The notes beneath the pieces were generated by a model. The model made no database searches. It was not told the origin of the DNA and saw nothing but the letters and a program-made list of their open reading frames with translations. This document shows positions 1 to 64,000 of a stretch of 64,000 bases of DNA, one piece after another; the stretch's first letter is position 1; every line of letters begins with the position of its first letter. Source of the stretch: a virus; IMG/VR virus record IMGVR_UViG_3300026484_000436, positions 32,001 through 96,000 of that record; one strand, written 5' to 3'. Position numbers and translations under genes: made by a program.

Positions 1-435
1 AACTACTTTTATGGATTCCAAATCTCCTTCAATTGAATTTATCTTTTTTTCAACTTTATTTCTAAAATCGTCCATTTTTTGATAAAGATTCGTTATCCTA
101 TCATCAATTTTTTTGAGTTTTTTTTCGTAACTATCAAATTCATTTTTGAATTTGTCTTCCTGTATATCCTCAATTTTATCTTTAAGTTTTTTTTCATTCA
201 AGACGAATTTTTTTCTTAACTCATATCTTTCTTTATATTTATTTAAAGTGTCCTTGAGATTTCTATAATTTTCATTTAATTTTTTTATTCTTTCAATAAA
301 ATTTAATTGTAAATTTATTAAAGGAATATCTAATTTTTCATTGAGTGTTTTAAATTCATTTGAATAAAAAACAAGGTCTTGAATGTCTTTTTTATGGACA
401 TCTAAACAGGTATTAAAGGTATCAACTCTAACCAT
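1..435 (-). CDS. Partial coiled-coil protein running off the window edge (MVRVDTFNTCLDVHKK...), probably virion/fibre-associated
   Basis: ATG at 435 just after the stop of 439..864; frame stays open to base 1 by manual translation; K/E/L-rich heptads. Confidence 0.6.
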   Translation of the reverse strand, partial: MVRVDTFNTCLDVHKKDIQDLVFYSNEFKTLNEKLDIPLINLQLNFIERIKKLNENYRNLKDTLNKYKERYELRKKFVLNEKKLKDKIEDIQEDKFKNEFDSYEKKLKKIDDRITNLYQKMDDFRNKVEKKINSIEGDLESIKVV

Positions 436-438
436 TTT

Positions 439-864
439 TTACCCCTTAAATTTTGGTAACAACTCAATAAATTCTTTAACATTATCTTGGGGTTCTATAC
501 TTTTTATGATTTCTTCATAAGTTTCATAAACATTATCCACCCATTTAGAAAGTGCTTTTGCTTCTTTTTGGTATATTTTAACATTTTTACAATATAATAA
601 ATCTGCCAAATCGTCATAATCAAAGTAATTTAACACTTCTTTTATGTAATTAGACACTATTTTTGAAAATTTTCGTTTTAAAATTTCAACTTCTTCAATT
701 TCATTTTGTTTTTGGAGTTCTTCATCTAAAACTAATTTTCCATCTTTTACTTTATAATTATACCATTTTTCAGGTAAAAGGTCAACCTCAATAAAAGGTT
801 TTTTGAATAATTTTTTTTCACTTTTACTAATTATATTTCCGTTTTCATCATAATAAATTATCAT
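439..864 (-). CDS. Tail fibre assembly/chaperone-like protein
   Basis: YYDENG N-terminus and YDDLADL...EAKALSKW...LLPKF C-terminus typical of small proteins next to fibre genes. Confidence 0.55.
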   Translation of the reverse strand: MIIYYDENGNIISKSEKKLFKKPFIEVDLLPEKWYNYKVKDGKLVLDEELQKQNEIEEVEILKRKFSKIVSNYIKEVLNYFDYDDLADLLYCKNVKIYQKEAKALSKWVDNVYETYEEIIKSIEPQDNVKEFIELLPKFKG

Positions 865-2036
865 ACTATTCCTTCAATTTTCCAACCAACTATTTTTATG
901 TCAATACTTCTAACCTGAGAAATACTTCTCGAAATTCCATCATTCAATCCAGCAATATAACCATCTTTATCGTTATTTTTTTGATAAGTTTCTACATATA
1001 TTTTATCATCTGTAAAACTTAAAAACATACCTGAATTATTATCTCTATTATCATCGTCAGAATAACTTGAAAATACACCAAATTGCATAATTTCACCTGA
1101 ACTCCATCTCATATATCCAATAAAAAGTGCATTTCTACCTAATGGGTTATTTATTGAATAACCATTATTATCTATTGAATGCCATCCACTATCAAAAACA
1201 GGTTTTCCAATACCACCTGCCATTTCTTTAAGGGATTTTTGATTTCCATCATTGTGAAATATCAACTCAGGAGCATCTATTATAACTGCTGCTTTTGATT
1301 TTAAAACAGTAACATCCGAATCTCGTGATTGTGCATCATTTTCCACACCTAATATAAGTGCTGAATTTTCGTCGCTGCCATCTCCCCAATAAGCATAAGT
1401 ATTATCATCGGAAACATATTTTAGATATCCATAATCAGAACCTTCATTTGTATCTGAATCAAATTTTAAAATAGTTTCCCCATCTTTATTTTTAAAAGTC
1501 AATCCACCTGTTTCAATTTTTTTAGATTTGTCTAAATAAGGTTCTATATCATCTTTTATAGTATCTATATCGTCTTTATTGCTTTTTATATCATCTGAAT
1601 TAGAACTCACCTCATCTTTTAAATCTTTAATAGTTTCATCATAATTATCTTTAAAAGTTTTAAAATCACTTTTATTAAATTTATCTTCATCAAGTTTTTG
1701 TAATTTATCACTTAAATCTTTTAGTTTGTCATTTATCGAATTATTATCGCTTGTCGTTGAATTTATATCGTCTTGTATTTCATTTATTAAATCACGAATT
1801 TTATTTAATTCTGTTTCCACTTCTTTAAAATACTCTTCATCTGTTTTTGTTTTTATGAATGTTTCTAATTCATCTATTTTTGATTCAATATCCGTTAAAG
1901 AATAAGAAACATTAAAAACCTCATCGCCATTCACTTGATATATTTTTTTAGATTCCCCATCATAATATAACATTGACTTTAATTCTACTTTGTGAAGACT
2001 ATCACAAGTTTCTAATTCGCAAGTTTTGATAGACAT
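861..2036 (-). CDS. Tail fibre / receptor-binding protein (coiled-coil shaft, beta-rich tip)
   Basis: Coiled coil followed by a G/D/W-rich domain with FDSGW motif; adjacent to the chaperone-like gene. Confidence 0.55.
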   Translation of the reverse strand: MSIKTCELETCDSLHKVELKSMLYYDGESKKIYQVNGDEVFNVSYSLTDIESKIDELETFIKTKTDEEYFKEVETELNKIRDLINEIQDDINSTTSDNNSINDKLKDLSDKLQKLDEDKFNKSDFKTFKDNYDETIKDLKDEVSSNSDDIKSNKDDIDTIKDDIEPYLDKSKKIETGGLTFKNKDGETILKFDSDTNEGSDYGYLKYVSDDNTYAYWGDGSDENSALILGVENDAQSRDSDVTVLKSKAAVIIDAPELIFHNDGNQKSLKEMAGGIGKPVFDSGWHSIDNNGYSINNPLGRNALFIGYMRWSSGEIMQFGVFSSYSDDDNRDNNSGMFLSFTDDKIYVETYQKNNDKDGYIAGLNDGISRSISQVRSIDIKIVGWKIEGIV

Positions 2037-2308
2037 TATAATCCTTTAATTTTTTCATAATAACTACTCAGTTTATTTTGAATGTAATTATTACCTTTTT
2101 TATATTTAGATAAATCTGACAGCAATTCATTTTTTTCTTTAAAAGATTTAATTTTTTTCAAATCCTGAAATAATTTATCATAATCCAATTTTAGGTCCAT
2201 GTGTAATAATTTTGTCATAAAAGTCTCAAAATTATTTTTTTCTTTGGTATCTTCAATCTCATTTATTTTATTTTGTAATTCTAAAAAACCTTCATATATC
2301 GTTTTCAT
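2036..2308 (-). CDS. Hypothetical protein
   Basis: ORF translationally coupled to the next gene. Confidence 0.5.
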   Translation of the reverse strand: MKTIYEGFLELQNKINEIEDTKEKNNFETFMTKLLHMDLKLDYDKLFQDLKKIKSFKEKNELLSDLSKYKKGNNYIQNKLSSYYEKIKGL

Positions 2309-2325
2309 TAAAACCCTTTTTTAAA

Positions 2326-2351
2326 GTTACGGGAGTTTAAAACCCCGTAAC
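2326..2351 (-). terminator. Rho-independent terminator overlapping the stop of 2337..2696
   Basis: GTTACGGG-N10-CCCGTAAC inverted repeat followed by TTT on the minus strand. Confidence 0.6.
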
Positions 2352-2696
2352 CATTATTGAAATAATTTTACAATCTTTATAAACCTTTTTCGGGTGTAGT
2401 GTAGATTTTTGTAATCTAGGTCTTTCACTTTGTGGTTCGATACCTGGATTATTTAAAGAATCACCCAATGGCGAACCTTCATCAGTACTTGTATTGTCAT
2501 CTCCAACAGGAACCCCACTTGAAAAATCACCTAATGGCGAACTCTCACCTGTATTTGTGGTATCGCTATTTGTATTATCTGTCATATCATTTTCAGCAGG
2601 AGTACTACCTGTATTTGTAAAATCATTTTCAGCAGGAACCCCATTTGTACTATTGTCATTCGTATCTTCTAAAGGTGTTTCATTTTCTTCCATCAT
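2337..2696 (-). CDS. Acidic low-complexity protein with PAEND/SPLGD repeats and a terminal beta-strand (DCKIISIMVTGF)
   Basis: AAGGA RBS and TTAAATA motif upstream. Confidence 0.6.
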   Translation of the reverse strand: MMEENETPLEDTNDNSTNGVPAENDFTNTGSTPAENDMTDNTNSDTTNTGESSPLGDFSSGVPVGDDNTSTDEGSPLGDSLNNPGIEPQSERPRLQKSTLHPKKVYKDCKIISIMVTGF

Positions 2697-2719
2697 TTTA
2701 TCCTTTTTTTATTTAATAA

Positions 2720-2747
2720 AAAATCAAGGTTTAAAATCCTTGATTTT
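2720..2747 (-). terminator. Rho-independent terminator overlapping the stop of the long fibre gene
   Basis: AAAATCAAGG-N8-CCTTGATTTT hairpin with a T-run on the minus strand. Confidence 0.65.
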
Positions 2748-5700
2748 CTCGCCCAATTGGTGTGTTTTGTCTATTTGAACTAAATGATTCATCTTGTGTT
2801 ATAAAAGTATTTACTATTCCAACATTCGCAACTTCAAAACCATCTTCATATAAAGGCGAATTTAATTTAGTTGAATGAACTCCACTTGCTTCTTCATTGT
2901 CGAAGTTTCCATTCCCTACAACCATTGGGATATAACCATCTTTTACTTCTTCTTCGAAATAAATTCTGTATTTACCAACTGAAATTCTTTTGACACCTTT
3001 AATCCCATAACCTTTTATGATAGAACACCACCCGTCTTCATCATAATTCGTTCCATCAAAAACAACAGCAATTTTATTGAATCTTAGATCTGTTTTTTCT
3101 ACTTTAACATTATCCAATCTTTTTTCTTCGGCAGTTGCTCTTGAAATTTCATTATCAAGTTTCGCATCAATTTCGTTTTCTCTTTGAGTTGCTCTATTGA
3201 TTTCATCTGATAAATCTTCGTTGATTTGATTTTCAACTCTTTGTGCTCTATCTGATTCTTCTTCAAGTGAAACTCTCAATTTGTTTTCTTCGTCAATTGC
3301 TCTACTTCTTTCAACTGATATTTCATTTGACAACTCATTTTCTCTTTGAGTTGCTCTTGAAGTTTCATTTGAAATTTCATCTTCTAATTCGTCTTCTTTT
3401 GAAGTCGCTCTATTTATTTCATCGTCAAGTCTTTTATCAAGTACATTAACCTCATTAACAATTTCTGTTTCTTTTGTAGTCGCTCTATTAACTTCATTGT
3501 TTATCTGAATTTGTAAATCTTCATCTTTTGTTTTTGCTCTATTTATTTCATCATAAAGATTTGATTTGATATTTTCTTCTTCGGCAGTCGCTCTATTAAC
3601 TTCGTCATCTACTTTCTTTTCAATTAAATCTTCTTTCGAAGTTGCTCTATTAACTTCGTCTTCAATTTTTGAATTTAATTCATCATCTTTTGAAATACTT
3701 CTATTGATTTCATTTGAAATTTTATCTTCTAAGTCATTTTCTTTTGAAACTGCTCTATTAACTTCGTCTTCAATTTTTGAATTTAATCTTATATCTTCAT
3801 CGATTGCTCTACTAACTTCATTTGAAATTTTATCTTCTAGGTCATTTTCTTTTGAAACTGCTCTATTTGATTCATCATCGATTTTTGAATTCAATTCATC
3901 ATCTTTTGAAATACTTCTATTGATTTCATTTGAAATTTTATCTTCTAAATCGTTTTCTTTTGAAACTGCTCTATTTGATTCATCATCGATTTTTGAATTC
4001 AATTCATCATCTTTTGAAATACTTCTATTTATTTCATTTGAAATTTTATCTTCTAAGTCATTTTCTTTTGAAACTGCTCTATTAACTTCGTCTTCAATTT
4101 TTGAATTCAATTCATCATCTTTTGAAAAACTTCTATTGATTTCATTTGAAATTTTATCTTCTAAATCATTTTCTTTTGTAACTGCTCTATTGATTTCATC
4201 ATCGATTTTTGAATTTAATTCATCATCTTTTGAAATACTTCTATTGATTTCATTTGAAATTTTATCTTCTAAATCGTTTTCTTTTGAAGTTGCTCTATTT
4301 GTTTCATCATCAATTTTTGAATTTAATCTTGTATCTTCATCAACTGCTCTATTTACTTCATTTGAAATTTTATCTTCTAAATCGTTTTCTTTTGAAGTTG
4401 CTCTATTTGTTTCATCATCGATTTTTGAATTTAATCTTGTATCTTCATCAACTGCTCTATTGATTTCATTTGAAATTTTATCTTCTAAATCGTTTTCTTT
4501 CGAAGTTGCTCTATTTGTTTCATCATCGATTTTTGAATTTAATCTCGTATCTTCATCAACTGCTCTATTGATTTCATTTGAAATTTTATCTTCTAAATCA
4601 TTTTCTTTTGAAACTGCTCTATTAATTTCATCATTTATAGAAGTTTCAAGTTTATTATCTATATCCGTTGCCCTTATAATTTCATTTGATAATTTTTCAT
4701 CAATGTTATCTTCTTTTGAAACTGCTCTATTAACTTCGTCTTCAATTTTTGAATTTAATTCATCATCTTTTGAAATACTTCTATTTATTTCATTTGAAAT
4801 TTTATCTTCTAAGTCATTTTCTTTTGAAACTGCTCTATTGATTTCATCATTTATAGAAGTTTCAAGTTTATTATCAATTTCAATTGCTCTATTAACTTCA
4901 TCATCTACTTTCTTTTCAATTAAATCTTCTTTCGAAGTTGCTCTATTAACTTCGTCTTCAATTTTTGAATTCAATTCATCATCTTTTGAAATACTTCTAT
5001 TTATTTCATTGTCAAGTTTTTCGCTAATACTTCTTTCTGTAGAAATTGCTCTATTTTTTTCATCTTCGATATTTGATTTTAACGAAGTATCAGTTGATAT
5101 TGCTCTATTTTTTTCGTTTTTTAAATCTTCGGATAAAGTTTCCATTTTTGAATTTAATCTTGTATCTTCATCAACTGCTCTACTAATTTCATTTGAAATT
5201 TTATCTTCTAAATCATTTTCTTTTGTAACTGCTCTATTGATTTCATCATTTATAGAAGTTTCAAGTTTATTATCAACATCTATTGCTCTATTAACTTCGT
5301 CATCTACTTTCTTTTCAATTAAATCTTCTTTTGAAACTGCTCTATTAACTTCGTCTTCAATTTTTGAATTTAATTCATCATCTTTTGAAATACTTCTATT
5401 AACTTCGTCATCTACTTTCTTTTCAATTAAATCTTCTTTCGAAGTTGCTCTATTGATTTCATCTGAAATTTTGTTTTCAAGTTTAGTATCAATTTCAATT
5501 GCTCTATTAACTTCGTCATCTACTTTCTTTTCAATTAAATCTTCTTTTGAAACTGCTCTATTAACTTCATCTTCAATTTTTGAATTTAATTCGTCATCTT
5601 TTGAAATACTTCTACTAACTTCATTTGAAATTTTATCTTCTAAATCATTTTCTTTCGAAGTTGCTCTATTTATTTCATTTGAAATTTTTGAATTTAATTC

Positions 5701-7314
5701 ATCATCTTTTGAAATACTTCTATTAACTTCATCATCTACTTTCTTTTCAATTAAATCTTCTTTCGAAGTTGCTCTATTGATTTCATCTGAAATTTTATTT
5801 TCAAGTTTATTATCAATTTCAATTGCTCTATTAACTTCGTCATCTACTTTCTTTTCAATTAAATCTTCTTTCGAAGTTGCTCTATTGATTTCATCATTTA
5901 TAGAAGTTTCAAGTTTATTATCAATTTCAATTGCTCTATTAACTTCATCATCTACTTTCTTTTCAATTAAATCTTCTTTCGAAGTTGCTCTATTGATTTC
6001 ATCTGAAATTTTGTTTTCAAGTTTAGTATCAGCATCTATTGCTCTATTTACTTCATTTGAAATTTTATCTTCTAAATCATTTTCTTTCGAAGTTGCTCTA
6101 TTGATTTCATCATTTATAGAAGTTTCAAGTTTATTATCGACATCTATCGCTCTATTAACTTCACTATCTAATTTATTAGATATATCTGAAACATTTTCCC
6201 TAATAGAAGTTTCCTCTGCCACTGCTCTATCTTTTTCCGAATTTACTTTATCTTCTACAGATTTTGTATAAGCATTTGCTTCACTTATAGACGAATCCAA
6301 TTTATTATCTGCATCTACTGCTCTTGTAATTTCATCATTTAATTTCGCAACAGTCGTATCTAATTTACTTTTATTTTCTGAAATTTTATTAGATAAATCA
6401 TTTTCGGCAGTTTGTGCTCTTGTTTGTTCTGATGTAAGTTTTTGTCCTAAATCATCAAATCTATTTTGAGTATCTGTTTTTATAGTATCCACAGAACCAT
6501 TCAAGTAACTTATATCTTTAGAATTTTCATCGACTCTTGTATCAATATCTTTATTGAAAATATCAATTGAATTGACCCTATTTGTTACATTTTTAACATT
6601 ATCATCTATCGAATCCGTTTTATCTTTAAGTGATATAATTTCATTTTGAGAGTTTGATATATTACTTTTTAAAGTTTCAATTTTACCAACTAATTCGGTA
6701 TCTTTTTCAGTCGCTCTATTTATTTCAACTTGTAAATCACTTGACAAATCTTGATATTTATGGTTCAATAAATCCACTTTACCATTCACAAAATCTTCTG
6801 AAGCACTTTGATTTATTTCATCTTGTAATCTTGCTGTAACATCACTCACAGATTTATTAACAATATCGATTTTAGTTTCCAAAAGAGATTTATCTGCTTT
6901 TTGTGAAATTTTACCATCTACATCTGCTTTTGTATAAATATCGTTCATATTCGCTTTTAGATTAAGTTTTCCTTCGTAATCCGTAATAACTTTTTCAAGT
7001 TTTTGCTCATAAATTGATAATGTATTATTTAGAGTTGTAGAATCTACTTTTTGAGATAAAAATCTATCTATATCATTTTTACAATATATATCTGCAACAT
7101 TTGCTTTAACATTTAAAGAGTCCGTCAAATTTGTTTTTGTTACGGCATTTTCTTGAAGTGAAGAAACAACTGCTGATAAATCATTTATTCTTGTGCTATT
7201 GACATTTATTGTATTTATATAGTCGTTTAAATTCATTTTAGTAAGGATATCTGATATATTTAGGACCTGATTTGTTCCATAAATAATAGTATCCGCCTTA
7301 ATAGTTCCATACAT
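2731..7314 (-). CDS. Long coiled-coil fibre protein (1527 aa) with an 18-aa repeat shaft and a C-terminal beta domain
   Basis: Dozens of E(I/V)NRA-x-x-K-E-x-x-L-x-x-K-I repeats; C-terminal AVVFDGT...GKYRIYF domain; AAGGA RBS and TTAAATA at 7343-7349. Confidence 0.75.
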   Translation of the reverse strand: MYGTIKADTIIYGTNQVLNISDILTKMNLNDYINTINVNSTRINDLSAVVSSLQENAVTKTNLTDSLNVKANVADIYCKNDIDRFLSQKVDSTTLNNTLSIYEQKLEKVITDYEGKLNLKANMNDIYTKADVDGKISQKADKSLLETKIDIVNKSVSDVTARLQDEINQSASEDFVNGKVDLLNHKYQDLSSDLQVEINRATEKDTELVGKIETLKSNISNSQNEIISLKDKTDSIDDNVKNVTNRVNSIDIFNKDIDTRVDENSKDISYLNGSVDTIKTDTQNRFDDLGQKLTSEQTRAQTAENDLSNKISENKSKLDTTVAKLNDEITRAVDADNKLDSSISEANAYTKSVEDKVNSEKDRAVAEETSIRENVSDISNKLDSEVNRAIDVDNKLETSINDEINRATSKENDLEDKISNEVNRAIDADTKLENKISDEINRATSKEDLIEKKVDDEVNRAIEIDNKLETSINDEINRATSKEDLIEKKVDDEVNRAIEIDNKLENKISDEINRATSKEDLIEKKVDDEVNRSISKDDELNSKISNEINRATSKENDLEDKISNEVSRSISKDDELNSKIEDEVNRAVSKEDLIEKKVDDEVNRAIEIDTKLENKISDEINRATSKEDLIEKKVDDEVNRSISKDDELNSKIEDEVNRAVSKEDLIEKKVDDEVNRAIDVDNKLETSINDEINRAVTKENDLEDKISNEISRAVDEDTRLNSKMETLSEDLKNEKNRAISTDTSLKSNIEDEKNRAISTERSISEKLDNEINRSISKDDELNSKIEDEVNRATSKEDLIEKKVDDEVNRAIEIDNKLETSINDEINRAVSKENDLEDKISNEINRSISKDDELNSKIEDEVNRAVSKEDNIDEKLSNEIIRATDIDNKLETSINDEINRAVSKENDLEDKISNEINRAVDEDTRLNSKIDDETNRATSKENDLEDKISNEINRAVDEDTRLNSKIDDETNRATSKENDLEDKISNEVNRAVDEDTRLNSKIDDETNRATSKENDLEDKISNEINRSISKDDELNSKIDDEINRAVTKENDLEDKISNEINRSFSKDDELNSKIEDEVNRAVSKENDLEDKISNEINRSISKDDELNSKIDDESNRAVSKENDLEDKISNEINRSISKDDELNSKIDDESNRAVSKENDLEDKISNEVSRAIDEDIRLNSKIEDEVNRAVSKENDLEDKISNEINRSISKDDELNSKIEDEVNRATSKEDLIEKKVDDEVNRATAEEENIKSNLYDEINRAKTKDEDLQIQINNEVNRATTKETEIVNEVNVLDKRLDDEINRATSKEDELEDEISNETSRATQRENELSNEISVERSRAIDEENKLRVSLEEESDRAQRVENQINEDLSDEINRATQRENEIDAKLDNEISRATAEEKRLDNVKVEKTDLRFNKIAVVFDGTNYDEDGWCSIIKGYGIKGVKRISVGKYRIYFEEEVKDGYIPMVVGNGNFDNEEASGVHSTKLNSPLYEDGFEVANVGIVNTFITQDESFSSNRQNTPIGRENQGF
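3120..6440 (-). repeat. Coding tandem array of degenerate 54-bp units
   Basis: gctctatt / aatacttctatt cores recur every 54 nt; boundaries approximate. Confidence 0.9.
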
Positions 7315-7359
7315 TAAGCATCCTTTTTGTTATCTTTTAAATTATTTAATTTTTTAGTT

Positions 7360-7620
7360 TTAAACTACACTTAAAGTGCTTCCCTTAGGTATTTCAAGTG
7401 TAGTTCCACTCTCAATTTCAAAAGGTCCTCCAACGATAGAATTATGCCCATCTTGGATTTTATAATCATTCGTCAATTTGTTTATGTTCTGTTTTAAGTA
7501 ACTTTTAGCATCTATTTCATCTTTCGTATAATAAATATCATCGTGTTTATGAGTATCTAAAAGTGTAAATAATTGCTTTATTCTTTCTATAATATAATCT
7601 ATTAAAATAAAATTTTTCAT
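7360..7620 (-). CDS. Small fibre adaptor protein
   Basis: C-terminal NSIVGGPFEIESGTTLEIPKGSTLSVV resembles the end motif of many phage fibre proteins. Confidence 0.5.
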   Translation of the reverse strand: MKNFILIDYIIERIKQLFTLLDTHKHDDIYYTKDEIDAKSYLKQNINKLTNDYKIQDGHNSIVGGPFEIESGTTLEIPKGSTLSVV

Positions 7621-7630
7621 ATAAAATCCT

Positions 7631-8152
7631 TTAAAAATTTGAATTACTAAATGAAATTATTGAATCATTTTTAACATTTATTTCATCTATCGCTAATAAG
7701 TTATCTTTATAATAGTAATTTATTTTTGAAGGAAAATAATTTACATATTCATCAAGGTAATTGAAATTTATATAATCTATTGTCATATAATACCCATTTT
7801 CGAACTCAATTCTATAAATATCGTTATTTTTGTTTCTTAAAATTTCGATAGACTTCATAAATTGAAATTGAGTAACTTTATTATAAATTTCTAAAAGCAT
7901 TTTTTTATAATGCTCAATTTCTGCCTTTAATTTTTCAATTTCTGTTTTAACCATTTCTTCAATATCATTTTTTGTATTCTCTAAATCAACCATTACCTTA
8001 TTTTCAAGGTCCGAAATTTTATCGTTTATCAATGAAATAAGATCCTCAGGTGAAGTACCATTTGATAGAGTATTTTTTAAATTTATAATTTCTTGTATTG
8101 TAATTGTTTGTCCCGATTGACAATCTTTCAAAAAATCTGTTTTAATTGACAT
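7631..8152 (-). CDS. Putative virion structural protein (coiled coil)
   Basis: MSIKT N-terminus shared with 861..2036; lies in the fibre cluster. Confidence 0.45.
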   Translation of the reverse strand: MSIKTDFLKDCQSGQTITIQEIINLKNTLSNGTSPEDLISLINDKISDLENKVMVDLENTKNDIEEMVKTEIEKLKAEIEHYKKMLLEIYNKVTQFQFMKSIEILRNKNNDIYRIEFENGYYMTIDYINFNYLDEYVNYFPSKINYYYKDNLLAIDEINVKNDSIISFSNSNF

Positions 8153-8163
8153 TTTAATTTCCT

Positions 8164-8712
8164 TTATTTAAAAATCAAAAGAGTTAAATCCAAGGGGTGC
8201 TCTTTTAAATTCAATAATTGTTTATTTTCAGCAAAGGCACTGGCATCATAAATATATATTTTGTTTCCATCGACCCTTAACTCTGCCATTTCTTCATCTG
8301 TTTCAGCAACTATAAAAATACAATCATTTTCATAAATAAAGGGATTTTCTTGGGGTTCCACCGAAATTTTTTCATAACTTGAAGAATCAATTTTTTCGAT
8401 TACTTCATCTATCAATTTCTTTTTAATAAAAACAGTTATCACACCTTCAACTTCGGTGCCGTCTTCACAAACCCATTTATTACTTATTTCCCGTTCTTTT
8501 GTCGCTGTATCACAAAAAACTTTCCAACTTGAAGAATTTCTACTATCAAATAAATCTGCATAATATGCTACTTTATAATTTCCTTCTTCATCTTTATTCT
8601 CATCACTTTCTTGACGGGAATTTACCCATTTTTTTGTCCATTTTATAGCAGCATCCGTTGAAATTGTCGATTTTCCTCTAATTAAAACTTCTAATTTTTG
8701 TAATGCCAACAT
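8164..8712 (-). CDS. Hypothetical late protein
   Basis: GAGGA RBS and TTAAATA at 8737-8743. Confidence 0.5.
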   Translation of the reverse strand: MLALQKLEVLIRGKSTISTDAAIKWTKKWVNSRQESDENKDEEGNYKVAYYADLFDSRNSSSWKVFCDTATKEREISNKWVCEDGTEVEGVITVFIKKKLIDEVIEKIDSSSYEKISVEPQENPFIYENDCIFIVAETDEEMAELRVDGNKIYIYDASAFAENKQLLNLKEHPLDLTLLIFK

Positions 8713-8808
8713 CTTAATAACTTCCTCTTTTAAAGTTATTTAAAGTATTTTTCATTTTAAAACAATCAGAATATAGATAATTTTAAAATAAAAAAGGAGG
8801 AGAACTCA

Positions 8809-9693
8809 TTAAAGAGTTGCTGCATCCCCAGATTCATTTGTGTCTGCTTCAGCATTAACATTCATAACTGAATTAAAAGCATCTGCAAAACTTTTTGCGA
8901 TTGCTGCTGGGTCGATTGTTAAAACACTTGAAGTAACATTTTCGTTCGCTTTTTGAACTGCCATTTCTATTGCTTCACTTTTTACCTGAGCAACTTGATT
9001 GTCAATTACTGTTTGGAATTCTGATTTTGCATTTTCAATTAAACTTAAAATTTTTGTGCTTGAAAAAGTTTTTGCTGCATCAATAGCAGAATCATCAATT
9101 TCAGTTTTTGATTCAATTTTACCTTGAACTTCTTTAATAAGTGATTCAATTTTCGCACTTGAAAATACACCTTTTCCAGAAGCAACACTATCATCAATTT
9201 TTAAAAGTGAATTTTTTACTGCTTCTATTTCTGTTTTATTTGCTTCAATAGAATTAGTAACTTCACTTATTTTGCTTGTGATTTCTTGAGTTTTTGCATC
9301 TACAACTTCGTTAATTTTACCTTCGATTGATGCTTCTAAATCAGCAATTGTTTTATTTGTGCTTGCTAATTTTTCTGTAACTTCATCAATTCTACCACCT
9401 AATTCTTTGAATGAACCTGTAAGTGTTTCAATTGCTTTTTTGTTATCTGTTAAAATACCAATGATATTTTCAACACTAAATTCGCTATCTTCATCTCCAT
9501 CTAACACTTTTGAAATCGTATTAATTTTTGCGATTACATCATTAATGTCTGCTTTTGATAATGCTTCAATGTTAGCAATTTGGTCTTGGATTGAACCTAA
9601 TTCTTGTTTAACTGCTGTTGCTGTTGCTGTCCCTAATTGAGCAGCAATCATTTCAAGTAATTTTTCTTGTGTTTCATAAGTTTGAACTGCCAT
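8809..9693 (-). CDS. Coiled-coil virion protein (fibritin/whisker-like)
   Basis: Heptad-rich; FSS(A/T)KI motifs; late motif at 9748-9754. Confidence 0.5.
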   Translation of the reverse strand: MAVQTYETQEKLLEMIAAQLGTATATAVKQELGSIQDQIANIEALSKADINDVIAKINTISKVLDGDEDSEFSVENIIGILTDNKKAIETLTGSFKELGGRIDEVTEKLASTNKTIADLEASIEGKINEVVDAKTQEITSKISEVTNSIEANKTEIEAVKNSLLKIDDSVASGKGVFSSAKIESLIKEVQGKIESKTEIDDSAIDAAKTFSSTKILSLIENAKSEFQTVIDNQVAQVKSEAIEMAVQKANENVTSSVLTIDPAAIAKSFADAFNSVMNVNAEADTNESGDAATL

Positions 9694-9716
9694 TTAATAT
9701 CCTTTTTTTGTAATAT

Positions 9717-9740
9717 GGGACGATTTTTTAAAATCGTCCC
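9717..9740. terminator. GC-clamped hairpin in the leader of 8809..9693
   Basis: GGGACGATTT...AAATCGTCCC inverted repeat. Confidence 0.5.
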
Positions 9741-9768
9741 TCAATTGTATTTAATTTTTAAAGATTTT

Positions 9769-10434
9769 TTATGCTCTTTCCACAGGTTCTCTTGGTGCAT
9801 ATTTATCAATTAAATCTTTTTCATAGTTAATCATAATTGTAAATGGGAAAGCATTTGGATAATTCCCATCATCATCTTGTTCTGCCCCATCTACATATTT
9901 TACATTCAATTCAGCAAAGTGTCTTAAATCTCTTGCAATAACTTTTGCAGATTTCTCATCAACTTTTAATGCTTGGAGTGTTACTGGTGCCATAACCTCC
10001 CCATTTAACGAAACCATAACCTGATATTTAGATGTATCTGGGAAATTATATTGACCTAAATCAATAACTACTTCTCCAGAATCACTATTAAAAAGATACT
10101 CATAAGTATCTGTTTTTCTAATTACATTTATAGCATCGACTAACTTATTAACAATATCTATAACATCTAAAAATTGGTCTTCGGCATCACCTTCACCTAA
10201 AAGTTCTTTAAGTGCTTTAACTTTTGCCTTTAAATCATCTAAATCTCCACCTGCTAAATCATCAATTTGACCTTGCAAGTCGTTTAATGCATTCTCAACA
10301 TCTCCATCTAGACTATTATGTTTAGATGCTAAGTTCGTTACATTTTCATATAAATCTTTAACTGTCTGAAATACACCTTTTGAATAATCTTCAGGTGTAA
10401 GTGTTACTAAATCGTTACTTAAATCGTAAGACAT
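9769..10434 (-). CDS. Putative virion structural protein (coiled coil plus beta domain)
   Basis: AAGGA RBS and late motif at 10466-10472. Confidence 0.5.
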   Translation of the reverse strand: MSYDLSNDLVTLTPEDYSKGVFQTVKDLYENVTNLASKHNSLDGDVENALNDLQGQIDDLAGGDLDDLKAKVKALKELLGEGDAEDQFLDVIDIVNKLVDAINVIRKTDTYEYLFNSDSGEVVIDLGQYNFPDTSKYQVMVSLNGEVMAPVTLQALKVDEKSAKVIARDLRHFAELNVKYVDGAEQDDDGNYPNAFPFTIMINYEKDLIDKYAPREPVERA

Positions 10435-10475
10435 TTCTCTTTCCTTTATTTTATATTCTCATAATTATTTAACGA

Positions 10476-10898
10476 TTAAGAATCGCAACTTTTGTGATTT
10501 TCACAATCCTCGCAAGTCATTAAATCGTCATTATGAGCGTGAATAGTCGTATTGTCAAAATATGCCATAACTTCCTCTTTTTTAATTTCATAACAAGGAA
10601 ACAAATCTCTTAAATTGATATTACAATCATTTCTTTTTAAAAAATCCATTTTATTATGTATAATTTTTAAATCTGTAGATTTTATTATATCAATTTTATT
10701 TTTTAATTGGGCAATATGTTCTATAAGACCATCTATATTTGTACCATCCAATTCTGGAATTTCATCAAAAAACCTTTGTAATGGTGCTAATAAATACTTA
10801 TCATTTTCGAATAATTTTTTTGAATTTATATTTAAGGATTTTCCTGATATTGAATTGCTATCAACTTTTATTTTGTCTAAATTTGTATGTGGTAACAT
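10476..10898 (-). CDS. Fibre-anchor paralogue
   Basis: SGKSLN...LFENDKYL motif shared with neighbouring genes. Confidence 0.45.
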   Translation of the reverse strand: MLPHTNLDKIKVDSNSISGKSLNINSKKLFENDKYLLAPLQRFFDEIPELDGTNIDGLIEHIAQLKNKIDIIKSTDLKIIHNKMDFLKRNDCNINLRDLFPCYEIKKEEVMAYFDNTTIHAHNDDLMTCEDCENHKSCDS

Positions 10899-10910
10899 AA
10901 TTTTTTACCT

Positions 10911-11363
10911 TTAATCTTCAACTTTTTCAGTCGTCAAGTCCCCATCCTTTATGAATACACGATAAACATCTTCATCTTCTCTAAGGAAAAAATCATTTTG
11001 AATGGGTTGTCTATAAGTAAATTTATACCAAGCAATTTCATCAGATAACGATTTATTATTTTCGCCAGTCATTGACACATAAAAGGATCCATTTGCTAAA
11101 ACAACATCTCCCTTCTTGTATTTTTTTGTAGATGTATATATTTCAAAATTACCTTCAAAAATTCCAAGAAGAGATTTGTTTAGTTGAATAATTTTTTCTA
11201 AAAAGATTTGATTCACTAAAATTGATTTTCCTGCTCTGTTTAAATTTTTACCTGTAAATGAAGTATATAAATCTTCTTCAGAACCTTCATAAATCCAAAA
11301 ATCTGTAAATTCTGAATTTACGATTGGTAAGTTATCGTCGATTCTATCATAATTTTTATTCAT
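10911..11363 (-). CDS. Fibre-anchor paralogue with a CBM5/12-like carbohydrate-binding module
   Basis: YEGS...GKNLN motif; YTSTKKYKKGDVV...YVS...W pattern. Confidence 0.5.
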   Translation of the reverse strand: MNKNYDRIDDNLPIVNSEFTDFWIYEGSEEDLYTSFTGKNLNRAGKSILVNQIFLEKIIQLNKSLLGIFEGNFEIYTSTKKYKKGDVVLANGSFYVSMTGENNKSLSDEIAWYKFTYRQPIQNDFFLREDEDVYRVFIKDGDLTTEKVED

Positions 11364-11372
11364 TTTAAACCT

Positions 11373-11990
11373 TTATTTATAATCATTATACAAAATAGTT
11401 ATTTCCACACTTGGAATTTCATTTGTAATAGGGTTATTTATAAAGTATTTAACATTTTTTCCTTCTATCCACCAACCTGAAAATTGAGTTTCATCTATTT
11501 TTTTATTTTCAAAAAAAGGCAACCCATCCATTGAAGCACCTATCGGTGGTATTTCAAATAAAAAACTATTTATCTTACCCATAACTTTTATATTATTAGA
11601 AATAGTTTTTAATTCTATATTATCATAAATTGAAATGTTATTATAAAAATTAACTTTTTTATCTTTTTTAAATTTATAAACAATTTTTGAATACCCCACT
11701 TGTATTTTATTAGAGTCTTTTTTAAACATTTCATATAATTCCCGTTTAATTATATATTGAGGTTTAAAACAAAAATTTGCCGCAGAAATAGATTTATAGA
11801 AAAATAAATCTTTTTCCTGAAATGTTTTTAGTTCGGGGTATGGGAAGTCTATATTTTTCACTAATTTTAAGTTGAATTGATATCTATCTAATATATTATC
11901 ATAAACTTTCTTTTTTAAATTATTTATGACATCTATTAAAGATAATAATTTTTCTGAATAATTAATCTTATTTTCATCTACTAAAATCAT
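11373..11990 (-). CDS. Virion protein, paralogue of 11993..12616
   Basis: Shared IPP(I/V)G-x-S-x-x-G-x-P...FSGWWIE motif; start re-assigned to the Met after GGAG. Confidence 0.5.
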   Translation of the reverse strand: MILVDENKINYSEKLLSLIDVINNLKKKVYDNILDRYQFNLKLVKNIDFPYPELKTFQEKDLFFYKSISAANFCFKPQYIIKRELYEMFKKDSNKIQVGYSKIVYKFKKDKKVNFYNNISIYDNIELKTISNNIKVMGKINSFLFEIPPIGASMDGLPFFENKKIDETQFSGWWIEGKNVKYFINNPITNEIPSVEITILYNDYK

Positions 11991-11992
11991 TT

Positions 11993-12616
11993 TTATCTCC
12001 AAATTAGGATTTTAAATGAAATTTTATCACATTTTCCTAACCATTGTTCTTTATCTGTTTTTTTCAAAAATATCTTTATTTGATTATTTTCAATCCACCA
12101 ACCTGAAAAATTTGTAACAACTCCATTTTTATTTAGTGGGAACCCATTTAATGATATACCTACTGGTGGTATTTGGGTAATTAATCCATTATCCCCACCA
12201 TTTTTTTGAGCGCACTCATCAAGTTTCACAAGAATTTCCAAATATGATGGAGTATAATTGAGAGTAGCAAGTGTCCCATACCAGAAATCTTTAGAATTGT
12301 CATATTCAAGTTGTTTCCACTCAATTATTTCAGAAGCACTTAATGGTTTCTTTTCATTCGCTTCTAAAATACTTTTTTTAATATCATCTATTAAAGGGCT
12401 CATATAATCCTTCATCGATTGTAAAAATTCTTCATAAGAATGTCCATCAATCATAGAAGCATTTTTAGCATAATAAACAGATAATCTATTTCCATCATTA
12501 TCTGTAACTATATTACCCACATTTTTTATGTTTCTTGCTGCATAATCAAATTCTTTTAAATTGTTAAGTGAATTTTCAATATCTTCAAGTTTATTATAAA
12601 TATCTTGTATTTCCAT
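11993..12616 (-). CDS. Virion/fibre protein
   Basis: NASMIDGHS fibre-type motif; FSGWWIE; start at 12616 forms a TAATG overlap. Confidence 0.5.
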   Translation of the reverse strand: MEIQDIYNKLEDIENSLNNLKEFDYAARNIKNVGNIVTDNDGNRLSVYYAKNASMIDGHSYEEFLQSMKDYMSPLIDDIKKSILEANEKKPLSASEIIEWKQLEYDNSKDFWYGTLATLNYTPSYLEILVKLDECAQKNGGDNGLITQIPPVGISLNGFPLNKNGVVTNFSGWWIENNQIKIFLKKTDKEQWLGKCDKISFKILIWR

Positions 12617-12915
12617 TATAACTCCCATTTTTTAATAGATCCAAAATCATTGAATAATTGGATAAATTCATCACTTTTTTCTATATCAAGATTGCTAAAA
12701 TAATAATCCATTATTTTTTCGCAAGATTCTTTTGGTGTATTTTCATTTATCTTGTCAATTATTTCCACAAGATAATTCATATCGTTAAATAATTTAATAT
12801 CATTTTCAAGTAATTTTTCAAATTGTTTATTAACAGTTTCTGCTGTTAAAAAAACCTGTACAGGTTTTTTATCTTCATAAAATAAGAAGACATCTAAGTC
12901 ATTAACAAAATTCAT
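12616..12915 (-). CDS. Fibre-anchor paralogue
   Basis: GGAGG RBS before ATG 12915; FLFYE...N..FEKLLENDIKL motif. Confidence 0.5.
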   Translation of the reverse strand: MNFVNDLDVFLFYEDKKPVQVFLTAETVNKQFEKLLENDIKLFNDMNYLVEIIDKINENTPKESCEKIMDYYFSNLDIEKSDEFIQLFNDFGSIKKWEL

Positions 12916-13480
12916 ATTCTTCCTCCAAGAAAGTATTTTCACCTTGGCAAAAATCAAAAGGAACATTTTGATATAAAGATGATTCCGATATTATTGTGGC
13001 AGGATTTGTTCCATTATTATTTATATAAGGGTCTGGAAAAATACTTGGGTCATATGGCACTTTTGTTCCATCAGGTAGTAACACATATATTATTTTACCA
13101 GTCAAATCATCTTTTATATAAATTAAAGTATCTTCTGAATTAAAAGTATTTGCTTCTTTAACAATTTTATTGATAAAACATTTTCCAGAATTGTCAAGGT
13201 ACCACTTAAAATAGTTGAAAAAATCTTTTATTTTATCTAATTCATTGCCGATTATTTTAAACTCTTTTTCTATGAAATAATCGAATGTGATTCTTTCATC
13301 TTCTGCTTTTTTCATTTTTTTCTTAACAATCTCTAAATTTTCGTCAAGTATGAAATCATTTTCAAGAAGATGATTAAATTTTTCAAAATAATTTTCGTCA
13401 TTAAAAGAAGAGAATGAATTTTGGGAATTTCCTGTATAGTAAAACTCAAAATCCTCTAAATTCCATTTTAATTTTTTCAT
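12902..13480 (-). CDS. Fibre-anchor paralogue
   Basis: FYYTG...FNHLLENDFIL motif. Confidence 0.45.
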   Translation of the reverse strand: MKKLKWNLEDFEFYYTGNSQNSFSSFNDENYFEKFNHLLENDFILDENLEIVKKKMKKAEDERITFDYFIEKEFKIIGNELDKIKDFFNYFKWYLDNSGKCFINKIVKEANTFNSEDTLIYIKDDLTGKIIYVLLPDGTKVPYDPSIFPDPYINNNGTNPATIISESSLYQNVPFDFCQGENTFLEEEYEFC

Positions 13481-13489
13481 TCAAATCCT

Positions 13490-14629
13490 TTAAAATAGTT
13501 TTACAATGCTATTTACCTCATCAATTACAACCCCTAAGGTATCTATTGTTTTTATAAGTGAAGTTTTACACATACCCGGATTTTCAAAATCTGGTTCAAC
13601 ATATCTTCCTCTTTTAACATCATTTGAAATTTTTACAAAAATCCTCCCAACTAATGCTATTTCAGAAGTATATTTTTTTGTATCTCTAAAATTTTCATTT
13701 AAAAGTATAGCATAACTATCCGACACTATCCCAAGAACAGGTCCATTTGTAAAAATCGTCCCTTCTGTTTTCTTACCAACTTGAAGTAATGTCCCAGGTT
13801 CATATTTTTTATCCGTTTCATAAACTTCTGCGATATCTGCTTCTGTTCTACTATAAAAATGCCCCACAATTCTTTGTGCATTTATTTCATATATTGGATT
13901 TTCAAGTGTCCCTATTTTTGATGAATCATTTTCCGGTATTATTTTTTTAATTATAACATTTTCTGAGTTTAAAATCAACTTATTATTGGATTTTATTTCG
14001 AGATTATCATAAGGGGAATTCGAATTGAGTTCTAAAAGTAAAGTGTTTATACCATCTTCATTTTTTAATTTTAAATTACCATACACATTTGCTTCATCAT
14101 TGATATACTCAAATAAAACCCCATTTGAATTATCTTCTTTTACTTTAAATTTTGCTCCTGTACCTTCTGTATTAAATTCAATCAATTCTTCTTTAAAAAC
14201 ATAACTATCCGATATTTGAAATTCATCCGTCTGTAAAACACCAATTTTGGCATTATTTATTTTTGCGATTGTACTTGTTAATGATGTCGTTATAAGGTCA
14301 TTTGAAATAGACTTATTGGCAGTTGTATTTTCCACAATAATTTCATCGGATATGACTTTTTGTATTTCTGCTTCTGTAGATGTTATTTTTGTGATTTCAG
14401 CAGTTGATGCTTCAATATAATCTAAAAAGTTTTTTTTACTATAAATTGTGTCTATAGATAAGGTATTGTCAGAAAACACCTTTTCAATTTTTATTATTCT
14501 ATCATCAAGATTGTTTAAATCATATTCTATTTGATTTATTATTGAATTTAAAAAAGACGATGATAAAACTGTTCTTTGAGTTTTATCGTCCCCTTCATAA
14601 AATTTTGTAAGTGTTTTGTAAGGTATCAT
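13490..14629 (-). CDS. Tail fibre/spike with a C-terminal peptidase G2/IMC-like domain
   Basis: ADIAEVY...YEPGT...LGIVS...IALVGRIFVK...KRG motif. Confidence 0.6.
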   Translation of the reverse strand: MIPYKTLTKFYEGDDKTQRTVLSSSFLNSIINQIEYDLNNLDDRIIKIEKVFSDNTLSIDTIYSKKNFLDYIEASTAEITKITSTEAEIQKVISDEIIVENTTANKSISNDLITTSLTSTIAKINNAKIGVLQTDEFQISDSYVFKEELIEFNTEGTGAKFKVKEDNSNGVLFEYINDEANVYGNLKLKNEDGINTLLLELNSNSPYDNLEIKSNNKLILNSENVIIKKIIPENDSSKIGTLENPIYEINAQRIVGHFYSRTEADIAEVYETDKKYEPGTLLQVGKKTEGTIFTNGPVLGIVSDSYAILLNENFRDTKKYTSEIALVGRIFVKISNDVKRGRYVEPDFENPGMCKTSLIKTIDTLGVVIDEVNSIVKLF

Positions 14630-14640
14630 TTATTTATCCT

Positions 14641-15810
14641 TTAAAGTTTCCAAAGGAGATTTACTAATGAATCTATTGCAGTATTATCATTATCTGAAAC
14701 AGAAACAGTTATTTTCGTAATGTTTTCATCGTCATCTTTTGAAAATTGTAAAAAAACATTTTTTGGACTATCGTCAATTATGCCTGTTAAAATCATAAAT
14801 GAAGTAGTTTCCAATTTATCAGTATCTATATTTATATCCATAATTCCTGCATCATCTCCACTAAAAGAAATTGCCGTATCATCAATTTTTTCACTTTTAA
14901 AAATGACTTTGCACTTGTCTTTATCGCTGGTATCTATAAAAAATTGAATTTCTCCTGTAATGGGTTCTATTTTTGAATGATTTATATCTATTGATGTATC
15001 ATCATTATATAAAACATTGTCTTTAATTATGGCATTATATTTTTTTTCTATAAGATTTTCAGAATCAGTTTTCATAAAACCATCTTCATAAATAACATTT
15101 TTATCTAAATCTAATAAAGTATCATCATTATTTTTTAAAACATTATCATCAATAATAACATTTTTATCAAGTTCTAAAATAACTTTATCATTTACAATTA
15201 AATTGTTATCATTTTTAATGACATTTTTATCCAGATCTAATAAAGTATCATCATTATTTTTTAAAACATTATCATCAATAATAACATTATCTTTAACAAT
15301 TTTGTAAAATTCATTTCCATCTTCATCAAGCATATAAATATAATTATCATCATTTATATATAAATTTATATTTTTTTGGGCATTTTCATTTATTTTATTT
15401 ATTTCAAGTTTTATATTTCCATCATTATCAACTAAATTATCCCCATCTAATTTGGCATTATTTGGAATTATTATTTCATTTACTACATCGTTTCCATCAT
15501 CATCAATGGTTATAAACGACACATTTCCCGTATCTTCATCAAGGTATAAATTGATGTATTTTTTTATTTCTTCTGGATAAGTATTGAAATCCACAATAAT
15601 ATCATTAGAAGTTTGTAATACATTATCAACTATTTTTCCAATCCTTTTTAAATCATCCAATGAAGGGTATAAAGACCCTAAATCAAAAGTTGTTTGGATT
15701 AAAGGGGCCAAATCAAAATAATTTTCGTTTTTTGAAGTCTTTATTTCATCCGCTTCTATTTTACCTTTTTTCTCATAATCAGGTTTTGCGAATCTACTAT
15801 TTATACTCAT
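14641..15810 (-). CDS. Beta-repeat virion protein
   Basis: NVIIDDNVLKNNDDTLLDLDKNVI duplicated (DNA repeat near 15109 and 15236). Confidence 0.5.
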   Translation of the reverse strand: MSINSRFAKPDYEKKGKIEADEIKTSKNENYFDLAPLIQTTFDLGSLYPSLDDLKRIGKIVDNVLQTSNDIIVDFNTYPEEIKKYINLYLDEDTGNVSFITIDDDGNDVVNEIIIPNNAKLDGDNLVDNDGNIKLEINKINENAQKNINLYINDDNYIYMLDEDGNEFYKIVKDNVIIDDNVLKNNDDTLLDLDKNVIKNDNNLIVNDKVILELDKNVIIDDNVLKNNDDTLLDLDKNVIYEDGFMKTDSENLIEKKYNAIIKDNVLYNDDTSIDINHSKIEPITGEIQFFIDTSDKDKCKVIFKSEKIDDTAISFSGDDAGIMDINIDTDKLETTSFMILTGIIDDSPKNVFLQFSKDDDENITKITVSVSDNDNTAIDSLVNLLWKL

Positions 15811-15821
15811 TTTAAAACTCC

Positions 15822-16910
15822 TTAAATTTTTACAAGAACTTCATCAGTTCCATTTTCAAGTGCTACACCAATAAGTCTTAAATTTTCAGGCATTGTCAAG
15901 ATATTATCAATTGCTTTACCTTTTCCATTTGAATCAGCAATAATATATTGTCCTTTTTTCGCTTCACCTATGATTTTAACTTTTACTTTTCCTTTTAGTG
16001 CAATAAGTGCTGGATTATCATAATTTCCTTTACCAAGGATTGTCCCAGGTTTTTCAGAAATTACACCTAAAAGTTTTCCACCATTATATAAAGTCCCATT
16101 GACATTAAGATTTTCAGCAACTTCCAAGATTGTACCAACTTCATACTTTTCATCAGCAGAATAGTACTCAGCAATATCCTCTCCTACAGTTTTAAAATCT
16201 CCTGCCATAACAGTTGAATTATCAACTTCTCCATCTGCATAAAATAAAAAAGTGTTAGGTGTGTCGCCATCGTTTGAATCATCATAAACAATCGCATCTT
16301 GTAAATCTTGACTTCCAAAATTATAATACGATTTTAAAGCATAAAATGCACCCGTTCTGATAAAAGAATTATCATAGTTATCTCCAACTTTAAAGTCTAA
16401 ATAATCTACTTTTTCTTCATCAACTGTATCTTCAATAACTTCAAGTTTAGAGTCAATATCATTAAATTTTATTTCTTCTACATTTAAAGTATGTATTTTT
16501 AATTTTTTAAGATTCCCATCGTCATCTTTTAAAGTCATAGTTTCATCATTATAATCTAGATTTAAACCATTTAATTTTATTTTTATTGTATCGATTTTAT
16601 AAGAATCTATAATAATCTTATTTTCATCGTCTTTATTCCTTAAAGTGATTTTTTCACTGCCACTTTTTAAAATAGCGCCATTAAAATTAAAGGTTCCAGA
16701 CACATCAAAATCATTAGTTTTTAAGTGTGAAGCAGTTGAGTTGCCACTCTCAAAATCTTTAATTGTTTGGTCTAATTTTTCATCGTTTTTTTCTAATTGT
16801 TTTAAGGGTAAATTCAGGTTCGTCCCATTAAAAGGTGTATATCTGTCAGGGTCTGAACCTTCATACCACAAAAACATATTATCTTGTGTGTAAGGTATAT
16901 AATTTGCCAT
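15822..16910 (-). CDS. Tail fibre/spike with N-terminal anchor motif and C-terminal peptidase G2/IMC-like domain
   Basis: WYEGS...NGTNLN...LEKNDEKL at the N-terminus; DIAEYY...YEVGT...GVIS...IALKGKVKVK...KKG at the C-terminus. Confidence 0.6.
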   Translation of the reverse strand: MANYIPYTQDNMFLWYEGSDPDRYTPFNGTNLNLPLKQLEKNDEKLDQTIKDFESGNSTASHLKTNDFDVSGTFNFNGAILKSGSEKITLRNKDDENKIIIDSYKIDTIKIKLNGLNLDYNDETMTLKDDDGNLKKLKIHTLNVEEIKFNDIDSKLEVIEDTVDEEKVDYLDFKVGDNYDNSFIRTGAFYALKSYYNFGSQDLQDAIVYDDSNDGDTPNTFLFYADGEVDNSTVMAGDFKTVGEDIAEYYSADEKYEVGTILEVAENLNVNGTLYNGGKLLGVISEKPGTILGKGNYDNPALIALKGKVKVKIIGEAKKGQYIIADSNGKGKAIDNILTMPENLRLIGVALENGTDEVLVKI

Positions 16911-16924
16911 TTTAATCCTTTTTC

Positions 16925-17479
16925 TTATTTATCGCAAGTTTTCTTAAAATAAATTGTCCAACTAAATTTTAGTTTCATTTCATAGTTTTTGTATATTGCT
17001 GCTCTCGTTTTTCTTGAAAACATTATATTTTTGTCATCCTTATCGTCATTACCTGTATTTTTATAAACACTTTCTGATAATAGACCATATTCTGTAATAA
17101 GTTGTTCTCCATTTGAACCATTACATTCGTCTTTTTCAAGGACGATTGAAAAAGTTACACCATAACCACCCACATCTTCGTAAGTTTCAACATCAATTTC
17201 TTTTCTAAAAACTTCATTTTCTAATTCGTAGTCATTACAACTTGGTGGTCTAACATTTTTTAAATCATCGTTCTCATCAAGATTCATATCACCCAATACT
17301 ATATATTTAATACCTTTTATGTCTTCGCCTGCCATAAATCTACTAAATAAATAACCACTATCTGAAACGATTAAGTTTTTTTCTTGAAAAATTGTTTCAA
17401 TTACATTGTCTTCATCGTCAAGTCTTTCACACTTGACAATACCCATCATATTCTTTTTAGTAAATATATCTAAAAGCAT
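16925..17479 (-). CDS. Baseplate/tail-collar fibre-attachment protein
   Basis: NLIV..G, YIVLG, LENEVFRK, TEYGL, MFSRK, WTI motifs; start re-assigned to ATG 17479. Confidence 0.55.
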   Translation of the reverse strand: MLLDIFTKKNMMGIVKCERLDDEDNVIETIFQEKNLIVSDSGYLFSRFMAGEDIKGIKYIVLGDMNLDENDDLKNVRPPSCNDYELENEVFRKEIDVETYEDVGGYGVTFSIVLEKDECNGSNGEQLITEYGLLSESVYKNTGNDDKDDKNIMFSRKTRAAIYKNYEMKLKFSWTIYFKKTCDK

Positions 17480-17535
17480 CTTTGTTCCTTTAAAATTACT
17501 TTTATTTATATTTAATAAAAACCACAAAAGAATTT

Positions 17536-19668
17536 TTATTCTTTTGTGAAAAATTTCCTAACAACTATTTGGGCATTTCCTTTACCTACAAAATACTGCT
17601 CCTTGAGATTCATAACATATTTTTCATCATCAATTAAAATATCGTTACCACCTATTTTCCAAGTTTTACCTTGATTTTTATATTCATCTTTTATTAACCA
17701 TTCTCCTGAAAACATATAAGTACCTGGAGGTTCTTCGGAATCTTTGATATAATCTTCTGCATCATCTCTATTTGATATATCACTTGTATTATTCACATAT
17801 CTAAAAGTGTCTTTTTCAACTAACTGAAATACTTTATTTTCATAAAAAGATTTATTTTCATACTTTTTTATATAAACGACATCTTTCTTATTTTTTAGTT
17901 TTAATGAGAAATGAGAACTCATTCCGCAAAATACTTCCACAAGGATATTTTTTGATTTATCAAGACAAGTCTTTCCAACAACTAATTCATTATAGTTATA
18001 ATCGCCAAAATCATTAGACCCATATACCTTAATATCCTCTTTTTTATTATCAACAGTACCACTTGTATTTAAGTTAGAGTTTTTAACCATTTGCACATCT
18101 ACTCCAACCTTCGTATCATAAGGATTGAAATATCCATCGGAAAAAATTGCCAACTCTTCTGAATTAGATTTATTAAAGTTATAAATTTCATTGAAGTTTA
18201 AGTCTGTTTCAATTGCTGTTTCTTCTATATTTTTTTGTTTATACACATCTTTTACATCTAATTCTAAATCTACATCAAATTCAATTTCTGGAGAAATAAT
18301 ATATTCAGATACCAATTTAGATGATAAGTTTTCAAAATACTTATTTAAGAAAAATGGCATTCTTTCTTCTAAAATTTTGTTTAAAGTGCCTAAATTTTGT
18401 CTAAAATCCATAACCGATTTTTCGTCGTTCAAATCAAGTACAACATCATAGTCTATATAGCATTCTTTTGAAGAACCTTCAAGTTTTAAAGCACTTGACT
18501 TAATTTCATCACCTGGTATTTTAAAACTCTTAGCATTTGAAATTTTAAAGTTCCTATCATTATTTATTTTTAATGTTACTTCTCTAAAATCAAAACCTTT
18601 TATATCTTGAAGATGTTTAAGGTATTTTTTAACATCATCAAGTATTTCTATTCTTCTATTGACTAATTTATCCACATAGTAACCATTTAAAGACATATAA
18701 ATATCGTTTTCAATGGTATTATTTACAAAATATAATCCTGCATATTCATTCCCATCTAATTCAAAATTCATACATCTATCTAAAGCAACTTTTTCCCAAT
18801 CAACCCTAATATATTTGTCAATCTCTTCGGTTATAACACATTTGAAATCATTTTTAAATTTTTGATAAAGATTATAGTTAGTATTAAACACTTCCATAAT
18901 CTCATAATAATTATCTATATTATAGTTAAAAAAGTAATTCAAAAAATTAGTATATTTAGTATTTTCATCTCTAAATGTTATCTTTTCAAAAATATTTGCT
19001 TTACTTATTAAATTTATATCCCTATACGAACCTTTCATTTCTAGATATGAATCAAGTATTTCAGGTTCTAAGATATTATAATAATTATCAAGTGTTCCAG
19101 GTTGGTAGTTGATAGTATATGCTTTAAATTGATAATCATTCCTGTTTATATCAAACTCTGGTAAAATGTCATTAACTTTTTTCAATAGCGATTCTGTCAT
19201 CGAAAATATATTTATAGGTATAGTTTCTGTATATTCTTTAATATAATCCAATTCTAATTCGACACCATTGGAAGCAGTTATCTCAAATTTTTCAACTTCA
19301 AAAAAATTAAATCCACTTATAGGTTTATAATTTTTTAAGATTACAACATTATCTTTATTATAATAAATGCTCATTAATTGACGATTTGAATACTCAAAAG
19401 AGTGCCCATTTATGATAAGAGTAAAAGAATCTTTTACATTCCTATTTAGGAGGGAAATACTGATAAAACCTTCATTTTTGCCTAAAAATCTTTTAAGTGA
19501 TGAATTATAAAATCCATCATTTTGTTTTTCAAATCTTAAATTATTCTTAAAATTTACAATTTTTTTAGATTTATTTTTATAAGATGTTAAAAATTCGGGA
19601 GATTTGTATGACCTCCCGAATTTTTTTAAGTTTTCAAATTTTACTCTCCAATCGATGTTTAAATTCAT
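17536..19668 (-). CDS. Large baseplate wedge protein (gp7-like position)
   Basis: Synteny: immediately after the gp6-like gene. Confidence 0.4.
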   Translation of the reverse strand: MNLNIDWRVKFENLKKFGRSYKSPEFLTSYKNKSKKIVNFKNNLRFEKQNDGFYNSSLKRFLGKNEGFISISLLNRNVKDSFTLIINGHSFEYSNRQLMSIYYNKDNVVILKNYKPISGFNFFEVEKFEITASNGVELELDYIKEYTETIPINIFSMTESLLKKVNDILPEFDINRNDYQFKAYTINYQPGTLDNYYNILEPEILDSYLEMKGSYRDINLISKANIFEKITFRDENTKYTNFLNYFFNYNIDNYYEIMEVFNTNYNLYQKFKNDFKCVITEEIDKYIRVDWEKVALDRCMNFELDGNEYAGLYFVNNTIENDIYMSLNGYYVDKLVNRRIEILDDVKKYLKHLQDIKGFDFREVTLKINNDRNFKISNAKSFKIPGDEIKSSALKLEGSSKECYIDYDVVLDLNDEKSVMDFRQNLGTLNKILEERMPFFLNKYFENLSSKLVSEYIISPEIEFDVDLELDVKDVYKQKNIEETAIETDLNFNEIYNFNKSNSEELAIFSDGYFNPYDTKVGVDVQMVKNSNLNTSGTVDNKKEDIKVYGSNDFGDYNYNELVVGKTCLDKSKNILVEVFCGMSSHFSLKLKNKKDVVYIKKYENKSFYENKVFQLVEKDTFRYVNNTSDISNRDDAEDYIKDSEEPPGTYMFSGEWLIKDEYKNQGKTWKIGGNDILIDDEKYVMNLKEQYFVGKGNAQIVVRKFFTKE

Positions 19669-19677
19669 AACATTCCT

Positions 19678-21342
19678 TTACTCCACAAAATTGACATCAA
19701 TACCATAAAATACTAAATACTCATATTTCTCAGAGTTTATGATATCTTCATTTGCTATATTTTTAATATATTGAACTGGATAAACTTCAACTCCATTATC
19801 CACGCTTTTATATTTTGTAACCTCAGAAATTATTTTATTTACTTCCAAAGAACTATTCATTTTATATTCATACTTTTTAATTACTTTTTTGATATAGTTA
19901 TAAACTTCATCTTGAAACTTATTATTAACTAATTTAACCTCAAAACTTAATCCTGTTATTTTCGGTATTCCTGGAATATACACTATATTTATGCCTACAA
20001 TAGAAACTCTTTTCATAAAATTATCCAAATAAAGCAACTCAGAAGTCGTTAAGTTTTTTCTAATAGGTTCATCCCCTTTTTTAACATAATAAACATTTAA
20101 GATGCAACTTTGACTCTTCATAAAATCATTTAATTTTATAATTTCTATATTCTCACCTGATACTGAAATTTCCCTTTCAAGAAATTTTTGTTCTATATAT
20201 AATTCCACCTCATTTTCAGGGTTCGTTACCATCCTTGGGGTAACTATTAAATTCATTTTTAATAAGTCGTAAAATCTTTTTATAAAGTCGTTCATAGATT
20301 CATAACTATACTTTGATAATTTTATTACGGAACCCTCTATTAAAAGTTTATATTCTTTTTCGCCATCAAAATCATCCATTTCTTTAAATTTCAATTGCCA
20401 CCCTGCTGGTATATTTTGCTCGGGTTCTAAATAAACATCATCAAAGATATTTGAATTTAAAATATGATAATAATAGTCTTCTTTTGTTACTGCTCTTCCG
20501 TTGGTTGTTTTTAAAAAGGGTGCCATAATTTTTATTTTATCAAGTGTATCTTCATCTAATCCATAAAAATAAATATCTTTAAATTCAAAATTAAAATTCA
20601 TTTTAATTTTAAAATCATTAGATTTTAATTTACCATCTGTTTCCATATAAATAAATTTAACTTTTTTTAAGTTTGTTCCAAAATTATTTTCTAAGTCATT
20701 TATATAAATAAATGCCTCTTTATTTGTTTTAGACCAATTTACGATTTTGTTATTTAGTATATAATCTTCAAACATAGTAGATAATCCAACGATTTCAAGG
20801 TCATCAATTATTGCTAACATATTATCATTATCTACACTTCTTAAAAATTCAGATTTTAGTAATAAGTTGTTTTTCTTATTAAAAAAAGTTTCGATTTCTA
20901 CTTCTTGTTTAATTCCTATTTTTAAATTTACAAAATCATTATATTTTATTTTTTTAGGTTTATCCAAATACACTATATCATAATTTTTTTTATCTATCGT
21001 AACTTTTCCTAAAACTTGCCCTAATTCTAAAATTATATCTTCATTACCTAAATAAACAAATGAAAATTCGGGTGCCTTTGCTCTTTGAAATCTATATCCT
21101 AATGGATAAGCGCTTTCAAAAACCGATGTTTCAAGTTTCGCTTTTTGTAAATATGTTTCTTCTCGGTACATTTTATTTTTGAATAAAGTCATAGAAGTAT
21201 AACCTGCTAAAAGCGAAGCAATTAAATCAGTCGTAGAATTATCCATTTTCGCTTGGATTTCCTTAAAATTATCAAGTGATTTAATATATTTTAAAAAATT
21301 TTCTTTTATTTCGTTAAAATCGACTTTTTGAATATCTAACAT
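19678..21342 (-). CDS. Baseplate wedge subunit, T4 gp6-like
   Basis: DFNEIKEN, ETYL..AKLETSV...A..LGY, AP....GRAVTKEDY motifs. Confidence 0.85.
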   Translation of the reverse strand: MLDIQKVDFNEIKENFLKYIKSLDNFKEIQAKMDNSTTDLIASLLAGYTSMTLFKNKMYREETYLQKAKLETSVFESAYPLGYRFQRAKAPEFSFVYLGNEDIILELGQVLGKVTIDKKNYDIVYLDKPKKIKYNDFVNLKIGIKQEVEIETFFNKKNNLLLKSEFLRSVDNDNMLAIIDDLEIVGLSTMFEDYILNNKIVNWSKTNKEAFIYINDLENNFGTNLKKVKFIYMETDGKLKSNDFKIKMNFNFEFKDIYFYGLDEDTLDKIKIMAPFLKTTNGRAVTKEDYYYHILNSNIFDDVYLEPEQNIPAGWQLKFKEMDDFDGEKEYKLLIEGSVIKLSKYSYESMNDFIKRFYDLLKMNLIVTPRMVTNPENEVELYIEQKFLEREISVSGENIEIIKLNDFMKSQSCILNVYYVKKGDEPIRKNLTTSELLYLDNFMKRVSIVGINIVYIPGIPKITGLSFEVKLVNNKFQDEVYNYIKKVIKKYEYKMNSSLEVNKIISEVTKYKSVDNGVEVYPVQYIKNIANEDIINSEKYEYLVFYGIDVNFVE

Positions 21343-21345
21343 TTT

Positions 21346-21705
21346 TTACCTTTGTATTATAGTAAATGATTCACTTAAACTATAAACCCCATCCAATCCA
21401 TTTATTTTAAATACCAATTTTAAAATATATAATCTTGAAGTAGAGTCTATTGATATATCAGTTTCATCCAAAAGAGTAATCTCAGGGACAAATTTTAAAA
21501 GGCAATTTTTTAGTTTTAATTTAATTGCCGTTAAATGCCAAACTTCAAGAGTCCCAAAAAGATATTCTCTTAAATCACAATCAAAATCTCTACAAAAAAA
21601 CCAATCACCTTGTATTGATTGTAGTAATAATTTGATTTTTTGAGTTATAGCATCGACATCATTAACAAATAAATTGTCTGAAATTGATAAATCCGTATAA
21701 ACCAT
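21346..21705 (-). CDS. Baseplate wedge subunit, T4 gp25-like
   Basis: DVDAITQKIKLLL...GDWFF...F.CDL..YLF...P.I motif. Confidence 0.85.
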   Translation of the reverse strand: MVYTDLSISDNLFVNDVDAITQKIKLLLQSIQGDWFFCRDFDCDLREYLFGTLEVWHLTAIKLKLKNCLLKFVPEITLLDETDISIDSTSRLYILKLVFKINGLDGVYSLSESFTIIQR

Positions 21706-21724
21706 TTTTTCCCTTTTGATGTAT

Positions 21725-22567
21725 TTAATTCAAGTTTATTGTGGCACCTTTTATATTAACATTGGCACCGGCAGTTAAATTTATGTTACCCGCCACTTTT
21801 ATGTTTAAATCCCCATTGACTTCTAGAGTATCATTTAAACCTATTTTTGTACTTCTATTACCCTTTATATCAACATTCATATTTTTTAAAACTTGTAAAA
21901 TAAAATCATCATTATATTCTTTTTTAACTAATTTATCCACAACCTCTAACAATTCTTCAAGAATATGATTATATTTATTTTTCAAAAATATATTATCGCT
22001 ATTCCCCGAAACCATAAAATTTCTATCTTGCATAACATAATAAATTTCCGTTCCTGGTACTTTATATTCACTATTCCCTTTTCCATCCACTTTTTGATAA
22101 TAACCAGTATGATGAACTCTCCACCATTCGCCTGTGGTAAAATTAAATTTTTCAAAATCATTTTGTTTATTTATTGTCATCTTAGTATTAGGGTAATCTT
22201 GTTCTGAAGAATAATTTATATCGGACATATCTGTTATATTTGTGTATTTTACTTCGACTTGTTTAACTGTCGTATGTTTGATGTCTTTTTCAGCATCTTG
22301 CTGTTCGTGATTATCAGAAACAGCAGAATCAGTTTCTTGGGCAGAATGATTTGCCTCATCTTTTGCCTTAGTTTTTAATTTATTTTCTTCACTTTTTTGC
22401 TTTAACGAAAGCATTTTTTTCGCATTATTTGTCAATTTCTTTGATTGCTCGTGTAAAGGTTTTGATATAGATTTTAATTTATCCCTAACTTCGTTTTCAA
22501 GTGGATGACCCTTTAAGTTATTTTGCCACTCATCTAATTTTTTATTTACATCACAGAACAAACCCAT
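21725..22567 (-). CDS. Baseplate central spike, gp5 C-terminal beta-helix part
   Basis: YPN, HHTG, VxG repeats, ends GATINLN. Confidence 0.75.
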   Translation of the reverse strand: MGLFCDVNKKLDEWQNNLKGHPLENEVRDKLKSISKPLHEQSKKLTNNAKKMLSLKQKSEENKLKTKAKDEANHSAQETDSAVSDNHEQQDAEKDIKHTTVKQVEVKYTNITDMSDINYSSEQDYPNTKMTINKQNDFEKFNFTTGEWWRVHHTGYYQKVDGKGNSEYKVPGTEIYYVMQDRNFMVSGNSDNIFLKNKYNHILEELLEVVDKLVKKEYNDDFILQVLKNMNVDIKGNRSTKIGLNDTLEVNGDLNIKVAGNINLTAGANVNIKGATINLN

Positions 22568-22579
22568 TTATTCTCCCTT

Positions 22580-25060
22580 TTAACAACTTGGCATATTAAG
22601 TTTAAACTTTGGAAACGATAATGAAAAGTTAAATTTTAATCCATCAAAATGAAATTTTGGTGCTGCTATTTTACAATTCAAACCATCTTCAAGCATTTTT
22701 TCAAACATATCTTCATATATTTTTTCCTGTTCTTCTGCCCATTTTTTAACCCCATCTTTCATAGAGTCCATAAATGATTTTCCATCATTATTACATAAAT
22801 CGTTTGGACTCAACCCAAACATACCTAATGCTCCTGATATTGAATTTTTGATTGCTCCTATCATATCTGCACCAAATTGGTCTATACTTCCCACGAAATC
22901 TGCAATAGCATTACCTAGATTATCAATCGTATCTCCGATTGTATCTAATAAATTCAATAACATTCCTAAAAGGCATAAAAGTGCCTTTAATAAACATAAT
23001 AAAGCACTAATCATATCAAATAATGCCTGTATAGGTCCTAATATAGAATTTACAATGTCAGCAAATTTATTGATGTATTTTTGTAAAAAGTCTTGTGCTC
23101 TTTTTAAATTATCATCTAACCACCCTTGAACTCTTGCTATACCTTTATTGACCCATTCTGATAATTTATTGGCATATTCTTGTAATTTATTTTGAAATTT
23201 TTGAGCATACCCCATCAATTTTTCTGAAAATTGATTAATCTTTGAAGACCATTGTAAAAATTTATTTCTTAAATCTTCAAGGAATGTAGTTTTTTCTTTT
23301 TTAAGTTTTTTTGGTTTATCATCTGGTAATTTTTTATTACTTTTTGAATTACCACATTTTTGTTCTTCAGGAAAATTATCCACATCCGGCAAATCGTGTA
23401 TATTCTCGTCCATAATCAATGCTATTTCATTAAAATTATTTAATGTAATTTCTCCAAAGGCAGTAACTATTTCCTCAAGATGATTATACTCTATTTCTTT
23501 TTCTACTTGTTTAAATTTATCAAATGTTACTTTTTCAATGTCTAAGACTTTTGATAAATCAGTTGTTTTTTTCTTAGGAATGTTATCATTGAAATCTGCT
23601 GGAAACCTTAAATTATTGAGATTATTTTTTGAAATAACATCAATGGGTTTTTTAACTTCTATGCCAGGTAAAGTTGAAATTAACTTATCTATTCCCTTTG
23701 TCATTTTCGAAGATTGTAATTCTTCTTTAATTTTTTTTGATAATAATTCAATTTCTTTATCAATTTTTATTAAATTATTGTTACTTTTAAAAACAAACTC
23801 TGTGGCATTCATTGTAAAATTATTCTTTTTTAACAACTCGTTTATTTCTTCAATGGATTCAAAAAACCCTGTTCCTAAAATTTCTTCAAGTGTCATTTTT
23901 TTAGACATATTTAAAAGACTATAAAATTTAAAATTATCCTGTAATTCAATCGATGCTTCTTCACTTTTTTCATCAATGGTATTTATAATTGTATGAATAC
24001 TACTAAAATCAAGAACATCTAAAAATAAACGAATATAAGCATAAATTGATTTTTCAAAATAAACGATAGAACCGAATTTATCAAATACTTCTTTTTTCAA
24101 AAGAGGTTTAACATACTTGAAAGATTGATAACCACTTAAAAATATCTTAAAAATAGTTTCATATAATTTTCTTTCGATTTCATAATTTTTAAGAATGTAA
24201 ATTATAGGCAATAAATATAAAAAATCTCCTTGAAAACTTTTATCTTTTAATAATTTTTCTACAATAAATACCTTTTTAACACCAATATCTATGAAATCTT
24301 CAATTAAATTGTATTTTAATTTTTTTGGTATAAAACTATAAATTAAGTCAATATATTTATTTTTACTAACAAAATAATTGGGTAATAACTCTTGTGAAAA
24401 ATTTAAAAATTCCCCATAACCATTTAAAATCTCATCAAGTTGCGAAGTCAAACCATAAAAGTAAGTATTTTCAAAAGGAAAGACATTTGATAACTTCATC
24501 TCTTTTTCTAAATATGGTAAAATTTCTTCATTTTTTTCACTCATTTCTTTTATAATTTTGTCTTTTTGTTTATCATTTATAGGTTGGTGTTTCACAAAGG
24601 TTGAAACTTCAATAGGTTCATCCATATTAAACAAATCATCTGTTTGATTTCTTTCAAGTAATGATATTAAAAACCCATTTTTTTTATTTAGATTGTACTC
24701 TTCTATAAAATAAAGAGTCATCATTTTAGCAATGTGTAAAAAATTAACATATTTGGCAAATTCAAGTGTTAAATCTTTTGGCATAAGATAATCATTTTTT
24801 AGTTGAAACATCAACTGATAACCATTTTCAATTTCCCCAAGAATTGCCATTTTTTGTTCTTCAGGTAAATTTTTAAAATGGTATCCTTTAATCATTTTAC
24901 TAATGAATTCAGTATTTTTTTGAAAATTATAAAGATTTGTGATTTTTCTTTCTTCAAAAAGTGTTATAACACCATTCATAAAAATTATATATTCATATAT
25001 ATTATTATATTTTTCAAAATGATAAGTATTGCTACCATATTTCTCATAAATTTTTTCCAA
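22580..25060 (-). CDS. Large hypothetical protein with an amphipathic/hydrophobic C-terminal helix
   Basis: 826 aa lying between the two gp5-like genes. Confidence 0.5.
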   Translation of the reverse strand: MEKIYEKYGSNTYHFEKYNNIYEYIIFMNGVITLFEERKITNLYNFQKNTEFISKMIKGYHFKNLPEEQKMAILGEIENGYQLMFQLKNDYLMPKDLTLEFAKYVNFLHIAKMMTLYFIEEYNLNKKNGFLISLLERNQTDDLFNMDEPIEVSTFVKHQPINDKQKDKIIKEMSEKNEEILPYLEKEMKLSNVFPFENTYFYGLTSQLDEILNGYGEFLNFSQELLPNYFVSKNKYIDLIYSFIPKKLKYNLIEDFIDIGVKKVFIVEKLLKDKSFQGDFLYLLPIIYILKNYEIERKLYETIFKIFLSGYQSFKYVKPLLKKEVFDKFGSIVYFEKSIYAYIRLFLDVLDFSSIHTIINTIDEKSEEASIELQDNFKFYSLLNMSKKMTLEEILGTGFFESIEEINELLKKNNFTMNATEFVFKSNNNLIKIDKEIELLSKKIKEELQSSKMTKGIDKLISTLPGIEVKKPIDVISKNNLNNLRFPADFNDNIPKKKTTDLSKVLDIEKVTFDKFKQVEKEIEYNHLEEIVTAFGEITLNNFNEIALIMDENIHDLPDVDNFPEEQKCGNSKSNKKLPDDKPKKLKKEKTTFLEDLRNKFLQWSSKINQFSEKLMGYAQKFQNKLQEYANKLSEWVNKGIARVQGWLDDNLKRAQDFLQKYINKFADIVNSILGPIQALFDMISALLCLLKALLCLLGMLLNLLDTIGDTIDNLGNAIADFVGSIDQFGADMIGAIKNSISGALGMFGLSPNDLCNNDGKSFMDSMKDGVKKWAEEQEKIYEDMFEKMLEDGLNCKIAAPKFHFDGLKFNFSLSFPKFKLNMPSC

Positions 25061-25071
25061 TTTTCAATCCT

Positions 25072-25386
25072 TTAAGTCATCGCAGGTGGTATTGAAGAAA
25101 TTGATTCAACTATAATTCCATTCATAATATCTTCTTCTGGGAAATATACAATTACTCTAGAGTCTATATTAGGTGTATCATTTTTGGCATTTGCCCCACT
25201 TTTGGGTGCCATTTTAATATAATACCAAGGTAAATCTTCTTTATCAATTTCATCTGTAACCCCATCGATTTGAACTTTTAATCTATTTGCTTTCAGTGGG
25301 TCAGCATCATCTACAACAGTTGATTGAAAAAAATTACCTTTTAAAAAATTTTCAATTAATAATTCTCTTTTATCTGTTAAAATCAT
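25072..25386 (-). CDS. gp5 N-terminal OB-fold domain as a stand-alone protein
   Basis: VVDDADPLKANRLKVQI.G...LPW...P..DSRVIVYF motif. Confidence 0.8.
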   Translation of the reverse strand: MILTDKRELLIENFLKGNFFQSTVVDDADPLKANRLKVQIDGVTDEIDKEDLPWYYIKMAPKSGANAKNDTPNIDSRVIVYFPEEDIMNGIIVESISSIPPAMT

Positions 25387-25403
25387 TTCTTCCCTTTATA
25401 TTT

Positions 25404-26522
25404 TTATTTAATATAAAAATCGCGAGAACAACTTATTACAAATTTTTCAAAACCCTTATTTGAAATACTCATCTCTATACCTGTTATTATATAATTGCCT
25501 TCGATGGCAAGCGAATGCTCTAATGATTTTTTAGTTATATCCTCAAATTCAATCAATTTTAATAATTCAATTTTTGTAAAATCACTAAGATTGTCAAGTG
25601 TTATTTCTAAATCAAATGTCTCTAATTTGTTCCTTAAACTTATATTAAATCTTCTTGAATAGTTATATTTCTCGTGTGTATTCATATTGTCATTTAACAC
25701 TTTATATGGATAATAAGGTACTTTATCATAAGGTTCCCCTGTAAAAAGTGAATTCGTAGGGATATCTTCTGCTATTATTTGGTGGGTTGGTATTTGAAAA
25801 TTTTGTGCCTTTCTTTCTGGACTTAATTTATAACTATAAATATCAAAATTTCCTGAAAAAATAAAGTTAGTGAATTGAATTTCATCACTTTTTTTGCTTT
25901 TCATATTTGTAATTTTTAAAGGTTTTTGTTTAAGAATGTTTGAAAAGGTATTTATCTTAAATTTCTTTTCAGGTGAAATAAATCCTAAAGATAAATCATT
26001 ATCAAAATATATATAGTCATATAAATACTCTAAAAATTTTTTTTCTGTTATATTGTATCTTAACCAGGTTTGCATATCATCACTCGCCCCTTTCGTTGTC
26101 AAATCGACAAATTCAATATTCTTCAATTCAGACATAACTTCAAGAGCACTTTTTTCTTTGAATGCTTCTTGTTTAAAATCATTTTGAAAAAAATCTGTTA
26201 AATCTACTAAGCAATTCAATGTAACATTAAACATTCCAACTTCGTTTTTTGTGAAAATAAAACTCGAAATTTGAAAAAACATTTTTTTGATATACCTATC
26301 ATTAGCAGCAATATCAACCTCAACAGGGGCACCTTGAAACATTATCTTAGACAATCTATCATAAGTTAGAGTCAAGTGTATTGAAGCATAAGGTAAATTT
26401 TCTGGGTGTAACTTATAACTTATTCCAATTGACTTAAATTCGATTTTTTCTATTTTTAAATTATTTATTGTAATCTTATTTTGAAAATTTTCATCATTTG
26501 ATAAAACATAATTTTTACCCAT
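25404..26522 (-). CDS. Baseplate hub protein, gp27/gpD-like
   Basis: Position before the gp5 OB gene; GNYIITGI...SRD C-terminus. Confidence 0.6.
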   Translation of the reverse strand: MGKNYVLSNDENFQNKITINNLKIEKIEFKSIGISYKLHPENLPYASIHLTLTYDRLSKIMFQGAPVEVDIAANDRYIKKMFFQISSFIFTKNEVGMFNVTLNCLVDLTDFFQNDFKQEAFKEKSALEVMSELKNIEFVDLTTKGASDDMQTWLRYNITEKKFLEYLYDYIYFDNDLSLGFISPEKKFKINTFSNILKQKPLKITNMKSKKSDEIQFTNFIFSGNFDIYSYKLSPERKAQNFQIPTHQIIAEDIPTNSLFTGEPYDKVPYYPYKVLNDNMNTHEKYNYSRRFNISLRNKLETFDLEITLDNLSDFTKIELLKLIEFEDITKKSLEHSLAIEGNYIITGIEMSISNKGFEKFVISCSRDFYIK

Positions 26523-26800
26523 TATTTACCTTTTTGATTTTTTATTATATAATCTTTTATAAGTGTTTTAACCGAAATCATATCAGGAATTTTCACTACA
26601 TTGACTTCGAATGGATTTATAATATCATTATAAAGAGCAATAACCCACCACATATTCAAATCAGTGTAATGCTTTAATGCTAATGTGTCAAGATTATCTT
26701 CTTCAATTGAAATGTAATTTAATTTTTTTAATTTATTTACAAAATCATTGCTCAAAAAATCATACATTCCGTTTTCGTAGTTAAAAATTTGTCCAATCAA
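26522..26800 (-). CDS. Baseplate wedge protein, gp53/LysM-like
   Basis: LDTLALKHY...WWVIALYNDIINPF motif. Confidence 0.8.
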   Translation of the reverse strand: MIGQIFNYENGMYDFLSNDFVNKLKKLNYISIEEDNLDTLALKHYTDLNMWWVIALYNDIINPFEVNVVKIPDMISVKTLIKDYIIKNQKGK

Positions 26801-26817
26801 TTCTTTTCCTTTTTATA

Positions 26818-26846
26818 ATTATATCATAAAAATACTTAAAAGTCAA
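26818..26846 (-). promoter_or_regulatory. Sigma70-type promoter with extended -10
   Basis: TTGACT-N17-TATAAT with TG at the extended position. Confidence 0.8.
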
Positions 26847-26852
26847 GTATTT

Positions 26853-27638
26853 TTAACTAAATGCTGTTTTTATTTTGAAAATTTTAGCATATTCATCTGC
26901 GAATAGACTTCTATAAAATTCAAAACTTAAATCTACTTCTATGAAAATAGGATTCCCTTCTTCGTCCCTATCATTTGATATTCTGGCATTGCCACTTTTT
27001 AAATACAACCCTCCTGGAATTTCAAGTATGTTATTTATAGTAACTTGAAATAATTCAGTATCCAGGTCAAGTACAGGATTTAATTTTGTCTTTCCTGCAT
27101 CATATAGATATTGAGTAGTTGGAGCATTTAATGCCAAGAGTTTATCTTTAATATCTCCCGTATCCATCGCCCCTACTGTAGGTTTGGCAAGTGTTCCCCT
27201 TGTTATGAATTTAATAATATCATCATAATTTATAACATCAAACATTCCAGGAATTACAAAAAATTTTAAATTAAAAGCAATTTTCCCTTCACTGCTTTTA
27301 TAAAGTTGAATTGATTCTGCCATAGATTCTCCAATAGCATCTTTTGCCATTGTATTCGCAGCACCTTTAACTACACCATCCAATCCAAATTTTTTAACGA
27401 ATGGGATATTACTCGCAAATTCCCCTGCCATATTCGCAGCACCCCTTGCTATTTTTGTCGCACCACCTGTTAAAGGAGCACTATCTGTCGTCATTGAAGT
27501 TGAAAAACCAAAATCTTCATTATATAATCCATAAATAGTTTTACACTCCATTTTTTTAGGTGGTATTATTGTAACACCATAAGTTTTAAAAATATCACTT
27601 TTCGTTTGACCTTCAATTTGAAGAAAATTTGTAGTCAT
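26853..27638 (-). CDS. Tail tube initiator, gp48/gp54-like
   Basis: Position after the tape measure; GNPIFIEVDLSF motif. Confidence 0.55.
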   Translation of the reverse strand: MTTNFLQIEGQTKSDIFKTYGVTIIPPKKMECKTIYGLYNEDFGFSTSMTTDSAPLTGGATKIARGAANMAGEFASNIPFVKKFGLDGVVKGAANTMAKDAIGESMAESIQLYKSSEGKIAFNLKFFVIPGMFDVINYDDIIKFITRGTLAKPTVGAMDTGDIKDKLLALNAPTTQYLYDAGKTKLNPVLDLDTELFQVTINNILEIPGGLYLKSGNARISNDRDEEGNPIFIEVDLSFEFYRSLFADEYAKIFKIKTAFS

Positions 27639-27650
27639 TATTCATCTCCT

Positions 27651-30600
27651 TTATAATAAGGCAAAAGCACTCATTAAATTTTTATTTATAGTATAGTTAT
27701 TCACTATATTATGTGTTTGTGATGAAGCATCCATTATACCACCACTACTTTCTTTTGTCGCCGTCGCTGCTGCGGCACCTCCTGTTAAAACCTTTCCTTT
27801 AATAGTATCAGATGTAGTTGTATCTGCTTTTTGTTTTAAATCAGGTGAATCTGGATCTTGTGTTTCGACATCTTTACTTTCTACATCCTTTACTTCTTTT
27901 GATTCTTCAGGGTCAACCTCAGGTTCTCCATCAGGTGTTTCAGGTAAATCGTCATCATCGAATATATCAAACCCTAAAAATTGTTTTGAAATTGCATCTT
28001 TTAAAGGTATTTTATCGTGAAGTGTCATATAAGCAATTTTTGCAGCATCATATGCCAATAATCCTGCTCCCACGAATGGGACTGCTCTTGCTGCCATTTT
28101 TGCTGATAACTTAGCGGCAATTTTTGCGCCACCTTTTTTACCAAACTTCTTAAAAATTTTACCTTTGATTTCTTTTAATTTACTTAAAATTGATTTACCT
28201 GAAGGTTTTTTCACCTTTTTACCGATTTTCTTTTTTGCATCGGGATTTTTAGATTTACCTGATGTTTTTTTCTTGTCTTTTCCTTTATCATCGCCTTTAT
28301 CTTTCGAATTGTCAGAATCGCCAAATTCATCATCGTCCGTATCAATTTCCGGTGTTTCACTTTTAAAAAGATTTAAAGGATTTAATTTTGAAGAAAATTG
28401 TTTTACTTTACCCCAAGCACCTTTAATTTTACCCATAAATTTTTTACCTAATCCACTAACTTTTGATAAAAGTTTTTTCCCGGAATCCATAAATCCATTC
28501 ATAACAATACCAAGAACACTACCAATTAGACCACCCACACCAGATTTGCCATCTTCATCTTTTTTTGGATCTCCTTTTGTGCCTAATTCTCCTGTTTTAT
28601 TTACTTCTTCTTTTTTACCCCATTTATTTTTCATAAAGTCAAGGATTTTGTAACTTATTGTAGAAATTTCCGATAAATAATAATCATTTGTCGCGACAGG
28701 TTTGGGAATTTTAGTTTCAACTTTACTCGGTATAGGTTCCATTTTTGGATTTTTAGATCCAACTTCGGGTGTTCCAACATCTCCATTTATGGTATTTTTT
28801 TCAACATCATCCTCATTCCCATTTTTAGTGTCATCAGGAGTTGTAGGAATACCTAATTTTTTTGCTTTCATTTTTTCAAGCACTTCATTATGAAAATCTG
28901 TATTTTTATAGTTTTCTTTCATTTGTGCTATTTTTGATGTTACAGGTTGTGCTATATTGACTATCTTATCTTTAACTCCACCTGCGAATTCTGAAACTTT
29001 ATCTTTCGCTGTGTTTATTTTTTCGGCAGTCGATTGATAAATTTTCGAACCTTGAATTTTATCTTTAATTTTAGAACCTATACTTTTTGCTTTATTGAAA
29101 AATCTATCTTTTAAAACACCTGCTGCTGAAAATAAATAATCTTTTGTTTCTTTCGATTTTTGATATAATTTTGAATTTTTTATTTTTTCGGCAATTTTTC
29201 CTGCACCTGATAAAACTTTTTTACTTAATTCCTCACCTAAAACACTTCCCCATTCTTCAAGTGAAGAAGTTTTATTTAATGATTCAACCATTTCATTTTT
29301 TGAATTTATTTTATTTTTTTCTTCTGGGTCATCTTTATGTTTAGATTTTTCAAGTAACTCTTTCTTTTCTTGTTCTGATAATTCATCTTTTTTTAGTTTT
29401 AATTCTTCAGCAGCAATCAAATCAATATTCTCAAGATACCCTAATTGTTTTTCGGCATATTCTTTTTGTGTTTTTTGGTATTCTTCAAATTCATTAAAAT
29501 AGTCTTGTTCTAATTCTTTTATTTTTTCATTTAACTTTTTAGTATCATCTTTATAAACTTCTTCAAGGATTTTTTTATCTTCTTCAAGTTGTTTAGATTG
29601 ATTTTCTTTAAAAGTTTCAATATCTTTTTTATAAGTTTCAAGTAAGTAATTTTGAAGTTTTTCCTGTTTATTATCCAATGTTTCATTTAGTTGGGTTACT
29701 TTTTTATCGTACTCTTCTTGAATTTCTTCAAGTTGTTTTTCTTTTGCTACTTCAAGATATTTCTGTTTCTTTTTCAATTCTTCATTGGATTCAATTAAAA
29801 CTTCTTTTAATCCATTTATTTCACTTTGGATGTCTTCTTTTGATTTTTGTTCTAATTTTTTTTCAAGTTCTAATTTTTCGTTTTTATATTCTTCAAGTTG
29901 TTTTTTAGTGTCCCCACCTAAACTTTCTTCTAATTTTTGAAGAGTTTCGTTTGATTGGGCAGTTGCTGTTAATTTTTGTGCTTCAAGATTATTATTAAAT
30001 TCTTCAATTGCTTTTAAATACTCTTCACTATTTTTATCCTCATATTGAGATTCAAGTTCTTCAAGTTGCTGTTTTGAATTTTCATCAATTTCTTTTAATA
30101 TATTTTCAAGTGATTTATTCTGTTCTTCAACTTGCGAAAAATACCCATCTAACCCTTGATATTTTTCACCCAAACCTGCTAATTGTTTATTAACTTCTTC
30201 GTGAGAAACGGAACCTTCAAGTTGATTCAATAATTCAGTTACTTTTTCTTTATATTGTTTTGCTTCTTCTGAATTATCATTTAACAAAACTTGACTAATA
30301 TCTTCATCCGAAATTTTTAAGTTATTTGCCTCTTTAATTTTTGAATCTCTCTCGGTCTGGAGATTCATTATTCTTTTCTTATGGGCATTTTTTAATCTAT
30401 TCACATTCTCAAAATTATTTTTCAAATATTCGGAAACATCTGCATCTTTTTGATTTTCAATAAGTTTTAAAATGCTTTTTGCTGACATTTCAAAACCGAC
30501 CATTTCAAGTGCTTTAGCAACTTGACCCTCACTTATTTTCTTTTCATTTATATAAGGGAATATATATTGTTTAATTTCTTCAATTCTTCCACTATCATTT

Positions 30601-30926
30601 TCTGGGTTAAGACTTTTGAAATCTTCTTCAACTATTTTGAGAATTTCTCCCCAAAGTTTTTTATCGTCATAAATAGGACCAGAAAGTGATTTTAAAAATT
30701 CATCCCATTTACCATTTTGACCAGGTGTTCCACCACTCGTCCCACCTGTAGGATTAGGATTGGGTTTCGGTGGTGGTGTCCCACCTGTCCCACCAGTAGG
30801 AGTTGGTGTTCCTCTACCTGTAGGATTAGGATTAGGTTTTGGTGGTGTTCCACCACCTGCACTTCCGCCACCAGTAGGAGTTGGTGTTCCTCCACCTGTT
30901 CCTGTTCCACCACCTGTATCTGCCAT
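27651..30926 (-). CDS. Tail tape measure protein (gp29-like) with a Pro/Gly/Thr-rich N-terminal extension
   Basis: Long coiled coil, K/G-rich region and AVPFVGAGLLAYD hydrophobic segment; follows the chaperone gene. Confidence 0.7.
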   Translation of the reverse strand: MADTGGGTGTGGGTPTPTGGGSAGGGTPPKPNPNPTGRGTPTPTGGTGGTPPPKPNPNPTGGTSGGTPGQNGKWDEFLKSLSGPIYDDKKLWGEILKIVEEDFKSLNPENDSGRIEEIKQYIFPYINEKKISEGQVAKALEMVGFEMSAKSILKLIENQKDADVSEYLKNNFENVNRLKNAHKKRIMNLQTERDSKIKEANNLKISDEDISQVLLNDNSEEAKQYKEKVTELLNQLEGSVSHEEVNKQLAGLGEKYQGLDGYFSQVEEQNKSLENILKEIDENSKQQLEELESQYEDKNSEEYLKAIEEFNNNLEAQKLTATAQSNETLQKLEESLGGDTKKQLEEYKNEKLELEKKLEQKSKEDIQSEINGLKEVLIESNEELKKKQKYLEVAKEKQLEEIQEEYDKKVTQLNETLDNKQEKLQNYLLETYKKDIETFKENQSKQLEEDKKILEEVYKDDTKKLNEKIKELEQDYFNEFEEYQKTQKEYAEKQLGYLENIDLIAAEELKLKKDELSEQEKKELLEKSKHKDDPEEKNKINSKNEMVESLNKTSSLEEWGSVLGEELSKKVLSGAGKIAEKIKNSKLYQKSKETKDYLFSAAGVLKDRFFNKAKSIGSKIKDKIQGSKIYQSTAEKINTAKDKVSEFAGGVKDKIVNIAQPVTSKIAQMKENYKNTDFHNEVLEKMKAKKLGIPTTPDDTKNGNEDDVEKNTINGDVGTPEVGSKNPKMEPIPSKVETKIPKPVATNDYYLSEISTISYKILDFMKNKWGKKEEVNKTGELGTKGDPKKDEDGKSGVGGLIGSVLGIVMNGFMDSGKKLLSKVSGLGKKFMGKIKGAWGKVKQFSSKLNPLNLFKSETPEIDTDDDEFGDSDNSKDKGDDKGKDKKKTSGKSKNPDAKKKIGKKVKKPSGKSILSKLKEIKGKIFKKFGKKGGAKIAAKLSAKMAARAVPFVGAGLLAYDAAKIAYMTLHDKIPLKDAISKQFLGFDIFDDDDLPETPDGEPEVDPEESKEVKDVESKDVETQDPDSPDLKQKADTTTSDTIKGKVLTGGAAAATATKESSGGIMDASSQTHNIVNNYTINKNLMSAFALL

Positions 30927-30929
30927 TTA

Positions 30930-31040
30930 TTATCCTTTTTCTTGTTCTTCATTATAAATTGTAACCATATTTGAAATATCATAATAAAATCTACCTTCAG
31001 GTATAAAAGTATTAAACATTTTTAAAAAACTTAACTCCAT
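30930..31040 (-). CDS. Small ORF missing from the track (MELSFLKMFNTF...EEQEKG); tail assembly chaperone T/gp51-like, possibly a frameshift extension
   Basis: Manual translation; frame open from 31079 to the TAA at 30930-30932. Confidence 0.55.
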   Translation of the reverse strand: MELSFLKMFNTFIPEGRFYYDISNMVTIYNEEQEKG

Positions 31041-31059
31041 TTTCAATATATTTCTGTAA

Positions 31060-32190
31060 TCATAGTCTGGGATATACCTTTAAATCGACTATATCTATAT
31101 CAATGACATATTCTTTTTTACAATTTGGGCAAGTTAAAATTATGTTTTCTAAATCTATATCAAATCTAACAATCTGCTCATCTAATTTTAACACTTCTGA
31201 AGGCATTGAGTATTTTATAACATCAATCTTTTGCTGTAAAATCATATCCTCATTTTTTATATATAATGCTTTTACAATCGTTTCGTCAGAAGTATTTAAT
31301 TCATCTTGCAATCTTTCAAGATTTTTTTCGAGAAAAATATAATCACGAATTGTAAGTGGTGCTAATTCTAATTCAACACCTTCAAGATTGAAATAAATAG
31401 GCACTTCGACATTTGAATCCTCAACCCTAAATGCCAAATCTGCAAGTGTTATTTTTGAATTTATAACTGTATTACATTTAACCCTTAAATTGTCTGGATT
31501 GCTTTTAAGTTTATCTATTTCCTTTTGAAGTTCCCCAATTTCTTTAACTAATTTTTCAATATCACTTTCTGCCTTTTTCAAATTTTCGTCTTTGAAATTA
31601 GGTAAAGTCATATTTATATTCTCTAAAATAATTTGTTTGTTTTTTATCATTTTTTCGTTTTTTGTAATTTTTGGGTTGTCAATTATATTATCACATCTAA
31701 AATTCGGACTCCAAGAATGTTCTGGGTTTGTATAAAGATTTGAAATTGTAGTTGCTAAAACAAAATCTGAAATTTCCATATCTTCGATAGTCATATTTGG
31801 GTCTTCAAATTTTATGGCATTTCTAAAAACCTTTACACCTTCAGCAATTGAATAATCATTATTGAACTTTGATAATTCTCTAACCTCATCAAAAAACAAT
31901 CCTCTAACATAAAATGCTTTATTTGACCCATAACTTCTAAACATTGAAGGGGTTTCTTCAACTTTTTGATATTCTATTTCTTTTTCGATTGTCCCCAATT
32001 TTACTTTTTGTTTTTCACTCGTAATTTTTGGGAATTTAATATCTACTTCTTCTTTTGCTACTTCGTATTCATATTGTTTTTCTTTCATAGTTTTTGAAGA
32101 TCCAATATCTACTTCATATTGTTCTTCCTTCGTAGTTTTTGGGATTTTAATATCTTCTTCTATTATTTCATATTCATTTTGTTTTTCCAC
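31060..32190 (-). CDS. Baseplate hub assembly / tail chaperone, gp26-like
   Basis: C-terminal TCPNCK motif, PLTIRDY; lies upstream of the tape measure. Confidence 0.65.
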   Translation of the reverse strand: MEKQNEYEIIEEDIKIPKTTKEEQYEVDIGSSKTMKEKQYEYEVAKEEVDIKFPKITSEKQKVKLGTIEKEIEYQKVEETPSMFRSYGSNKAFYVRGLFFDEVRELSKFNNDYSIAEGVKVFRNAIKFEDPNMTIEDMEISDFVLATTISNLYTNPEHSWSPNFRCDNIIDNPKITKNEKMIKNKQIILENINMTLPNFKDENLKKAESDIEKLVKEIGELQKEIDKLKSNPDNLRVKCNTVINSKITLADLAFRVEDSNVEVPIYFNLEGVELELAPLTIRDYIFLEKNLERLQDELNTSDETIVKALYIKNEDMILQQKIDVIKYSMPSEVLKLDEQIVRFDIDLENIILTCPNCKKEYVIDIDIVDLKVYPRL

Positions 32191-32240
32191 TTTTTAATCC
32201 TTTTATTTATATTTTATAATTATACAATATAATGTAATAA

Positions 32241-33365
32241 TTATTTACTTGAATTCAATTTTTCCAACTCAATTTTTGATAATCTACAATCATAAAATTT
32301 AATTTCGGATAAATACCCACCGAATGAATTAGTATCATCATTTAAATTTCTTCTCCCACTAATGGTACCTCCACTTATTCCATCAACATTTAATTCTCTA
32401 TAAAAAAATATCCATTTATTAAATGGTAAATTCAAATCGTGATATGAATCATCTCCAATATATGTTTTACCATCTATATAATACTTTGAATTTTTATATA
32501 AATACATCCTACCACTTTTTTCGAAACTCTCAACATTGACACCATCTCCTCTAAAATCGAAAAATTGACCTGAATGTGGTGTAGTTTTATACAAATACAT
32601 TGAAATTGCTTTAAATGACATTTTATTTTCGATAATTATCCTATCGACATCATCATTAAAATACCTACCATATCTATTATCCACCAACTCATATTTTTCT
32701 TCCCCTTTTGATTTTAATACCAAATCACTTTTTGTGGGTTCTTTATCATCTCGTTCAAAATCAATATATGACTTAGCAAAACAGGATTTTTTAAAATAAC
32801 TTGAAATGCACTCTTGATTTAAGCACTTATCATAAAAATCTATTCTTCCAATCATACTTCCATCAGCAACATAACTTGATAAATGACTATCAACAGAACC
32901 ACCTGCAAAAATTGTCGATTCTTTTTTATAAAATGAATCGTCAGTGTATATTCCTTTGGCAATGATTTCAGCATCATAATACAATTTTATATTCTTTCCA
33001 TCAGATGTAACTGCTACTAAAAACCATTTATTTAAGTCTATAGATTTATTTCCTTTTAACCATAAAGTATTATGGTGCTGTCCTTCGGTGTAAAAATCAA
33101 GAATACCCCCATTATCTTTATATGAAATTTGTATTCTAATTGAGTTTTCACTATTATCCAAAGAATGACTTTGAAAATTTATTAAAAATTGATTATCATC
33201 TGTTATTGATGTTATATAAACAGGAAACACTACACTCCATTTTGTTTTATACATATTTTCAATAGGTCTTTTTTCAAATTTCACACAAGATTTCCCGTCA
33301 AATAAAGCACATTTCCCATAAATGCCTGATGAGATTTGTTTTTTGCCTATCCATTCAATTTTCAT
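32241..33365 (-). CDS. LamG/concanavalin A-like lectin-domain virion protein
   Basis: GIYGKCALFDG, NKWFLVAVT.DG.NIKLYYD, GYLSEIKFYD..LS motifs; start re-assigned to 33365. Confidence 0.75.
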   Translation of the reverse strand: MKIEWIGKKQISSGIYGKCALFDGKSCVKFEKRPIENMYKTKWSVVFPVYITSITDDNQFLINFQSHSLDNSENSIRIQISYKDNGGILDFYTEGQHHNTLWLKGNKSIDLNKWFLVAVTSDGKNIKLYYDAEIIAKGIYTDDSFYKKESTIFAGGSVDSHLSSYVADGSMIGRIDFYDKCLNQECISSYFKKSCFAKSYIDFERDDKEPTKSDLVLKSKGEEKYELVDNRYGRYFNDDVDRIIIENKMSFKAISMYLYKTTPHSGQFFDFRGDGVNVESFEKSGRMYLYKNSKYYIDGKTYIGDDSYHDLNLPFNKWIFFYRELNVDGISGGTISGRRNLNDDTNSFGGYLSEIKFYDCRLSKIELEKLNSSK

Positions 33366-33366
33366 T

Positions 33367-33873
33367 TTAGTCCTTATAAAGTGAAAAATTATATTCTTCA
33401 CTTATTTTCTTTAACTCTTTTGTAAGTTTTCCTGACTTAGGAAATTCAGGAAATTTTTTGATATAATCATTTTCAAACATTTTTTTAAGTTTATTATACT
33501 TGCTTTTCATAATTTTGGGTTCTTTATGTTCTCTTGGATGTATTACTATTTCATCATCTGATTTGTTTTCGTGCCTTTCAATATAATCTGCTAAACTTCT
33601 TAAAATATCACTTAATTTAAAATTGTCTTTCAAATCTCTTGATGTTCTCAACCATTGATTTTCTATTTTACCTAATAATACATTTATTTCAGAATGTATT
33701 ACACCACGACAATAACCCGTCTTTTCATAAAACGACTTATGCTCATTATGAATATGGTCTAATACCTGTTTATTGACAGGTATATTGACTTTTAAAACTT
33801 CACATTTATTATTTTGATAATTATACAATAAATTTCTAAAATTCTTAACTTCTGATTGTTTTAAAATTTTCAT
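33367..33873 (-). CDS. Recombination endonuclease VII-like (His-Me finger) nuclease
   Basis: Q...C...VLDHIH...CRGVIH..IN..LGKIEN...L..LADY motif. Confidence 0.8.
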   Translation of the reverse strand: MKILKQSEVKNFRNLLYNYQNNKCEVLKVNIPVNKQVLDHIHNEHKSFYEKTGYCRGVIHSEINVLLGKIENQWLRTSRDLKDNFKLSDILRSLADYIERHENKSDDEIVIHPREHKEPKIMKSKYNKLKKMFENDYIKKFPEFPKSGKLTKELKKISEEYNFSLYKD

Positions 33874-33874
33874 T

Positions 33875-35623
33875 TTACTCCTTTATTTCTTCGTACCATA
33901 TATCTTTATAAGCATTTTCAATTAAAATTTTTCTTGATGTTAAGTCAGAATCTCTACAATCACTATTAGAAGATCCACAATTATCACATTTCCAATGGTC
34001 TAAAACAAGATTATTACCAACCACATAAATCTTTTTAAATGGATCCCAACTTCTTCCTTCCGCTGAGCAATAATCGACACCAGTGTGCTTTATATAAAAT
34101 GTTTTATTATGTCTTCTATTTTTGCAACTTTTACTCATTGTATCATCTTTATCCAAATCTGCTAATTGTCTATTTTTATTACAATTCGGATAATAATTAA
34201 CAACTTCATTATAAGCATCTATTATATTTTGCCTATTAGTTAAAACTTTGATGTTTTTTTCAAAATAATTTTCATTTTTATTATCAACTGATTCATAAAA
34301 TTCGGTAATTAAAAATAGAGGTTCATCTTTATACCACACTTTAAATGTTTTTGAATTAATTTCATCTACTTTCTTTTTTTCTGTACTTATATAAGTTTTG
34401 AAATTTTTCAATTTACCATAAAACTTATTTCCACTTTTTGTTTCAAATCCACCACCTACTTTATCTTGGTCTATACCTAGCATAAGATAATTTTCATTAT
34501 TATTTTCAACCTGTTCTCCACTCATCTTATATTCATCATCATTTAAAAATAATTTTCTGTTACCAAAATCGACTTTTAAATGGTACCATTTATTATGATT
34601 TAATTGCTCTTTAAAAACGATATGTTTTAGGTGTCCAAGGTAAATTTCTTTCCCATTATTACAAAATCCTATAAGAATAGCATTGTCACTATTTCTTGTA
34701 GCGATGCTAATCATATCATTTGTACGGGAAAAATTTTCTCCATAAAAATCGATCTCATAAACTCTGTTTGCCATATTATCCAAATTTTGATAAGATGCTC
34801 TTCTAAAATGTCCAGAAGAATTTTCCTCGTCTGTAAAATCTAAAACACATACTCCATCTTCATTTAAAACTTGAAGACCCCCTTCAATTTTCATTTTTTC
34901 AGGTTTATTATCTTTTTCAAAAATATAATAATCGTTCGAGCATTCAACTTTTTGTATTTTTTTACTATCCACCCCACAAAAAGTTTTAGCAATACATTTT
35001 TTAGTATCTTCATCTAAAATTTTATCATATAATCTTATATTATCTATTTCTATAATTCCTTTTTCATCGGTATATTTTTGCACAAATTTACTATCTCCAA
35101 ACGACATATATTTTCTTGGTACCCTTGGTATATCTTTCTCATTTTTATAATCAAGTGTTATAACCTTTTCATTATTGACATACACATTAACGACTTCATT
35201 TGAAGATTCTATCAAAAAACAAACAAAAGGAGCATCTTTTAATTTATTAATATCATTTATTTTTAGGATATTAGATATTATGACTCTTTTTGTAATGAAT
35301 TTATTTGATGAAGTTCCATTCCCCACTCCTCCATATAAATAATAATCTTCCCCTTTCTCGAATATTATAAAAAATAAAGTCGATGAAGATTCGTCATCTT
35401 CATTAATTGTAGAAATAAAATCATCACTCAAATTACAAACAGCAATCATTTTATTATTTCTATCCATATATGTTCGAGCACACATCACAATCGTGAATTC
35501 ATCTTTTAAAACATTTATAGGACTCTCAAAACGAATACAATTATCTTTACTAATATGTGCCATCTTCCCACTTTGTCCTTCAATAAATTTAGGGTCATTT
35601 CCGACCCACTCATATTTTCCCAT
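33875..35623 (-). CDS. LamG/concanavalin A-like multi-domain virion protein
   Basis: EIDNIRLYDKIL, NKWYHL, LGIDQD..GGGF...FYGKL motifs. Confidence 0.7.
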   Translation of the reverse strand: MGKYEWVGNDPKFIEGQSGKMAHISKDNCIRFESPINVLKDEFTIVMCARTYMDRNNKMIAVCNLSDDFISTINEDDESSSTLFFIIFEKGEDYYLYGGVGNGTSSNKFITKRVIISNILKINDINKLKDAPFVCFLIESSNEVVNVYVNNEKVITLDYKNEKDIPRVPRKYMSFGDSKFVQKYTDEKGIIEIDNIRLYDKILDEDTKKCIAKTFCGVDSKKIQKVECSNDYYIFEKDNKPEKMKIEGGLQVLNEDGVCVLDFTDEENSSGHFRRASYQNLDNMANRVYEIDFYGENFSRTNDMISIATRNSDNAILIGFCNNGKEIYLGHLKHIVFKEQLNHNKWYHLKVDFGNRKLFLNDDEYKMSGEQVENNNENYLMLGIDQDKVGGGFETKSGNKFYGKLKNFKTYISTEKKKVDEINSKTFKVWYKDEPLFLITEFYESVDNKNENYFEKNIKVLTNRQNIIDAYNEVVNYYPNCNKNRQLADLDKDDTMSKSCKNRRHNKTFYIKHTGVDYCSAEGRSWDPFKKIYVVGNNLVLDHWKCDNCGSSNSDCRDSDLTSRKILIENAYKDIWYEEIKE

Positions 35624-35634
35624 TTTTTATCCTT

Positions 35635-36207
35635 TTAAATTATTTTATTGCCATATTCAACATTATTTTCCGCAGTTATTGAAACTATTTTATCATAAAT
35701 AACAAACGATTCATCCCAGTAAGATTGACCTGCTTTAAGACGAAATGAACCGTCAAATGTTTCTTTTGAAGCAGTGAATTCATAATATACCTTAAATAAT
35801 TTTGAATCCCTGCTCGTATCTTGACCCTTACAAACAGAATTTGTGCTGAAAATAACATCGGCGGGTATTTCTATACTTCTATCTTTTGATATTAAACCAT
35901 CCCACTCTGAGTTAAAATAAAATGTATCATTTATATCTAAAAAATCTAATGTCATAGGATCTTTTAAACTTGAATCTATAGGATCTATTGATGCCGTCTT
36001 CCCAATATATAAATTTAAAAAATACTTTCTTCCTATTGTAAGATTTTTTATCGTGAATGATATAGAAATAGGATTATCATAGTAAATATCATACCCATCT
36101 AAATTACAATTTGAAGAAAAAGATTTATTTAGAATTACTTCGATATTTTTTTCTTCGTTACTCCTTTTTTTTTTCTTCTTTTTCTTCCTCATTTGACTCT
36201 GTTTCAT
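35635..36207 (-). CDS. Hypothetical beta-sandwich protein (true start uncertain)
   Basis: ORF within the LamG cluster. Confidence 0.4.
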   Translation of the reverse strand: MKQSQMRKKKKKKKRSNEEKNIEVILNKSFSSNCNLDGYDIYYDNPISISFTIKNLTIGRKYFLNLYIGKTASIDPIDSSLKDPMTLDFLDINDTFYFNSEWDGLISKDRSIEIPADVIFSTNSVCKGQDTSRDSKLFKVYYEFTASKETFDGSFRLKAGQSYWDESFVIYDKIVSITAENNVEYGNKII

Positions 36208-37186
36208 TTTCTAAAACTTTATCTTTATCTTCATAAAGTTCCCATATTTCTTCTTCACTTAATTCTTTTTTACATATACCAAATTCCGACATTAGACCTT
36301 CAAAAAAGTTATTTACTATGCCATCAGAATTCCAATCTCCACCAATGATAAAATCTTTATTTCCTGATGATAAGTCTATATTTTCAAGTGTAGTCTTTAA
36401 CTTACCATTTTTAAAAATTTTACCATTACTTTGTATTGTTATCATTGTCCATTCGTCATCTTCAATATCATACTCATATTTTTTCTCATCATCATAATAA
36501 AAAATTAAATCCCGTTCGTGTCTTATTATATTAAAAAGATTATTAAAATCACGACTTGCAGAAACTAACGATTGATATTTATCTGTTTCCCCATCAACTT
36601 TTATCCAAAAATTTATGGTAAATTCTTCTAAATAATCAAAATTTGTTTTTAAATAGGTGTTCCCATCAAAATCAAATGCTTCACTAATAATACCCTCTCC
36701 ATACTTCTCATTCCCTTCAACCTCAATAATTACATTGTTATTCTCATCTTTAACATTTTTATCAAATTTCAATAACATAAATTCACATTCAATTATTTCA
36801 TCTTCAAAATTTTCTTCAACTTTTATCTCGGTTTTTTTAGTAACAACTTCAGCACTATCAATTCTATTTCCAAATATATCATATAAATTATCTTCAATTA
36901 AAAAAACTAACCTTTTCAAGTCAAGAATTCTATCTTCACAATCTAAAATTACATTTGTCTTAATAATATCATAATAATAATTTTCATCAATTTTAGGAGG
37001 TTTGGGAGAAGTGTTTTTATTATCAAATCGTTTTTTTGTATAAACTTCACCCAAAAGATTTTTTATTTTATCTTCACTTTTAAAGGCAATATATTTTACA
37101 GGTATTTTGATATTATCTCCACTCCTATAATTTTCTGTCATTTCGATTTTATCGGCAATAAGCAATTCATATCCTTTATTTTTCAT
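36158..37186 (-). CDS. LamG-domain virion protein
   Basis: EAFDFDGNTY, FTINFWIK, FIIGG...FFEGLMSEF...LSEEEI..LY motifs. Confidence 0.8.
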   Translation of the reverse strand: MKNKGYELLIADKIEMTENYRSGDNIKIPVKYIAFKSEDKIKNLLGEVYTKKRFDNKNTSPKPPKIDENYYYDIIKTNVILDCEDRILDLKRLVFLIEDNLYDIFGNRIDSAEVVTKKTEIKVEENFEDEIIECEFMLLKFDKNVKDENNNVIIEVEGNEKYGEGIISEAFDFDGNTYLKTNFDYLEEFTINFWIKVDGETDKYQSLVSASRDFNNLFNIIRHERDLIFYYDDEKKYEYDIEDDEWTMITIQSNGKIFKNGKLKTTLENIDLSSGNKDFIIGGDWNSDGIVNNFFEGLMSEFGICKKELSEEEIWELYEDKDKVLENETESNEEEKEEKKKE

Positions 37187-37191
37187 TTTTA

Positions 37192-37213
37192 TTAAATACT
37201 TTTGATTATTTAA
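37192..37213. promoter_or_regulatory. Two opposed late-type TTAAATA promoters (+ at 37192-37198, - at 37207-37213)
   Basis: Same motif precedes most structural genes in the window. Confidence 0.6.
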
Positions 37214-37228
37214 TTAAAAGGTTAAGGA

Positions 37229-37777
37229 ATGGAATCAATTTATCAAAAATACCCCGAAAATTTTTTAAAGGCACTTGAAAAAACCTTGAAATTTGAAGGA
37301 TTATACAGTTATGACCCAGATGACCCAGGGGGAGAAACATATTGTGGAATATCCCGTAAAAATTTCCCAAGATGGGACGGATGGCATTCGATTGACTACT
37401 TAAAACACAAAATAAATTTAGAAACCCAAGAAGTACCTGAACTTGAAGAAAAGGTCGCAGATTTTTATTATCACAATTTTTGGGTTCCTTTATCTTTAAA
37501 TGAAATTGAATCTTTCAAAAAATCAAAAATAATTTTTGATGCAGGTGTAAATATGGGACTCCATAACACTAAAAAAATAACTCAAAAAGTGTTAAAAGTT
37601 ACACCAGATGGGATTATAGGTCCAATTACATTAAAATCATTAAAAGAAATTGATGAAAATTATTTCGTTGCTGAATTTAAACTTAAACGAATTGAGTATT
37701 ATATTGAATTGACAAAAAGGAAACCTATTTTTAAAAAATATATTGTAGGATGGGTTTCAAGAGTTTTAAATAGTTAA
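37229..37777 (+). CDS. Endolysin, glycoside hydrolase family 108 with a peptidoglycan-binding domain
   Basis: EG.Y..DPDDPGGET..GIS; FDAGVNMG; DGIIGP.TL; GW..R. Confidence 0.92.
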   Translation: MESIYQKYPENFLKALEKTLKFEGLYSYDPDDPGGETYCGISRKNFPRWDGWHSIDYLKHKINLETQEVPELEEKVADFYYHNFWVPLSLNEIESFKKSKIIFDAGVNMGLHNTKKITQKVLKVTPDGIIGPITLKSLKEIDENYFVAEFKLKRIEYYIELTKRKPIFKKYIVGWVSRVLNS

Positions 37778-37786
37778 AGGTAAAAA

Positions 37787-38113
37787 ATGGAAAATAAAGT
37801 TAAAGAGTTATCAGAAAAATATGTAGATTATTGGGCAAAGCATAATATAACATCAAGAATAGGGATATTTTTATTCGTTTTTGCTTATATTTTTGCTATT
37901 GTCTTTGTTATGTTACATCCAGTGGCACCAGCAATTGCTCAAATTGTTATATCAACATCAGCATACATTGCTTTATTGAGTGTGATGTCAGTAGTATTAG
38001 GTAATAATGCTTTGGTTAAAATTATTGAGGTTATTTATGGGAACAAAAAAGTTAAGAAAACACTTGACGACACAATAGATAACCAAAATGAAAAGTTACC
38101 CAAATTATATTAA
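37787..38113 (+). CDS. Holin (two transmembrane helices)
   Basis: Two hydrophobic segments and a charged C-terminus; follows the endolysin. Confidence 0.65.
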   Translation: MENKVKELSEKYVDYWAKHNITSRIGIFLFVFAYIFAIVFVMLHPVAPAIAQIVISTSAYIALLSVMSVVLGNNALVKIIEVIYGNKKVKKTLDDTIDNQNEKLPKLY

Positions 38114-38181
38114 CCTTAAACGAAACTTGAAGAAGTAGAACTTCTTTAAGGTGTTTTTAAGATTATTAAAAAGGATAAATA

Positions 38182-38607
38182 ATGAATTTTATAAGTAAAA
38201 TAATATCATTTTTTGGGTTAATAGGTGGATTGTTTTTAGCAAAAAAGACTTATGATTTATCAAATGAAGTGGAAACAAAACAAACCCAAATTGACAATCT
38301 AAAAATTGATAATGAAAAGAAAGACATTGAAGTTGAAAATTCTAAAATTGAAAAAGAACAATTAAAAAATGAAGTTAAAGTTGAAAAAGTTGAAGAAAAA
38401 ATAGATTCTTTAAAAAAGATTGATAAAGGCATAAAACATTACGAAGAAAAAAATAATGAAAAAATAAAATCTTTTAAAAAAAAGTATAATTATAAAAATA
38501 ATTATAAAAAAGAAACTATTACTGATGAGCAGGTTGAAAAAATAAATAAAACGATTGAGGAAGTAGATTCAAAAAAAGATGGAGAAGAATATGAAATTAA
38601 TCTTTAA
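38182..38607 (+). CDS. Inner-membrane spanin (Rz-like)
   Basis: N-terminal TM followed by coiled coil; overlaps the lipoprotein gene. Confidence 0.7.
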   Translation: MNFISKIISFFGLIGGLFLAKKTYDLSNEVETKQTQIDNLKIDNEKKDIEVENSKIEKEQLKNEVKVEKVEEKIDSLKKIDKGIKHYEEKNNEKIKSFKKKYNYKNNYKKETITDEQVEKINKTIEEVDSKKDGEEYEINL

Positions 38608-38941
38608 AATTTTAGGAATGTTTTTAATTGGTATTTTGTTTTTAGGGTGTCAAGAACCAGAACCCAAAAAAGTGTTAGTAGTTAAAAAAGTTTATATTAA
38701 AGAAAAGGTTCCTGTTTTATCACAATTTTCTGTAGGAGAATACAAATTGAGTGCCATAAATAAAGGTGGTAAAATTTATATCAAAGAATGGGATGCCACT
38801 ATTGATAAAAAGGAATTTTTGAAGTTTATAAAATACATAAAATCATTAAAAATGACTTTATTACAATACAAAAAAGAAGTAGATATTTATAATGATTATG
38901 CTAAAAATCATAATAAAGAGTTGAACTCAACCCTAAAATGA
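38591..38941 (+). CDS. Outer-membrane lipoprotein spanin (Rz1-like)
   Basis: Signal peptide with FLGC lipobox; GGAG RBS before ATG 38591. Confidence 0.7.
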   Translation: MKLIFKILGMFLIGILFLGCQEPEPKKVLVVKKVYIKEKVPVLSQFSVGEYKLSAINKGGKIYIKEWDATIDKKEFLKFIKYIKSLKMTLLQYKKEVDIYNDYAKNHNKELNSTLK

Positions 38942-39862
38942 TTTAACTAATTCATCAAGAAAAGACGAAATGTCTTTCTTGGTATTGAATACTGCCCCGA
39001 ATGCAACTCCGTGCCCTCCAGGGTTACCATTGTGTTTTTCTATTAAGTTAAAAATTGTTTCTCTTTTATCTTCGTTATTTACCCTCACACTTATTGTCAT
39101 TGATTGGATATTAACATTGACACTAATCTCATAATCAAAAAACTCCGAATAGTGATTTGCATACTTAAAATCAAAACTTATTAAAAATTTACCTTTATTT
39201 ATAATTATACCTTTTTCTTGTAATTCTTTAAAGGTTTTTTCAATTTTACCAGCATAACTTTTCATTAAGTTTTTTTGATTATCATTTAATTTATAATTTT
39301 GTTTTATCATTTTTTCGGCAAAATCATAGTTAAATTCTTCCCAAAATAAATCATTTAACATATTTGCTATTTTGAATTTAGGATTATCTTTTTGCCAAAT
39401 ATCATAAATATCTATCAATTCTACTAATTTTTTAAGATTTTGTCTTGGTACAGAGTCGATATCTTTAATAAATAATTCAAATGTTTTTAAGGTCGCACTC
39501 TTTGTATCATCTATAAAAATTTTAGCGCTGAACTCATTTTGGATTTTTTCTAAGTATGTTTTATCATCGTATAAATGGTGGTCTATATAAATAATCTTTC
39601 CTTTAAAATTATGCTTTTTTAAAGTATCGTATAACTTTTTTTGATGTTCTTTAATAAAATTTAAGTCAGTTATTATAAAAGCATCATAATAGGTTAAATC
39701 TTCAATTTTATCTAACATTTCGGGAATTTTGTTATATCCCATATTTTTAAAATTCAATTCAGCAGTTTTATATTTTCCTATTGGATTAAACTTTTCGTTT
39801 ATCACTAATTGGCACCCATAACCATCTAAGTCAGCGTGCGAAAAATTGAGTATTTTTTTCAT
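38933..39862 (-). CDS. DHH/DHHA1 phosphoesterase (NrnA/NrnB-like)
   Basis: SHADLDG, ITDL, IDHH and GGH..AFG motifs. Confidence 0.88.
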   Translation of the reverse strand: MKKILNFSHADLDGYGCQLVINEKFNPIGKYKTAELNFKNMGYNKIPEMLDKIEDLTYYDAFIITDLNFIKEHQKKLYDTLKKHNFKGKIIYIDHHLYDDKTYLEKIQNEFSAKIFIDDTKSATLKTFELFIKDIDSVPRQNLKKLVELIDIYDIWQKDNPKFKIANMLNDLFWEEFNYDFAEKMIKQNYKLNDNQKNLMKSYAGKIEKTFKELQEKGIIINKGKFLISFDFKYANHYSEFFDYEISVNVNIQSMTISVRVNNEDKRETIFNLIEKHNGNPGGHGVAFGAVFNTKKDISSFLDELVKSF

Positions 39863-39880
39863 CTTCTCTCCTCTTTTAAA

Positions 39881-40339
39881 TTATTTATTATCAATATAGG
39901 AATCAAAATATCTATAAAGTATGTTTTCTTCAAGTTGAATTCTTTTTATAATTATACTCATAATATAAACAAATTCATTTTTAAAATTTTTTATATTATT
40001 TTTATTTATATTTTGATATTTTTTTAAAAACCTTTCAAATTTTGAAGTTATTTTTTCCATCTCTTTTTTAATTTCATTTATATAATTTTGAATTGTTATA
40101 TCAGGGTTTCTTTTTTCAAAATTGTCCTCAATAATTTTATAAAGTAACTCGTCTTCTTTTTGAAGATGGGCAGTTAATCCTTGTATAAATTCATTAAAAT
40201 TTTTTGTTAAAAAATTTACATTTTCATAATCTGCTGCTTCAATAATTTTAAGATATATTTCATATAATTTCGCATGCTCGTTATGAAATTCTTCTGTAAG
40301 TTTTTTCTTAGCAAAAAACTTTTTGATATTTTTAATCAT
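39881..40339 (-). CDS. Hemerythrin-like (HHE cation-binding) protein
   Basis: EH...HLQKEDELLY...RIQLEENILY motifs. Confidence 0.8.
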   Translation of the reverse strand: MIKNIKKFFAKKKLTEEFHNEHAKLYEIYLKIIEAADYENVNFLTKNFNEFIQGLTAHLQKEDELLYKIIEDNFEKRNPDITIQNYINEIKKEMEKITSKFERFLKKYQNINKNNIKNFKNEFVYIMSIIIKRIQLEENILYRYFDSYIDNK

Positions 40340-40366
40340 TATTTATCCTTCAATTTTGAAAAGAAA

Positions 40367-40624
40367 TCAATTGATTTCTTTTCTAATTGTTTTGACATTC
40401 ATTTTTTTGTTTTTTAATCTTGTTTTAAGTGCTTTTTTCAAAATTAAGGCACTTTTACTTTTTCTTTTTAATGCTGCTTTTTTTGAACCCTTTTGTCTAT
40501 TTTTTATTTCTTCTCTTGACATTTTTTCACAAGATTTTTTTCCCGTTTTAGGGTCTGTAACAATTTTATGGTCTTTCTTTTTGCAAGTGAATTTTTGTAT
40601 CATTAACTCTGCTAATACATTCAT
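40367..40624 (-). CDS. Basic protein resembling T4 gp68 prohead core
   Basis: C.KMSREE.KNR.KG.KKAALKRK...LKKALKTR pattern. Confidence 0.55.
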   Translation of the reverse strand: MNVLAELMIQKFTCKKKDHKIVTDPKTGKKSCEKMSREEIKNRQKGSKKAALKRKSKSALILKKALKTRLKNKKMNVKTIRKEIN

Positions 40625-40638
40625 CTCTTTCCTTTATA

Positions 40639-40667
40639 ATTATATCACAAAATAATAAAAAAGTCAA
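40639..40667 (-). promoter_or_regulatory. Sigma70-type promoter with extended -10
   Basis: TTGACT-N17-TATAAT with TG. Confidence 0.8.
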
Positions 40668-42173
40668 TTATTTTTGATAAATTTCTTTAATTTCATCATA
40701 AAAATCCCAACTACAAGGTGGGGTATTTTTTTTGAAATAGTTATAGTCTTCTATATTATTTAAAATATTCGTGGCAGACACATCATCATCTCTTTTTAAC
40801 TCAATAACATTGATATTATCATCTAAAAATTTTAGTTGAGATTTATAACTTTCTATTCTATCTGTTCCTGCATATATTGATTTTAATCCAATCCCAAAAA
40901 TAGATTTTTGTAAAATTTTAGGAATTAAACCATTTTGAGTTGAAACGAACTCAATTTTTTCAATATCATCTTTAAAACAATTCGAAATAAGTTTTTTTCT
41001 AAATTCAAATGTTTTATCTTTACCCCTTGCAACAGTCAATGCTAATATCAAATATTCATTTTCTAAAAGTGCTTTTTTAATTAATTGAAAATGCTTTTTG
41101 CTAAGAACTCTAAATTTACCAACTATCAACCCTGTTTTAGGTGCCATCATTTTTAAAACATTTAATTTTGAAGTTAAAAATAAGTCATCTTTAATGGTTG
41201 CCCAATTTTTCTTTGGATGAAGTATTGAATCCTTACTCAAATTTTTTATTGCTTTACTTATTTCCGAAAAAACATCTTCAATAGATTTATTTTTTGTATC
41301 GATTGTAGATAATATATTTTTGGCAGTGTCTTTTACATTTACCCAATAAATTGTTTCTTCTTCCATTGTTCCTCTTGTCGCATTTTTCATTGCCAATCTT
41401 TCTTCTTTTGATAATTGGTATTCTTGCTGAAATTTATAAGGTTTATCATTATACCAAACTACGAACCCTTCAGGTTTTCCACCAAATTTACTTTCTGCTT
41501 CTAAAAAAGTGTCAAGTAATAATTTAAAATATTCTTGTTTATTTTCAATTTTATCTAATCCATTCGGCAATAATTCACGAATTTTAAGCGATTTGACATT
41601 TTGTATTAAATTTGAATAAGGATATAAAACACCACCAAAAACAACAGGTGGAATATGAATTCCTAAAATGTTAGCATATTCTTCTCTTTTATTATCAAAT
41701 CCAAAATCTGAGTTATCACAAATCATTATACCATTTTTAACTTGACAATTAGACTTTCCATAACTCAATAAAATTAAATTATAAAGGTCAGTATAGTTGC
41801 TCATTAAAGTAGGTTTTTTAATTAAGTATTCACAAAAAAATTGATATCCTTTAGGTAGTTTTTCAACATCGACCCTTTCTAAAATATCAAAAATAAATTT
41901 ATATTGACTTGCTCCTAATGATTGTTTTGCTTCTTCATCATCATTATACCCAGATTCATTTTTTGATAAAACATTACCCTTATAAGCAACTATCCAATTT
42001 TCACTCAAAAGTTTTTTATTATCTGCATCTTTTTTAAGGAAAAGTTGAATTTTAACACCATCTGTCTTTTCTTCAATTTTTACATTCGATGACAAGAAAG
42101 TGTCAATATCACTTTCTTTTTTTAATGCTTTTTTTAATTGTTTTATACTTATGTCCATTACTTTTGCCATCAA
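40668..42173 (-). CDS. Fusion of an ATP-dependent polynucleotide-ligase-like domain and a C-terminal cytidylyltransferase-like (HIGH-family) domain
   Basis: EKTDG (motif I), FCEYL, EGFVV, YKFQ; then IVGKFRVLSKKH, AGTDR, VSAT. Confidence 0.7.
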   Translation of the reverse strand: MMAKVMDISIKQLKKALKKESDIDTFLSSNVKIEEKTDGVKIQLFLKKDADNKKLLSENWIVAYKGNVLSKNESGYNDDEEAKQSLGASQYKFIFDILERVDVEKLPKGYQFFCEYLIKKPTLMSNYTDLYNLILLSYGKSNCQVKNGIMICDNSDFGFDNKREEYANILGIHIPPVVFGGVLYPYSNLIQNVKSLKIRELLPNGLDKIENKQEYFKLLLDTFLEAESKFGGKPEGFVVWYNDKPYKFQQEYQLSKEERLAMKNATRGTMEEETIYWVNVKDTAKNILSTIDTKNKSIEDVFSEISKAIKNLSKDSILHPKKNWATIKDDLFLTSKLNVLKMMAPKTGLIVGKFRVLSKKHFQLIKKALLENEYLILALTVARGKDKTFEFRKKLISNCFKDDIEKIEFVSTQNGLIPKILQKSIFGIGLKSIYAGTDRIESYKSQLKFLDDNINVIELKRDDDVSATNILNNIEDYNYFKKNTPPCSWDFYDEIKEIYQK

Positions 42174-44198
42174 TCAATCCTTACTCATTATATTTTCGAC
42201 TTGTTTATATGTTTTCTCAGAGTTATACTCAACCCTAAATGTGTTTCCATTTTTATTCCATTGAATATGGTAAAAAGTCGGCACATCTTGAATATCTTTA
42301 ATAAAATAAGTGTTTATAACAAGGTATTTATTTGTGTGTTTGAAAGATTTATCTATTGACGAAGTCATTTTTATTTCGAAATATAAAAGTTTATAATTTT
42401 CAACTATTTCTTTAATTTTTTTACCCACTTCATCTTCCCCACTAAACATATATTGACCTATATCTAATAATTCAACTTTTTTATCAACTAAATAATCTAT
42501 AAATAAATTATTTTCAGTATTACCCATTTTTGAATTTTTTTCATATTTTTTTAATGAATTTGCTATTTCGATTTCACTTTTTTCATTAAATTTTGTTAAA
42601 AACTTATACAGATAATCCAAAACGAATACATTCACTACAATTTGAGCAAATTCTGCTTCCGAAAATGGTGTATTATATGGCGATTCAATTTTTTTATAGT
42701 CTTCTAAATTATTTAGAATATTTTTAAATGTTTTTAAATCATATACCATTTTATCATTATAACCCAGATATTTTGAAAAAGAAGCATAGTTGTTTAAAAA
42801 ATTATCAATAATAGTATTACCTAATTTAATAATTTTTTTCGTTTCTTTGTTATCTACAATTTGTTTAATGCTGAATTTTGCTTCATTTATTCCAACTTTT
42901 TTAAAATAATTGGATACATTTTTTGAAATTTCTTTTTCCGCACTTTTAATGTTTAATAACGATTTTATAAAGTTTGATATATTACTAAAAAATGATTTTA
43001 TATTAGAAATTACTTTTTTAGAAAATTCTATTGATTTTTTGAAAAAACCTTTTGCTGTATCCAGTATTCCTTCATCCAACTTGTTTGAATGATTTTCAAC
43101 ATTTAAACTATCAAGAATTCCATTACCTATATCATTTCTCACATCAGTCGTAATTTTTCCTATTCTTGCTTCTTTTTTTCCTTTTTTCAAAGAAACCTGC
43201 ATAAAAAAGTACTCGTTACCTTTTTCGTCTATTGTTTTATATGTGCCGTAAGTACCTTCAACTAATTCAGGAGCACCTGATTTAAAAAATCCATTTTCTA
43301 AATTTATGCCATTTTTTGAAAAAATTAATGCGACATCTGCTGTATTATTTTTTGCTGATGAACTTTTGTCAAGGAATGATGTTTGCCATTTATAAAAATC
43401 ACCTATTTCAGAATGTAGTATTTTTATATTATAACCTTTGAGTTTTGACATATCTTCAACCAGAATATTTGAATCATATCTCGAATTGTCGTTTATATAC
43501 ATTAACAATTCTTTAACATAATATAAAACTTCTGACCTTTTTTCGTCTGTATCAAATTTATTGAATAAAGTTATCAATTTATAAGAATTTAATTTATCAT
43601 CATTTTGTTTAATTTTTTCAAGTAAAGTATCCCACAATCCTTGAGAATTTTCAATCATAGATGTTTTTTCCAATTCAGGAAAAAATGGTAATTGATTTGT
43701 ATAGTTTAATAAGTATCCTAAAGAAGCAAAGTATTCCAAAATATCAGTAACATCTTCAGATTTTAACTTGAACTCTTTTCCTGCACCTTTTTTATCCCAG
43801 GTATTTTTGCTTATATTATTGAAAGCAATGACATCGCCATTATCTATTTCGATAAATTTTGAAAACCTTGAACCTGTTTTCACACTATCTAATTCTTTAC
43901 AAAATTCTTTGATATTTACAGGGTCTTCAGATAATTGCTCGTAATAATTTGATGAAATTTTGGCAAATTTAATCATAGTATCTATACCACATTCAAAGAA
44001 AATTGCTTTAAGATACTTAAAAAATTTGTTTTCAACTATTTTACCTGACTTGATATTTTTACCGACATTATATAAAATCTCTTTATTGTTTGTTACATCT
44101 TCAAATAATTTGGCAATTAAAGATACCTTTCTTGAAGAAGTATGAATAGGGGATTCATAAATTGATTGTTTAATTTCTTCAAAACATTCTTTTAACAT
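42174..44198 (-). CDS. Putative head-internal protein with a PD-(D/E)XK-like motif
   Basis: MLKE leader; NTADV...QVSLK; LDEG/INEA sites resembling prohead-protease cleavage sites. Confidence 0.45.
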   Translation of the reverse strand: MLKECFEEIKQSIYESPIHTSSRKVSLIAKLFEDVTNNKEILYNVGKNIKSGKIVENKFFKYLKAIFFECGIDTMIKFAKISSNYYEQLSEDPVNIKEFCKELDSVKTGSRFSKFIEIDNGDVIAFNNISKNTWDKKGAGKEFKLKSEDVTDILEYFASLGYLLNYTNQLPFFPELEKTSMIENSQGLWDTLLEKIKQNDDKLNSYKLITLFNKFDTDEKRSEVLYYVKELLMYINDNSRYDSNILVEDMSKLKGYNIKILHSEIGDFYKWQTSFLDKSSSAKNNTADVALIFSKNGINLENGFFKSGAPELVEGTYGTYKTIDEKGNEYFFMQVSLKKGKKEARIGKITTDVRNDIGNGILDSLNVENHSNKLDEGILDTAKGFFKKSIEFSKKVISNIKSFFSNISNFIKSLLNIKSAEKEISKNVSNYFKKVGINEAKFSIKQIVDNKETKKIIKLGNTIIDNFLNNYASFSKYLGYNDKMVYDLKTFKNILNNLEDYKKIESPYNTPFSEAEFAQIVVNVFVLDYLYKFLTKFNEKSEIEIANSLKKYEKNSKMGNTENNLFIDYLVDKKVELLDIGQYMFSGEDEVGKKIKEIVENYKLLYFEIKMTSSIDKSFKHTNKYLVINTYFIKDIQDVPTFYHIQWNKNGNTFRVEYNSEKTYKQVENIMSKD

Positions 44199-45415
44199 AG
44201 TATTTTGCCTTTAACTTCTAATAAACTTTCTTTAAATAATTCACCCATCTCTCTTGCCCCATAATTCGCATAATAAGTTTTAACCATTTCTTCATCAAGG
44301 TATTTTTCAAGGTATGGAAATGCTTTAATAAAATAACTAATTGCGCCATTTTTAATTTCATAATCAAGTTTGGCATTTCCTCTTTCCAATTCTTGACCTA
44401 TATTTTTACCACTTTTATTCTCATATAAAAGTTGAGTAAATCTTTCAAATGTTTTAATGATTTGATCTTTTGTAGCATATTTTTTTAACAACTCTATTAC
44501 ACCAACGAAACTCCAAAAATCACTAACTTCATTTTGAGTAGGTTCAATTTTGAAAATAACTTTTAAAATATCATTTATTTCTGTTTTATAGATACTTTCC
44601 GAAGTTTTAAGTTCTCTTAAAACAATTTTTCCATCAATTTTTGCTACTTCGTCATTACATTTAAGTTCTTCAAAAGCAACTCTAATACCTTTCGAAACAC
44701 TAAATTTTAAGAAATGTAAATCTTTAGGTTTTCTTTTTAGTTTTTTCTCATAGTTGCCACAATTTGCTGAATTCGTTACCACTACATACTTATCCAAATC
44801 AATTTCAGACATAGAATGTGAAATACTTCTTAAAAGATATTTATGAAAAACTGCTTTCACTCCGTTTTGTAAATCTTTAAAAGTTGAACTATGTCCAAAT
44901 CTTGCGAACTCATCTGGACTATCATTTTCATATTTTGCGAATTCAAAATCTATTTGGGCATAAACTCTACCTGCTTTTGAATTATATTCAAAAAGTCCAT
45001 TTATTTGGTCTATTATACTTCTAACAGAAGGTTTGTTACATCCTAAATAAACGAATTTTCCATATTTTTTACCTTCAATTCCTTGTAAAAAATACCATAC
45101 TTCTTCTTTTAAATCTTCGGGAAGTACAATATCTATATCTCCACTTGAAGGTTTTAATTTTAACAATTCTTCTTCTTTACTAAGCATATTTGCATCCATT
45201 AAGTATGAAGTTGAACCATTGAAAATAATCGCATCATCTATTAAACTATCTTTTTTCCATATTTTTCTTCCTGTATCTTTTTCAAAATCTTTGTTAAGTT
45301 GATGTAACAATCCACGAATATCTTCTTGAAATTGTTTTAAACCAATATCTTTAACAGGAATTTTGTCTGCTTTATAATTTTTTCCAAACTTATTTATTGA
45401 AACATTGCCACCCAT
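44192..45415 (-). CDS. Pol-beta-superfamily nucleotidyltransferase
   Basis: MGGN start; NGST...SGDIDI...QIDF motifs. Confidence 0.7.
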   Translation of the reverse strand: MGGNVSINKFGKNYKADKIPVKDIGLKQFQEDIRGLLHQLNKDFEKDTGRKIWKKDSLIDDAIIFNGSTSYLMDANMLSKEEELLKLKPSSGDIDIVLPEDLKEEVWYFLQGIEGKKYGKFVYLGCNKPSVRSIIDQINGLFEYNSKAGRVYAQIDFEFAKYENDSPDEFARFGHSSTFKDLQNGVKAVFHKYLLRSISHSMSEIDLDKYVVVTNSANCGNYEKKLKRKPKDLHFLKFSVSKGIRVAFEELKCNDEVAKIDGKIVLRELKTSESIYKTEINDILKVIFKIEPTQNEVSDFWSFVGVIELLKKYATKDQIIKTFERFTQLLYENKSGKNIGQELERGNAKLDYEIKNGAISYFIKAFPYLEKYLDEEMVKTYYANYGAREMGELFKESLLEVKGKILC

Positions 45416-45434
45416 AGTAAGGTCCTTTTGTTAT

Positions 45435-45496
45435 TATTTAATAATGAATCATGTGATTTACATTATAATTATACCATTTAAAAATAAAAAAGTCAA
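45435..45496 (-). promoter_or_regulatory. Tandem sigma70 promoter (45468-45496) and late TTAAATA motif (45435-45441)
   Basis: TTGACT-N17-TATAAT with TG; TTAAATA upstream of the RBS; TCATGTGA between them. Confidence 0.7.
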
Positions 45497-45520
45497 GTGA
45501 TTTTTCAAAAAATCACTTGA
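45494..45520. terminator. Hairpin after the pilin gene, overlapping the -35 of the next promoter
   Basis: CAAGTGATTTT...AAAATCACTTG inverted repeat. Confidence 0.55.
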
Positions 45521-45527
45521 AATTTTA

Positions 45528-45944
45528 TCAATCCGTATTGCAAGTTTTATTTATTTCTTTTATCCTAAATACATAACTCAAAGATTGGTCGTTTTGATTA
45601 ATTTGGACAACTTTTGTATCTCTTATAACTTTTAAACAAAGATTATCATTATAAGAAACATTAAAATCTTCGTAGTTGTATTCCACTTTGAATGGAGTTT
45701 CGTTTATATCTTTAATATAATTTTTTATGTTTTCACTTCTATCTATTATTTTTGATAGATTGTCTTCTTTTGTTAAAGTGTATTGCTCATTAGCAAATGT
45801 GGAAATTTGATGTCCCACTTCTGGAAAATTGGCAGTTTCGGCATTCTTTTTAGTTGTTAAAAACTTCGGTACAGCAACTGCTGCCAAAAGTCCAATTATT
45901 ACAATGACAAAAATCAATTCTATTAGTGTAAAACCTTTTTTCAT
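45528..45944 (-). CDS. Type IV pilin / pseudopilin (prepilin N-terminal cleavage-methylation domain)
   Basis: MKKG/FTLIELIFVIVIIGLLAAVAVPK class III signal with E5; two C-terminal Cys. Confidence 0.9.
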   Translation of the reverse strand: MKKGFTLIELIFVIVIIGLLAAVAVPKFLTTKKNAETANFPEVGHQISTFANEQYTLTKEDNLSKIIDRSENIKNYIKDINETPFKVEYNYEDFNVSYNDNLCLKVIRDTKVVQINQNDQSLSYVFRIKEINKTCNTD

Positions 45945-45957
45945 TTTAATTCCCCTT

Positions 45958-46326
45958 TTATTCAATTACCAAAAAGTCTGCTATAATTGTGTCAGTTGAA
46001 CTTGGTGCTTCTGTAAATGATATTTTTTTATCAGAAAATGTATAATCATCGTCTTTTAATTGTCTAACACCATTCTTAAACACCATTGGGTTACCTATAG
46101 GTGTATTTTCTAAATCGAAGTCTTTCGCAAAACCATTTCCTGAAAATTTTTCTGAAGACATTGAATAATTAACAGCATCTCCCCCAACATCGTTAAGAGT
46201 CGCAAGTTTAACTCCATCTAAAACAAGCGGTGCCGAAATAGGTATATTTCCATCTGAATCTTTTTGAAATAATTCAAAATCCGCTGAACCTGGTAAAATT
46301 TGATTAGCATTCAATAAAGTTGCCAT
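45958..46326 (-). CDS. Virion structural protein with a small beta domain
   Basis: FSGNG...F.L...P...VFKNGVRQ....DY....I.F.EAP motif. Confidence 0.55.
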   Translation of the reverse strand: MATLLNANQILPGSADFELFQKDSDGNIPISAPLVLDGVKLATLNDVGGDAVNYSMSSEKFSGNGFAKDFDLENTPIGNPMVFKNGVRQLKDDDYTFSDKKISFTEAPSSTDTIIADFLVIE

Positions 46327-46356
46327 TATAATCCTTTAAAATAGTATTTTAAGGGG

Positions 46357-47421
46357 TTACCCCTTATAACTATATTTAACAATGACTTTATCTAACGGAT
46401 TTATGTTTGTGAAAATTATAGTTTTATTGTCATCTTGAAGTTTAAAATCTTCTTCATTGTCTTGAAGAATACCATTTTTATAGACAAATAAATGTTTAGA
46501 ATCATCGATTGGGTTTTTTAATTCGATTTTGTTATCTATAACATCTTTAAATTTTTCCTGAATTTCAATACTTAACGATTTTTTTATATTCTCAATTTCA
46601 TTTTTGTTTATTGTAATGTCATCTGAATTTTGTTTAATTAAAGAAGTATTATTTTCAATTTTTGTTAAATTATCAGAAACCCCTTCATTAGCAACCGAAA
46701 TTGAATCTTGATTGACTTGTATTGCCTTTGAATTATTTGAAGTTTTTTCTTCAAATTTGTTATTTATATCATCAATTTTTTCATCTATGATTTTTATATC
46801 TGTTTCAAGTGGTACTAAATCCGAACTTAAAATAATTTTATCGAGGTCATTTGACCCTGCTTTAAATGTTTTTTCGTTTTCAATCCACACTAATTTTGCT
46901 GCTTCTTCATTGCCTCTATAAATTTCAAAACCACTCGTTTCAGCAATAATTTTTTCGTCATTTTCATTTAATGTTATTATATTATCTTTAATGAATGAAT
47001 TTTTAGCATCTACTTTGACTTTTTCACCTTCAAAATAAACATTATCCTTAAAATAAACTTTATTTGCAAATGTTTTCATACCCTTGATATTTTCGTCTTT
47101 ATTTGAATGCACATAATCATCTTCTTCAAAATCAACTATATCTTTTTTATGGTGTGAATGTTCTATTTTGGCAAATTTTTCTTTTGCTTCATCTTTTTCC
47201 ACATAATCTTTTGCCAATGAAACCACATTATTTTTAACATCAAACTCGTTAGTCTGAAAATCATAAAAGGCAACTTTTTTGAAAATAAATCCATCTTCGT
47301 TTTTGTTTAATACTAATGCCTTACCAGCATTTCCTAAATAAGCAGGAACATCAAGATATTTATCAAGATGTTTAAAAGTTAAATTCCTATAATATGTATT
47401 TATAAAATTTGATAAATCCAT
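46357..47421 (-). CDS. Fibre-like virion protein
   Basis: HSH knot, IKGMKTF, IKDNIITLN...SGFEIYRG, VYKNGILQ motifs. Confidence 0.6.
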   Translation of the reverse strand: MDLSNFINTYYRNLTFKHLDKYLDVPAYLGNAGKALVLNKNEDGFIFKKVAFYDFQTNEFDVKNNVVSLAKDYVEKDEAKEKFAKIEHSHHKKDIVDFEEDDYVHSNKDENIKGMKTFANKVYFKDNVYFEGEKVKVDAKNSFIKDNIITLNENDEKIIAETSGFEIYRGNEEAAKLVWIENEKTFKAGSNDLDKIILSSDLVPLETDIKIIDEKIDDINNKFEEKTSNNSKAIQVNQDSISVANEGVSDNLTKIENNTSLIKQNSDDITINKNEIENIKKSLSIEIQEKFKDVIDNKIELKNPIDDSKHLFVYKNGILQDNEEDFKLQDDNKTIIFTNINPLDKVIVKYSYKG

Positions 47422-47430
47422 AATTTACTC

Positions 47431-47820
47431 CTAAAATTGAGTAAAATTAGGTATCATATAAATTTCTGCTTCTAAAACATTATCATTAACATCTGAATCT
47501 CTAATATCTTCAACTTTTATTTTTAACTTTTCTTCATTTTTTGTAGTAGGTACTGGAATTCTATAATTCCCATCTTCACTTAATCTTCTTTTATAAGTTA
47601 CTATTGCTGCCCCGTCGTCATATTGCACTGGAAACCAATCATTAGCAGTTTTCTCATAGACATCAAACTTAATGTCCAAGGCATCTGAATTGTTTCTATC
47701 AAGTTTAATATAAATTAAACAATCTTTGCCAAGAGATGGTACAAAACCTTCACCTTTTGGATTTGATAAGTTGTCAATTTGAGCAACTAATTTTTTGTAC
47801 TGGTCATAAATTTTAATCAT
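47431..47820 (-). CDS. Hypothetical late protein
   Basis: AAGGA RBS and TTAAATA at 47846-47852. Confidence 0.5.
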   Translation of the reverse strand: MIKIYDQYKKLVAQIDNLSNPKGEGFVPSLGKDCLIYIKLDRNNSDALDIKFDVYEKTANDWFPVQYDDGAAIVTYKRRLSEDGNYRIPVPTTKNEEKLKIKVEDIRDSDVNDNVLEAEIYMIPNFTQF

Positions 47821-47854
47821 ACTTGTCCTTTTAAGTGTTTTAAATTATTTAATT

Positions 47855-48778
47855 TCATTCAATTTTGCTAAGTTTTTTCATTTCATTTGCCAATCTTTGA
47901 AATTCCCATAAAGCACTTTTGTCTGTTCTTAATTTTATTAAATTTTCAAAATTTCTTTTAGGTAATGTTACTATCATTTCTGTTTTATATGCTTCTGGAA
48001 TGGCATATTTTGTTTTGTCATTTTCGAAACCACTTTTTATAAGATTTCTTAAATTTTCAAGTGCTTCAATGATAGAATGATTTATTTCAACTATTTCCGT
48101 TAAAATTACATATTTTTCTGCTCTTTGAATATCATATATTTTCTCATTATCCTTATAAGTTATAAAAGGATCTTCATTTTTTAATTCCTTTAAAGTATAT
48201 CTCGTACTTTTAACAGTTATTCCTAAAAAATCATCGTGTCTCACAAATTCTTGAAGTAATGCCCTTGATATATTTTTGATTCTAAAGGTATAAAAAATTT
48301 CATTTTTATATAATAAATCACAATAATTTCCAAAAATAGATTTAAACTCATAATCTTTTGTTATAACATCTTTTGTTATGTATGTTTCTTTTTCATCTTC
48401 ATTAAAAATTGCCTTATGACTTGATGGAATAATATCTAAGATTTTAGTTATAAGTTCTTTATAATCTGCATCATTAAAATGTTCTAAAATCCATCTACCA
48501 TTGACACTTGCGATATGATTATCAATCAATACATACCCATCATTCAATCTTTGAAATTCTAAAATTTCCGAAAGGTTTTCGCACTCAAAAGAATACCACA
48601 AATGTTCTGCCACAGACAAATGTTTTAATTTTCTAAAAAGTCTTAAAGCAAATGAAGTATCTTCTTCAGAAATTGAATCAGTTGGTACTTCATAATTACC
48701 ACCTTTGTGGAAACTTTGCCAAGCAGTCCTACCAGCAATAATTGCATTAGATAAAGGTGTATTATCATTTAAAGTCAT
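47855..48778 (-). CDS. thyX: Flavin-dependent thymidylate synthase ThyX
   Basis: H.SV.EH, ISRALLQEFVRH...VKSTRY, KYAIPE, LR....ALWE motifs. Confidence 0.88.
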   Translation of the reverse strand: MTLNDNTPLSNAIIAGRTAWQSFHKGGNYEVPTDSISEEDTSFALRLFRKLKHLSVAEHLWYSFECENLSEILEFQRLNDGYVLIDNHIASVNGRWILEHFNDADYKELITKILDIIPSSHKAIFNEDEKETYITKDVITKDYEFKSIFGNYCDLLYKNEIFYTFRIKNISRALLQEFVRHDDFLGITVKSTRYTLKELKNEDPFITYKDNEKIYDIQRAEKYVILTEIVEINHSIIEALENLRNLIKSGFENDKTKYAIPEAYKTEMIVTLPKRNFENLIKLRTDKSALWEFQRLANEMKKLSKIE

Positions 48779-48807
48779 TTTATCTCCTTATTTTAAATTC
48801 ATGTGAA

Positions 48808-48836
48808 ATTATAACAAAAAGAAAGTTAAAAATTAA
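48808..48836 (-). promoter_or_regulatory. Extended -10 promoter for thyX
   Basis: TTAATT-N17-TATAAT with TG. Confidence 0.55.
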
Positions 48837-48850
48837 CTTTCCCAATGTTT

Positions 48851-49963
48851 TTAAGAAATATAAGCAGAAGTTAATCTTTTAATTTCTTCGATTCCACCAT
48901 CAACGACACCTGATGAAGCAATACCACAAGCAGCAACAATACTTCTCATAGTTAATTTTCCTTCACCTTCTTTCATCGCTTCAAGTAATTCTTCTTTATC
49001 TTCTAGTTCCATTTCAGGTACGATAAATTGTAATAATGATTTAATTCTTTCTACAACATCTTCTCTTCTTAAGAAAACATCCATAAAAACACTTCTTGAT
49101 TTAATTGCTGCTAAATCAGGGTCTTTAAGAAATTTATCACCTGGTAAATTCGAAACGAAAATTATTTGACTATCAAATTCAAATGATGAAGGTAGTCTAT
49201 ATTTTTTACTTCCAATTAAACCGATTTTATCAGGGTCCTGAAATGCTAAATCTAAATTTGCCAAATATTCTTTTGCCTTTTCAGGCTCTAACCCATCCAC
49301 ATTTAAAGTCGCATTTGAAAACCAACTGATTTCTCTCATTGTATCTGTATCCATTGCAGATTTAAGCATATTTATACAATCTCTATCGTTTAAGAATCCA
49401 TCTGAATCATCGAAAACAATCGTCATATTTTTTCTGTATTGGTATAAAATTCTATATAATCCTAATGCTGTTCCTTTAAGTCCTTTAAAATGTTTCCATT
49501 TCGCATCAGGTCCTTTTGGATCTCCATACATTTCTTTAAGTGCCTTAGACACATGGAATGTGTTATGATGAACGAATCCATAAGCATCACTATAAAGGTG
49601 ATTATCAGTGTTAATAGCAATATCATATACAACTTGTTTAGGTAATTCTTCAATTTCAACGATTTTTTCGTTTCCATTTCTATTAACTAATACATCCTCT
49701 ACTTTTATTTCACTTGTATCTGTCATTCCTCTTTCAGTTAAAATTCCGTGTGCTTTAGCAACTTCAACCACTTTTCCTGTTTCAGTAGTGATTTTTAAAA
49801 CTTCATATTCTTTAATAATCATTCCTGAAATTTCCTGAAATTCTCCATTTTCATCTTTTATTTTGAATTTTGTTTTAGGTGAATACATTTCATCAACTTT
49901 GAAAATATGCCCTTCTTTTTCAGAAATAGTATCAAAAATTTCTTTAAAATTCATTTGTCTCAT
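48851..49963 (-). CDS. Split-intein C-fragment (aa 1-134) fused to the C-terminal part of an AAA+ ATPase
   Basis: Block B-like VAKAH, block F VYDIAI...HLY, block G HHN followed by T; then Walker B IVFDDSD. Confidence 0.9.
   Translation of the reverse strand: MRQMNFKEIFDTISEKEGHIFKVDEMYSPKTKFKIKDENGEFQEISGMIIKEYEVLKITTETGKVVEVAKAHGILTERGMTDTSEIKVEDVLVNRNGNEKIVEIEELPKQVVYDIAINTDNHLYSDAYGFVHHNTFHVSKALKEMYGDPKGPDAKWKHFKGLKGTALGLYRILYQYRKNMTIVFDDSDGFLNDRDCINMLKSAMDTDTMREISWFSNATLNVDGLEPEKAKEYLANLDLAFQDPDKIGLIGSKKYRLPSSFEFDSQIIFVSNLPGDKFLKDPDLAAIKSRSVFMDVFLRREDVVERIKSLLQFIVPEMELEDKEELLEAMKEGEGKLTMRSIVAACGIASSGVVDGGIEEIKRLTSAYIS
49562..49963 (-). mobile_element. IntC fragment of an atypically split intein (134 aa)
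   Basis: HINT motifs ending in His-Asn with +1 Thr. Confidence 0.88.
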
Positions 49964-50004
49964 TTATAATTCCTTTGTTTATTTTTTACTTTTATGCCAA
50001 AAAC

Positions 50005-50073
50005 CTACCAAAAAATTGGACAGGTTTCCAATTTACCATTTTTTAAATTTGTTATCTTGTAGATAAAACCCAA
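50005..50073 (-). pseudogene. Remnant of a GIY-YIG homing endonuclease gene
   Basis: TTG-started mini-ORF MGFIYKITNLKNGK... with AAGGA RBS, truncated after 22 aa. Confidence 0.75.
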
Positions 50074-50075
50074 AA

Positions 50076-50909
50076 TTATAATCCTTCAACCTCAAGAACC
50101 ATATTTTCAGATCCACATTTTCCCACACCTGCCATTCCTGCTACTATCAGACCTTTTTGTGCTCCTGTCGCAACAACTTTTACAAGAATTTCAATATCTT
50201 TAAAAATAAGTTCAGGGTCTGCATATTTTCTTTCTGCTAATTTTTTCTCAGCAGTTTTCATTTGTTCTGTAATTGAATTATCTTCAGCAGAACCTTTTGT
50301 GATTTTGAATGATTTATATTCATCGTCGTCCCAAACACCTTCATCTTTCATAATTTTTTTAAGTTTTTGAGCAGAACTTCCACCTTGCATTGGGTCAATA
50401 CCTTTTGCTATCGCATAAGCATTTATTTTTTTGTTTAATTTAGGATTAAACTCTTCATTTACACTTTCTCCAATCGAAGCAGAATTATTTTCAAGTGCAT
50501 CTTTAATTACACCAACCACTTCCACGATATTTAACCAATCAGGAATATAAATTGTTTGTGAGGGTTGTCCGAATGATGAACTTCCATCAGGTCTCCAAAA
50601 ATCGACTCTATTTACACTAAATTTATTTTTTAAACCTTTCGCTTTTGTTTTTCTATTAACAAATCCAAATCTAATCATATATCCATTTTTTGAAAGATAT
50701 TGAAAACCTACACCTTTTTCTCCATCGCTACTTGTAAAATCATTTTTGAAAAACGAATCTGTCATTTTTTTAAATTTACCAAATTTACTTTTTGAAAATA
50801 AACTTGCTAAAAGTTCTGAAACTTTTAATAGATTTTTTTCACTGAACGCTTCGTTTAAATACCCTTTCGAACTTAAACCTTTTGCTTCTAAAATAACATC
50901 TTTAAGCAT
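50076..50909 (-). CDS. N-terminal part of an AAA+ ATPase ending in a half Walker A plus IntN
   Basis: GLIVAGMAGVGK/C; MLKDVILE leader; TTAAATA at 50941-50947. Confidence 0.88.
   Translation of the reverse strand: MLKDVILEAKGLSSKGYLNEAFSEKNLLKVSELLASLFSKSKFGKFKKMTDSFFKNDFTSSDGEKGVGFQYLSKNGYMIRFGFVNRKTKAKGLKNKFSVNRVDFWRPDGSSSFGQPSQTIYIPDWLNIVEVVGVIKDALENNSASIGESVNEEFNPKLNKKINAYAIAKGIDPMQGGSSAQKLKKIMKDEGVWDDDEYKSFKITKGSAEDNSITEQMKTAEKKLAERKYADPELIFKDIEILVKVVATGAQKGLIVAGMAGVGKCGSENMVLEVEGL
50079..50117 (-). mobile_element. IntN fragment of the split intein (13 aa, CGSENMVLEVEGL)
   Basis: Cys immediately after GMAGVGK; stop 13 codons later. Confidence 0.85.
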
Positions 50910-50957
50910 TTTTATCCTTTATTTTAAGTTTTGTTTATATTATTTAAAATTCAATTA

Positions 50958-51629
50958 TCAAATATTTATGTTTATAATCTCATTTTTCTCATAAAAATCT
51001 GACTTGACATTCAATAAGTCTGCGATTTTTTGAATTTCATTTTTATTTACCTCATTTAACCAATAAATTTTTTGAATTTTAAAATTTGTCATCAAACATT
51101 CATTATAGTTTGTTTGAATGTTTTCTTTTATAAATTTATTAAAAATTTTGTACCCACCCTCATCCAACCAATCAAGTATTCTATTATAATAAGTTTCAAG
51201 TGGATTATCACTTTCTAATGCTTTTTTTGAAAAACCACTTAAAAAGAAATTTAATTTTTTGCCAGCAGGAAAATCCGTTTTTATCCATCTTCTTCCTTGT
51301 GTATCAGGAAAAGTATATAAGTCAGCATTACCTTCAAGAATACAATCACCTTTAATTTTCACAAGAATAGGAGTACCACTTGAAATAACAGGTAATTTCA
51401 TCAGATCATTTCCACCCTTAGAAAACCCAGAAATAGTTTTATCTGTTTTTTGTATTTTTGCTAAATCTTTGATATAACTATTTGTAGTCAAGTGATAACA
51501 TTCTTTATCTTCAATTAGATAACCCAATTCTTCAGACATTTCCTTAAAAAATGGTATAAAGTTATTTTTAATTAAAAAAGTTTCATCATATTGTTTAGTT
51601 GCCATTTTTTCGAGGATTTTTTTAAGCAT
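50958..51629 (-). CDS. Hypothetical MLK-leader protein (possible ADP-ribosyltransferase-like fold)
   Basis: Start re-assigned to MLKKILE at 51629; YHLT...ISGFS...YNE. Confidence 0.4.
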   Translation of the reverse strand: MLKKILEKMATKQYDETFLIKNNFIPFFKEMSEELGYLIEDKECYHLTTNSYIKDLAKIQKTDKTISGFSKGGNDLMKLPVISSGTPILVKIKGDCILEGNADLYTFPDTQGRRWIKTDFPAGKKLNFFLSGFSKKALESDNPLETYYNRILDWLDEGGYKIFNKFIKENIQTNYNECLMTNFKIQKIYWLNEVNKNEIQKIADLLNVKSDFYEKNEIININI

Positions 51630-51774
51630 TTTTAGGTTTCTCCCCAGAAACTTTTCTAACTTCTTCAAGTGGGTTTTCATCGATTCTTCCAAAAATATAA
51701 TCCATTAACAACTTTTCATTATCTTTGTTTTTTAACCATTCCTTAGCATACTCGCTTAATTTTTCGTGTTTCAT
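51622..51774 (-). CDS. Small hypothetical protein (50 aa, MKHEKLSEYAKEWL...) missing from the track
   Basis: AAGGAG RBS; stop overlaps the start of the next gene. Confidence 0.6.
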   Translation of the reverse strand: MKHEKLSEYAKEWLKNKDNEKLLMDYIFGRIDENPLEEVRKVSGEKPKNA

Positions 51775-51784
51775 TTATATCTCC

Positions 51785-52003
51785 TTATATGTAATTTATT
51801 ATTCCTATTATATTAACAATAACATAAACAGCATTTAGTGTAATAAGATTTTTATTTTTAATATCATAACCAAATTTTAAGTAACAAAAACTGCTCAATA
51901 AAAAAATAAAAAATCCAATACCATTTATGCCTATATTTGATGCTATTATAACTGCCCCTACAATACCAAAAAGTGTTCCCAAAAAGTCCCATTTAAGATT
52001 CAT
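51785..52003 (-). CDS. Small membrane protein (three TM helices)
   Basis: Hydrophobic throughout. Confidence 0.6.
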   Translation of the reverse strand: MNLKWDFLGTLFGIVGAVIIASNIGINGIGFFIFLLSSFCYLKFGYDIKNKNLITLNAVYVIVNIIGIINYI

Positions 52004-53108
52004 TTTGTGCCTTTAATTTACTTATCATCTCCCTTGCTTTATTAAGTTTATCATATCTTTTGATATAATATTCTTTACATTTTTTAACTAATTCATCTTC
52101 ATCTCTTGATTTCATAATTGCCCCGAAGAAAAATGCTTTTTTATGTTTAATCGCATATTCTTTTCTATCCATTGTTTCTTTTTCTTTAAAAATTTCAAGT
52201 GCTTCTTTTAGTCTATGGTTGAAATTGTGAGAAACTAAATCTCTAACTTCTTCAACTTTTTTGAATTTATCGCCTTTTAAATTACTCATAATATCGTCGA
52301 TATTTTCATTTATTATATGTTCTATAAGTTTGTTTTCAACTAATTCATTTGGGCTTATTAAATGATGTAAAGCAAAATACCATTTTGTTTTGAATTTTCT
52401 AAATTGTGTTTTTCTGTTTTTTATGCTTTTATTTCTAACAACCCACCCTTCAAGTCCTATAACTGTTTCTTGTAATTCTTCAAGTTCTTTAAGTGTATAT
52501 TTATATTTTTTTGTAACATATTTTTCTGGAACTTTTGAAATGATAAAATCATAATCCATATAATTACCATCTTTATCTCTTATTTGTAGGATTTTTAACT
52601 CGCTTTTATCATAATCTATAACTATTTGATTAAAAGGTGATATATATTCCATTAAAGGAAAATATCCTTCTTTAATTAAACCTTTTAAAATTATTCTTAA
52701 TTCAGGTTCATTATCCAAAATCATTTGAGCATTCATTGCTTGTTCTGAGTTGAATGTTCCTTTTGTTTTTAATCTTATGTTATCATTAATAAAAATAGGT
52801 TGAATTAAACTTCCATCTAATTTTTCTGTAACCTCAATTTCATTATCTGTATCCCATTTCGCATGCTCGTCCATTGTGAATGGATTTTCATTATGATTGA
52901 AAAACTTATGTAGTGAATACCACACTTTTCCCGTATCCAATTCAATCGTTAAACCTCTTAATTCTTCTGAACCTTCAGGTAAAAAATCCGAGTAACTTCC
53001 CAATCTGTAATTGAAAATTCTAAATGTTTTATCTTCAACTATTTCATCTTTATAATAAAATACATCTGAGTTGTTTTCAACTATTTTCATTGCTTTTTTT
53101 AAATTCAT
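51993..53108 (-). CDS. rnlA: RNA ligase 1 (T4 RnlA-like)
   Basis: IFNY, ELRGL, KFFN, EKLDGSLI, EGWVV, KFKT.WY..LH motifs. Confidence 0.9.
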   Translation of the reverse strand: MNLKKAMKIVENNSDVFYYKDEIVEDKTFRIFNYRLGSYSDFLPEGSEELRGLTIELDTGKVWYSLHKFFNHNENPFTMDEHAKWDTDNEIEVTEKLDGSLIQPIFINDNIRLKTKGTFNSEQAMNAQMILDNEPELRIILKGLIKEGYFPLMEYISPFNQIVIDYDKSELKILQIRDKDGNYMDYDFIISKVPEKYVTKKYKYTLKELEELQETVIGLEGWVVRNKSIKNRKTQFRKFKTKWYFALHHLISPNELVENKLIEHIINENIDDIMSNLKGDKFKKVEEVRDLVSHNFNHRLKEALEIFKEKETMDRKEYAIKHKKAFFFGAIMKSRDEDELVKKCKEYYIKRYDKLNKAREMISKLKAQNES

Positions 53109-53120
53109 TTGGTACTCCTT

Positions 53121-53324
53121 TTATTTTGAAAAAAATTTAATAATTACGAATAATACACCTGTTATTTGTGGTAATGTTAATTCATAAAAAACAACTTGAT
53201 GACCTATTAAAAATTGTATAATAAACCCTATACCATACCCAATGAAAAAAGTAATGACAGTTGCCAACAATATAATTCCTATTGTAATTGCTATTATTTC
53301 AATTGTTTCAATTGTTTCTCTCAT
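53121..53324 (-). CDS. Small membrane protein
   Basis: Two hydrophobic helices; has its own sigma70 promoter. Confidence 0.6.
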   Translation of the reverse strand: MRETIETIEIIAITIGIILLATVITFFIGYGIGFIIQFLIGHQVVFYELTLPQITGVLFVIIKFFSK

Positions 53325-53361
53325 TTTGTTTCCTTTTTGTTTTATTTCTTTTTATATTATA

Positions 53362-53390
53362 ATTATAACAAAAAAACAAAAAGAAGTCAA
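53362..53390 (-). promoter_or_regulatory. Sigma70-type promoter with extended -10
   Basis: TTGACT-N17-TATAAT with TG. Confidence 0.8.
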
Positions 53391-53408
53391 GTAAAATTCA
53401 ATTAAAAT

Positions 53409-53633
53409 TTAAACTTTTTTAAATTTTCTTTTGTTTTTATACTTTTTTATTTTTTGATGCCATTTTAAACATTTAGGCCTATGAAATAAATTTATTAAAA
53501 AATTACTAAATTTTTTATATCTTTTTATTCCATCACTTGAATAATTTCTTTCTCTCGGGTCATTATACTTTTTTGAATTTAATAATTTTAATTCAAGTTT
53601 ATATCTTTTACACGGATTTGTTTTTGTATTCAT
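53409..53633 (-). CDS. Small basic hypothetical protein
   Basis: ORF directly downstream of rnhB. Confidence 0.4.
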   Translation of the reverse strand: MNTKTNPCKRYKLELKLLNSKKYNDPRERNYSSDGIKRYKKFSNFLINLFHRPKCLKWHQKIKKYKNKRKFKKV

Positions 53634-53642
53634 AATAAGCCC

Positions 53643-54179
53643 TTATAAATGTATATCGTAAGTTTTTCTATGAAAATCCTGTAACCCATTTTCTCTAATT
53701 TCTTCTTTGTGTTTTTTAGTTACATAACCACTATGCTTTGTAAATTTAAAATTTGGATTTTCTTTTTCAATTTCTATATTCTCTAATTCCTTATTATATT
53801 TTGCTAAAATACTTGCTGCTGAAATTTCTGGTATTTTTGAATCGCCCTTAACTAATGTTTGGATTATTTCTACACCATAATTACAATTCCCATCATATAT
53901 AAAAACATCATCATCAAAAAAAGTGGTAATTTCTTCAAGAGCAGTTTTTAATGTATTACTTAATCCATTATCATCTATATATTTGGCATTAAAACTTAAA
54001 ACAATACTTTTAAATCTATTATCATTTTCAAGTTTTTCGCCCAACTCAAAAATCTTCTTTTTTGATAATTTTTTACTATCCATAACTAATTGTTTCCAAT
54101 CTTCAGGCAAATCTTTGACTGCTGCAACGAAAAGACTACCACCTACACATCCTCTACCTGATTCATCTATTCCAATCAT
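53643..54179 (-). CDS. rnhB: Ribonuclease HII
   Basis: IGIDESGRG, DSKKLS, DG, KGDS...ISAASILAK, GY.TKKH motifs. Confidence 0.93.
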   Translation of the reverse strand: MIGIDESGRGCVGGSLFVAAVKDLPEDWKQLVMDSKKLSKKKIFELGEKLENDNRFKSIVLSFNAKYIDDNGLSNTLKTALEEITTFFDDDVFIYDGNCNYGVEIIQTLVKGDSKIPEISAASILAKYNKELENIEIEKENPNFKFTKHSGYVTKKHKEEIRENGLQDFHRKTYDIHL

Positions 54180-54227
54180 TTTTATCTCCTTATTTTTATG
54201 CTCATGTGAAATAATCCAACCAAAGGG

Positions 54228-55355
54228 TTAGACATTTTTGATATATTCAAAATCGATTTTATCATTATATCCAATCGGATTTAATAAATAGTCAATTTCT
54301 TCACTCTCTTGTAGTGATTTTTCACTATTTCCGAAATTTAAAAATTTGCCAATCCATTTTAATGGATTTTCATTTATATCTGGATAAATCGACTTTAAAC
54401 CAATTGCTCTTAAACGGACATTTGTTATAAATTTAACATAATTTTTTGCGATTTCTGAATTTATACCCATAGGACTTCCATATTGATATAATTCATCGAT
54501 CCATTTCATTTCTTCTTCACTTGCTTCCCAATACATATCATATATTTTTGAAGTAATTTTTTCAAAAATACCTTTAAAATTCGGGTCTTTTTTAAGAATT
54601 TGAATAGTTTTTTGTGTAAAAGCAAGATGTTTATTTTCATCTCTTGCAATAAGTTGAAGAATTCTTGAACTTCCTGCCAATTTATTAGTAAATTCTGTAA
54701 TACTCCAAACACTCGCAAAACCTGAATAAAATCTGATACCTTCAAGAATGTTAATGGAAATCATTGCTAAGAATATTCTTTCTTTAAATTCCTTCATCCA
54801 ATCATTTGAAATAGGTATGCCTTTTTGATTTTTATAGACATATTCTATAACCCATTCGTATAAATTATTGTACTCTCTAATTACTGTATCTGTTTCTTTA
54901 CCTAATTCTTTGTTATCCCAACTATTATCAAAAATCAATTCTGGGTTTTCACTCATCATAAATTCAACCATATAAGAATAACTAAATGAATGGATCGCTC
55001 CTTCAAAAAATTGAATAATGTTTAAAGCACCTTCGAATTCAGGATTTGTAGTGATTTGCCCAAACATTAAAACAGGACTTCTCCCTTGTAGTGAATCAAG
55101 CATAACTAATTTCGAAATAACAGTAGTGAAAATATGTTTTTCAACTTTACTTAAATTTTGAAAATCTGCTTTATCATTTACGAGCGATATTTCTTGTGCT
55201 TGCCAAAATAAGTCTTTCATATCCTGATTTAATTTAGCATAAAATTCATACTTTACCTTATCGTATCTTTGAGTGTTTCTCATACAACCAAAAAACAAAG
55301 GTTGTTCTTCCGTTTTTGTTTTTTGATTTGTATATAATTCTAATTTACAATCCAA
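54228..55355 (-). CDS. nrdB: Class Ia ribonucleotide reductase beta subunit
   Basis: FW..EI, LDSLQ, E..IHS.SY, LEGIRFYSGF, IARDENKH motifs. Confidence 0.95.
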   Translation of the reverse strand: MDCKLELYTNQKTKTEEQPLFFGCMRNTQRYDKVKYEFYAKLNQDMKDLFWQAQEISLVNDKADFQNLSKVEKHIFTTVISKLVMLDSLQGRSPVLMFGQITTNPEFEGALNIIQFFEGAIHSFSYSYMVEFMMSENPELIFDNSWDNKELGKETDTVIREYNNLYEWVIEYVYKNQKGIPISNDWMKEFKERIFLAMISINILEGIRFYSGFASVWSITEFTNKLAGSSRILQLIARDENKHLAFTQKTIQILKKDPNFKGIFEKITSKIYDMYWEASEEEMKWIDELYQYGSPMGINSEIAKNYVKFITNVRLRAIGLKSIYPDINENPLKWIGKFLNFGNSEKSLQESEEIDYLLNPIGYNDKIDFEYIKNV

Positions 55356-55383
55356 TTTTATCTCCTTAAAAATTTTTCAATTT

Positions 55384-55614
55384 TTATATTTTTTTAACCT
55401 TACCTGCACTCATATCTGCTTGAATGGCATCATCAATTTCACTATTTGAACCCAATTCATTATATTTATTAGCATATTGTTTAACTAATTCATCAGGGTG
55501 CATATCCGAATCTTCAATAACCTCGAATTTTTCCTTATTCCATACGAAATAACCACTTTTAGCACTTACTTTTTTCTTTGCTTCGTCCATACTTTTTAAA
55601 ATTTCTTTTAACAT
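55384..55614 (-). CDS. Small MLKEIL-leader protein between nrdA and nrdB
   Basis: AAGGA RBS; TTAAATA at 55635-55641. Confidence 0.6.
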   Translation of the reverse strand: MLKEILKSMDEAKKKVSAKSGYFVWNKEKFEVIEDSDMHPDELVKQYANKYNELGSNSEIDDAIQADMSAGKVKKI

Positions 55615-55646
55615 TGTCTTCCTTTGTTTTAATTTATTTAATTAAA

Positions 55647-55672
55647 GTGGATGCTCTATAATGAGCATCCAC
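55647..55672 (-). terminator. Terminator overlapping the nrdA stop
   Basis: GTGGATGCTC-N6-GAGCATCCAC perfect 10-bp stem. Confidence 0.7.
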
Positions 55673-58109
55673 CCCCAGCACACCCAACTTCATCATCGAT
55701 TTTTTGTAAAACTTCATTTTTACTATGGTCATCAGTCTTTCCTATAACATAATATAAAGTTTTAATACCATATTTATGTATAAAATAAATCCTTTTTAAA
55801 ACTTCATTAAAAGGAATTTTTTTATCTGGGAATTTCGTAAAATCGACATTTTCATTAAGTGATATTGCTTGGTCCGTCCATTTTTGAATAACTGCTATAA
55901 GTTTCCAATACTCTAAAACATCACTATCAAGTGCCAGATTTCTTTTATAAAATTTTTTATATTTTTTGATTTCTGGCAAAACACCATAAACATTTATTTT
56001 ATTATCTTCTACTGAGTATTTTAATGACTTGGGCATATTTATACCACTAATCATTCCTGCTGGTCTTGAAGAATTTGAACTTGGTACTGCAGTTAAAATA
56101 GTTGAATTTCTTAAACCATTTGTTTTAATATCATTTTTTAACTTATTCCAATCTAATTTCGGGTCGTGCTTAACCAAATCATTTACATTTTTTTCATACC
56201 AATCTTCTGGGGTCAATCCATCACTATATCTTGTATCTTTAAAATAATTACAACTACCTTTTTCTTTTGCTATTTCATTACTTGCTTTTAAACCATAGTA
56301 TAAAAATTCTTCCATAACATCATTAACTAAATCTCTTGCTTTTTGAGTGTTATAATCGGCATCATTTTTCGCAAGCAAATAAAATAAATTTCCAGGACTT
56401 ATACCCAGTGCTCTTCTATTTTTTGTGAATTTTTCAAATGATTCTATACCAAAATAATCTTGATAATCAATCTTTTCATCTAAAAACTTGACTAATAATT
56501 TCATATTTTTTTCAAAAAATTCTCTCCTTTCATCGACATTCTCGGGTAGATTACCAAAATTTATCCCACCTAAAATACAACTAAATGTCTCTCCAAAATT
56601 GATTTTAAATTTTTTACCATTATCATCTAAAATTTTCTTTAATTCTTCTAAAATAGGTACATTTTCAAAATCCACAATTTCATACCTAAAATATCTATAT
56701 AATTGGAACCATCTACCACTTGAATATAAATCATCTAACCATTTTTTTGCTTTCTTTTTAGATTTTACTTTTATAATATAATCTTCATCAGGAAAACTTG
56801 GGCTTTGTATTTCGCAACATAAATTGCTTGTATTTACAGGTAACTTCCAAGCACTTTGATTTTGAAATGCATTAGCATTGACTAAATAATTTCTATTCGT
56901 TGAATATCTTTCATTCACAAAAATTTTAAAAAAATCTTCTGCTTTAATTGTTTTTTTAGTTTCAACTTCTTTCTCAAATCTTTCATACTCTTTTTTGAAT
57001 TCTTCGGTTCCTATTTTATCCCATAAGTCATTGACTGTATTTAGATGAAATAATGAAATATCTTCATCTTTTTCAAGTCTTTCGAATAATAATTTTAAGT
57101 CCATACTAAAAGCGTGATCTGCTTGTCTGACCGACATTTCTTCAGAACCTCTATTATTTTTCAACTTAACCAAATCCTCGTACTCGTAATGAAAAAATGG
57201 ATAATACATTGTAGTAGAACCTGTCCTCCCACTATTAGGTTGAGTTGAACTTTTACTAATTTTTTCTTGAACTTGAAGATAAGGTATCGTCCCTGTATGT
57301 CCTTCAAAACCTTTTCCTATATCGGCACCCAACCCTCTAATTTCCTCCTTTATACCAATACCTGCTCTTAACTTTGTGATAAGTTTAAACATCGATTTGG
57401 CAGAATTAGAAATGCTTTCAATACTATCCCCCGAATTCAAACCAGCACAACTTGTAAATCCTCTCATCGTTGTTCTAATACCAGACATATCTGGCGTTGG
57501 TAAAAATATATCAAAATTTGATAATGCTCTATAAAAATTTTTAATATACCAACTTCTTTCTTTTTTGTCTTCAATTCTTGCGAAAACATATAAAGGTATC
57601 ATAAAATAAATTTCTTGTGGAGTTTCAACTGCTTTTCCATCTCTTTTTATCGCATATTTTTTGAGCATTTGATTGATTCCTAAATAACCAAATTTATAAT
57701 CGTTTTCAAAATCAATAACCTTTAAAAGTTTTTTTAATTCTTTTTCACTATAATACATAAATAGTTCTGGGTCATAAATTTTATTTTTAATTTGATTTTT
57801 TATTCTATCTAAATCAAATTTTGGAATAAAACTTCCATATATTCTTTTATATAAATCTTGAAGTTCTGTTCTACAAGCGGCATATTGATAATCTGGATGC
57901 TCTTCATCTATCAAGTCAGCAATAGATAAAGTTAAACTTTTCTGAATTTCTTCCGTCGTAATTCCATCGTATAATCTTATTCTAAAATTATTAACAATTT
58001 CGTTTATATCACAATCTAACCCTTTAATCGCATATTTTATATGGGTATAAATTTTATCGAAATTGAAAGGAACAAGATCTCCATTTCTTTTCTTAACTTT
58101 AATATCCAA
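55656..58109 (-). CDS. nrdA: Class Ia ribonucleotide reductase alpha subunit with an N-terminal ATP cone
   Basis: VKKRNG ATP cone, TSC, SNLCCEI, DQAIS.N, GIKTLYY, C-terminal CAGGGC. Confidence 0.95.
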   Translation of the reverse strand: MDIKVKKRNGDLVPFNFDKIYTHIKYAIKGLDCDINEIVNNFRIRLYDGITTEEIQKSLTLSIADLIDEEHPDYQYAACRTELQDLYKRIYGSFIPKFDLDRIKNQIKNKIYDPELFMYYSEKELKKLLKVIDFENDYKFGYLGINQMLKKYAIKRDGKAVETPQEIYFMIPLYVFARIEDKKERSWYIKNFYRALSNFDIFLPTPDMSGIRTTMRGFTSCAGLNSGDSIESISNSAKSMFKLITKLRAGIGIKEEIRGLGADIGKGFEGHTGTIPYLQVQEKISKSSTQPNSGRTGSTTMYYPFFHYEYEDLVKLKNNRGSEEMSVRQADHAFSMDLKLLFERLEKDEDISLFHLNTVNDLWDKIGTEEFKKEYERFEKEVETKKTIKAEDFFKIFVNERYSTNRNYLVNANAFQNQSAWKLPVNTSNLCCEIQSPSFPDEDYIIKVKSKKKAKKWLDDLYSSGRWFQLYRYFRYEIVDFENVPILEELKKILDDNGKKFKINFGETFSCILGGINFGNLPENVDERREFFEKNMKLLVKFLDEKIDYQDYFGIESFEKFTKNRRALGISPGNLFYLLAKNDADYNTQKARDLVNDVMEEFLYYGLKASNEIAKEKGSCNYFKDTRYSDGLTPEDWYEKNVNDLVKHDPKLDWNKLKNDIKTNGLRNSTILTAVPSSNSSRPAGMISGINMPKSLKYSVEDNKINVYGVLPEIKKYKKFYKRNLALDSDVLEYWKLIAVIQKWTDQAISLNENVDFTKFPDKKIPFNEVLKRIYFIHKYGIKTLYYVIGKTDDHSKNEVLQKIDDEVGCAGGGCSL

Positions 58110-58127
58110 TACTTTCTCCTTTTTATA

Positions 58128-58156
58128 ATTATATCATTTTTTGAACTAAAAATTAA
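58128..58156 (-). promoter_or_regulatory. Extended -10 promoter for nrdA
   Basis: TTAATT-N17-TATAAT with TG. Confidence 0.55.
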
Positions 58157-58159
58157 AAT

Positions 58160-58498
58160 TTAGTCCCAAAATTTCATTATATCTCTTCCTAATTGACAGT
58201 AAAATTCCTTGTAATTTTCTGTTTTTTCGATTATTTCCAATAAATCTTGTATTTTCTTTTTAACTTTTTTGTCGCCCACGAAATTTGAATCTACACCATA
58301 GTGTTTTTCCATATCTTTTAAAATAGTAATTACAAAATTATTCAAGTACTCATAATCCCACCAATTATAACTATTCAAGTTGTCATCAAAAATATCCAAG
58401 TTTCTAATGTAATTTTGTTTTTGATGTTTATCTAAGAATTTCTTTTTTTTGAGTTTCTTATTCAATTTTTTTAGTTGTTTTTTTGAAAATTTTTTCAT
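58160..58498 (-). CDS. Hypothetical protein
   Basis: AAGGAG RBS before MKKFSKK; start re-assigned. Confidence 0.5.
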   Translation of the reverse strand: MKKFSKKQLKKLNKKLKKKKFLDKHQKQNYIRNLDIFDDNLNSYNWWDYEYLNNFVITILKDMEKHYGVDSNFVGDKKVKKKIQDLLEIIEKTENYKEFYCQLGRDIMKFWD

Positions 58499-58508
58499 TT
58501 TTATCTCC

Positions 58509-59294
58509 TTATATTTTAAATTCACAAGAACCTGTTCCATTATATCCATAAGGACACCACTTACAAACTAATTTTGAAGGAGTTGGTTGATAATCTTCTG
58601 CTTTGTCTGAATTTGGTATTTTCATTCCCCTTAAAATTAAATTTTCTATCGTTTTTTGCAAATCATCCAGTGTAACTCGTCTTGTAAGTTTTTCATTATG
58701 GTCTAAATAATAATATCCTACAATGATTTTATCAAAGGGTCTTTTTTTCAAAATGACATTTAAAGCATAAGCATATAAATAAACTTGTAAAAAAGTTTCA
58801 TCTGTATCTTTTGCGATGTTACCTGTTTTCCAATCTATCACATATAAAGTATTGTCATCTGTACCATAATAATCTATATAACCGGCAAAATCACTTTTTC
58901 TACTATATCTATCTGAAACCTCAACTGTTCCATCAGACATAAAATTCATACTAAATGGTGCTTCTGTTTCATAATCAAGACTCAATAATTTTTTAACGAA
59001 TGGAGTTTCAAGTGCTAAGTCGCATTTTTTACTTGTTTTTTCATAATCGTCCTTTGATAATGTACTCGACTTGAATTGACAAGGTGTATGCTTGAACTTG
59101 CTTTCCATATATTTATGGGCATATTGTCCAATTTTGAAAAATTTTGGATTATATTCACTTTTAGGAACTTTCTCTTTAACGATATTTTGTAAATAATATC
59201 TATAAGGGCAACTCTCATAAACTTTTAATTTTGTTATGCTAAGACTCAATCGGTCTTTATATTTTTCTGTTTTTTCAAGTATTTCTTTAAGCAT
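58509..59294 (-). CDS. PD-(D/E)XK RecB/Cas4-like exonuclease with a four-Cys cluster
   Basis: LS.TKL..Y..CP..YY, GYID, IDWKTG, Q...Y, CKWCPY...C; MLKEILE leader. Confidence 0.88.
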   Translation of the reverse strand: MLKEILEKTEKYKDRLSLSITKLKVYESCPYRYYLQNIVKEKVPKSEYNPKFFKIGQYAHKYMESKFKHTPCQFKSSTLSKDDYEKTSKKCDLALETPFVKKLLSLDYETEAPFSMNFMSDGTVEVSDRYSRKSDFAGYIDYYGTDDNTLYVIDWKTGNIAKDTDETFLQVYLYAYALNVILKKRPFDKIIVGYYYLDHNEKLTRRVTLDDLQKTIENLILRGMKIPNSDKAEDYQPTPSKLVCKWCPYGYNGTGSCEFKI

Positions 59295-59305
59295 TTATGA
59301 CCTTT

Positions 59306-59590
59306 CTATTTATTTAATCCATAAACTTCACAATTCGTAGAATATCCATTTGAAAACATAAATCCAAAATTGTGCCCATCATCTAAGATACCTGTTATTT
59401 TTGACTTGTCAATATCAACGAAACCTTTTCCTTTGATATGGCAAATTACTGAAACATTATCGTTACTTTTAATCTCGTTAATGTATTGTCTTTCTTCAAA
59501 TGTACCTAAGTACCATAAACCATATAACAACCCTAATAGTCCTAAAAACTTATATCCAGGTTTTGTTTTTACTCTTTCAATTATTGTCAT
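59306..59590 (-). CDS. Small membrane-anchored protein
   Basis: One TM helix plus a Cys-containing domain; has its own sigma70 promoter. Confidence 0.55.
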   Translation of the reverse strand: MTIIERVKTKPGYKFLGLLGLLYGLWYLGTFEERQYINEIKSNDNVSVICHIKGKGFVDIDKSKITGILDDGHNFGFMFSNGYSTNCEVYGLNK

Positions 59591-59617
59591 GTGAATTCCT
59601 TTTCATTTTATATTATA

Positions 59618-59646
59618 ATTATATCAAAAATAAAATAAAAAGTCAA
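59618..59646 (-). promoter_or_regulatory. Sigma70-type promoter with extended -10
   Basis: TTGACT-N17-TATAAT with TG. Confidence 0.8.
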
Positions 59647-59661
59647 GTGAAAAATAACTTT

Positions 59662-60024
59662 TTAAAAGTTATTTTCCATAAATTCAATATGTACGATTAA
59701 CTGGTCATTTGATAGAGCATTAAAAACTGTTTCAACGAAGTATTCTCCCCCATCAAGGTCAGCAGCATATTCATAGTAATAATCTTCAATGAATTTTTTA
59801 TATTTATGTTTTGCATAAAGTTCATTTAATTCTGGATAATTGTTTTCAAAATCCCCATCTTCCATAACCAATAAATCAGCGACTTCTTTTGCTTCTTTAT
59901 CACTTAAACCACTTACAAATTCTTCAGCAACTGCCGAAACACCAGCACCACCAATAATTTCTTGTAATCTTTCGTAAAGAGCATTTCTTTCAGATCCTAA
60001 ACCTTCTAAAACTTCTTTAAGCAT
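59662..60024 (-). CDS. Acidic MLKEVLE-leader protein
   Basis: Start re-assigned to ATG 60024 after AAGGA; TTAAATA at 60042-60048. Confidence 0.6.
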   Translation of the reverse strand: MLKEVLEGLGSERNALYERLQEIIGGAGVSAVAEEFVSGLSDKEAKEVADLLVMEDGDFENNYPELNELYAKHKYKKFIEDYYYEYAADLDGGEYFVETVFNALSNDQLIVHIEFMENNF

Positions 60025-60040
60025 TGATATCCTTTTGTTT

Positions 60041-60685
60041 TTATTTAATCTCAATTTTACAAATTTTTTCGAGTGTATTTTTATTTGTGAAATAGTTCAA
60101 TCTTTTTATATTTTTATCATTCGGGAATAATATATAATAAACATTATTTTTTGTTTTTATAATACGATAATAAAATTTTGGAACTATCTCACCTCTTTTA
60201 AGTCTAAATTTTTCCCCACAATTTCCTGTAATCACTTGAACTTTTCCATATTTTTTAGCAAGTAAAATTTCGAAATTTTCATATTTCCTATTTATAATTC
60301 TATTAACTTTTGGATATTGTGGGGCAATGTTAGACATCAAAAAAGTTTCTTTTTGTGCTTTCAAGTTGTCATTAAAAGCATTGTTACTAACTGTATGTCC
60401 CCTATCAATCTTAAACCCATTCAATTTTGATTTATAATCTGAACTTTTCGCATAAGGTAATTTCATAGACCTAACCTGTTTATCAATCGAAAAATACTTA
60501 ATTCTTTTCAATGGGTCTTTTTCGACATTTTCTTTTCTCAATGTATAAACAGCATATCTTGGTATTTTACCTTCCACAGAATAGAAAAGTGTAAATTTTG
60601 ATTTTTCTAACTTAACCAATTTTTCTGGGTATTGTATTGTTAAACCATTTAAAAAAATGGCAAAAAATAATAACAAATATTTCAT
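60041..60685 (-). CDS. Exported DNA/RNA non-specific endonuclease (NucA/EndA, DRGH family)
   Basis: Signal peptide MKYLLLFFAIFLNG; DRGH, TF.MSNIAPQ...N motifs. Confidence 0.9.
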   Translation of the reverse strand: MKYLLLFFAIFLNGLTIQYPEKLVKLEKSKFTLFYSVEGKIPRYAVYTLRKENVEKDPLKRIKYFSIDKQVRSMKLPYAKSSDYKSKLNGFKIDRGHTVSNNAFNDNLKAQKETFLMSNIAPQYPKVNRIINRKYENFEILLAKKYGKVQVITGNCGEKFRLKRGEIVPKFYYRIIKTKNNVYYILFPNDKNIKRLNYFTNKNTLEKICKIEIK

Positions 60686-60736
60686 TAGGATCCTTTCATA
60701 ATTATAATATACTTATATTTAAAAATTAACTTTTTC

Positions 60737-60765
60737 TTGATTTTTTAAATACTTTTGAATATAAT
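60737..60765 (+). promoter_or_regulatory. Nested sigma70 promoter and late TTAAATA motif driving the two-component operon
   Basis: TTGATT-N17-TATAAT; TTAAATACTTTTGA at 60745-60758. Confidence 0.6.
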
Positions 60766-60778
60766 AAAAGGCATTTTA

Positions 60779-61258
60779 ATGGATAAAAAAATCTTACAAC
60801 TATTAGAAGATATAGAAAAAATTAGAATAACTTTAATATCTAATCTTAACTCTAATTCATTAAATTCTCAAGAAATAAATGAGAGAATTATTGATTTGAG
60901 TTCTAAATATAAAGACCAAGATTTAAACGACTTATTAAAATTTATTGTTTATATGAATGATAATCTAAATAATCTAAATAATAATACGAGTGAAGCATTT
61001 TTAGAAGCACTTGATAAATTATTAGATAAGAAAAAAGAACTTATAGAAATAATTAGACATCAAAAAATTCAAGTAACACCGAAGAATAAAAATAATTTTA
61101 ATGAATTCGTAAAATCAATAGGATGGCAGCATTCAATTATAACTATTGGATTTATTGGAATGCTTATTGTCATTTTTTTATTTTTTCACCCAGAAAAAAC
61201 AGAAACCATTGTAAATGGTGGAGTAGCAATAACAAAAAATATAAAAGGCAAAAAATGA
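60779..61258 (+). CDS. Coiled-coil protein with one C-terminal TM helix (first gene of the two-component operon)
   Basis: AAAGG RBS before ATG 60779; ATGA overlap with the next gene. Confidence 0.65.
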   Translation: MDKKILQLLEDIEKIRITLISNLNSNSLNSQEINERIIDLSSKYKDQDLNDLLKFIVYMNDNLNNLNNNTSEAFLEALDKLLDKKKELIEIIRHQKIQVTPKNKNNFNEFVKSIGWQHSIITIGFIGMLIVIFLFFHPEKTETIVNGGVAITKNIKGKK

Positions 61259-61932
61259 GTTTCTTAAAAAACATTTTTAAAAAATTTTTAAAAAAACCAA
61301 ATATTGTACCAGAAGAAAAAGGAAGTATTGAAACTGATTTAGATTATATAGAAGGTTATGATTTTTCAACCTTATGTGCTCAATGTATGTTTAGACAAAA
61401 TTGTTCTAAGAATAGTCATTTTTGTGAAAAATGGCATAAAGAATGGGACAAATCAAAAAGGACATTTTTAATAATAGATGATAACTTTGGTATAGTCGCG
61501 ATTATCAAAGATATAATTGATGAATTAAATGAAGAAGGAAAAATAGATCTTAAAGAATGGAATATTCTTTCATTTCAAGAAAAACAAGCAGGAATTCAAT
61601 TAATAAAAGCACTTAAAATAGATAAATTAAAAGTCGATGCTGCTTTTATTGATATGACATATGGAAGTATTATTAGAATAAAAGATAAAAACATAAAAAT
61701 AAATGGTATTCATATTTTTAAATTTTTAAAAGATATAAACAAAAATTTAAAATTTAAGTTTTATACAGGAAATATATTAAATGATTACATAAGCAATAAT
61801 AAAGAAATTATCGATTATTTTAAAAAAATAACAGGTGAGGATATTGAAAATTATATGATTTTAAAATCAGGAACAACAGATGAAGATTTAAAAGAGGAAG
61901 TTTTAAATCTTTTTCGAAAGGTTGATAAATGA
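61255..61932 (+). CDS. Receiver-domain response regulator with an N-terminal Cys cluster and no DNA-binding output
   Basis: LIIDD, FIDM (phospho-acceptor Asp), NG, YTG, K; CAQC-x5-C-x6-C; start re-assigned to 61255. Confidence 0.8.
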   Translation: MSFLKNIFKKFLKKPNIVPEEKGSIETDLDYIEGYDFSTLCAQCMFRQNCSKNSHFCEKWHKEWDKSKRTFLIIDDNFGIVAIIKDIIDELNEEGKIDLKEWNILSFQEKQAGIQLIKALKIDKLKVDAAFIDMTYGSIIRIKDKNIKINGIHIFKFLKDINKNLKFKFYTGNILNDYISNNKEIIDYFKKITGEDIENYMILKSGTTDEDLKEEVLNLFRKVDK

Positions 61933-63101
61933 ACCTTATTTCAAAACTTTTAATATCTTTTTTTGTATTTGTTATTTTTTTATGTTCTTCTTTATTTTTT
62001 GCATTTAATTATTTTGAGGTGAAGTATTTTACTGAGCATTATTACTCAACTAAAAAAGTATCAAAAGATTTTCATTTAACGAATGAAAATAAATATACTG
62101 CTTTTTTAAAAAATAAAGAAATTGTATATTGTGATAAAAATAAATGTATTGCTAAAAAAATAAAATTTAATGATTTTTTTATCATAACAACTATTATTAG
62201 TACAATTTTTACATTGATTTGGGGATATTATAGCCTTAAAACTATTAAAAAAAGTGAAGAAGAAAAATTTTTAGTAAAAAGTAGTAATCTTGAAGCATTA
62301 GCAACTCAAAATAGTATGACACTCTTAACGGAAAATATCCATCACGAACTTAATTCCCCTTTGCAAGTACTACAAAGGAATTGTAAAAAAACAAGAATGA
62401 TATTATTTGAAGTTTTAAAAGAAAAGTATTTTCCTGATAGATTCATAAATGATGAACACGATTTAAAAAAGATGTTTATTTATAATCATATAAATTATAT
62501 AAAAATAGGTGAGAAAAAAATTCAAGTGGATGCGATGTTTGACTTATTTATGTTATCTACAACTTCATTAGAACAAATTCAAGGTATTTTAATGAATATG
62601 TCTAATTTTAAGCAATTAAGATACACTAATGGAAATAAATCCGTTTATGAAATAATTGAGGGAGCAGCGAAAATTTTAAATGTTACAATAGACACACCAT
62701 TTAAAATTTATATAGAAGAGGGAATTGGAGATTATAAATTAGACCATTCTAATGGATTTAAAAATGCCGATTTAGTGAATATCATCATAAATCACTTGAA
62801 AAACAGCGTTGAAGCAAATTCGACAAAAATTGATATAACTATTGAAAATACCAAAGATGGATTTATGCTTTTAAATGTAAAAGATAATGGAAATGGTATT
62901 CCAGAAGAATTTCAAAAAAGTATTTTTCAACCAAATAAATCCTCTAAAAAAGATACATTAGGTTTAAGAGGTAATGGGTTATTTTTAAATCAGAATTTAT
63001 TGAAAATGTATGGCGGAGATATTCGACTTAAAAAGAGCAAACCTGGACAAGGGACAGAATTTGTTTTAAAACTGCCCATTATTCACTATAAAAACGATTA
63101 A
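61929..63101 (+). CDS. Membrane sensor histidine kinase
   Basis: Two TM helices; H-box IHHELNSPL, N-box NHLKNSVEA, G1 DNGNGI, F-box IFQP, G2 GNGLFL, GTEF. Confidence 0.93.
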   Translation: MNLISKLLISFFVFVIFLCSSLFFAFNYFEVKYFTEHYYSTKKVSKDFHLTNENKYTAFLKNKEIVYCDKNKCIAKKIKFNDFFIITTIISTIFTLIWGYYSLKTIKKSEEEKFLVKSSNLEALATQNSMTLLTENIHHELNSPLQVLQRNCKKTRMILFEVLKEKYFPDRFINDEHDLKKMFIYNHINYIKIGEKKIQVDAMFDLFMLSTTSLEQIQGILMNMSNFKQLRYTNGNKSVYEIIEGAAKILNVTIDTPFKIYIEEGIGDYKLDHSNGFKNADLVNIIINHLKNSVEANSTKIDITIENTKDGFMLLNVKDNGNGIPEEFQKSIFQPNKSSKKDTLGLRGNGLFLNQNLLKMYGGDIRLKKSKPGQGTEFVLKLPIIHYKND

Positions 63102-63670
63102 GAAATCCTCACATAATACTCTTTATTAAGGGTATTATGTTTAATTTTTATAATTCCCTTTGTAATATCTAACTTTTTAAGTACTTCATTTTGATAAATG
63201 TATTGTATATCATAACATTTTAAATTATCATCTATTTCTGAAACAATTTCATAATCACTATTAAATTTTACATTTTTCGGCATTGAAGCACTTTCTTCAT
63301 CTTTAAAATAAACATCCTTTTTAACTATTTCATATTCTTTTATTTTTTTAACAAATTTATTTTTGCCAAATAGTAAATTAAAACTTGTAAAATATCTTTT
63401 CTCATCTAAAACAGTTAAAAGTTTAAAATAATCTACCCCATCTTTAACGAAATGTCTAAATGGTACAAAAAAACATTTTTCAAATTTTTTGCCTTTTTTA
63501 TAAAAAGTTTTTTTAATCATAATTATATTTTTTATAAATTGATTTCCTTTTTTATTATCTTCGTGCCCATATAAAAAAGATAAATCTCCTTTTAATAATT
63601 CTTCAACATCGTTGAAATATGTTCTTTGTTTTAATGCTTCTCTAAAATGTCTATTTGCTAAAATTATCAT
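63098..63670 (-). CDS. Hypothetical protein
   Basis: ORF convergent with the kinase gene. Confidence 0.5.
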   Translation of the reverse strand: MIILANRHFREALKQRTYFNDVEELLKGDLSFLYGHEDNKKGNQFIKNIIMIKKTFYKKGKKFEKCFFVPFRHFVKDGVDYFKLLTVLDEKRYFTSFNLLFGKNKFVKKIKEYEIVKKDVYFKDEESASMPKNVKFNSDYEIVSEIDDNLKCYDIQYIYQNEVLKKLDITKGIIKIKHNTLNKEYYVRIS

Positions 63671-63694
63671 GTGTTACCCTTTTATTTTTAATTT

Positions 63695-63721
63695 ATTAGT
63701 GGGGTGTTACCACCCACTAAT
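63695..63721 (-). terminator. Hairpin overlapping the stop of 63707..63970
   Basis: ATTAGTGGG...CCCACTAAT inverted repeat. Confidence 0.55.
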
Positions 63722-63970
63722 ATCCATAATATCGTTATTTTCTTCAACGATTTCTTCTTTAACTTCCTCGTTTTTACTTTTTTTAGGAGTGTCTTTTTCA
63801 ACGATTAACTCTTCAACTTTAATATCTTCTTCGCCTTTTAGTATCTTAAAATAACTTGTATCTTTTGCCAATCTTATACCAAAATTTATTATGGAAGTGA
63901 TGTGAATTGGGTCAATTTCACCCAAAATCTCAACACTTTTATCATCTAATTTTAATTTAACTTCTTTCAT
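63707..63970 (-). CDS. Hypothetical protein
   Basis: AAGGA RBS. Confidence 0.55.
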   Translation of the reverse strand: MKEVKLKLDDKSVEILGEIDPIHITSIINFGIRLAKDTSYFKILKGEEDIKVEELIVEKDTPKKSKNEEVKEEIVEENNDIMDISGW

Positions 63971-64000
63971 AATTTTCCTTTATAAGTAAGAATAACCTCT

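Follow-up and report, generated by a model that had tools for sequence, protein, structure and literature searches.

Three adjoining genes on the minus strand of a viral DNA record raise the question of whether they form one enzyme system, and of what such a system would do for its phage. They lie in a window of 64,000 nucleotides (IMG/VR record IMGVR_UViG_3300026484_000436, positions 32,001 to 96,000). A preliminary description of the window regarded them as an operon for a Pol-beta nucleotidyltransferase (gene 1), a nuclease-like protein (gene 2) and a fusion of a ligase with a cytidylyltransferase (gene 3), which together might cut, tail and ligate a target. Here we consider the locus itself, the two enzymes that recur in other phages, the gene between them, and the reactions they may carry out.

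Layout and transcription of the locus

All three open reading frames were confirmed on the minus strand, overlapping or abutting as had been described (Table 1). The stop codon of gene 1 and the ATG of gene 2 share 7 nt (string ATGTTAA), and through this overlap gene 2 is translationally coupled to gene 1. The TGA of gene 2 abuts gene 3 directly; for gene 3 the ATG at 42170, with AAGGA located 8 nt before it, is the more likely start.

Table 1. Features of the three-gene locus (window coordinates; structural descriptions are predictions)
Feature	Position	Strand	Description
Terminator-like hairpin	45493..45520	minus	12-bp stem, T run; ends upstream pilin-like gene
Sigma70-like promoter	45468..45496	minus	TTGACT-17-TATAAT, extended -10 TG, 11/12 matches
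Gene 1	44192..45415	minus	407 aa; palm and thumb like family X polymerases, C-terminal helical domain; PHROG 19290
Gene 2	42174..44198	minus	674 aa; conserved core NTADV...QVSLKKG..ARxGxITT, residues 285-351
Gene 3	40668..42173	minus	501 aa; likely start ATG at 42170
Gene 3, residues 1-265	41379..42173	minus	Covalent nucleotidyltransferase (ligase) domain, nick-sealing RNA-ligase type
Gene 3, ligase motifs			I K36-x-D-G-x-K41, III E115, IV E235-G236, V K247-F-Q249
Gene 3, residues 266-345	41139..41378	minus	Helical linker domain (MID), in all family members
Gene 3, residues 346-501 and stop	40668..41138	minus	NMNAT/PPAT-like HIGH-superfamily nucleotidyltransferase domain
Gene 3, HIGH motifs			G352-K-F-R-x-L-S358-K-K-H361, D438-R439, R461, S466-A-T (ISxT motif)
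Second promoter, same type	40639..40667	minus	Directly 3' of gene 3 stop; marks operon 3' limit

The 3' arm of the terminator-like hairpin overlaps the -35 box of the sigma70-like site, which is the probable early promoter of the three-gene unit. Tandem early and late promoters had been proposed; the early-type site stands, and a search upstream of gene 1 for a T4-type late promoter (TATAAATA) returned none. The exact 14-mer TTGACTTTTTTATT has two copies only in the window, at the gene 1 promoter and at 40667-40654. Since it occurs solely before gene 1 and directly after the gene 3 stop, the three genes look like one transcription unit. The second promoter drives the next unit, comprising an 85-aa basic protein, a hemerythrin-like protein and a 309-aa open reading frame. 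The separate RNA ligase 1 of the preliminary description is borne out, as the open reading frame at 51993-53108 encodes a T4 Rnl1-type ligase (Pfam RNA_lig_T4_1, 5.6e-22). Megablast of the region against phage genomes matched nothing.

Genes 1 and 3 and their conserved pairing

Gene 1 is, judged by its motifs, an active-looking nucleotidyltransferase of the Pol-beta superfamily. The GS...DID...D motifs reported earlier are real, and the domain call was right: none of 59 distinct homologs departs from G67 S68, D93, D95 and D156, so that the hG[GS] signature, the DxD pair and the third carboxylate on the palm sheet that characterize the superfamily are all present. The palm of the predicted structure (pLDDT 93.2) aligns with many superfamily members. 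Family X polymerases make up 8 of the top 11 VIA matches of the model; the family X matches are Pol beta, lambda, mu, TdT, ASFV Pol X and Thermus PolX, and their alignments cover palm and thumb (168-187 residues, Z 7.2-7.8). TUTases, cGAS and OAS align to the palm only, over approximately 100-118 residues. Foldseek hits to family X (E ~2e-3) likewise span palm and thumb only; canonical family X enzymes possess fingers and 8-kDa domains in addition. The modelled fold hence appears closest to the palm plus thumb of a family X polymerase, a likeness that is middling (Z < 8) and could equally point to DNA. A sequence-profile search of gene 1 against family X polymerases gave no match, and a Pfam search matched no family.

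RlaP (PF10127), a Pol-beta nucleotidyltransferase associated with RNA ligases, was considered as an identity for gene 1 and rejected: there is no match at E<=1, 0 of 53 members of the gene 1 family match, and hhalign against a phage RlaP (locus L085, PF10127 9.7e-13) gives a probability of 0.5%. Gene 1 belongs to an unnamed family distinct from RlaP, comprising more than 200 protein clusters. Its MGGN start was also dismissed as a special N-terminus. It is kept internally as EGGN or ESGQS in fusion proteins, so GGN belongs to the fold and not to a leader.

Gene 3 was called a fusion of a ligase and a HIGH-type nucleotidyltransferase, and both domain calls are upheld by folds and invariant motifs. 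All 70 homologs keep K36, D38, G39, E115, E235 and G236 unchanged, which confirms the ligase motifs EKTDG (K36) and EGFVV (E235) picked out before; in two gene 3 homologs an intein sits exactly inside motif I (KLDG|C). In the model (pLDDT 90.6), residues 1-260 match NgrRnl (5cot, Z 11.3, 189 residues aligned), T4 Rnl2 (1s68/2hvq, Z 10.8 and 10.7) and the editosome ligase REL1 (1xdn, Z 10.2), and Foldseek pairs the ligase domain with 2hvr at 2.4e-7. The model thereby suggests an N-domain of the Rnl5/Rnl2-like nick-sealing type, leaning to RNA over DNA ligases by a small margin (Z 11.3 vs 9.8). The relationship to Rnl2 is visible by fold only. Comparing the gene 3 family with the sequence of T4 Rnl2 by hhalign found nothing, and PF09414 RNA_ligase is sub-threshold in several homologs and absent for the window protein.

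The motif V lysine of the reference enzymes (T4 Rnl2 K227, NgrRnl K326) lies 14 residues after the motif IV glutamate. The corresponding residue of gene 3, position 249 (E235+14; equivalence set by spacing and strand register, not by superposition), holds Q, L, V or T in the 70 homologs but never K; K247 (E235+12) is invariant in all of them. By this spacing the gene 3 family is missing the second motif V lysine, which in the reference enzymes contacts the ATP alpha phosphate. A profile of 64 ligase domains yielded only a weak match in the PDB, namely 9c6l 'RNA ligase1' (E 0.5), whose motif V reads K-L-H.

The degenerate HIGH-family domain at the C-terminus of gene 3 is real as well: SKKH in the window protein replaces the T/HxGH of the family. 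H361 occurs in 70/70 homologs, T or H at position 358 in 68/70 and S466 in 69/70, and the domain displays the (H/T)xGH and ISxT motifs and the Rossmann-like fold of the HIGH/cytidylyltransferase-like superfamily. Residues 346-501 match the NMNATs 2qjo (Z 15.7, rmsd 2.5, 150 aligned) and 1f9a (Z 15.3) as well as the PPAT 4nah (Z 15.0), and the family profile matches NMNAT 9x6f at 8e-8. As PPAT scores as well as NMNAT, the substrate of the HIGH domain is unreadable from the fold. A distant relative is p142 of cyanophage S-PM2 (hhalign 95.5%), of a 'cytidylyltransferase' family.

In large phages, genes 1 and 3 almost always occur together, either as neighbours or as one fused gene. A gene 3 homolog was present at 79 IMG/VR loci; a gene 1 homolog accompanies it at 67 of them, on the same strand at 66. 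Ligase and nucleotidyltransferase are adjacent or fused at 42 loci, 12 of the 79 being single LIG-MID-HIGH-NT fusion proteins of 954-1314 aa; 7 of the 12 ligase loci that have no nucleotidyltransferase are cut at a contig end. Both genes occur, linked or not, in the same records of 15 Campylobacter (Firehammervirus) and 6 Vibrio phages. This conserved adjacency and the fusions in other phages strongly support the earlier notion that genes 1 and 3 act together on nucleic acid. Besides Campylobacter Firehammervirus and Vibrio phages, many T4-like and jumbo phages known only from uncultured material have the pair, whereas cellular genomes almost never do (5 MAG contigs in 185,579 species); it has neither a Pfam family nor a PHROG annotation. 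A complex prediction of gene 3 with gene 1, run with alignments, scored 0.00 and is counted neither for nor against the pairing.

Further enzymes accompany the pair. A P-loop kinase of AAA_33/Zeta type is present at 13 loci, fused to the ligase in one (L037) and to the nucleotidyltransferase in another (L072), and a calcineurin-type metallophosphoesterase is present at 24. A 5' kinase and a metallophosphoesterase are the healing activities of bacterial Pnkp. Related phages also encode separate ATP-dependent DNA ligases. The 105.6-kb fragment of the phage studied here was searched with PF10127, AAA_33, Metallophos_2, local kinase and phosphoesterase HMMs and aragorn, and contained no kinase, metallophosphoesterase, RlaP (PF10127) or tRNA gene; as it is only 47% complete, this is not proof of absence.

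Gene 2, a rapidly diverging neighbour

As its test the preliminary description named co-occurrence of the three genes in other genomes, which holds for genes 1 and 3 and fails for gene 2: it is not found at 81 of 83 module loci and stands outside the conserved machine of the other two. Two relatives only are detectable. The closer one (L083) shares 60% identity with gene 2, the neighbouring genes sharing 92-93%; the distant one (L015, 26% identity) sits within another copy of the module, upstream of MPE-NT-KIN-LIG. The slot between genes 1 and 3 is variable, and gene 2 occupies it as a lineage-specific gene that diverges fast.

Tblastn of gene 2 against phages found nothing, a word search in 5.8 billion proteins and phmmer against 1.84 billion representatives returned the window's own protein only, and a pattern scan of IMG/VR returned L015/L084 only. 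Profile searches in Pfam, NCBIfam, PADLOC, PHROGs and PDB gave no match, and hhalign against 15 unrelated neighbour-gene clusters of related loci gave none above 7.4% probability.

D288 and S336-L-K338 are invariant in the three known family members. They might correspond to the D...(D/E/S)xK catalytic core of the PD-(D/E)xK restriction-endonuclease-like fold, whose layout is alpha-beta-beta-beta-alpha-beta. In the ESM Atlas, where the model of gene 2 has a pLDDT of 0.48, the nearest named neighbours are clusters of RE_HpaII, RE_HaeIII and MspI endonucleases (0.82-0.86), at the level of a lead. One short motif and weak language-model neighbours make the nuclease reading a lead only; gene 2 may be an accessory to the pair, possibly nuclease-like. 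The INEA site highlighted previously is not conserved in the relatives. The MLKE start does not distinguish gene 2 either, since at least seven open reading frames of the window begin with MLK(E/D/K), and as evidence of a capsid-targeting leader it was discarded on the same ground.

A possible repair function and its alternatives

It is common for host defences to cut tRNA or rRNA, and to our knowledge phage countermeasures beyond T4 Pnkp/Rnl1 are poorly charted. Mending RNA cut by such defences is the most likely role of the pair. We hypothesize, with a probability of about 0.6, that genes 1 and 3 form a cassette that heals, fills and seals, most likely on RNA, and that they are the two conserved components of a phage-specific module for repair of broken nucleic acid, carried here in one early-type unit. 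A host ribonuclease (e.g. an anticodon nuclease) would cut an RNA and may remove a nucleotide. The ends would be healed by the 5' kinase and the 2',3' phosphoesterase that relatives encode beside the pair. Gene 1, as a minimal polymerase-X-like nucleotidyltransferase, would then add the missing nucleotide(s) to the 3'-OH, and the Rnl5/Rnl2-like domain of gene 3 would seal the nick between 3'-OH and 5'-phosphate. For the obligatory NMNAT-like HIGH domain, AMP transfer serving ligation seems most likely; we know of no characterised repair system whose enzyme needs such a domain. The Rnl1-type ligase that the phage already encodes counts against the repair reading.

This combination was said to have no described function. 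However, Pol-beta nucleotidyltransferases associated with RNA ligases have already been published as RlaP (PMC7824862, PMC12776372). RlaP extends the 3'-OH of broken tRNA by 1-2 nt; its proposed role is to replace, prior to ligation, nucleotides removed by RloC-type nucleases (PMC12776372, PMC7824862).

NMNAT chemistry transfers AMP onto a ribonucleotide 5'-phosphate. It is conceivable, if improbable, that the chemistry of gene 3 is split: its NMNAT-like domain would adenylylate the RNA 5'-phosphate and its ligase-fold domain would only form the phosphodiester. In T4 Rnl2 K227Q and NgrRnl K326A, adenylylation of the enzyme is abolished and sealing of pre-adenylylated ends is spared (PMC3149579, PMC7261155). 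Judged by spacing, the lysine concerned is the motif V residue that all 70 gene 3 homologs are without. The K-L-H motif V of 9c6l lowers this idea, as it indicates that a ligase without the second lysine may exist.

The pair could also serve as a nick or gap repair kit for DNA or RNA-primed DNA. Gene 1, as a minimal polymerase X, would fill a gap of one nucleotide and might use a ribonucleotide to do so, and the Rnl2-like ligase would close the nick, in parallel to ASFV Pol X and its ligase or to the ribo-patch logic of bacterial LigD. A 3'-ribo nick is a substrate that Rnl2-like ligases accept. Structurally, gene 1 is indeed matched best by DNA polymerases of family X, among them ASFV Pol X (5hr9, Z 7.2, 168 aligned), and giant-virus Pol X models match as well; a kinase and a 3'-phosphoesterase would suit DNA strand-break repair too, and with the gene 3 model DNA ligases (6rce, Z 9.8) score barely below RNA ligases. 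On the other hand, the ligase domain of gene 3 has no OB domain, its best matches seal nicks in RNA strands, and the sub-threshold matches of its homologs are to PF09414 and not to a DNA ligase. Related phages have a DNA ligase of their own, and the published analogue RlaP acts on RNA, not DNA (PMC12776372). We therefore consider a DNA substrate unlikely. It is decidedly unlikely that the module serves nucleotide or NAD chemistry, with HIGH as a true NMN adenylyltransferase and with ligase-fold and Pol-beta domains that modify or tag RNA or protein, be it for restoring NAD+ against NAD-depleting defences or for making NAD-/App-capped RNA. By profile and by fold the HIGH domain is closest to NMNATs, its T/HxGH and ISxT motifs are strongly conserved, and HIGH-type NMNATs fused to other domains are known in phages (PMC7824862). 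Yet no NAD-salvage partner (Nampt, Nudix, RNK) occurs in 80 neighbourhoods, where the recurrent partners are the polynucleotide-kinase-like P-loop protein and the Pnkp-type phosphoesterase, and PPAT fits the HIGH domain equally well.

The original proposal, that a single machine packaged in the virion uses gene 2 to cut a target after injection, gene 1 to tail it and gene 3 to ligate it, appears very unlikely. The coupling of gene 2 to gene 1, the position of its only distant relative inside a module copy, the invariant D288...S336-x-K338 core and, as leads, the endonuclease neighbours are consistent with it, and the S-SZBM1 member of the S-PM2 p142 family was detected by virion mass spectrometry (PMC9146016). 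Against it speak the scarcity of gene 2 at module loci, its divergence, far faster than that of its neighbours, and its lack of any profile match. Virion packaging has no support in this window. T4-type capsid-targeted internal proteins have a cleavable N-terminal targeting leader, are expressed late and occur in virions; here the sole promoter-like site found is of early type, the MLK(E/D/K) start is on seven open reading frames, and GGN of gene 1 is an element of the fold and not a leader.

The repair reading finds its nearest precedent in RlaP (T4 NrdC.11; RlaP of the Pseudomonas RtcB operon), with which gene 1 shares the Pol-beta superfamily and a genomic tie to phage RNA ligases (67/79 loci, 12 fused). 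Gene 1 differs in lying outside PF10127, in its Pol X-like palm and thumb with a helical C-domain of its own, and in its partner, one specific ligase-HIGH fusion to which it is sometimes fused itself. Although the idea of such a ligase-associated enzyme is published, the gene 1 family is distinct, and the pair is predicted to represent a second, independent family of ligase-associated fill-in nucleotidyltransferases. T4 Pnkp with Rnl1/Rnl2 and bacterial Pnkp(-Hen1) share the logic of a P-loop 5' kinase, a calcineurin-type 2',3' phosphoesterase and an ATP-type RNA ligase, and the fold of the gene 3 ligase domain resembles Rnl2/Rnl5. Unlike these systems, the phage module is devoid of Hen1 and adds the fill-in enzyme and the NMNAT-like domain; its motif V has no second lysine, and healing enzymes were not found in the window.

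The insertion subcomplex of the trypanosome editosome (RET2 TUTase and REL2 ligase) likewise joins a Pol-beta nucleotidyltransferase at an RNA 3'-OH to an Rnl2-family nick-sealing ligase, but it is eukaryotic and guide-RNA directed and has no HIGH domain, and TUTases match the palm of gene 1 only; the two systems are alike in logic and not by descent. ASFV Pol X and ASFV DNA ligase, a minimal base-excision repair pair, also combine a polymerase X of palm and thumb only with a viral ligase. That pair acts on DNA, its ligase has an OB domain, and it includes no HIGH domain, kinase or phosphoesterase. Archaeal, NadM- and NadR-type NMN adenylyltransferases and PPAT share fold and T/HxGH and ISxT motifs with the HIGH domain of gene 3, which in its family is always fused behind an RNA-ligase domain and has a signature weakened to SKKH in the window.

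If the enzymes of genes 1 and 3 repair RNA that has lost a nucleotide, they would account for the ability of phages to overcome 'repair-proof' nucleases such as RloC; if the split chemistry is true, then together with the polymerase-X-like partner it would constitute an undescribed class of fill-and-seal RNA repair enzymes, widespread in large phages. Campylobacter phage CP220 (gp026 and its partner) and Vibrio phage Va1 (Va1_161/166) provide cultured models, and the enzymes of the pair might find use as RNA-ligation tools.

The three-gene unit and its surroundings

The window belongs to a viral record of 105.6 kb, judged 47% complete. Its G+C content is about 25%, and its gene content is T4-like, including an Rnl1-type RNA ligase, ThyX, the small subunit of ribonucleotide reductase and a pilin-like protein. 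Megablast against 50,697 phage genomes yields no close relative of the region; the DNA of one JGI metagenome contig (L083) is ~81–87% identical. As stated in the preliminary description, the three genes overlap or abut: the stop of gene 1 (encoding the nucleotidyltransferase, NTase) and the start of gene 2 share 7 nt, and gene 2 ends directly at gene 3 (encoding the ligase-HIGH protein), whose start is likely the ATG at 42170, preceded by AAGGA. The 64 kb contain just two exact copies of a 14-mer (TTGACTTTTTTATT), one 5′ of gene 1 and the other immediately 3′ of the gene 3 stop; the 14-mer contains the -35 box, and an extended -10 TATAAT comes after each copy. Hence, the three genes look like a single unit with a copy of the same promoter type at either end. 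The early-type promoter proposed previously was recovered; the late one was not, as the T4-type late motif TATAAATA is absent upstream of gene 1.

Coordinates of features in the window and in phage S-PM2
Feature	Position	Strand	Evidence or remarks
Gene 1, 407 aa	44192-45415	-	ORF
Gene 2, 674 aa	42174-44198	-	ORF
Gene 3, 501 aa	40668-42173	-	ORF
Terminator-like hairpin 5′ of gene 1, overlapping the promoter	45520-45493	-	sequence
Strong sigma70-like promoter 5′ of gene 1	45496-45468	-	11/12 matches, extended -10
TTGACTTTTTTATT, two copies	45483-45496; 40654-40667	-	exact 14-mer
T4 Rnl1-type RNA ligase, with C-terminal tRNA-binding-type domain	51993-53108	-	RNA_lig_T4_1 5.6e-22, T4_Rnl1_C 6.9e-6
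145-aa protein, prepilin-type N-terminal methylation motif, directly 5′ of the operon	45528-45965	-	PF07963, 2.8e-7
Next unit 3′ of the operon: 85-aa lysine-rich protein, hemerythrin-like protein, 309-aa ORF	38933-40624	-	hemerythrin-like: PF01814, 1.3e-9
Synechococcus phage S-PM2 p141-p143	L094 8026-11562		HIGH homology in p142; motif strings in p141, p143

The separately encoded RNA ligase 1, also noted previously, is confirmed by its profile match, and the phage therefore carries two unrelated RNA-ligase lineages. The 309-aa ORF of the downstream unit has a DHH-like N-terminal sequence and no Pfam match at 1e-3. The MLKE "leader" thought to mark gene 2 is not special to it: seven ORFs in the window start with MLK(E/D/K) (e.g. 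50076-50909, 55384-55614, 58509-59294, 59662-60024), which looks like a preferred start context and not a targeting signal.

Folds and conserved motifs of the NTase and the ligase-HIGH protein

Gene 1 has no match in Pfam, NCBIfam or PADLOC, and belongs to phrog_19290 (function unknown in PHROGs). VIA-align of its model (53 homologs, pLDDT 93.2) places family X polymerases in 8 of the 11 top positions: Pol beta (4rpx, Z 7.8), ASFV Pol X (5hr9, Z 7.2), TdT, Pol lambda, Pol mu, Leishmania Pol beta and Thermus PolX. These alignments cover 168–187 residues of palm and thumb (model residues ~6–304); TUTases, cGAS-like enzymes, OAS and poly(A) polymerase align over the palm only (~100–118 residues). 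A Foldseek search agrees weakly with family X (E ~2e-3), and BFVD matches are many uncharacterised phage proteins followed by giant-virus Pol X. Since the Z values are middling, we call the predicted fold Pol X-like and do not assign gene 1 to family X. The predicted GS...DID...D motif holds, with G67 S68, G92 D93 x D95, Q154, D156, D181 and K187 invariant in 59 homologs. The GGN after the initiator methionine is likewise invariant, and NTase domains internal to longer proteins keep EGGN or ESGQS, hence this motif belongs to the fold. Identity with RlaP was rejected: no family member matches PF10127, and hhalign against a genuine phage RlaP gave 0.5% probability.

The gene 3 protein of the window matches nothing in Pfam and belongs to phrog_27149 (function unknown in PHROGs). 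Its AlphaFold model (39 homologs, pLDDT 90.6, pTM 0.85) was compared by Z scores and by a Foldseek search. Residues 1–260 best match nick-sealing RNA ligases, namely NgrRnl (5cot, Z 11.3, rmsd 4.2, 189 aligned), T4 Rnl2 (1s68/2hvq, Z 10.8 and 10.7) and REL1 (1xdn, Z 10.2), with DNA ligases just below (6rce, Z 9.8). Residues 346–501 match NMNATs (2qjo, Z 15.7; 1f9a, Z 15.3) and PPAT (4nah, Z 15.0); the family profile matches NMNAT 9x6f at 8e-8 over the entire C-domain. Among 70 distinct homologs K36-x-D38-G39-x-K41, E115, K120, E235-G236, K247, Q253 and R259 are invariant, in agreement with the ligase motifs read initially, as is H361 of the HIGH domain; T or H occupies position 358 in 68/70, and 69/70 keep the ISxT serine, S466. 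Based on these residues, the family as a whole appears to have both domains in catalytically competent form. The HIGH domain had been termed degenerate, which applies only to the window copy, with SKKH at the signature, and not to the family; divergent and fused forms retain the domain. Stand-alone 345-aa proteins whose N-terminal half is a HIGH domain and whose C-terminal half is unassigned occur in two contigs (L089 9663-10700, L081 54-1091), the former directly 3′ of a complete metallophosphoesterase-NTase-ligase-HIGH set that includes the helical linker (MID).

The position 14 residues after the motif IV glutamate (E235) is Q, L, V or T in the 70 homologs, never K. By spacing only, it is equated with the essential motif V Lys326 of NgrRnl, 14 residues from Glu312 (PMC7261155). 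K326A in NgrRnl and K227Q in T4 Rnl2 abolish enzyme adenylylation and spare sealing of pre-adenylylated ends (PMC7261155, PMC3149579). A weak profile match, 9c6l ("RNA ligase1"), has K-L-H at this place, which warns against over-reading the absent lysine. In two gene 3 homologs, P0004 (636 aa) and P0006 (642 aa), a ~137-aa intein (PF14890) lies exactly inside motif I (KLDG|C), the extein resuming at the residue aligned to V40 of the window protein. Sites critical for function are typical places for such an insertion.

Linkage of the two genes and the variable slot between them

The key result is the linkage of genes 1 and 3. By tblastn the cultured phages with gene 1 are exactly those with gene 3: 15 Campylobacter Firehammervirus records, where the two lie ~66 kb apart, and 6 Vibrio phages (Va1/phiKT1024 group), where they are close together. 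In IMG/VR, the NTase lies within the fetched flanks of 67 of 79 ligase loci (same strand in 66), and in 42 loci they are fused or separated by no more than 150 nt, including 12 loci with single LIG-MID-HIGH-NT proteins of 954–1314 aa; in 7 of the 12 loci that lack an NTase the sequence stops no further than 250 nt upstream of the ligase. Two companions recur, a calcineurin-type metallophosphoesterase in 24 loci and, in 13, an AAA_33/Zeta-type P-loop kinase that is fused to the ligase in one locus (L037) and to the NTase in another (L072). The other genes nearby are of the usual T4-like kind, a separate DNA ligase among them. Outside viruses the gene 1 family is almost absent: 185,579 species genomes yielded only 5 MAG contigs with it, and three of these again carry module genes. 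In Xanthomonas phage X1 (OQ427096.1) a weak gene 1-like match (80075-80623) and a HIGH-domain match annotated adenylyltransferase/cytidyltransferase (82543-82998) lie 2 kb apart, and the linkage therefore reaches Xanthomonas jumbo phages. A 183 kb IMG/VR contig (L011 / L085), among the few with a ligase-HIGH gene but no linked gene 1 homolog, has a canonical RlaP (PF10127, 9.7e-13) ~30 kb off; in this single case RlaP could have substituted for the gene 1 NTase family.

Gene 2 has no relatives in phage genomes by tblastn, and only the window's own protein was found among 5.8 billion proteins (word search) and 1.84 billion representatives (phmmer). DNA comparison revealed a syntenic homolog in L083, which is 60% identical versus 93% for gene 1 and 92% for gene 3; a more distant homolog, with 26% identity (E 1e-12 pairwise), is encoded just upstream of a metallophosphoesterase-NTase-kinase-ligase set in contig L015. 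The D...SLK motif pointed out previously lies inside the core that the three proteins have in common, NT(A/S)DV...F.QVSLKKG..AR.G.ITT..R. The nearest named ESM Atlas neighbours of gene 2 are HpaII, HaeIII and MspI endonuclease clusters (0.82–0.86, leads only), and no nuclease match appeared in Pfam, NCBIfam, PADLOC or PDB profiles. In other phages the NTase-ligase slot holds a kinase or unrelated ORFs of 92–454 aa; we therefore read gene 2 as a lineage-specific gene, possibly accessory, that fills a slot of variable content.

Possible function and candidate cyanophage relatives

This analysis shows the predicted folds with their catalytic motifs intact, the conserved adjacency and the fusions of the two genes, and the companion healing enzymes. 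The pair probably fills and seals breaks once ends are healed, the most likely target being RNA that host ribonucleases have cleaved. A nicked or gapped duplex context is suggested by the Pol X-like thumb and the nick-sealing ligase type. RlaP, which adds 1–2 nt to the 3′-OH of damaged tRNA, is proposed to replace nucleotides lost to RloC-type nucleases ahead of ligation (PMC12776372, PMC7824862), a fill-in that parallels the proposed role. For the HIGH domain we consider adenylylation of 5′-phosphates (split chemistry), removal of abortive adenylates, or genuine NMN or phosphopantetheine chemistry. Cooperation of a Pol-beta NTase with an RNA ligase is already a known idea; new relative to the searched libraries and literature are the gene 1 NTase family, its obligate partnership and fusion with the ligase-HIGH protein, and the apparent absence of the motif V lysine, placed by spacing.

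Nothing in the window supports the virion packaging suggested earlier. In phage S-SZBM1 a protein annotated cytidylyltransferase and an adjoining hypothetical protein were found in virions by LC-MS (PMC9146016). For p142 of phage S-PM2, the cyanomyovirus "cytidyltransferase" of T4-GC190, hhalign shows homology between the C-terminal half and the HIGH domain (95.5%, E 1.6e-8). The neighbouring p143 has no profile match and contains a DGGN string reminiscent of the gene 1 GGN, and p141 (192 aa) contains a KWDG ligase-type motif. Judged by these sequences, p141-p143 could represent the module in a cyanophage form that has diverged very far.

Follow-up and report, generated by a model that had tools for sequence, protein, structure and literature searches.

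Closest described split inteins

In the papers published up to March 2026, natural inteins with an atypical split have N-terminal fragments (IntN) of 15–37 aa (PMC10189870, PMC13014065), the record being held by PolB16 (15 aa) and followed by VidaL (16 aa). Protein semisynthesis and live-cell labelling call for short IntNs, since these can be made chemically and perturb the target little, and a natural IntN that evolved to work in trans could outperform artificially split inteins. Poor splicing has been seen in tests of many natural split inteins (PMC11923092). The locus described here lies in a 64,000-nucleotide stretch of viral DNA (the window) and carries an IntN of 13 aa, which is shorter than any natural IntN published to March 2026, although the kind of intein, VidaL-type, is already known. 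The original prediction had put known natural IntNs at roughly 15 aa or more, in agreement with both papers, and had placed 13 aa among the shortest; this holds against the published range, but 13 aa is typical of the subfamily to which the intein belongs (12–14 aa), in which two relatives (L115 and L118) have only 12 aa.

VidaL (PDB 6vgv and 6vgw; Burton et al. 2020 and Neugebauer et al. 2017, as cited in PMC13014065; sequence from the supplement of PMC10264447) shares with the window intein a natural split at site S1, defined as a break after strand beta2 and before helix alpha1 (PMC13014065), as well as Cys1, a long C-terminal fragment (IntC) that includes helix alpha1, and a block B without Thr. 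VidaL likewise interrupts a P-loop (its native C-extein begins with SGK), and it was found in phage-type metagenome DNA from a cold lake. The two inteins differ in host protein and have a sequence identity of only about 20%. The IntN of VidaL is the longer because its beta1-beta2 hairpin is longer, and VidaL ends in SHN followed by Ser+1 and is inserted before SGK, whereas the window intein ends in HHN followed by Thr+1 and is inserted after GK. Compared with Npu DnaE, the window intein also carries about 12 additional residues behind alpha1.

PolB16 OarG (PDB 8cpn) is another natural atypical S1 split, and its IntN has been used as a synthetic peptide for semisynthesis (PMC10189870). Unlike the window intein, it is cysteine-less (Ser1 and Ser+1), has a 168-aa IntC, resides in a PolB polymerase and can dispense with the block B His; structurally it matches far less well (TM about 0.5). 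The AceL-TerL, GOS-TerL and consensus Cat inteins (PMC13014065; PDB 6dsl) resemble the present case in being natural atypical splits in a phage P-loop ATPase, the terminase, but they are split at S2, after alpha1, with IntNs of 25–37 aa. That an IntN of 11–13 aa at S1 can support trans-splicing, as the window intein would require, is indicated by the Ssp DnaB M86 intein, whose S1 split has an 11-aa IntN (as cited in PMC13014065); that split is artificial and was improved by directed evolution, while the one described here is natural.

The arrangement of the two halves as separate genes also has precedent in the “fractured genes” of phage-type metagenome DNA, in which a free-standing GIY-YIG or Vsr-like endonuclease gene lies between the split-intein halves and whose hosts include the terminase (Dassa et al. 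2009; PMC2677866). This layout is found in relatives of the window locus (L082, L006 and L113) and at the TerL locus of the same phage. At the window locus no intact endonuclease gene is present, and at most a possible fossil of one. The gp41-1, NrdJ-1 and IMPDH-1 inteins, which come from the fractured-gene loci, reportedly have the canonical split at the endonuclease domain, with an IntN of about 100 aa.

Organization of the locus

The original prediction was of an ATPase interrupted in Walker A by an atypically split intein. The observation on which it was based is confirmed: two adjoining minus-strand genes together encode one ATPase, with a 264-aa N-extein and 13-aa IntN in the first and a 134-aa IntC and 236-aa C-extein in the second (Table 1), and the residue counts and the separate ribosome-binding site of the second gene had been given correctly. 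The intein is naturally split, in that its halves lie in separate genes, the first with its own stop and the second with its own start and ribosome-binding site, and in that this arrangement recurs in independent genomes. The split is of the S1 type, with a short IntN, a long IntC, and the break after beta2 and before alpha1. The source is an uncultured T4-like phage with very AT-rich DNA (26% GC).

Table 1. Coordinates in the window of the two half-genes and their elements
Feature	Position	Strand	Description
ORF A	50076..50909	minus	277 aa; ends in GMAGVGK-CGSENMVLEVEGL-stop
N-extein, 264 aa	50118..50909	minus	N-terminal domain of unknown function, first strand and Walker A up to GMAGVGK
Walker A codons (GMAGVGK)	50118..50138	minus	
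IntN, 13 aa, CGSENMVLEVEGL	50079..50117	minus	Block A with the Cys1 nucleophile
ORF A stop codon	50076..50078	minus	
Spacer between the halves, 112 bp	49964..50075	minus	
Possible remnant of a GIY-YIG homing endonuclease gene	50032..50070	minus	Short frame GFIYKITNLKNGK, which then breaks off
Ribosome-binding site AAGGA	49971..49975	minus	7 nt upstream of the ORF B (IntC) ATG
ORF B	48851..49963	minus	370 aa; starts with 134 aa ending in GFVHHN, then TFHVSK and later IVFDDSD
IntC, 134 aa	49562..49963	minus	Helix alpha-1 at residues 6-17; block B His72; block F Asp114 and His122; block G His133-Asn134
C-extein, 236 aa	48854..49561	minus	Begins with Thr+1, the Walker A Thr
Thr+1 codon	49559..49561	minus	
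Walker B IVFDDSD	49400..49420	minus	Conserved sensor-1-like Asn and SR arginine downstream
ORF B stop codon	48851..48853	minus	

The junction is evidently not a chance pattern, because the matches of the two ORFs to the profile phrog_1250 meet at the same profile position, 118: that of ORF A (E 7e-4) covers profile positions 59-118 with residues 209-265, and that of ORF B (E 6.6e-23) begins at 118 with residue 135. The 112-bp spacer contains no intact gene, and no terminator-like site was found between the two genes, so that a terminator parting them was rejected; the idea that the spacer forms a structured RNA was dismissed as well (z -1.56). Read-through or a frameshift joining the two ORFs was discarded because the spacer has stops in all frames. 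Most likely, the two genes share one transcript and each is translated on its own.

The original prediction had also noted an endonuclease remnant. The spacer does contain a 13-residue fragment resembling GIY-YIG enzymes, but its sole Pfam match, to SegE_GIY-YIG at profile positions 17-30, is weak (E 0.065), and its tblastn matches, which include annotated GIY-YIG and intron-associated endonucleases, are not significant (E 0.9-9). The fragment is suggestive of a fossil of a free-standing GIY-YIG homing endonuclease without being significant evidence of one. In three relatives (L082, L006 and L113) the halves are separated by ORFs of 360-440 aa, of which that of L006 is weakly Vsr/DUF559-like.

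Intein fold, family and host protein

The Pfam intein model matches ORF B at an E of only 0.08, and the identification of the intein therefore relies on profiles and predicted folds. The AlphaFold model of the window IntC (pLDDT 96.5, pTM 0.85) has the HINT fold; it has 59 PDB matches at E<=0.001, every listed one of which is an intein or intein-like (BIL) HINT domain, and it superposes on gp41-1 and VidaL with an rmsd of 1.6 A (Foldseek). For a contiguous relative, the model superposes on VidaL across 129 columns with an rmsd of 1.8 A. The IntC profile, when searched against the PDB with hmmsearch, retrieves gp41-1 (3.4e-8), VidaL 6vgv (8.9e-7) and CatC (1.7e-6), and the VidaL match covers chain residues 18-141, which is almost the whole length. 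The element is, to judge from these comparisons, a real member of the known VidaL-type kind, and one that would be presumed to splice.

All class-1 catalytic residues are present: Cys1, the block B His, the block F Asp and His, the terminal His-Asn, and Thr+1. Cys1 is Cys265 of ORF A, directly after GMAGVGK, and it occurs in all of the recovered IntNs (16/16). In an alignment of 41 IntC sequences, K51, H72, D114, H122, Y124, G129, H132, H133 and N134 are invariant or near-invariant, with the block B His72 found in 41/41, D114 and H122 conserved in at least 90%, and H133 and N134 invariant; the +1 residue is Thr135. The HINT motifs originally picked out (VAKAH, VYDIAI, HLY and HHN) fall on such columns. 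Block B does lack the usual Thr of TxxH, as had been pointed out, but this is no peculiarity of the window, where the residue is Ala, since Ala, Ser or Gly occupies the position throughout the family and Thr is missing in VidaL and gp41-1 as well. Counting against splicing, Thr+1 is less nucleophilic than Cys or Ser would be, and the window IntN has Gly at position 2 and Met at position 6, where most relatives have Thr.

In the relative L114 the same ATPase is interrupted, again at GK|T, by a contiguous mini-intein of 147 aa (13 + 134). Residue 7 of the window IntC pairs with residue 20 of this mini-intein, so that the two are offset by exactly 13, and helix alpha1 occupies residues 6-17 of the window IntC and residues 19-29 of the contiguous form. 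The split architecture of the window recurs in independent contigs, either with an endonuclease gene between the halves (L082, L006, L113) or without one (L081), and is kept in many diverged phages at 35-58% identity. The recovered IntN lengths form two groups, of 12-14 aa and 26-32 aa; the individual lengths among the relatives are 13 aa in P0021, L102, L014/L082 and L006, 14 aa in L007/L113, and 12 aa in L115/L118. The IntC profile search of metagenome contigs yielded two loci only, both of the L014 type, and the locus of the truncated P0019 was searched for and not found. The family as a whole comprises 1345 cluster representatives at E<1e-3 and 170 at <1e-10. In about 102 of the 147 top-scoring representatives the IntC stands at the very start of the ORF and is followed by T, S or C and then by diverse P-loop ATPases. 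The sequences thus place the element in a large metagenomic family of P-loop-targeting inteins, many of which appear to be split at the same position. It is tentatively proposed that the NrdC.10-type ATPases of uncultured T4-like phages harbour a natural S1-split subfamily, with Cys1, Thr+1 and IntNs of 12-14 residues, below the published 15-37 aa.

The host protein is identifiable from the profile match in both exteins (phrog_1250) as a P-loop, AAA-type ATPase like NrdC.10 of T4. Matches by tblastn to annotated T4-type nrdC.10 genes (29-31% identity, E about 1e-8) begin exactly at ORF B residue 135. Intein-free orthologues, the search for which had been suggested, were found: P0002 (501 aa), whose C-extein is 94% identical and which reads GMAGVGKTFHVSK across the junction (GMAGVGKTFHV), and P0005, P0008 and P0020. 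The N-extein aligns at full length with all four, and in all four the site reads G-x-A-G-x-GK-T-[FY]-H without interruption. Pfam AAA models remain below threshold on P0002 (AAA_16, E 0.011); in the nearest Atlas clusters, PF00004 is present in 92-100% of members. Residues D185, D188, N272 and R290, in the C-extein part of ORF B, are invariant, and the conservation of Walker B, the sensor-1-like Asn and the Arg in this way indicates that the gene is not decaying. The proposed restoration of GMAGVGK/T by an atypically split intein with a 13-aa IntN is thus borne out, at the level of comparison, by P0002, L114, the fold matches, the VidaL profile match and many contigs. The suggestion that splicing might act as a post-translational switch for a packaged ATPase was rejected: the neighbours of the gene are nrdA, nrdB, RNA ligase and thyX, in a placement similar to that of nrdC.10 in T4-type phages, a context of nucleotide metabolism, with nothing in the results that bears on packaging.

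Proposed trans-splicing, its alternatives and the probable origin of the split

What the locus encodes is likely to be a VidaL-type class-1 intein that is naturally split at S1, sits in the Walker A loop of the NrdC.10-like ATPase and trans-splices to give a 500-aa product. Its anatomy, its homology and fold, the continuity of the exteins and the recurrence of the arrangement in independent genomes are observed, while the docking and chemistry would proceed as follows. The first protein ends in the 13-residue IntN, comprising the part of the intein up to the end of the beta1-beta2 hairpin, and this would dock into the nearly complete HINT domain that starts the second. Cys1 would form a thioester with Lys-1, Thr+1 would attack it to give a branched oxyester, cyclization of Asn134 would release the intein, and an O-to-N shift would produce the peptide bond GK-T and with it an ATPase whose P-loop is intact. 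The predicted complex of the IntN-bearing tail with the IntC weakly supports the pairing: its score is 0.45, against 0.02 for the best control, with the IntN poorly modelled, the runs sharing at least 52% of their contacts and a pLDDT of at least 41 for the partner. Of 80 solved complexes, 58 come up to the mark set for such scores, as do 2 of 110 mismatched pairs, but the range up to 0.60 holds only 7 of the 80 solved complexes and both of the mismatches that pass. The score may also reflect likeness only, because split-intein complexes have already been solved.

The weakness of this prediction, together with the two IntN positions, 2 and 6, that depart from the family consensus, would fit a reading in which the intein halves associate without splicing and the ATPase is a non-covalent two-chain complex held by the intein fragments, much as a fragmented phage ribonucleotide reductase is reportedly assembled (PMC3045599). 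This is considered improbable, since a Walker A loop with 147 foreign residues inside it would be unlikely to bind ATP, and since every catalytic residue of the splicing pathway has been kept and is invariant in the family, which would be unexpected without selection for splicing. More improbable still is a dead pseudogene, broken by a homing endonuclease in a phage that no longer needs the ATPase, since Walker B, the sensor-like Asn and the Arg persist. The spacer does resemble decayed DNA, and a gene of the NrdC.10 type, whose proteins are of unknown function, may be dispensable, but both ORFs are of full length and free of internal stops, the C-extein is nearly that of the intact orthologue, the second gene retains a good ribosome-binding site, and the two-gene form has been maintained across the diverged phages noted above. 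Scarcely any probability attaches to an assembly or sequencing artefact within a contiguous mini-intein gene, even for a contig that is a metagenome assembly: the interruption is not one frameshift but a 112-bp insert, the ribosome-binding site and ATG are placed exactly at intein residue 14, and the break point is identical in independent assemblies from other samples.

On the trans-splicing reading, the split would probably go back to a contiguous mini-intein that took up a free-standing homing endonuclease gene and so became a “fractured gene”, and the inserted gene would later have decayed to leave the spacer. Three stages of such a cycle would then be found side by side, namely the contiguous mini-intein, the halves with an endonuclease gene, and the halves with a scar only. 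The locus adds one more P-loop ATPase, interrupted in an essential motif, to the hosts of this mobile intein family. No natural IntN usable for protein semisynthesis would be shorter than the 13-mer, should it splice efficiently when supplied as a synthetic peptide.

A second fractured gene in this phage, probably that of the terminase (TerL-type), has an IntN of 27 aa, and its halves flank an intact homing endonuclease (phrog_3339, 2.7e-102). It shows that one phage maintains two related split inteins, and the question of their cross-reactivity is therefore raised; should the 13-mer prove efficient, the co-resident 27-aa TerL-type pair would be its naturally orthogonal partner.

The divided ATPase and its exteins

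The original prediction was of an AAA+ ATPase divided within Walker A by an atypically split intein whose N-terminal fragment (IntN) has 13 residues. This core reading is supported by the continuity of the exteins, the catalytic residues, the fold, a contiguous relative (L114) and the recurrence of the split, and the predicted coordinates and residue counts match the two ORFs exactly. Past the 134 residues of its C-terminal intein fragment (IntC), ORF B continues TFHVSKALKEM... and later contains IVFDDSD. The ORFs are separated by a spacer of 112 bp, with AAGGA 7 nt 5' of the ORF B ATG; no terminator-like site was found in this spacer, and its RNA fold is not unusually stable (z -1.56).

Features of the window locus and of related loci in other contigs (L-numbers; L146 is from the same phage, with coordinates within that locus); a slash marks the intein junction
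Feature	Coordinates	Strand	IntN (aa)	Description
ORF A	50076..50909	minus	13	277 aa; ends ...LIVAGMAGVGK-CGSENMVLEVEGL-stop
ORF B	48851..49963	minus		370 aa; first 134 residues end ...NHLYSDAYGFVHHN
L146 N-half	4653..4973	minus	27	106 aa; ends ...GATGVGK/C + 26 residues
L146 homing endonuclease, intact	2957..4579	minus		540 aa; phrog_3339, E 2.7e-102
L146 extra ORF	2244..2879	minus		211 aa
L146 C-half	194..2206	minus		140-aa IntC fused to probable large terminase
L102			13	ATPase family of window
L113			14	ATPase family of window; 361-aa ORF in gap
L115			12	ATPase family of window
L118			12	ClpX-like protein
L014, L081			13	insertion three residues earlier (GG/TGKT)
L082			13	insertion as in L081; 415-aa ORF in gap, missing from near-twin L081
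L006			13	443-aa ORF in gap, weak Vsr/DUF559-type tail
L007			14	

Positions 59-118 of the PHROG family 1250 profile align to ORF A residues 209-265, and the profile from position 118 on aligns to ORF B from residue 135 (E 6.6e-23); because one match stops and the other starts at position 118, the two exteins abut in the profile. A search for intein-free orthologues, which had been proposed as a check, returned homologues from a large protein database that are uninterrupted at the insertion site: P0002 (501 aa; C-extein identity 94%) runs ...GMAGVGKTFHVSK... across the junction, as do P0005, P0008 and P0020 without a break, and the predicted spliced ATPase would have 264 + 236 = 500 aa. When ORF B is compared by tblastn with phage genomes, every match in the 606 matched records, mostly T4-type phages, begins at residue 135, and several lie on genes that bear the annotation nrdC.10 (29-31% identity, E about 1e-8).

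Pfam AAA models fall under threshold on the host ATPase; the Atlas clusters closest to it consist of viral proteins some 500-540 aa long, with PF00004 in 92-100% of members. Homologues show no variation in Walker B (IVFDD), in the sensor-like Asn N272 or in the Arg R290. The window (26% GC) also codes for a baseplate wedge protein, RNA ligase 1, NrdA, NrdB and ThyX, and the phage is therefore a T4-like myovirus in which the ATPase lies within a nucleotide-metabolism region. Nothing supports the further idea that a packaged ATPase is switched by splicing. The ATPase N-terminus MLK(D/E)(V/I)ILE (window 50885-50909) is kept in P0002, P0005, P0008, P0015 and P0019. The last two of these orthologues (334 and 338 aa) are without an intein at Walker A and both stop early at the identical place (…NMLKSAL-KK and …NMLKSSI-KI, versus NMLKSAMDT in full-length forms), which suggests a second recurrent interruption of the gene, for instance by an intron, an inserted endonuclease or the end of a contig.

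Fold, motifs and position of the break

An IntC profile built from three sequences matches only solved inteins in the PDB (gp41-1, 3.4e-8; VidaL, 6vgv, 8.9e-7 over chain residues 18-141; CatC, a consensus atypical TerL intein, 1.7e-6). The AlphaFold model of the window IntC (41-row alignment; pLDDT 96.5, pTM 0.85) has a helix at residues 6-17 and lies at an rmsd of 1.6 A from gp41-1 and VidaL, and the PDB matches listed for it are all inteins or intein-like (BIL) HINT domains. Conservation is complete or nearly so at K51, H72 (block B), D114 and H122 (block F), L123, Y124, G129, H132, H133 and N134, and the +1 residue is Thr. The block B Thr position is Ala in the window, Ala, Ser or Gly across the family, and is likewise without Thr in VidaL and gp41-1, so its absence is a trait of the clade rather than a defect.

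The position of the break is located by L114, an IMG/VR locus in which the same ATPase is interrupted at the same GK/T site by a contiguous mini-intein of 147 aa (...GMAGIGK/CLGGGTPIKTTLD-KSAHTIQDIFEII...HHN/TFHVEK). In BLASTP its intein residue 20 pairs with window IntC residue 7 (36% identity, E 3e-26), which puts the first IntC residue at intein position 14, with 13 + 134 = 147. Helix alpha1 occupies residues 19-29 when the contiguous form is modelled, which thus places the break after the beta1-beta2 hairpin and ahead of alpha1, the position named S1, to which VidaL and PolB16 are assigned (PMC13014065).

Predicted binding of the 42 C-terminal residues of ORF A to the 150 N-terminal residues of ORF B gives weak support (score 0.45, best control 0.02; at least 52% of contacts agree between runs, partner pLDDT at least 41). 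Of 80 solved complexes 58 pass the mark, as do 2 of 110 mismatched pairs, and scores of 0.60 or under include just 7 of the 80 and both passing mismatches; since the PDB contains split-intein complexes, the score shows likeness at most. Intact catalytic residues, the predicted fold, extein continuity and evolutionary maintenance together argue for splicing competence.

Recurrence and origin of the split

An assembly artefact is a very unlikely cause of the split, because the same two-gene form recurs in independent contigs. Ten C-halves (P0003, P0004, P0006, P0007, P0009-P0014) have 29-48% identity to ORF B, and the N-half P0021 terminates ...GQAGVGK/CVAGNTMVEVQGL-stop. Against 1.84 billion cluster representatives the IntC profile has 1345 matches at E<1e-3, 170 of them below 1e-10. 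In about 102 of the best 147 the domain stands at the extreme ORF start, typically running from M-x-x-I-x-I-G-x-L-F... to HHN; the next residue is T, S or, rarely, C, after which the ORF continues with the part of an ATPase that comes after Walker A. These ATPases are diverse and, by eye, appear to include ClpX-, ClpA/B-, clamp-loader-, helicase-, terminase-, ABC- and NrdC.10-like proteins. In about 28 of the 147 the domain is internal, as a contiguous intein. A degenerate block F/G DNA pattern finds 60 IMG/VR loci, the majority split at the same position as the window intein.

In relatives an ORF occupies the gap between the halves (L082, L006 and L113), the same layout as the 'fractured genes' with GIY-YIG and Vsr-like endonuclease inserts of Dassa et al. 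2009 (PMC2677866). The original prediction mentioned an endonuclease remnant. In the window, a frame just past the IntN stop reads GFIYKITNLKNGK before it breaks off, with SegE_GIY-YIG as its sole Pfam match (E 0.065) and annotated GIY-YIG endonucleases among its non-significant tblastn matches; an endonuclease fossil here is no more than plausible.

In L118, a GC-rich phage contig, a strong hairpin and T run directly follow the IntN stop (L118:7572-7620) and a 160-aa ORF lies between the halves, which may be transcribed separately. The IMG/VR loci L006:108-1097 and L007:233-1225 have identical N-exteins and IntC proteins and quite different IntNs (CQIGTTELLGKFE versus CLDPNSELAGVFGE); gene conversion beside the endonuclease gene is one possible cause, tolerated IntN variation another.

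IntN length and a second fractured gene

The 15-aa IntN of PolB16 OarG was termed 'the shortest characterized so far' (PMC10189870, 2023), and the IntN range given for natural inteins with an atypical split is 15-37 aa (VidaL 16, AceL-TerL 25, Cat 30; artificial M86 11; PMC13014065, March 2026); further literature searching found no natural IntN below 15 aa. At 13 aa the window IntN is below the shortest published natural one, yet it is ordinary in its own uncharacterised subfamily. In the wider family the 16 distinct IntNs recovered form two groups of 8, one of 12-14 aa (to which P0021 can be added) and one of 26-32 aa. VidaL (IntN CLPKEAVVQIRLTKKG, IntC end ...SHN/SGK; supplement of PMC10264447) thus interrupts a P-loop too, and its hairpin has three more residues. 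The window element belongs, as a new member, to the known VidaL-type class of atypically split inteins. The longer IntNs (L090, L094, L096, L107, L109, L130, L135, L146) have an additional helix-like tail that is acidic or aromatic, e.g. ...DDMYNFAVKNGLI, and their partner IntCs still start with the alpha1-like M-x-x-I-x-I-G-x-L-F.

The IntC alignment, searched against the 105.6-kb record, gives a second match outside the window (E 4.9e-28), whose IntC has 33% identity to that of the window; it is a related split intein in a second fractured gene of the same phage, with the homing endonuclease gene and the 211-aa ORF lying between the halves. The host protein is probably the large terminase, from a weak PHROG match (E 5e-4) and a terminase-like sequence by eye. 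L146:194-4973 corresponds to about 21193..25972 of G000:C1, upstream of the window.
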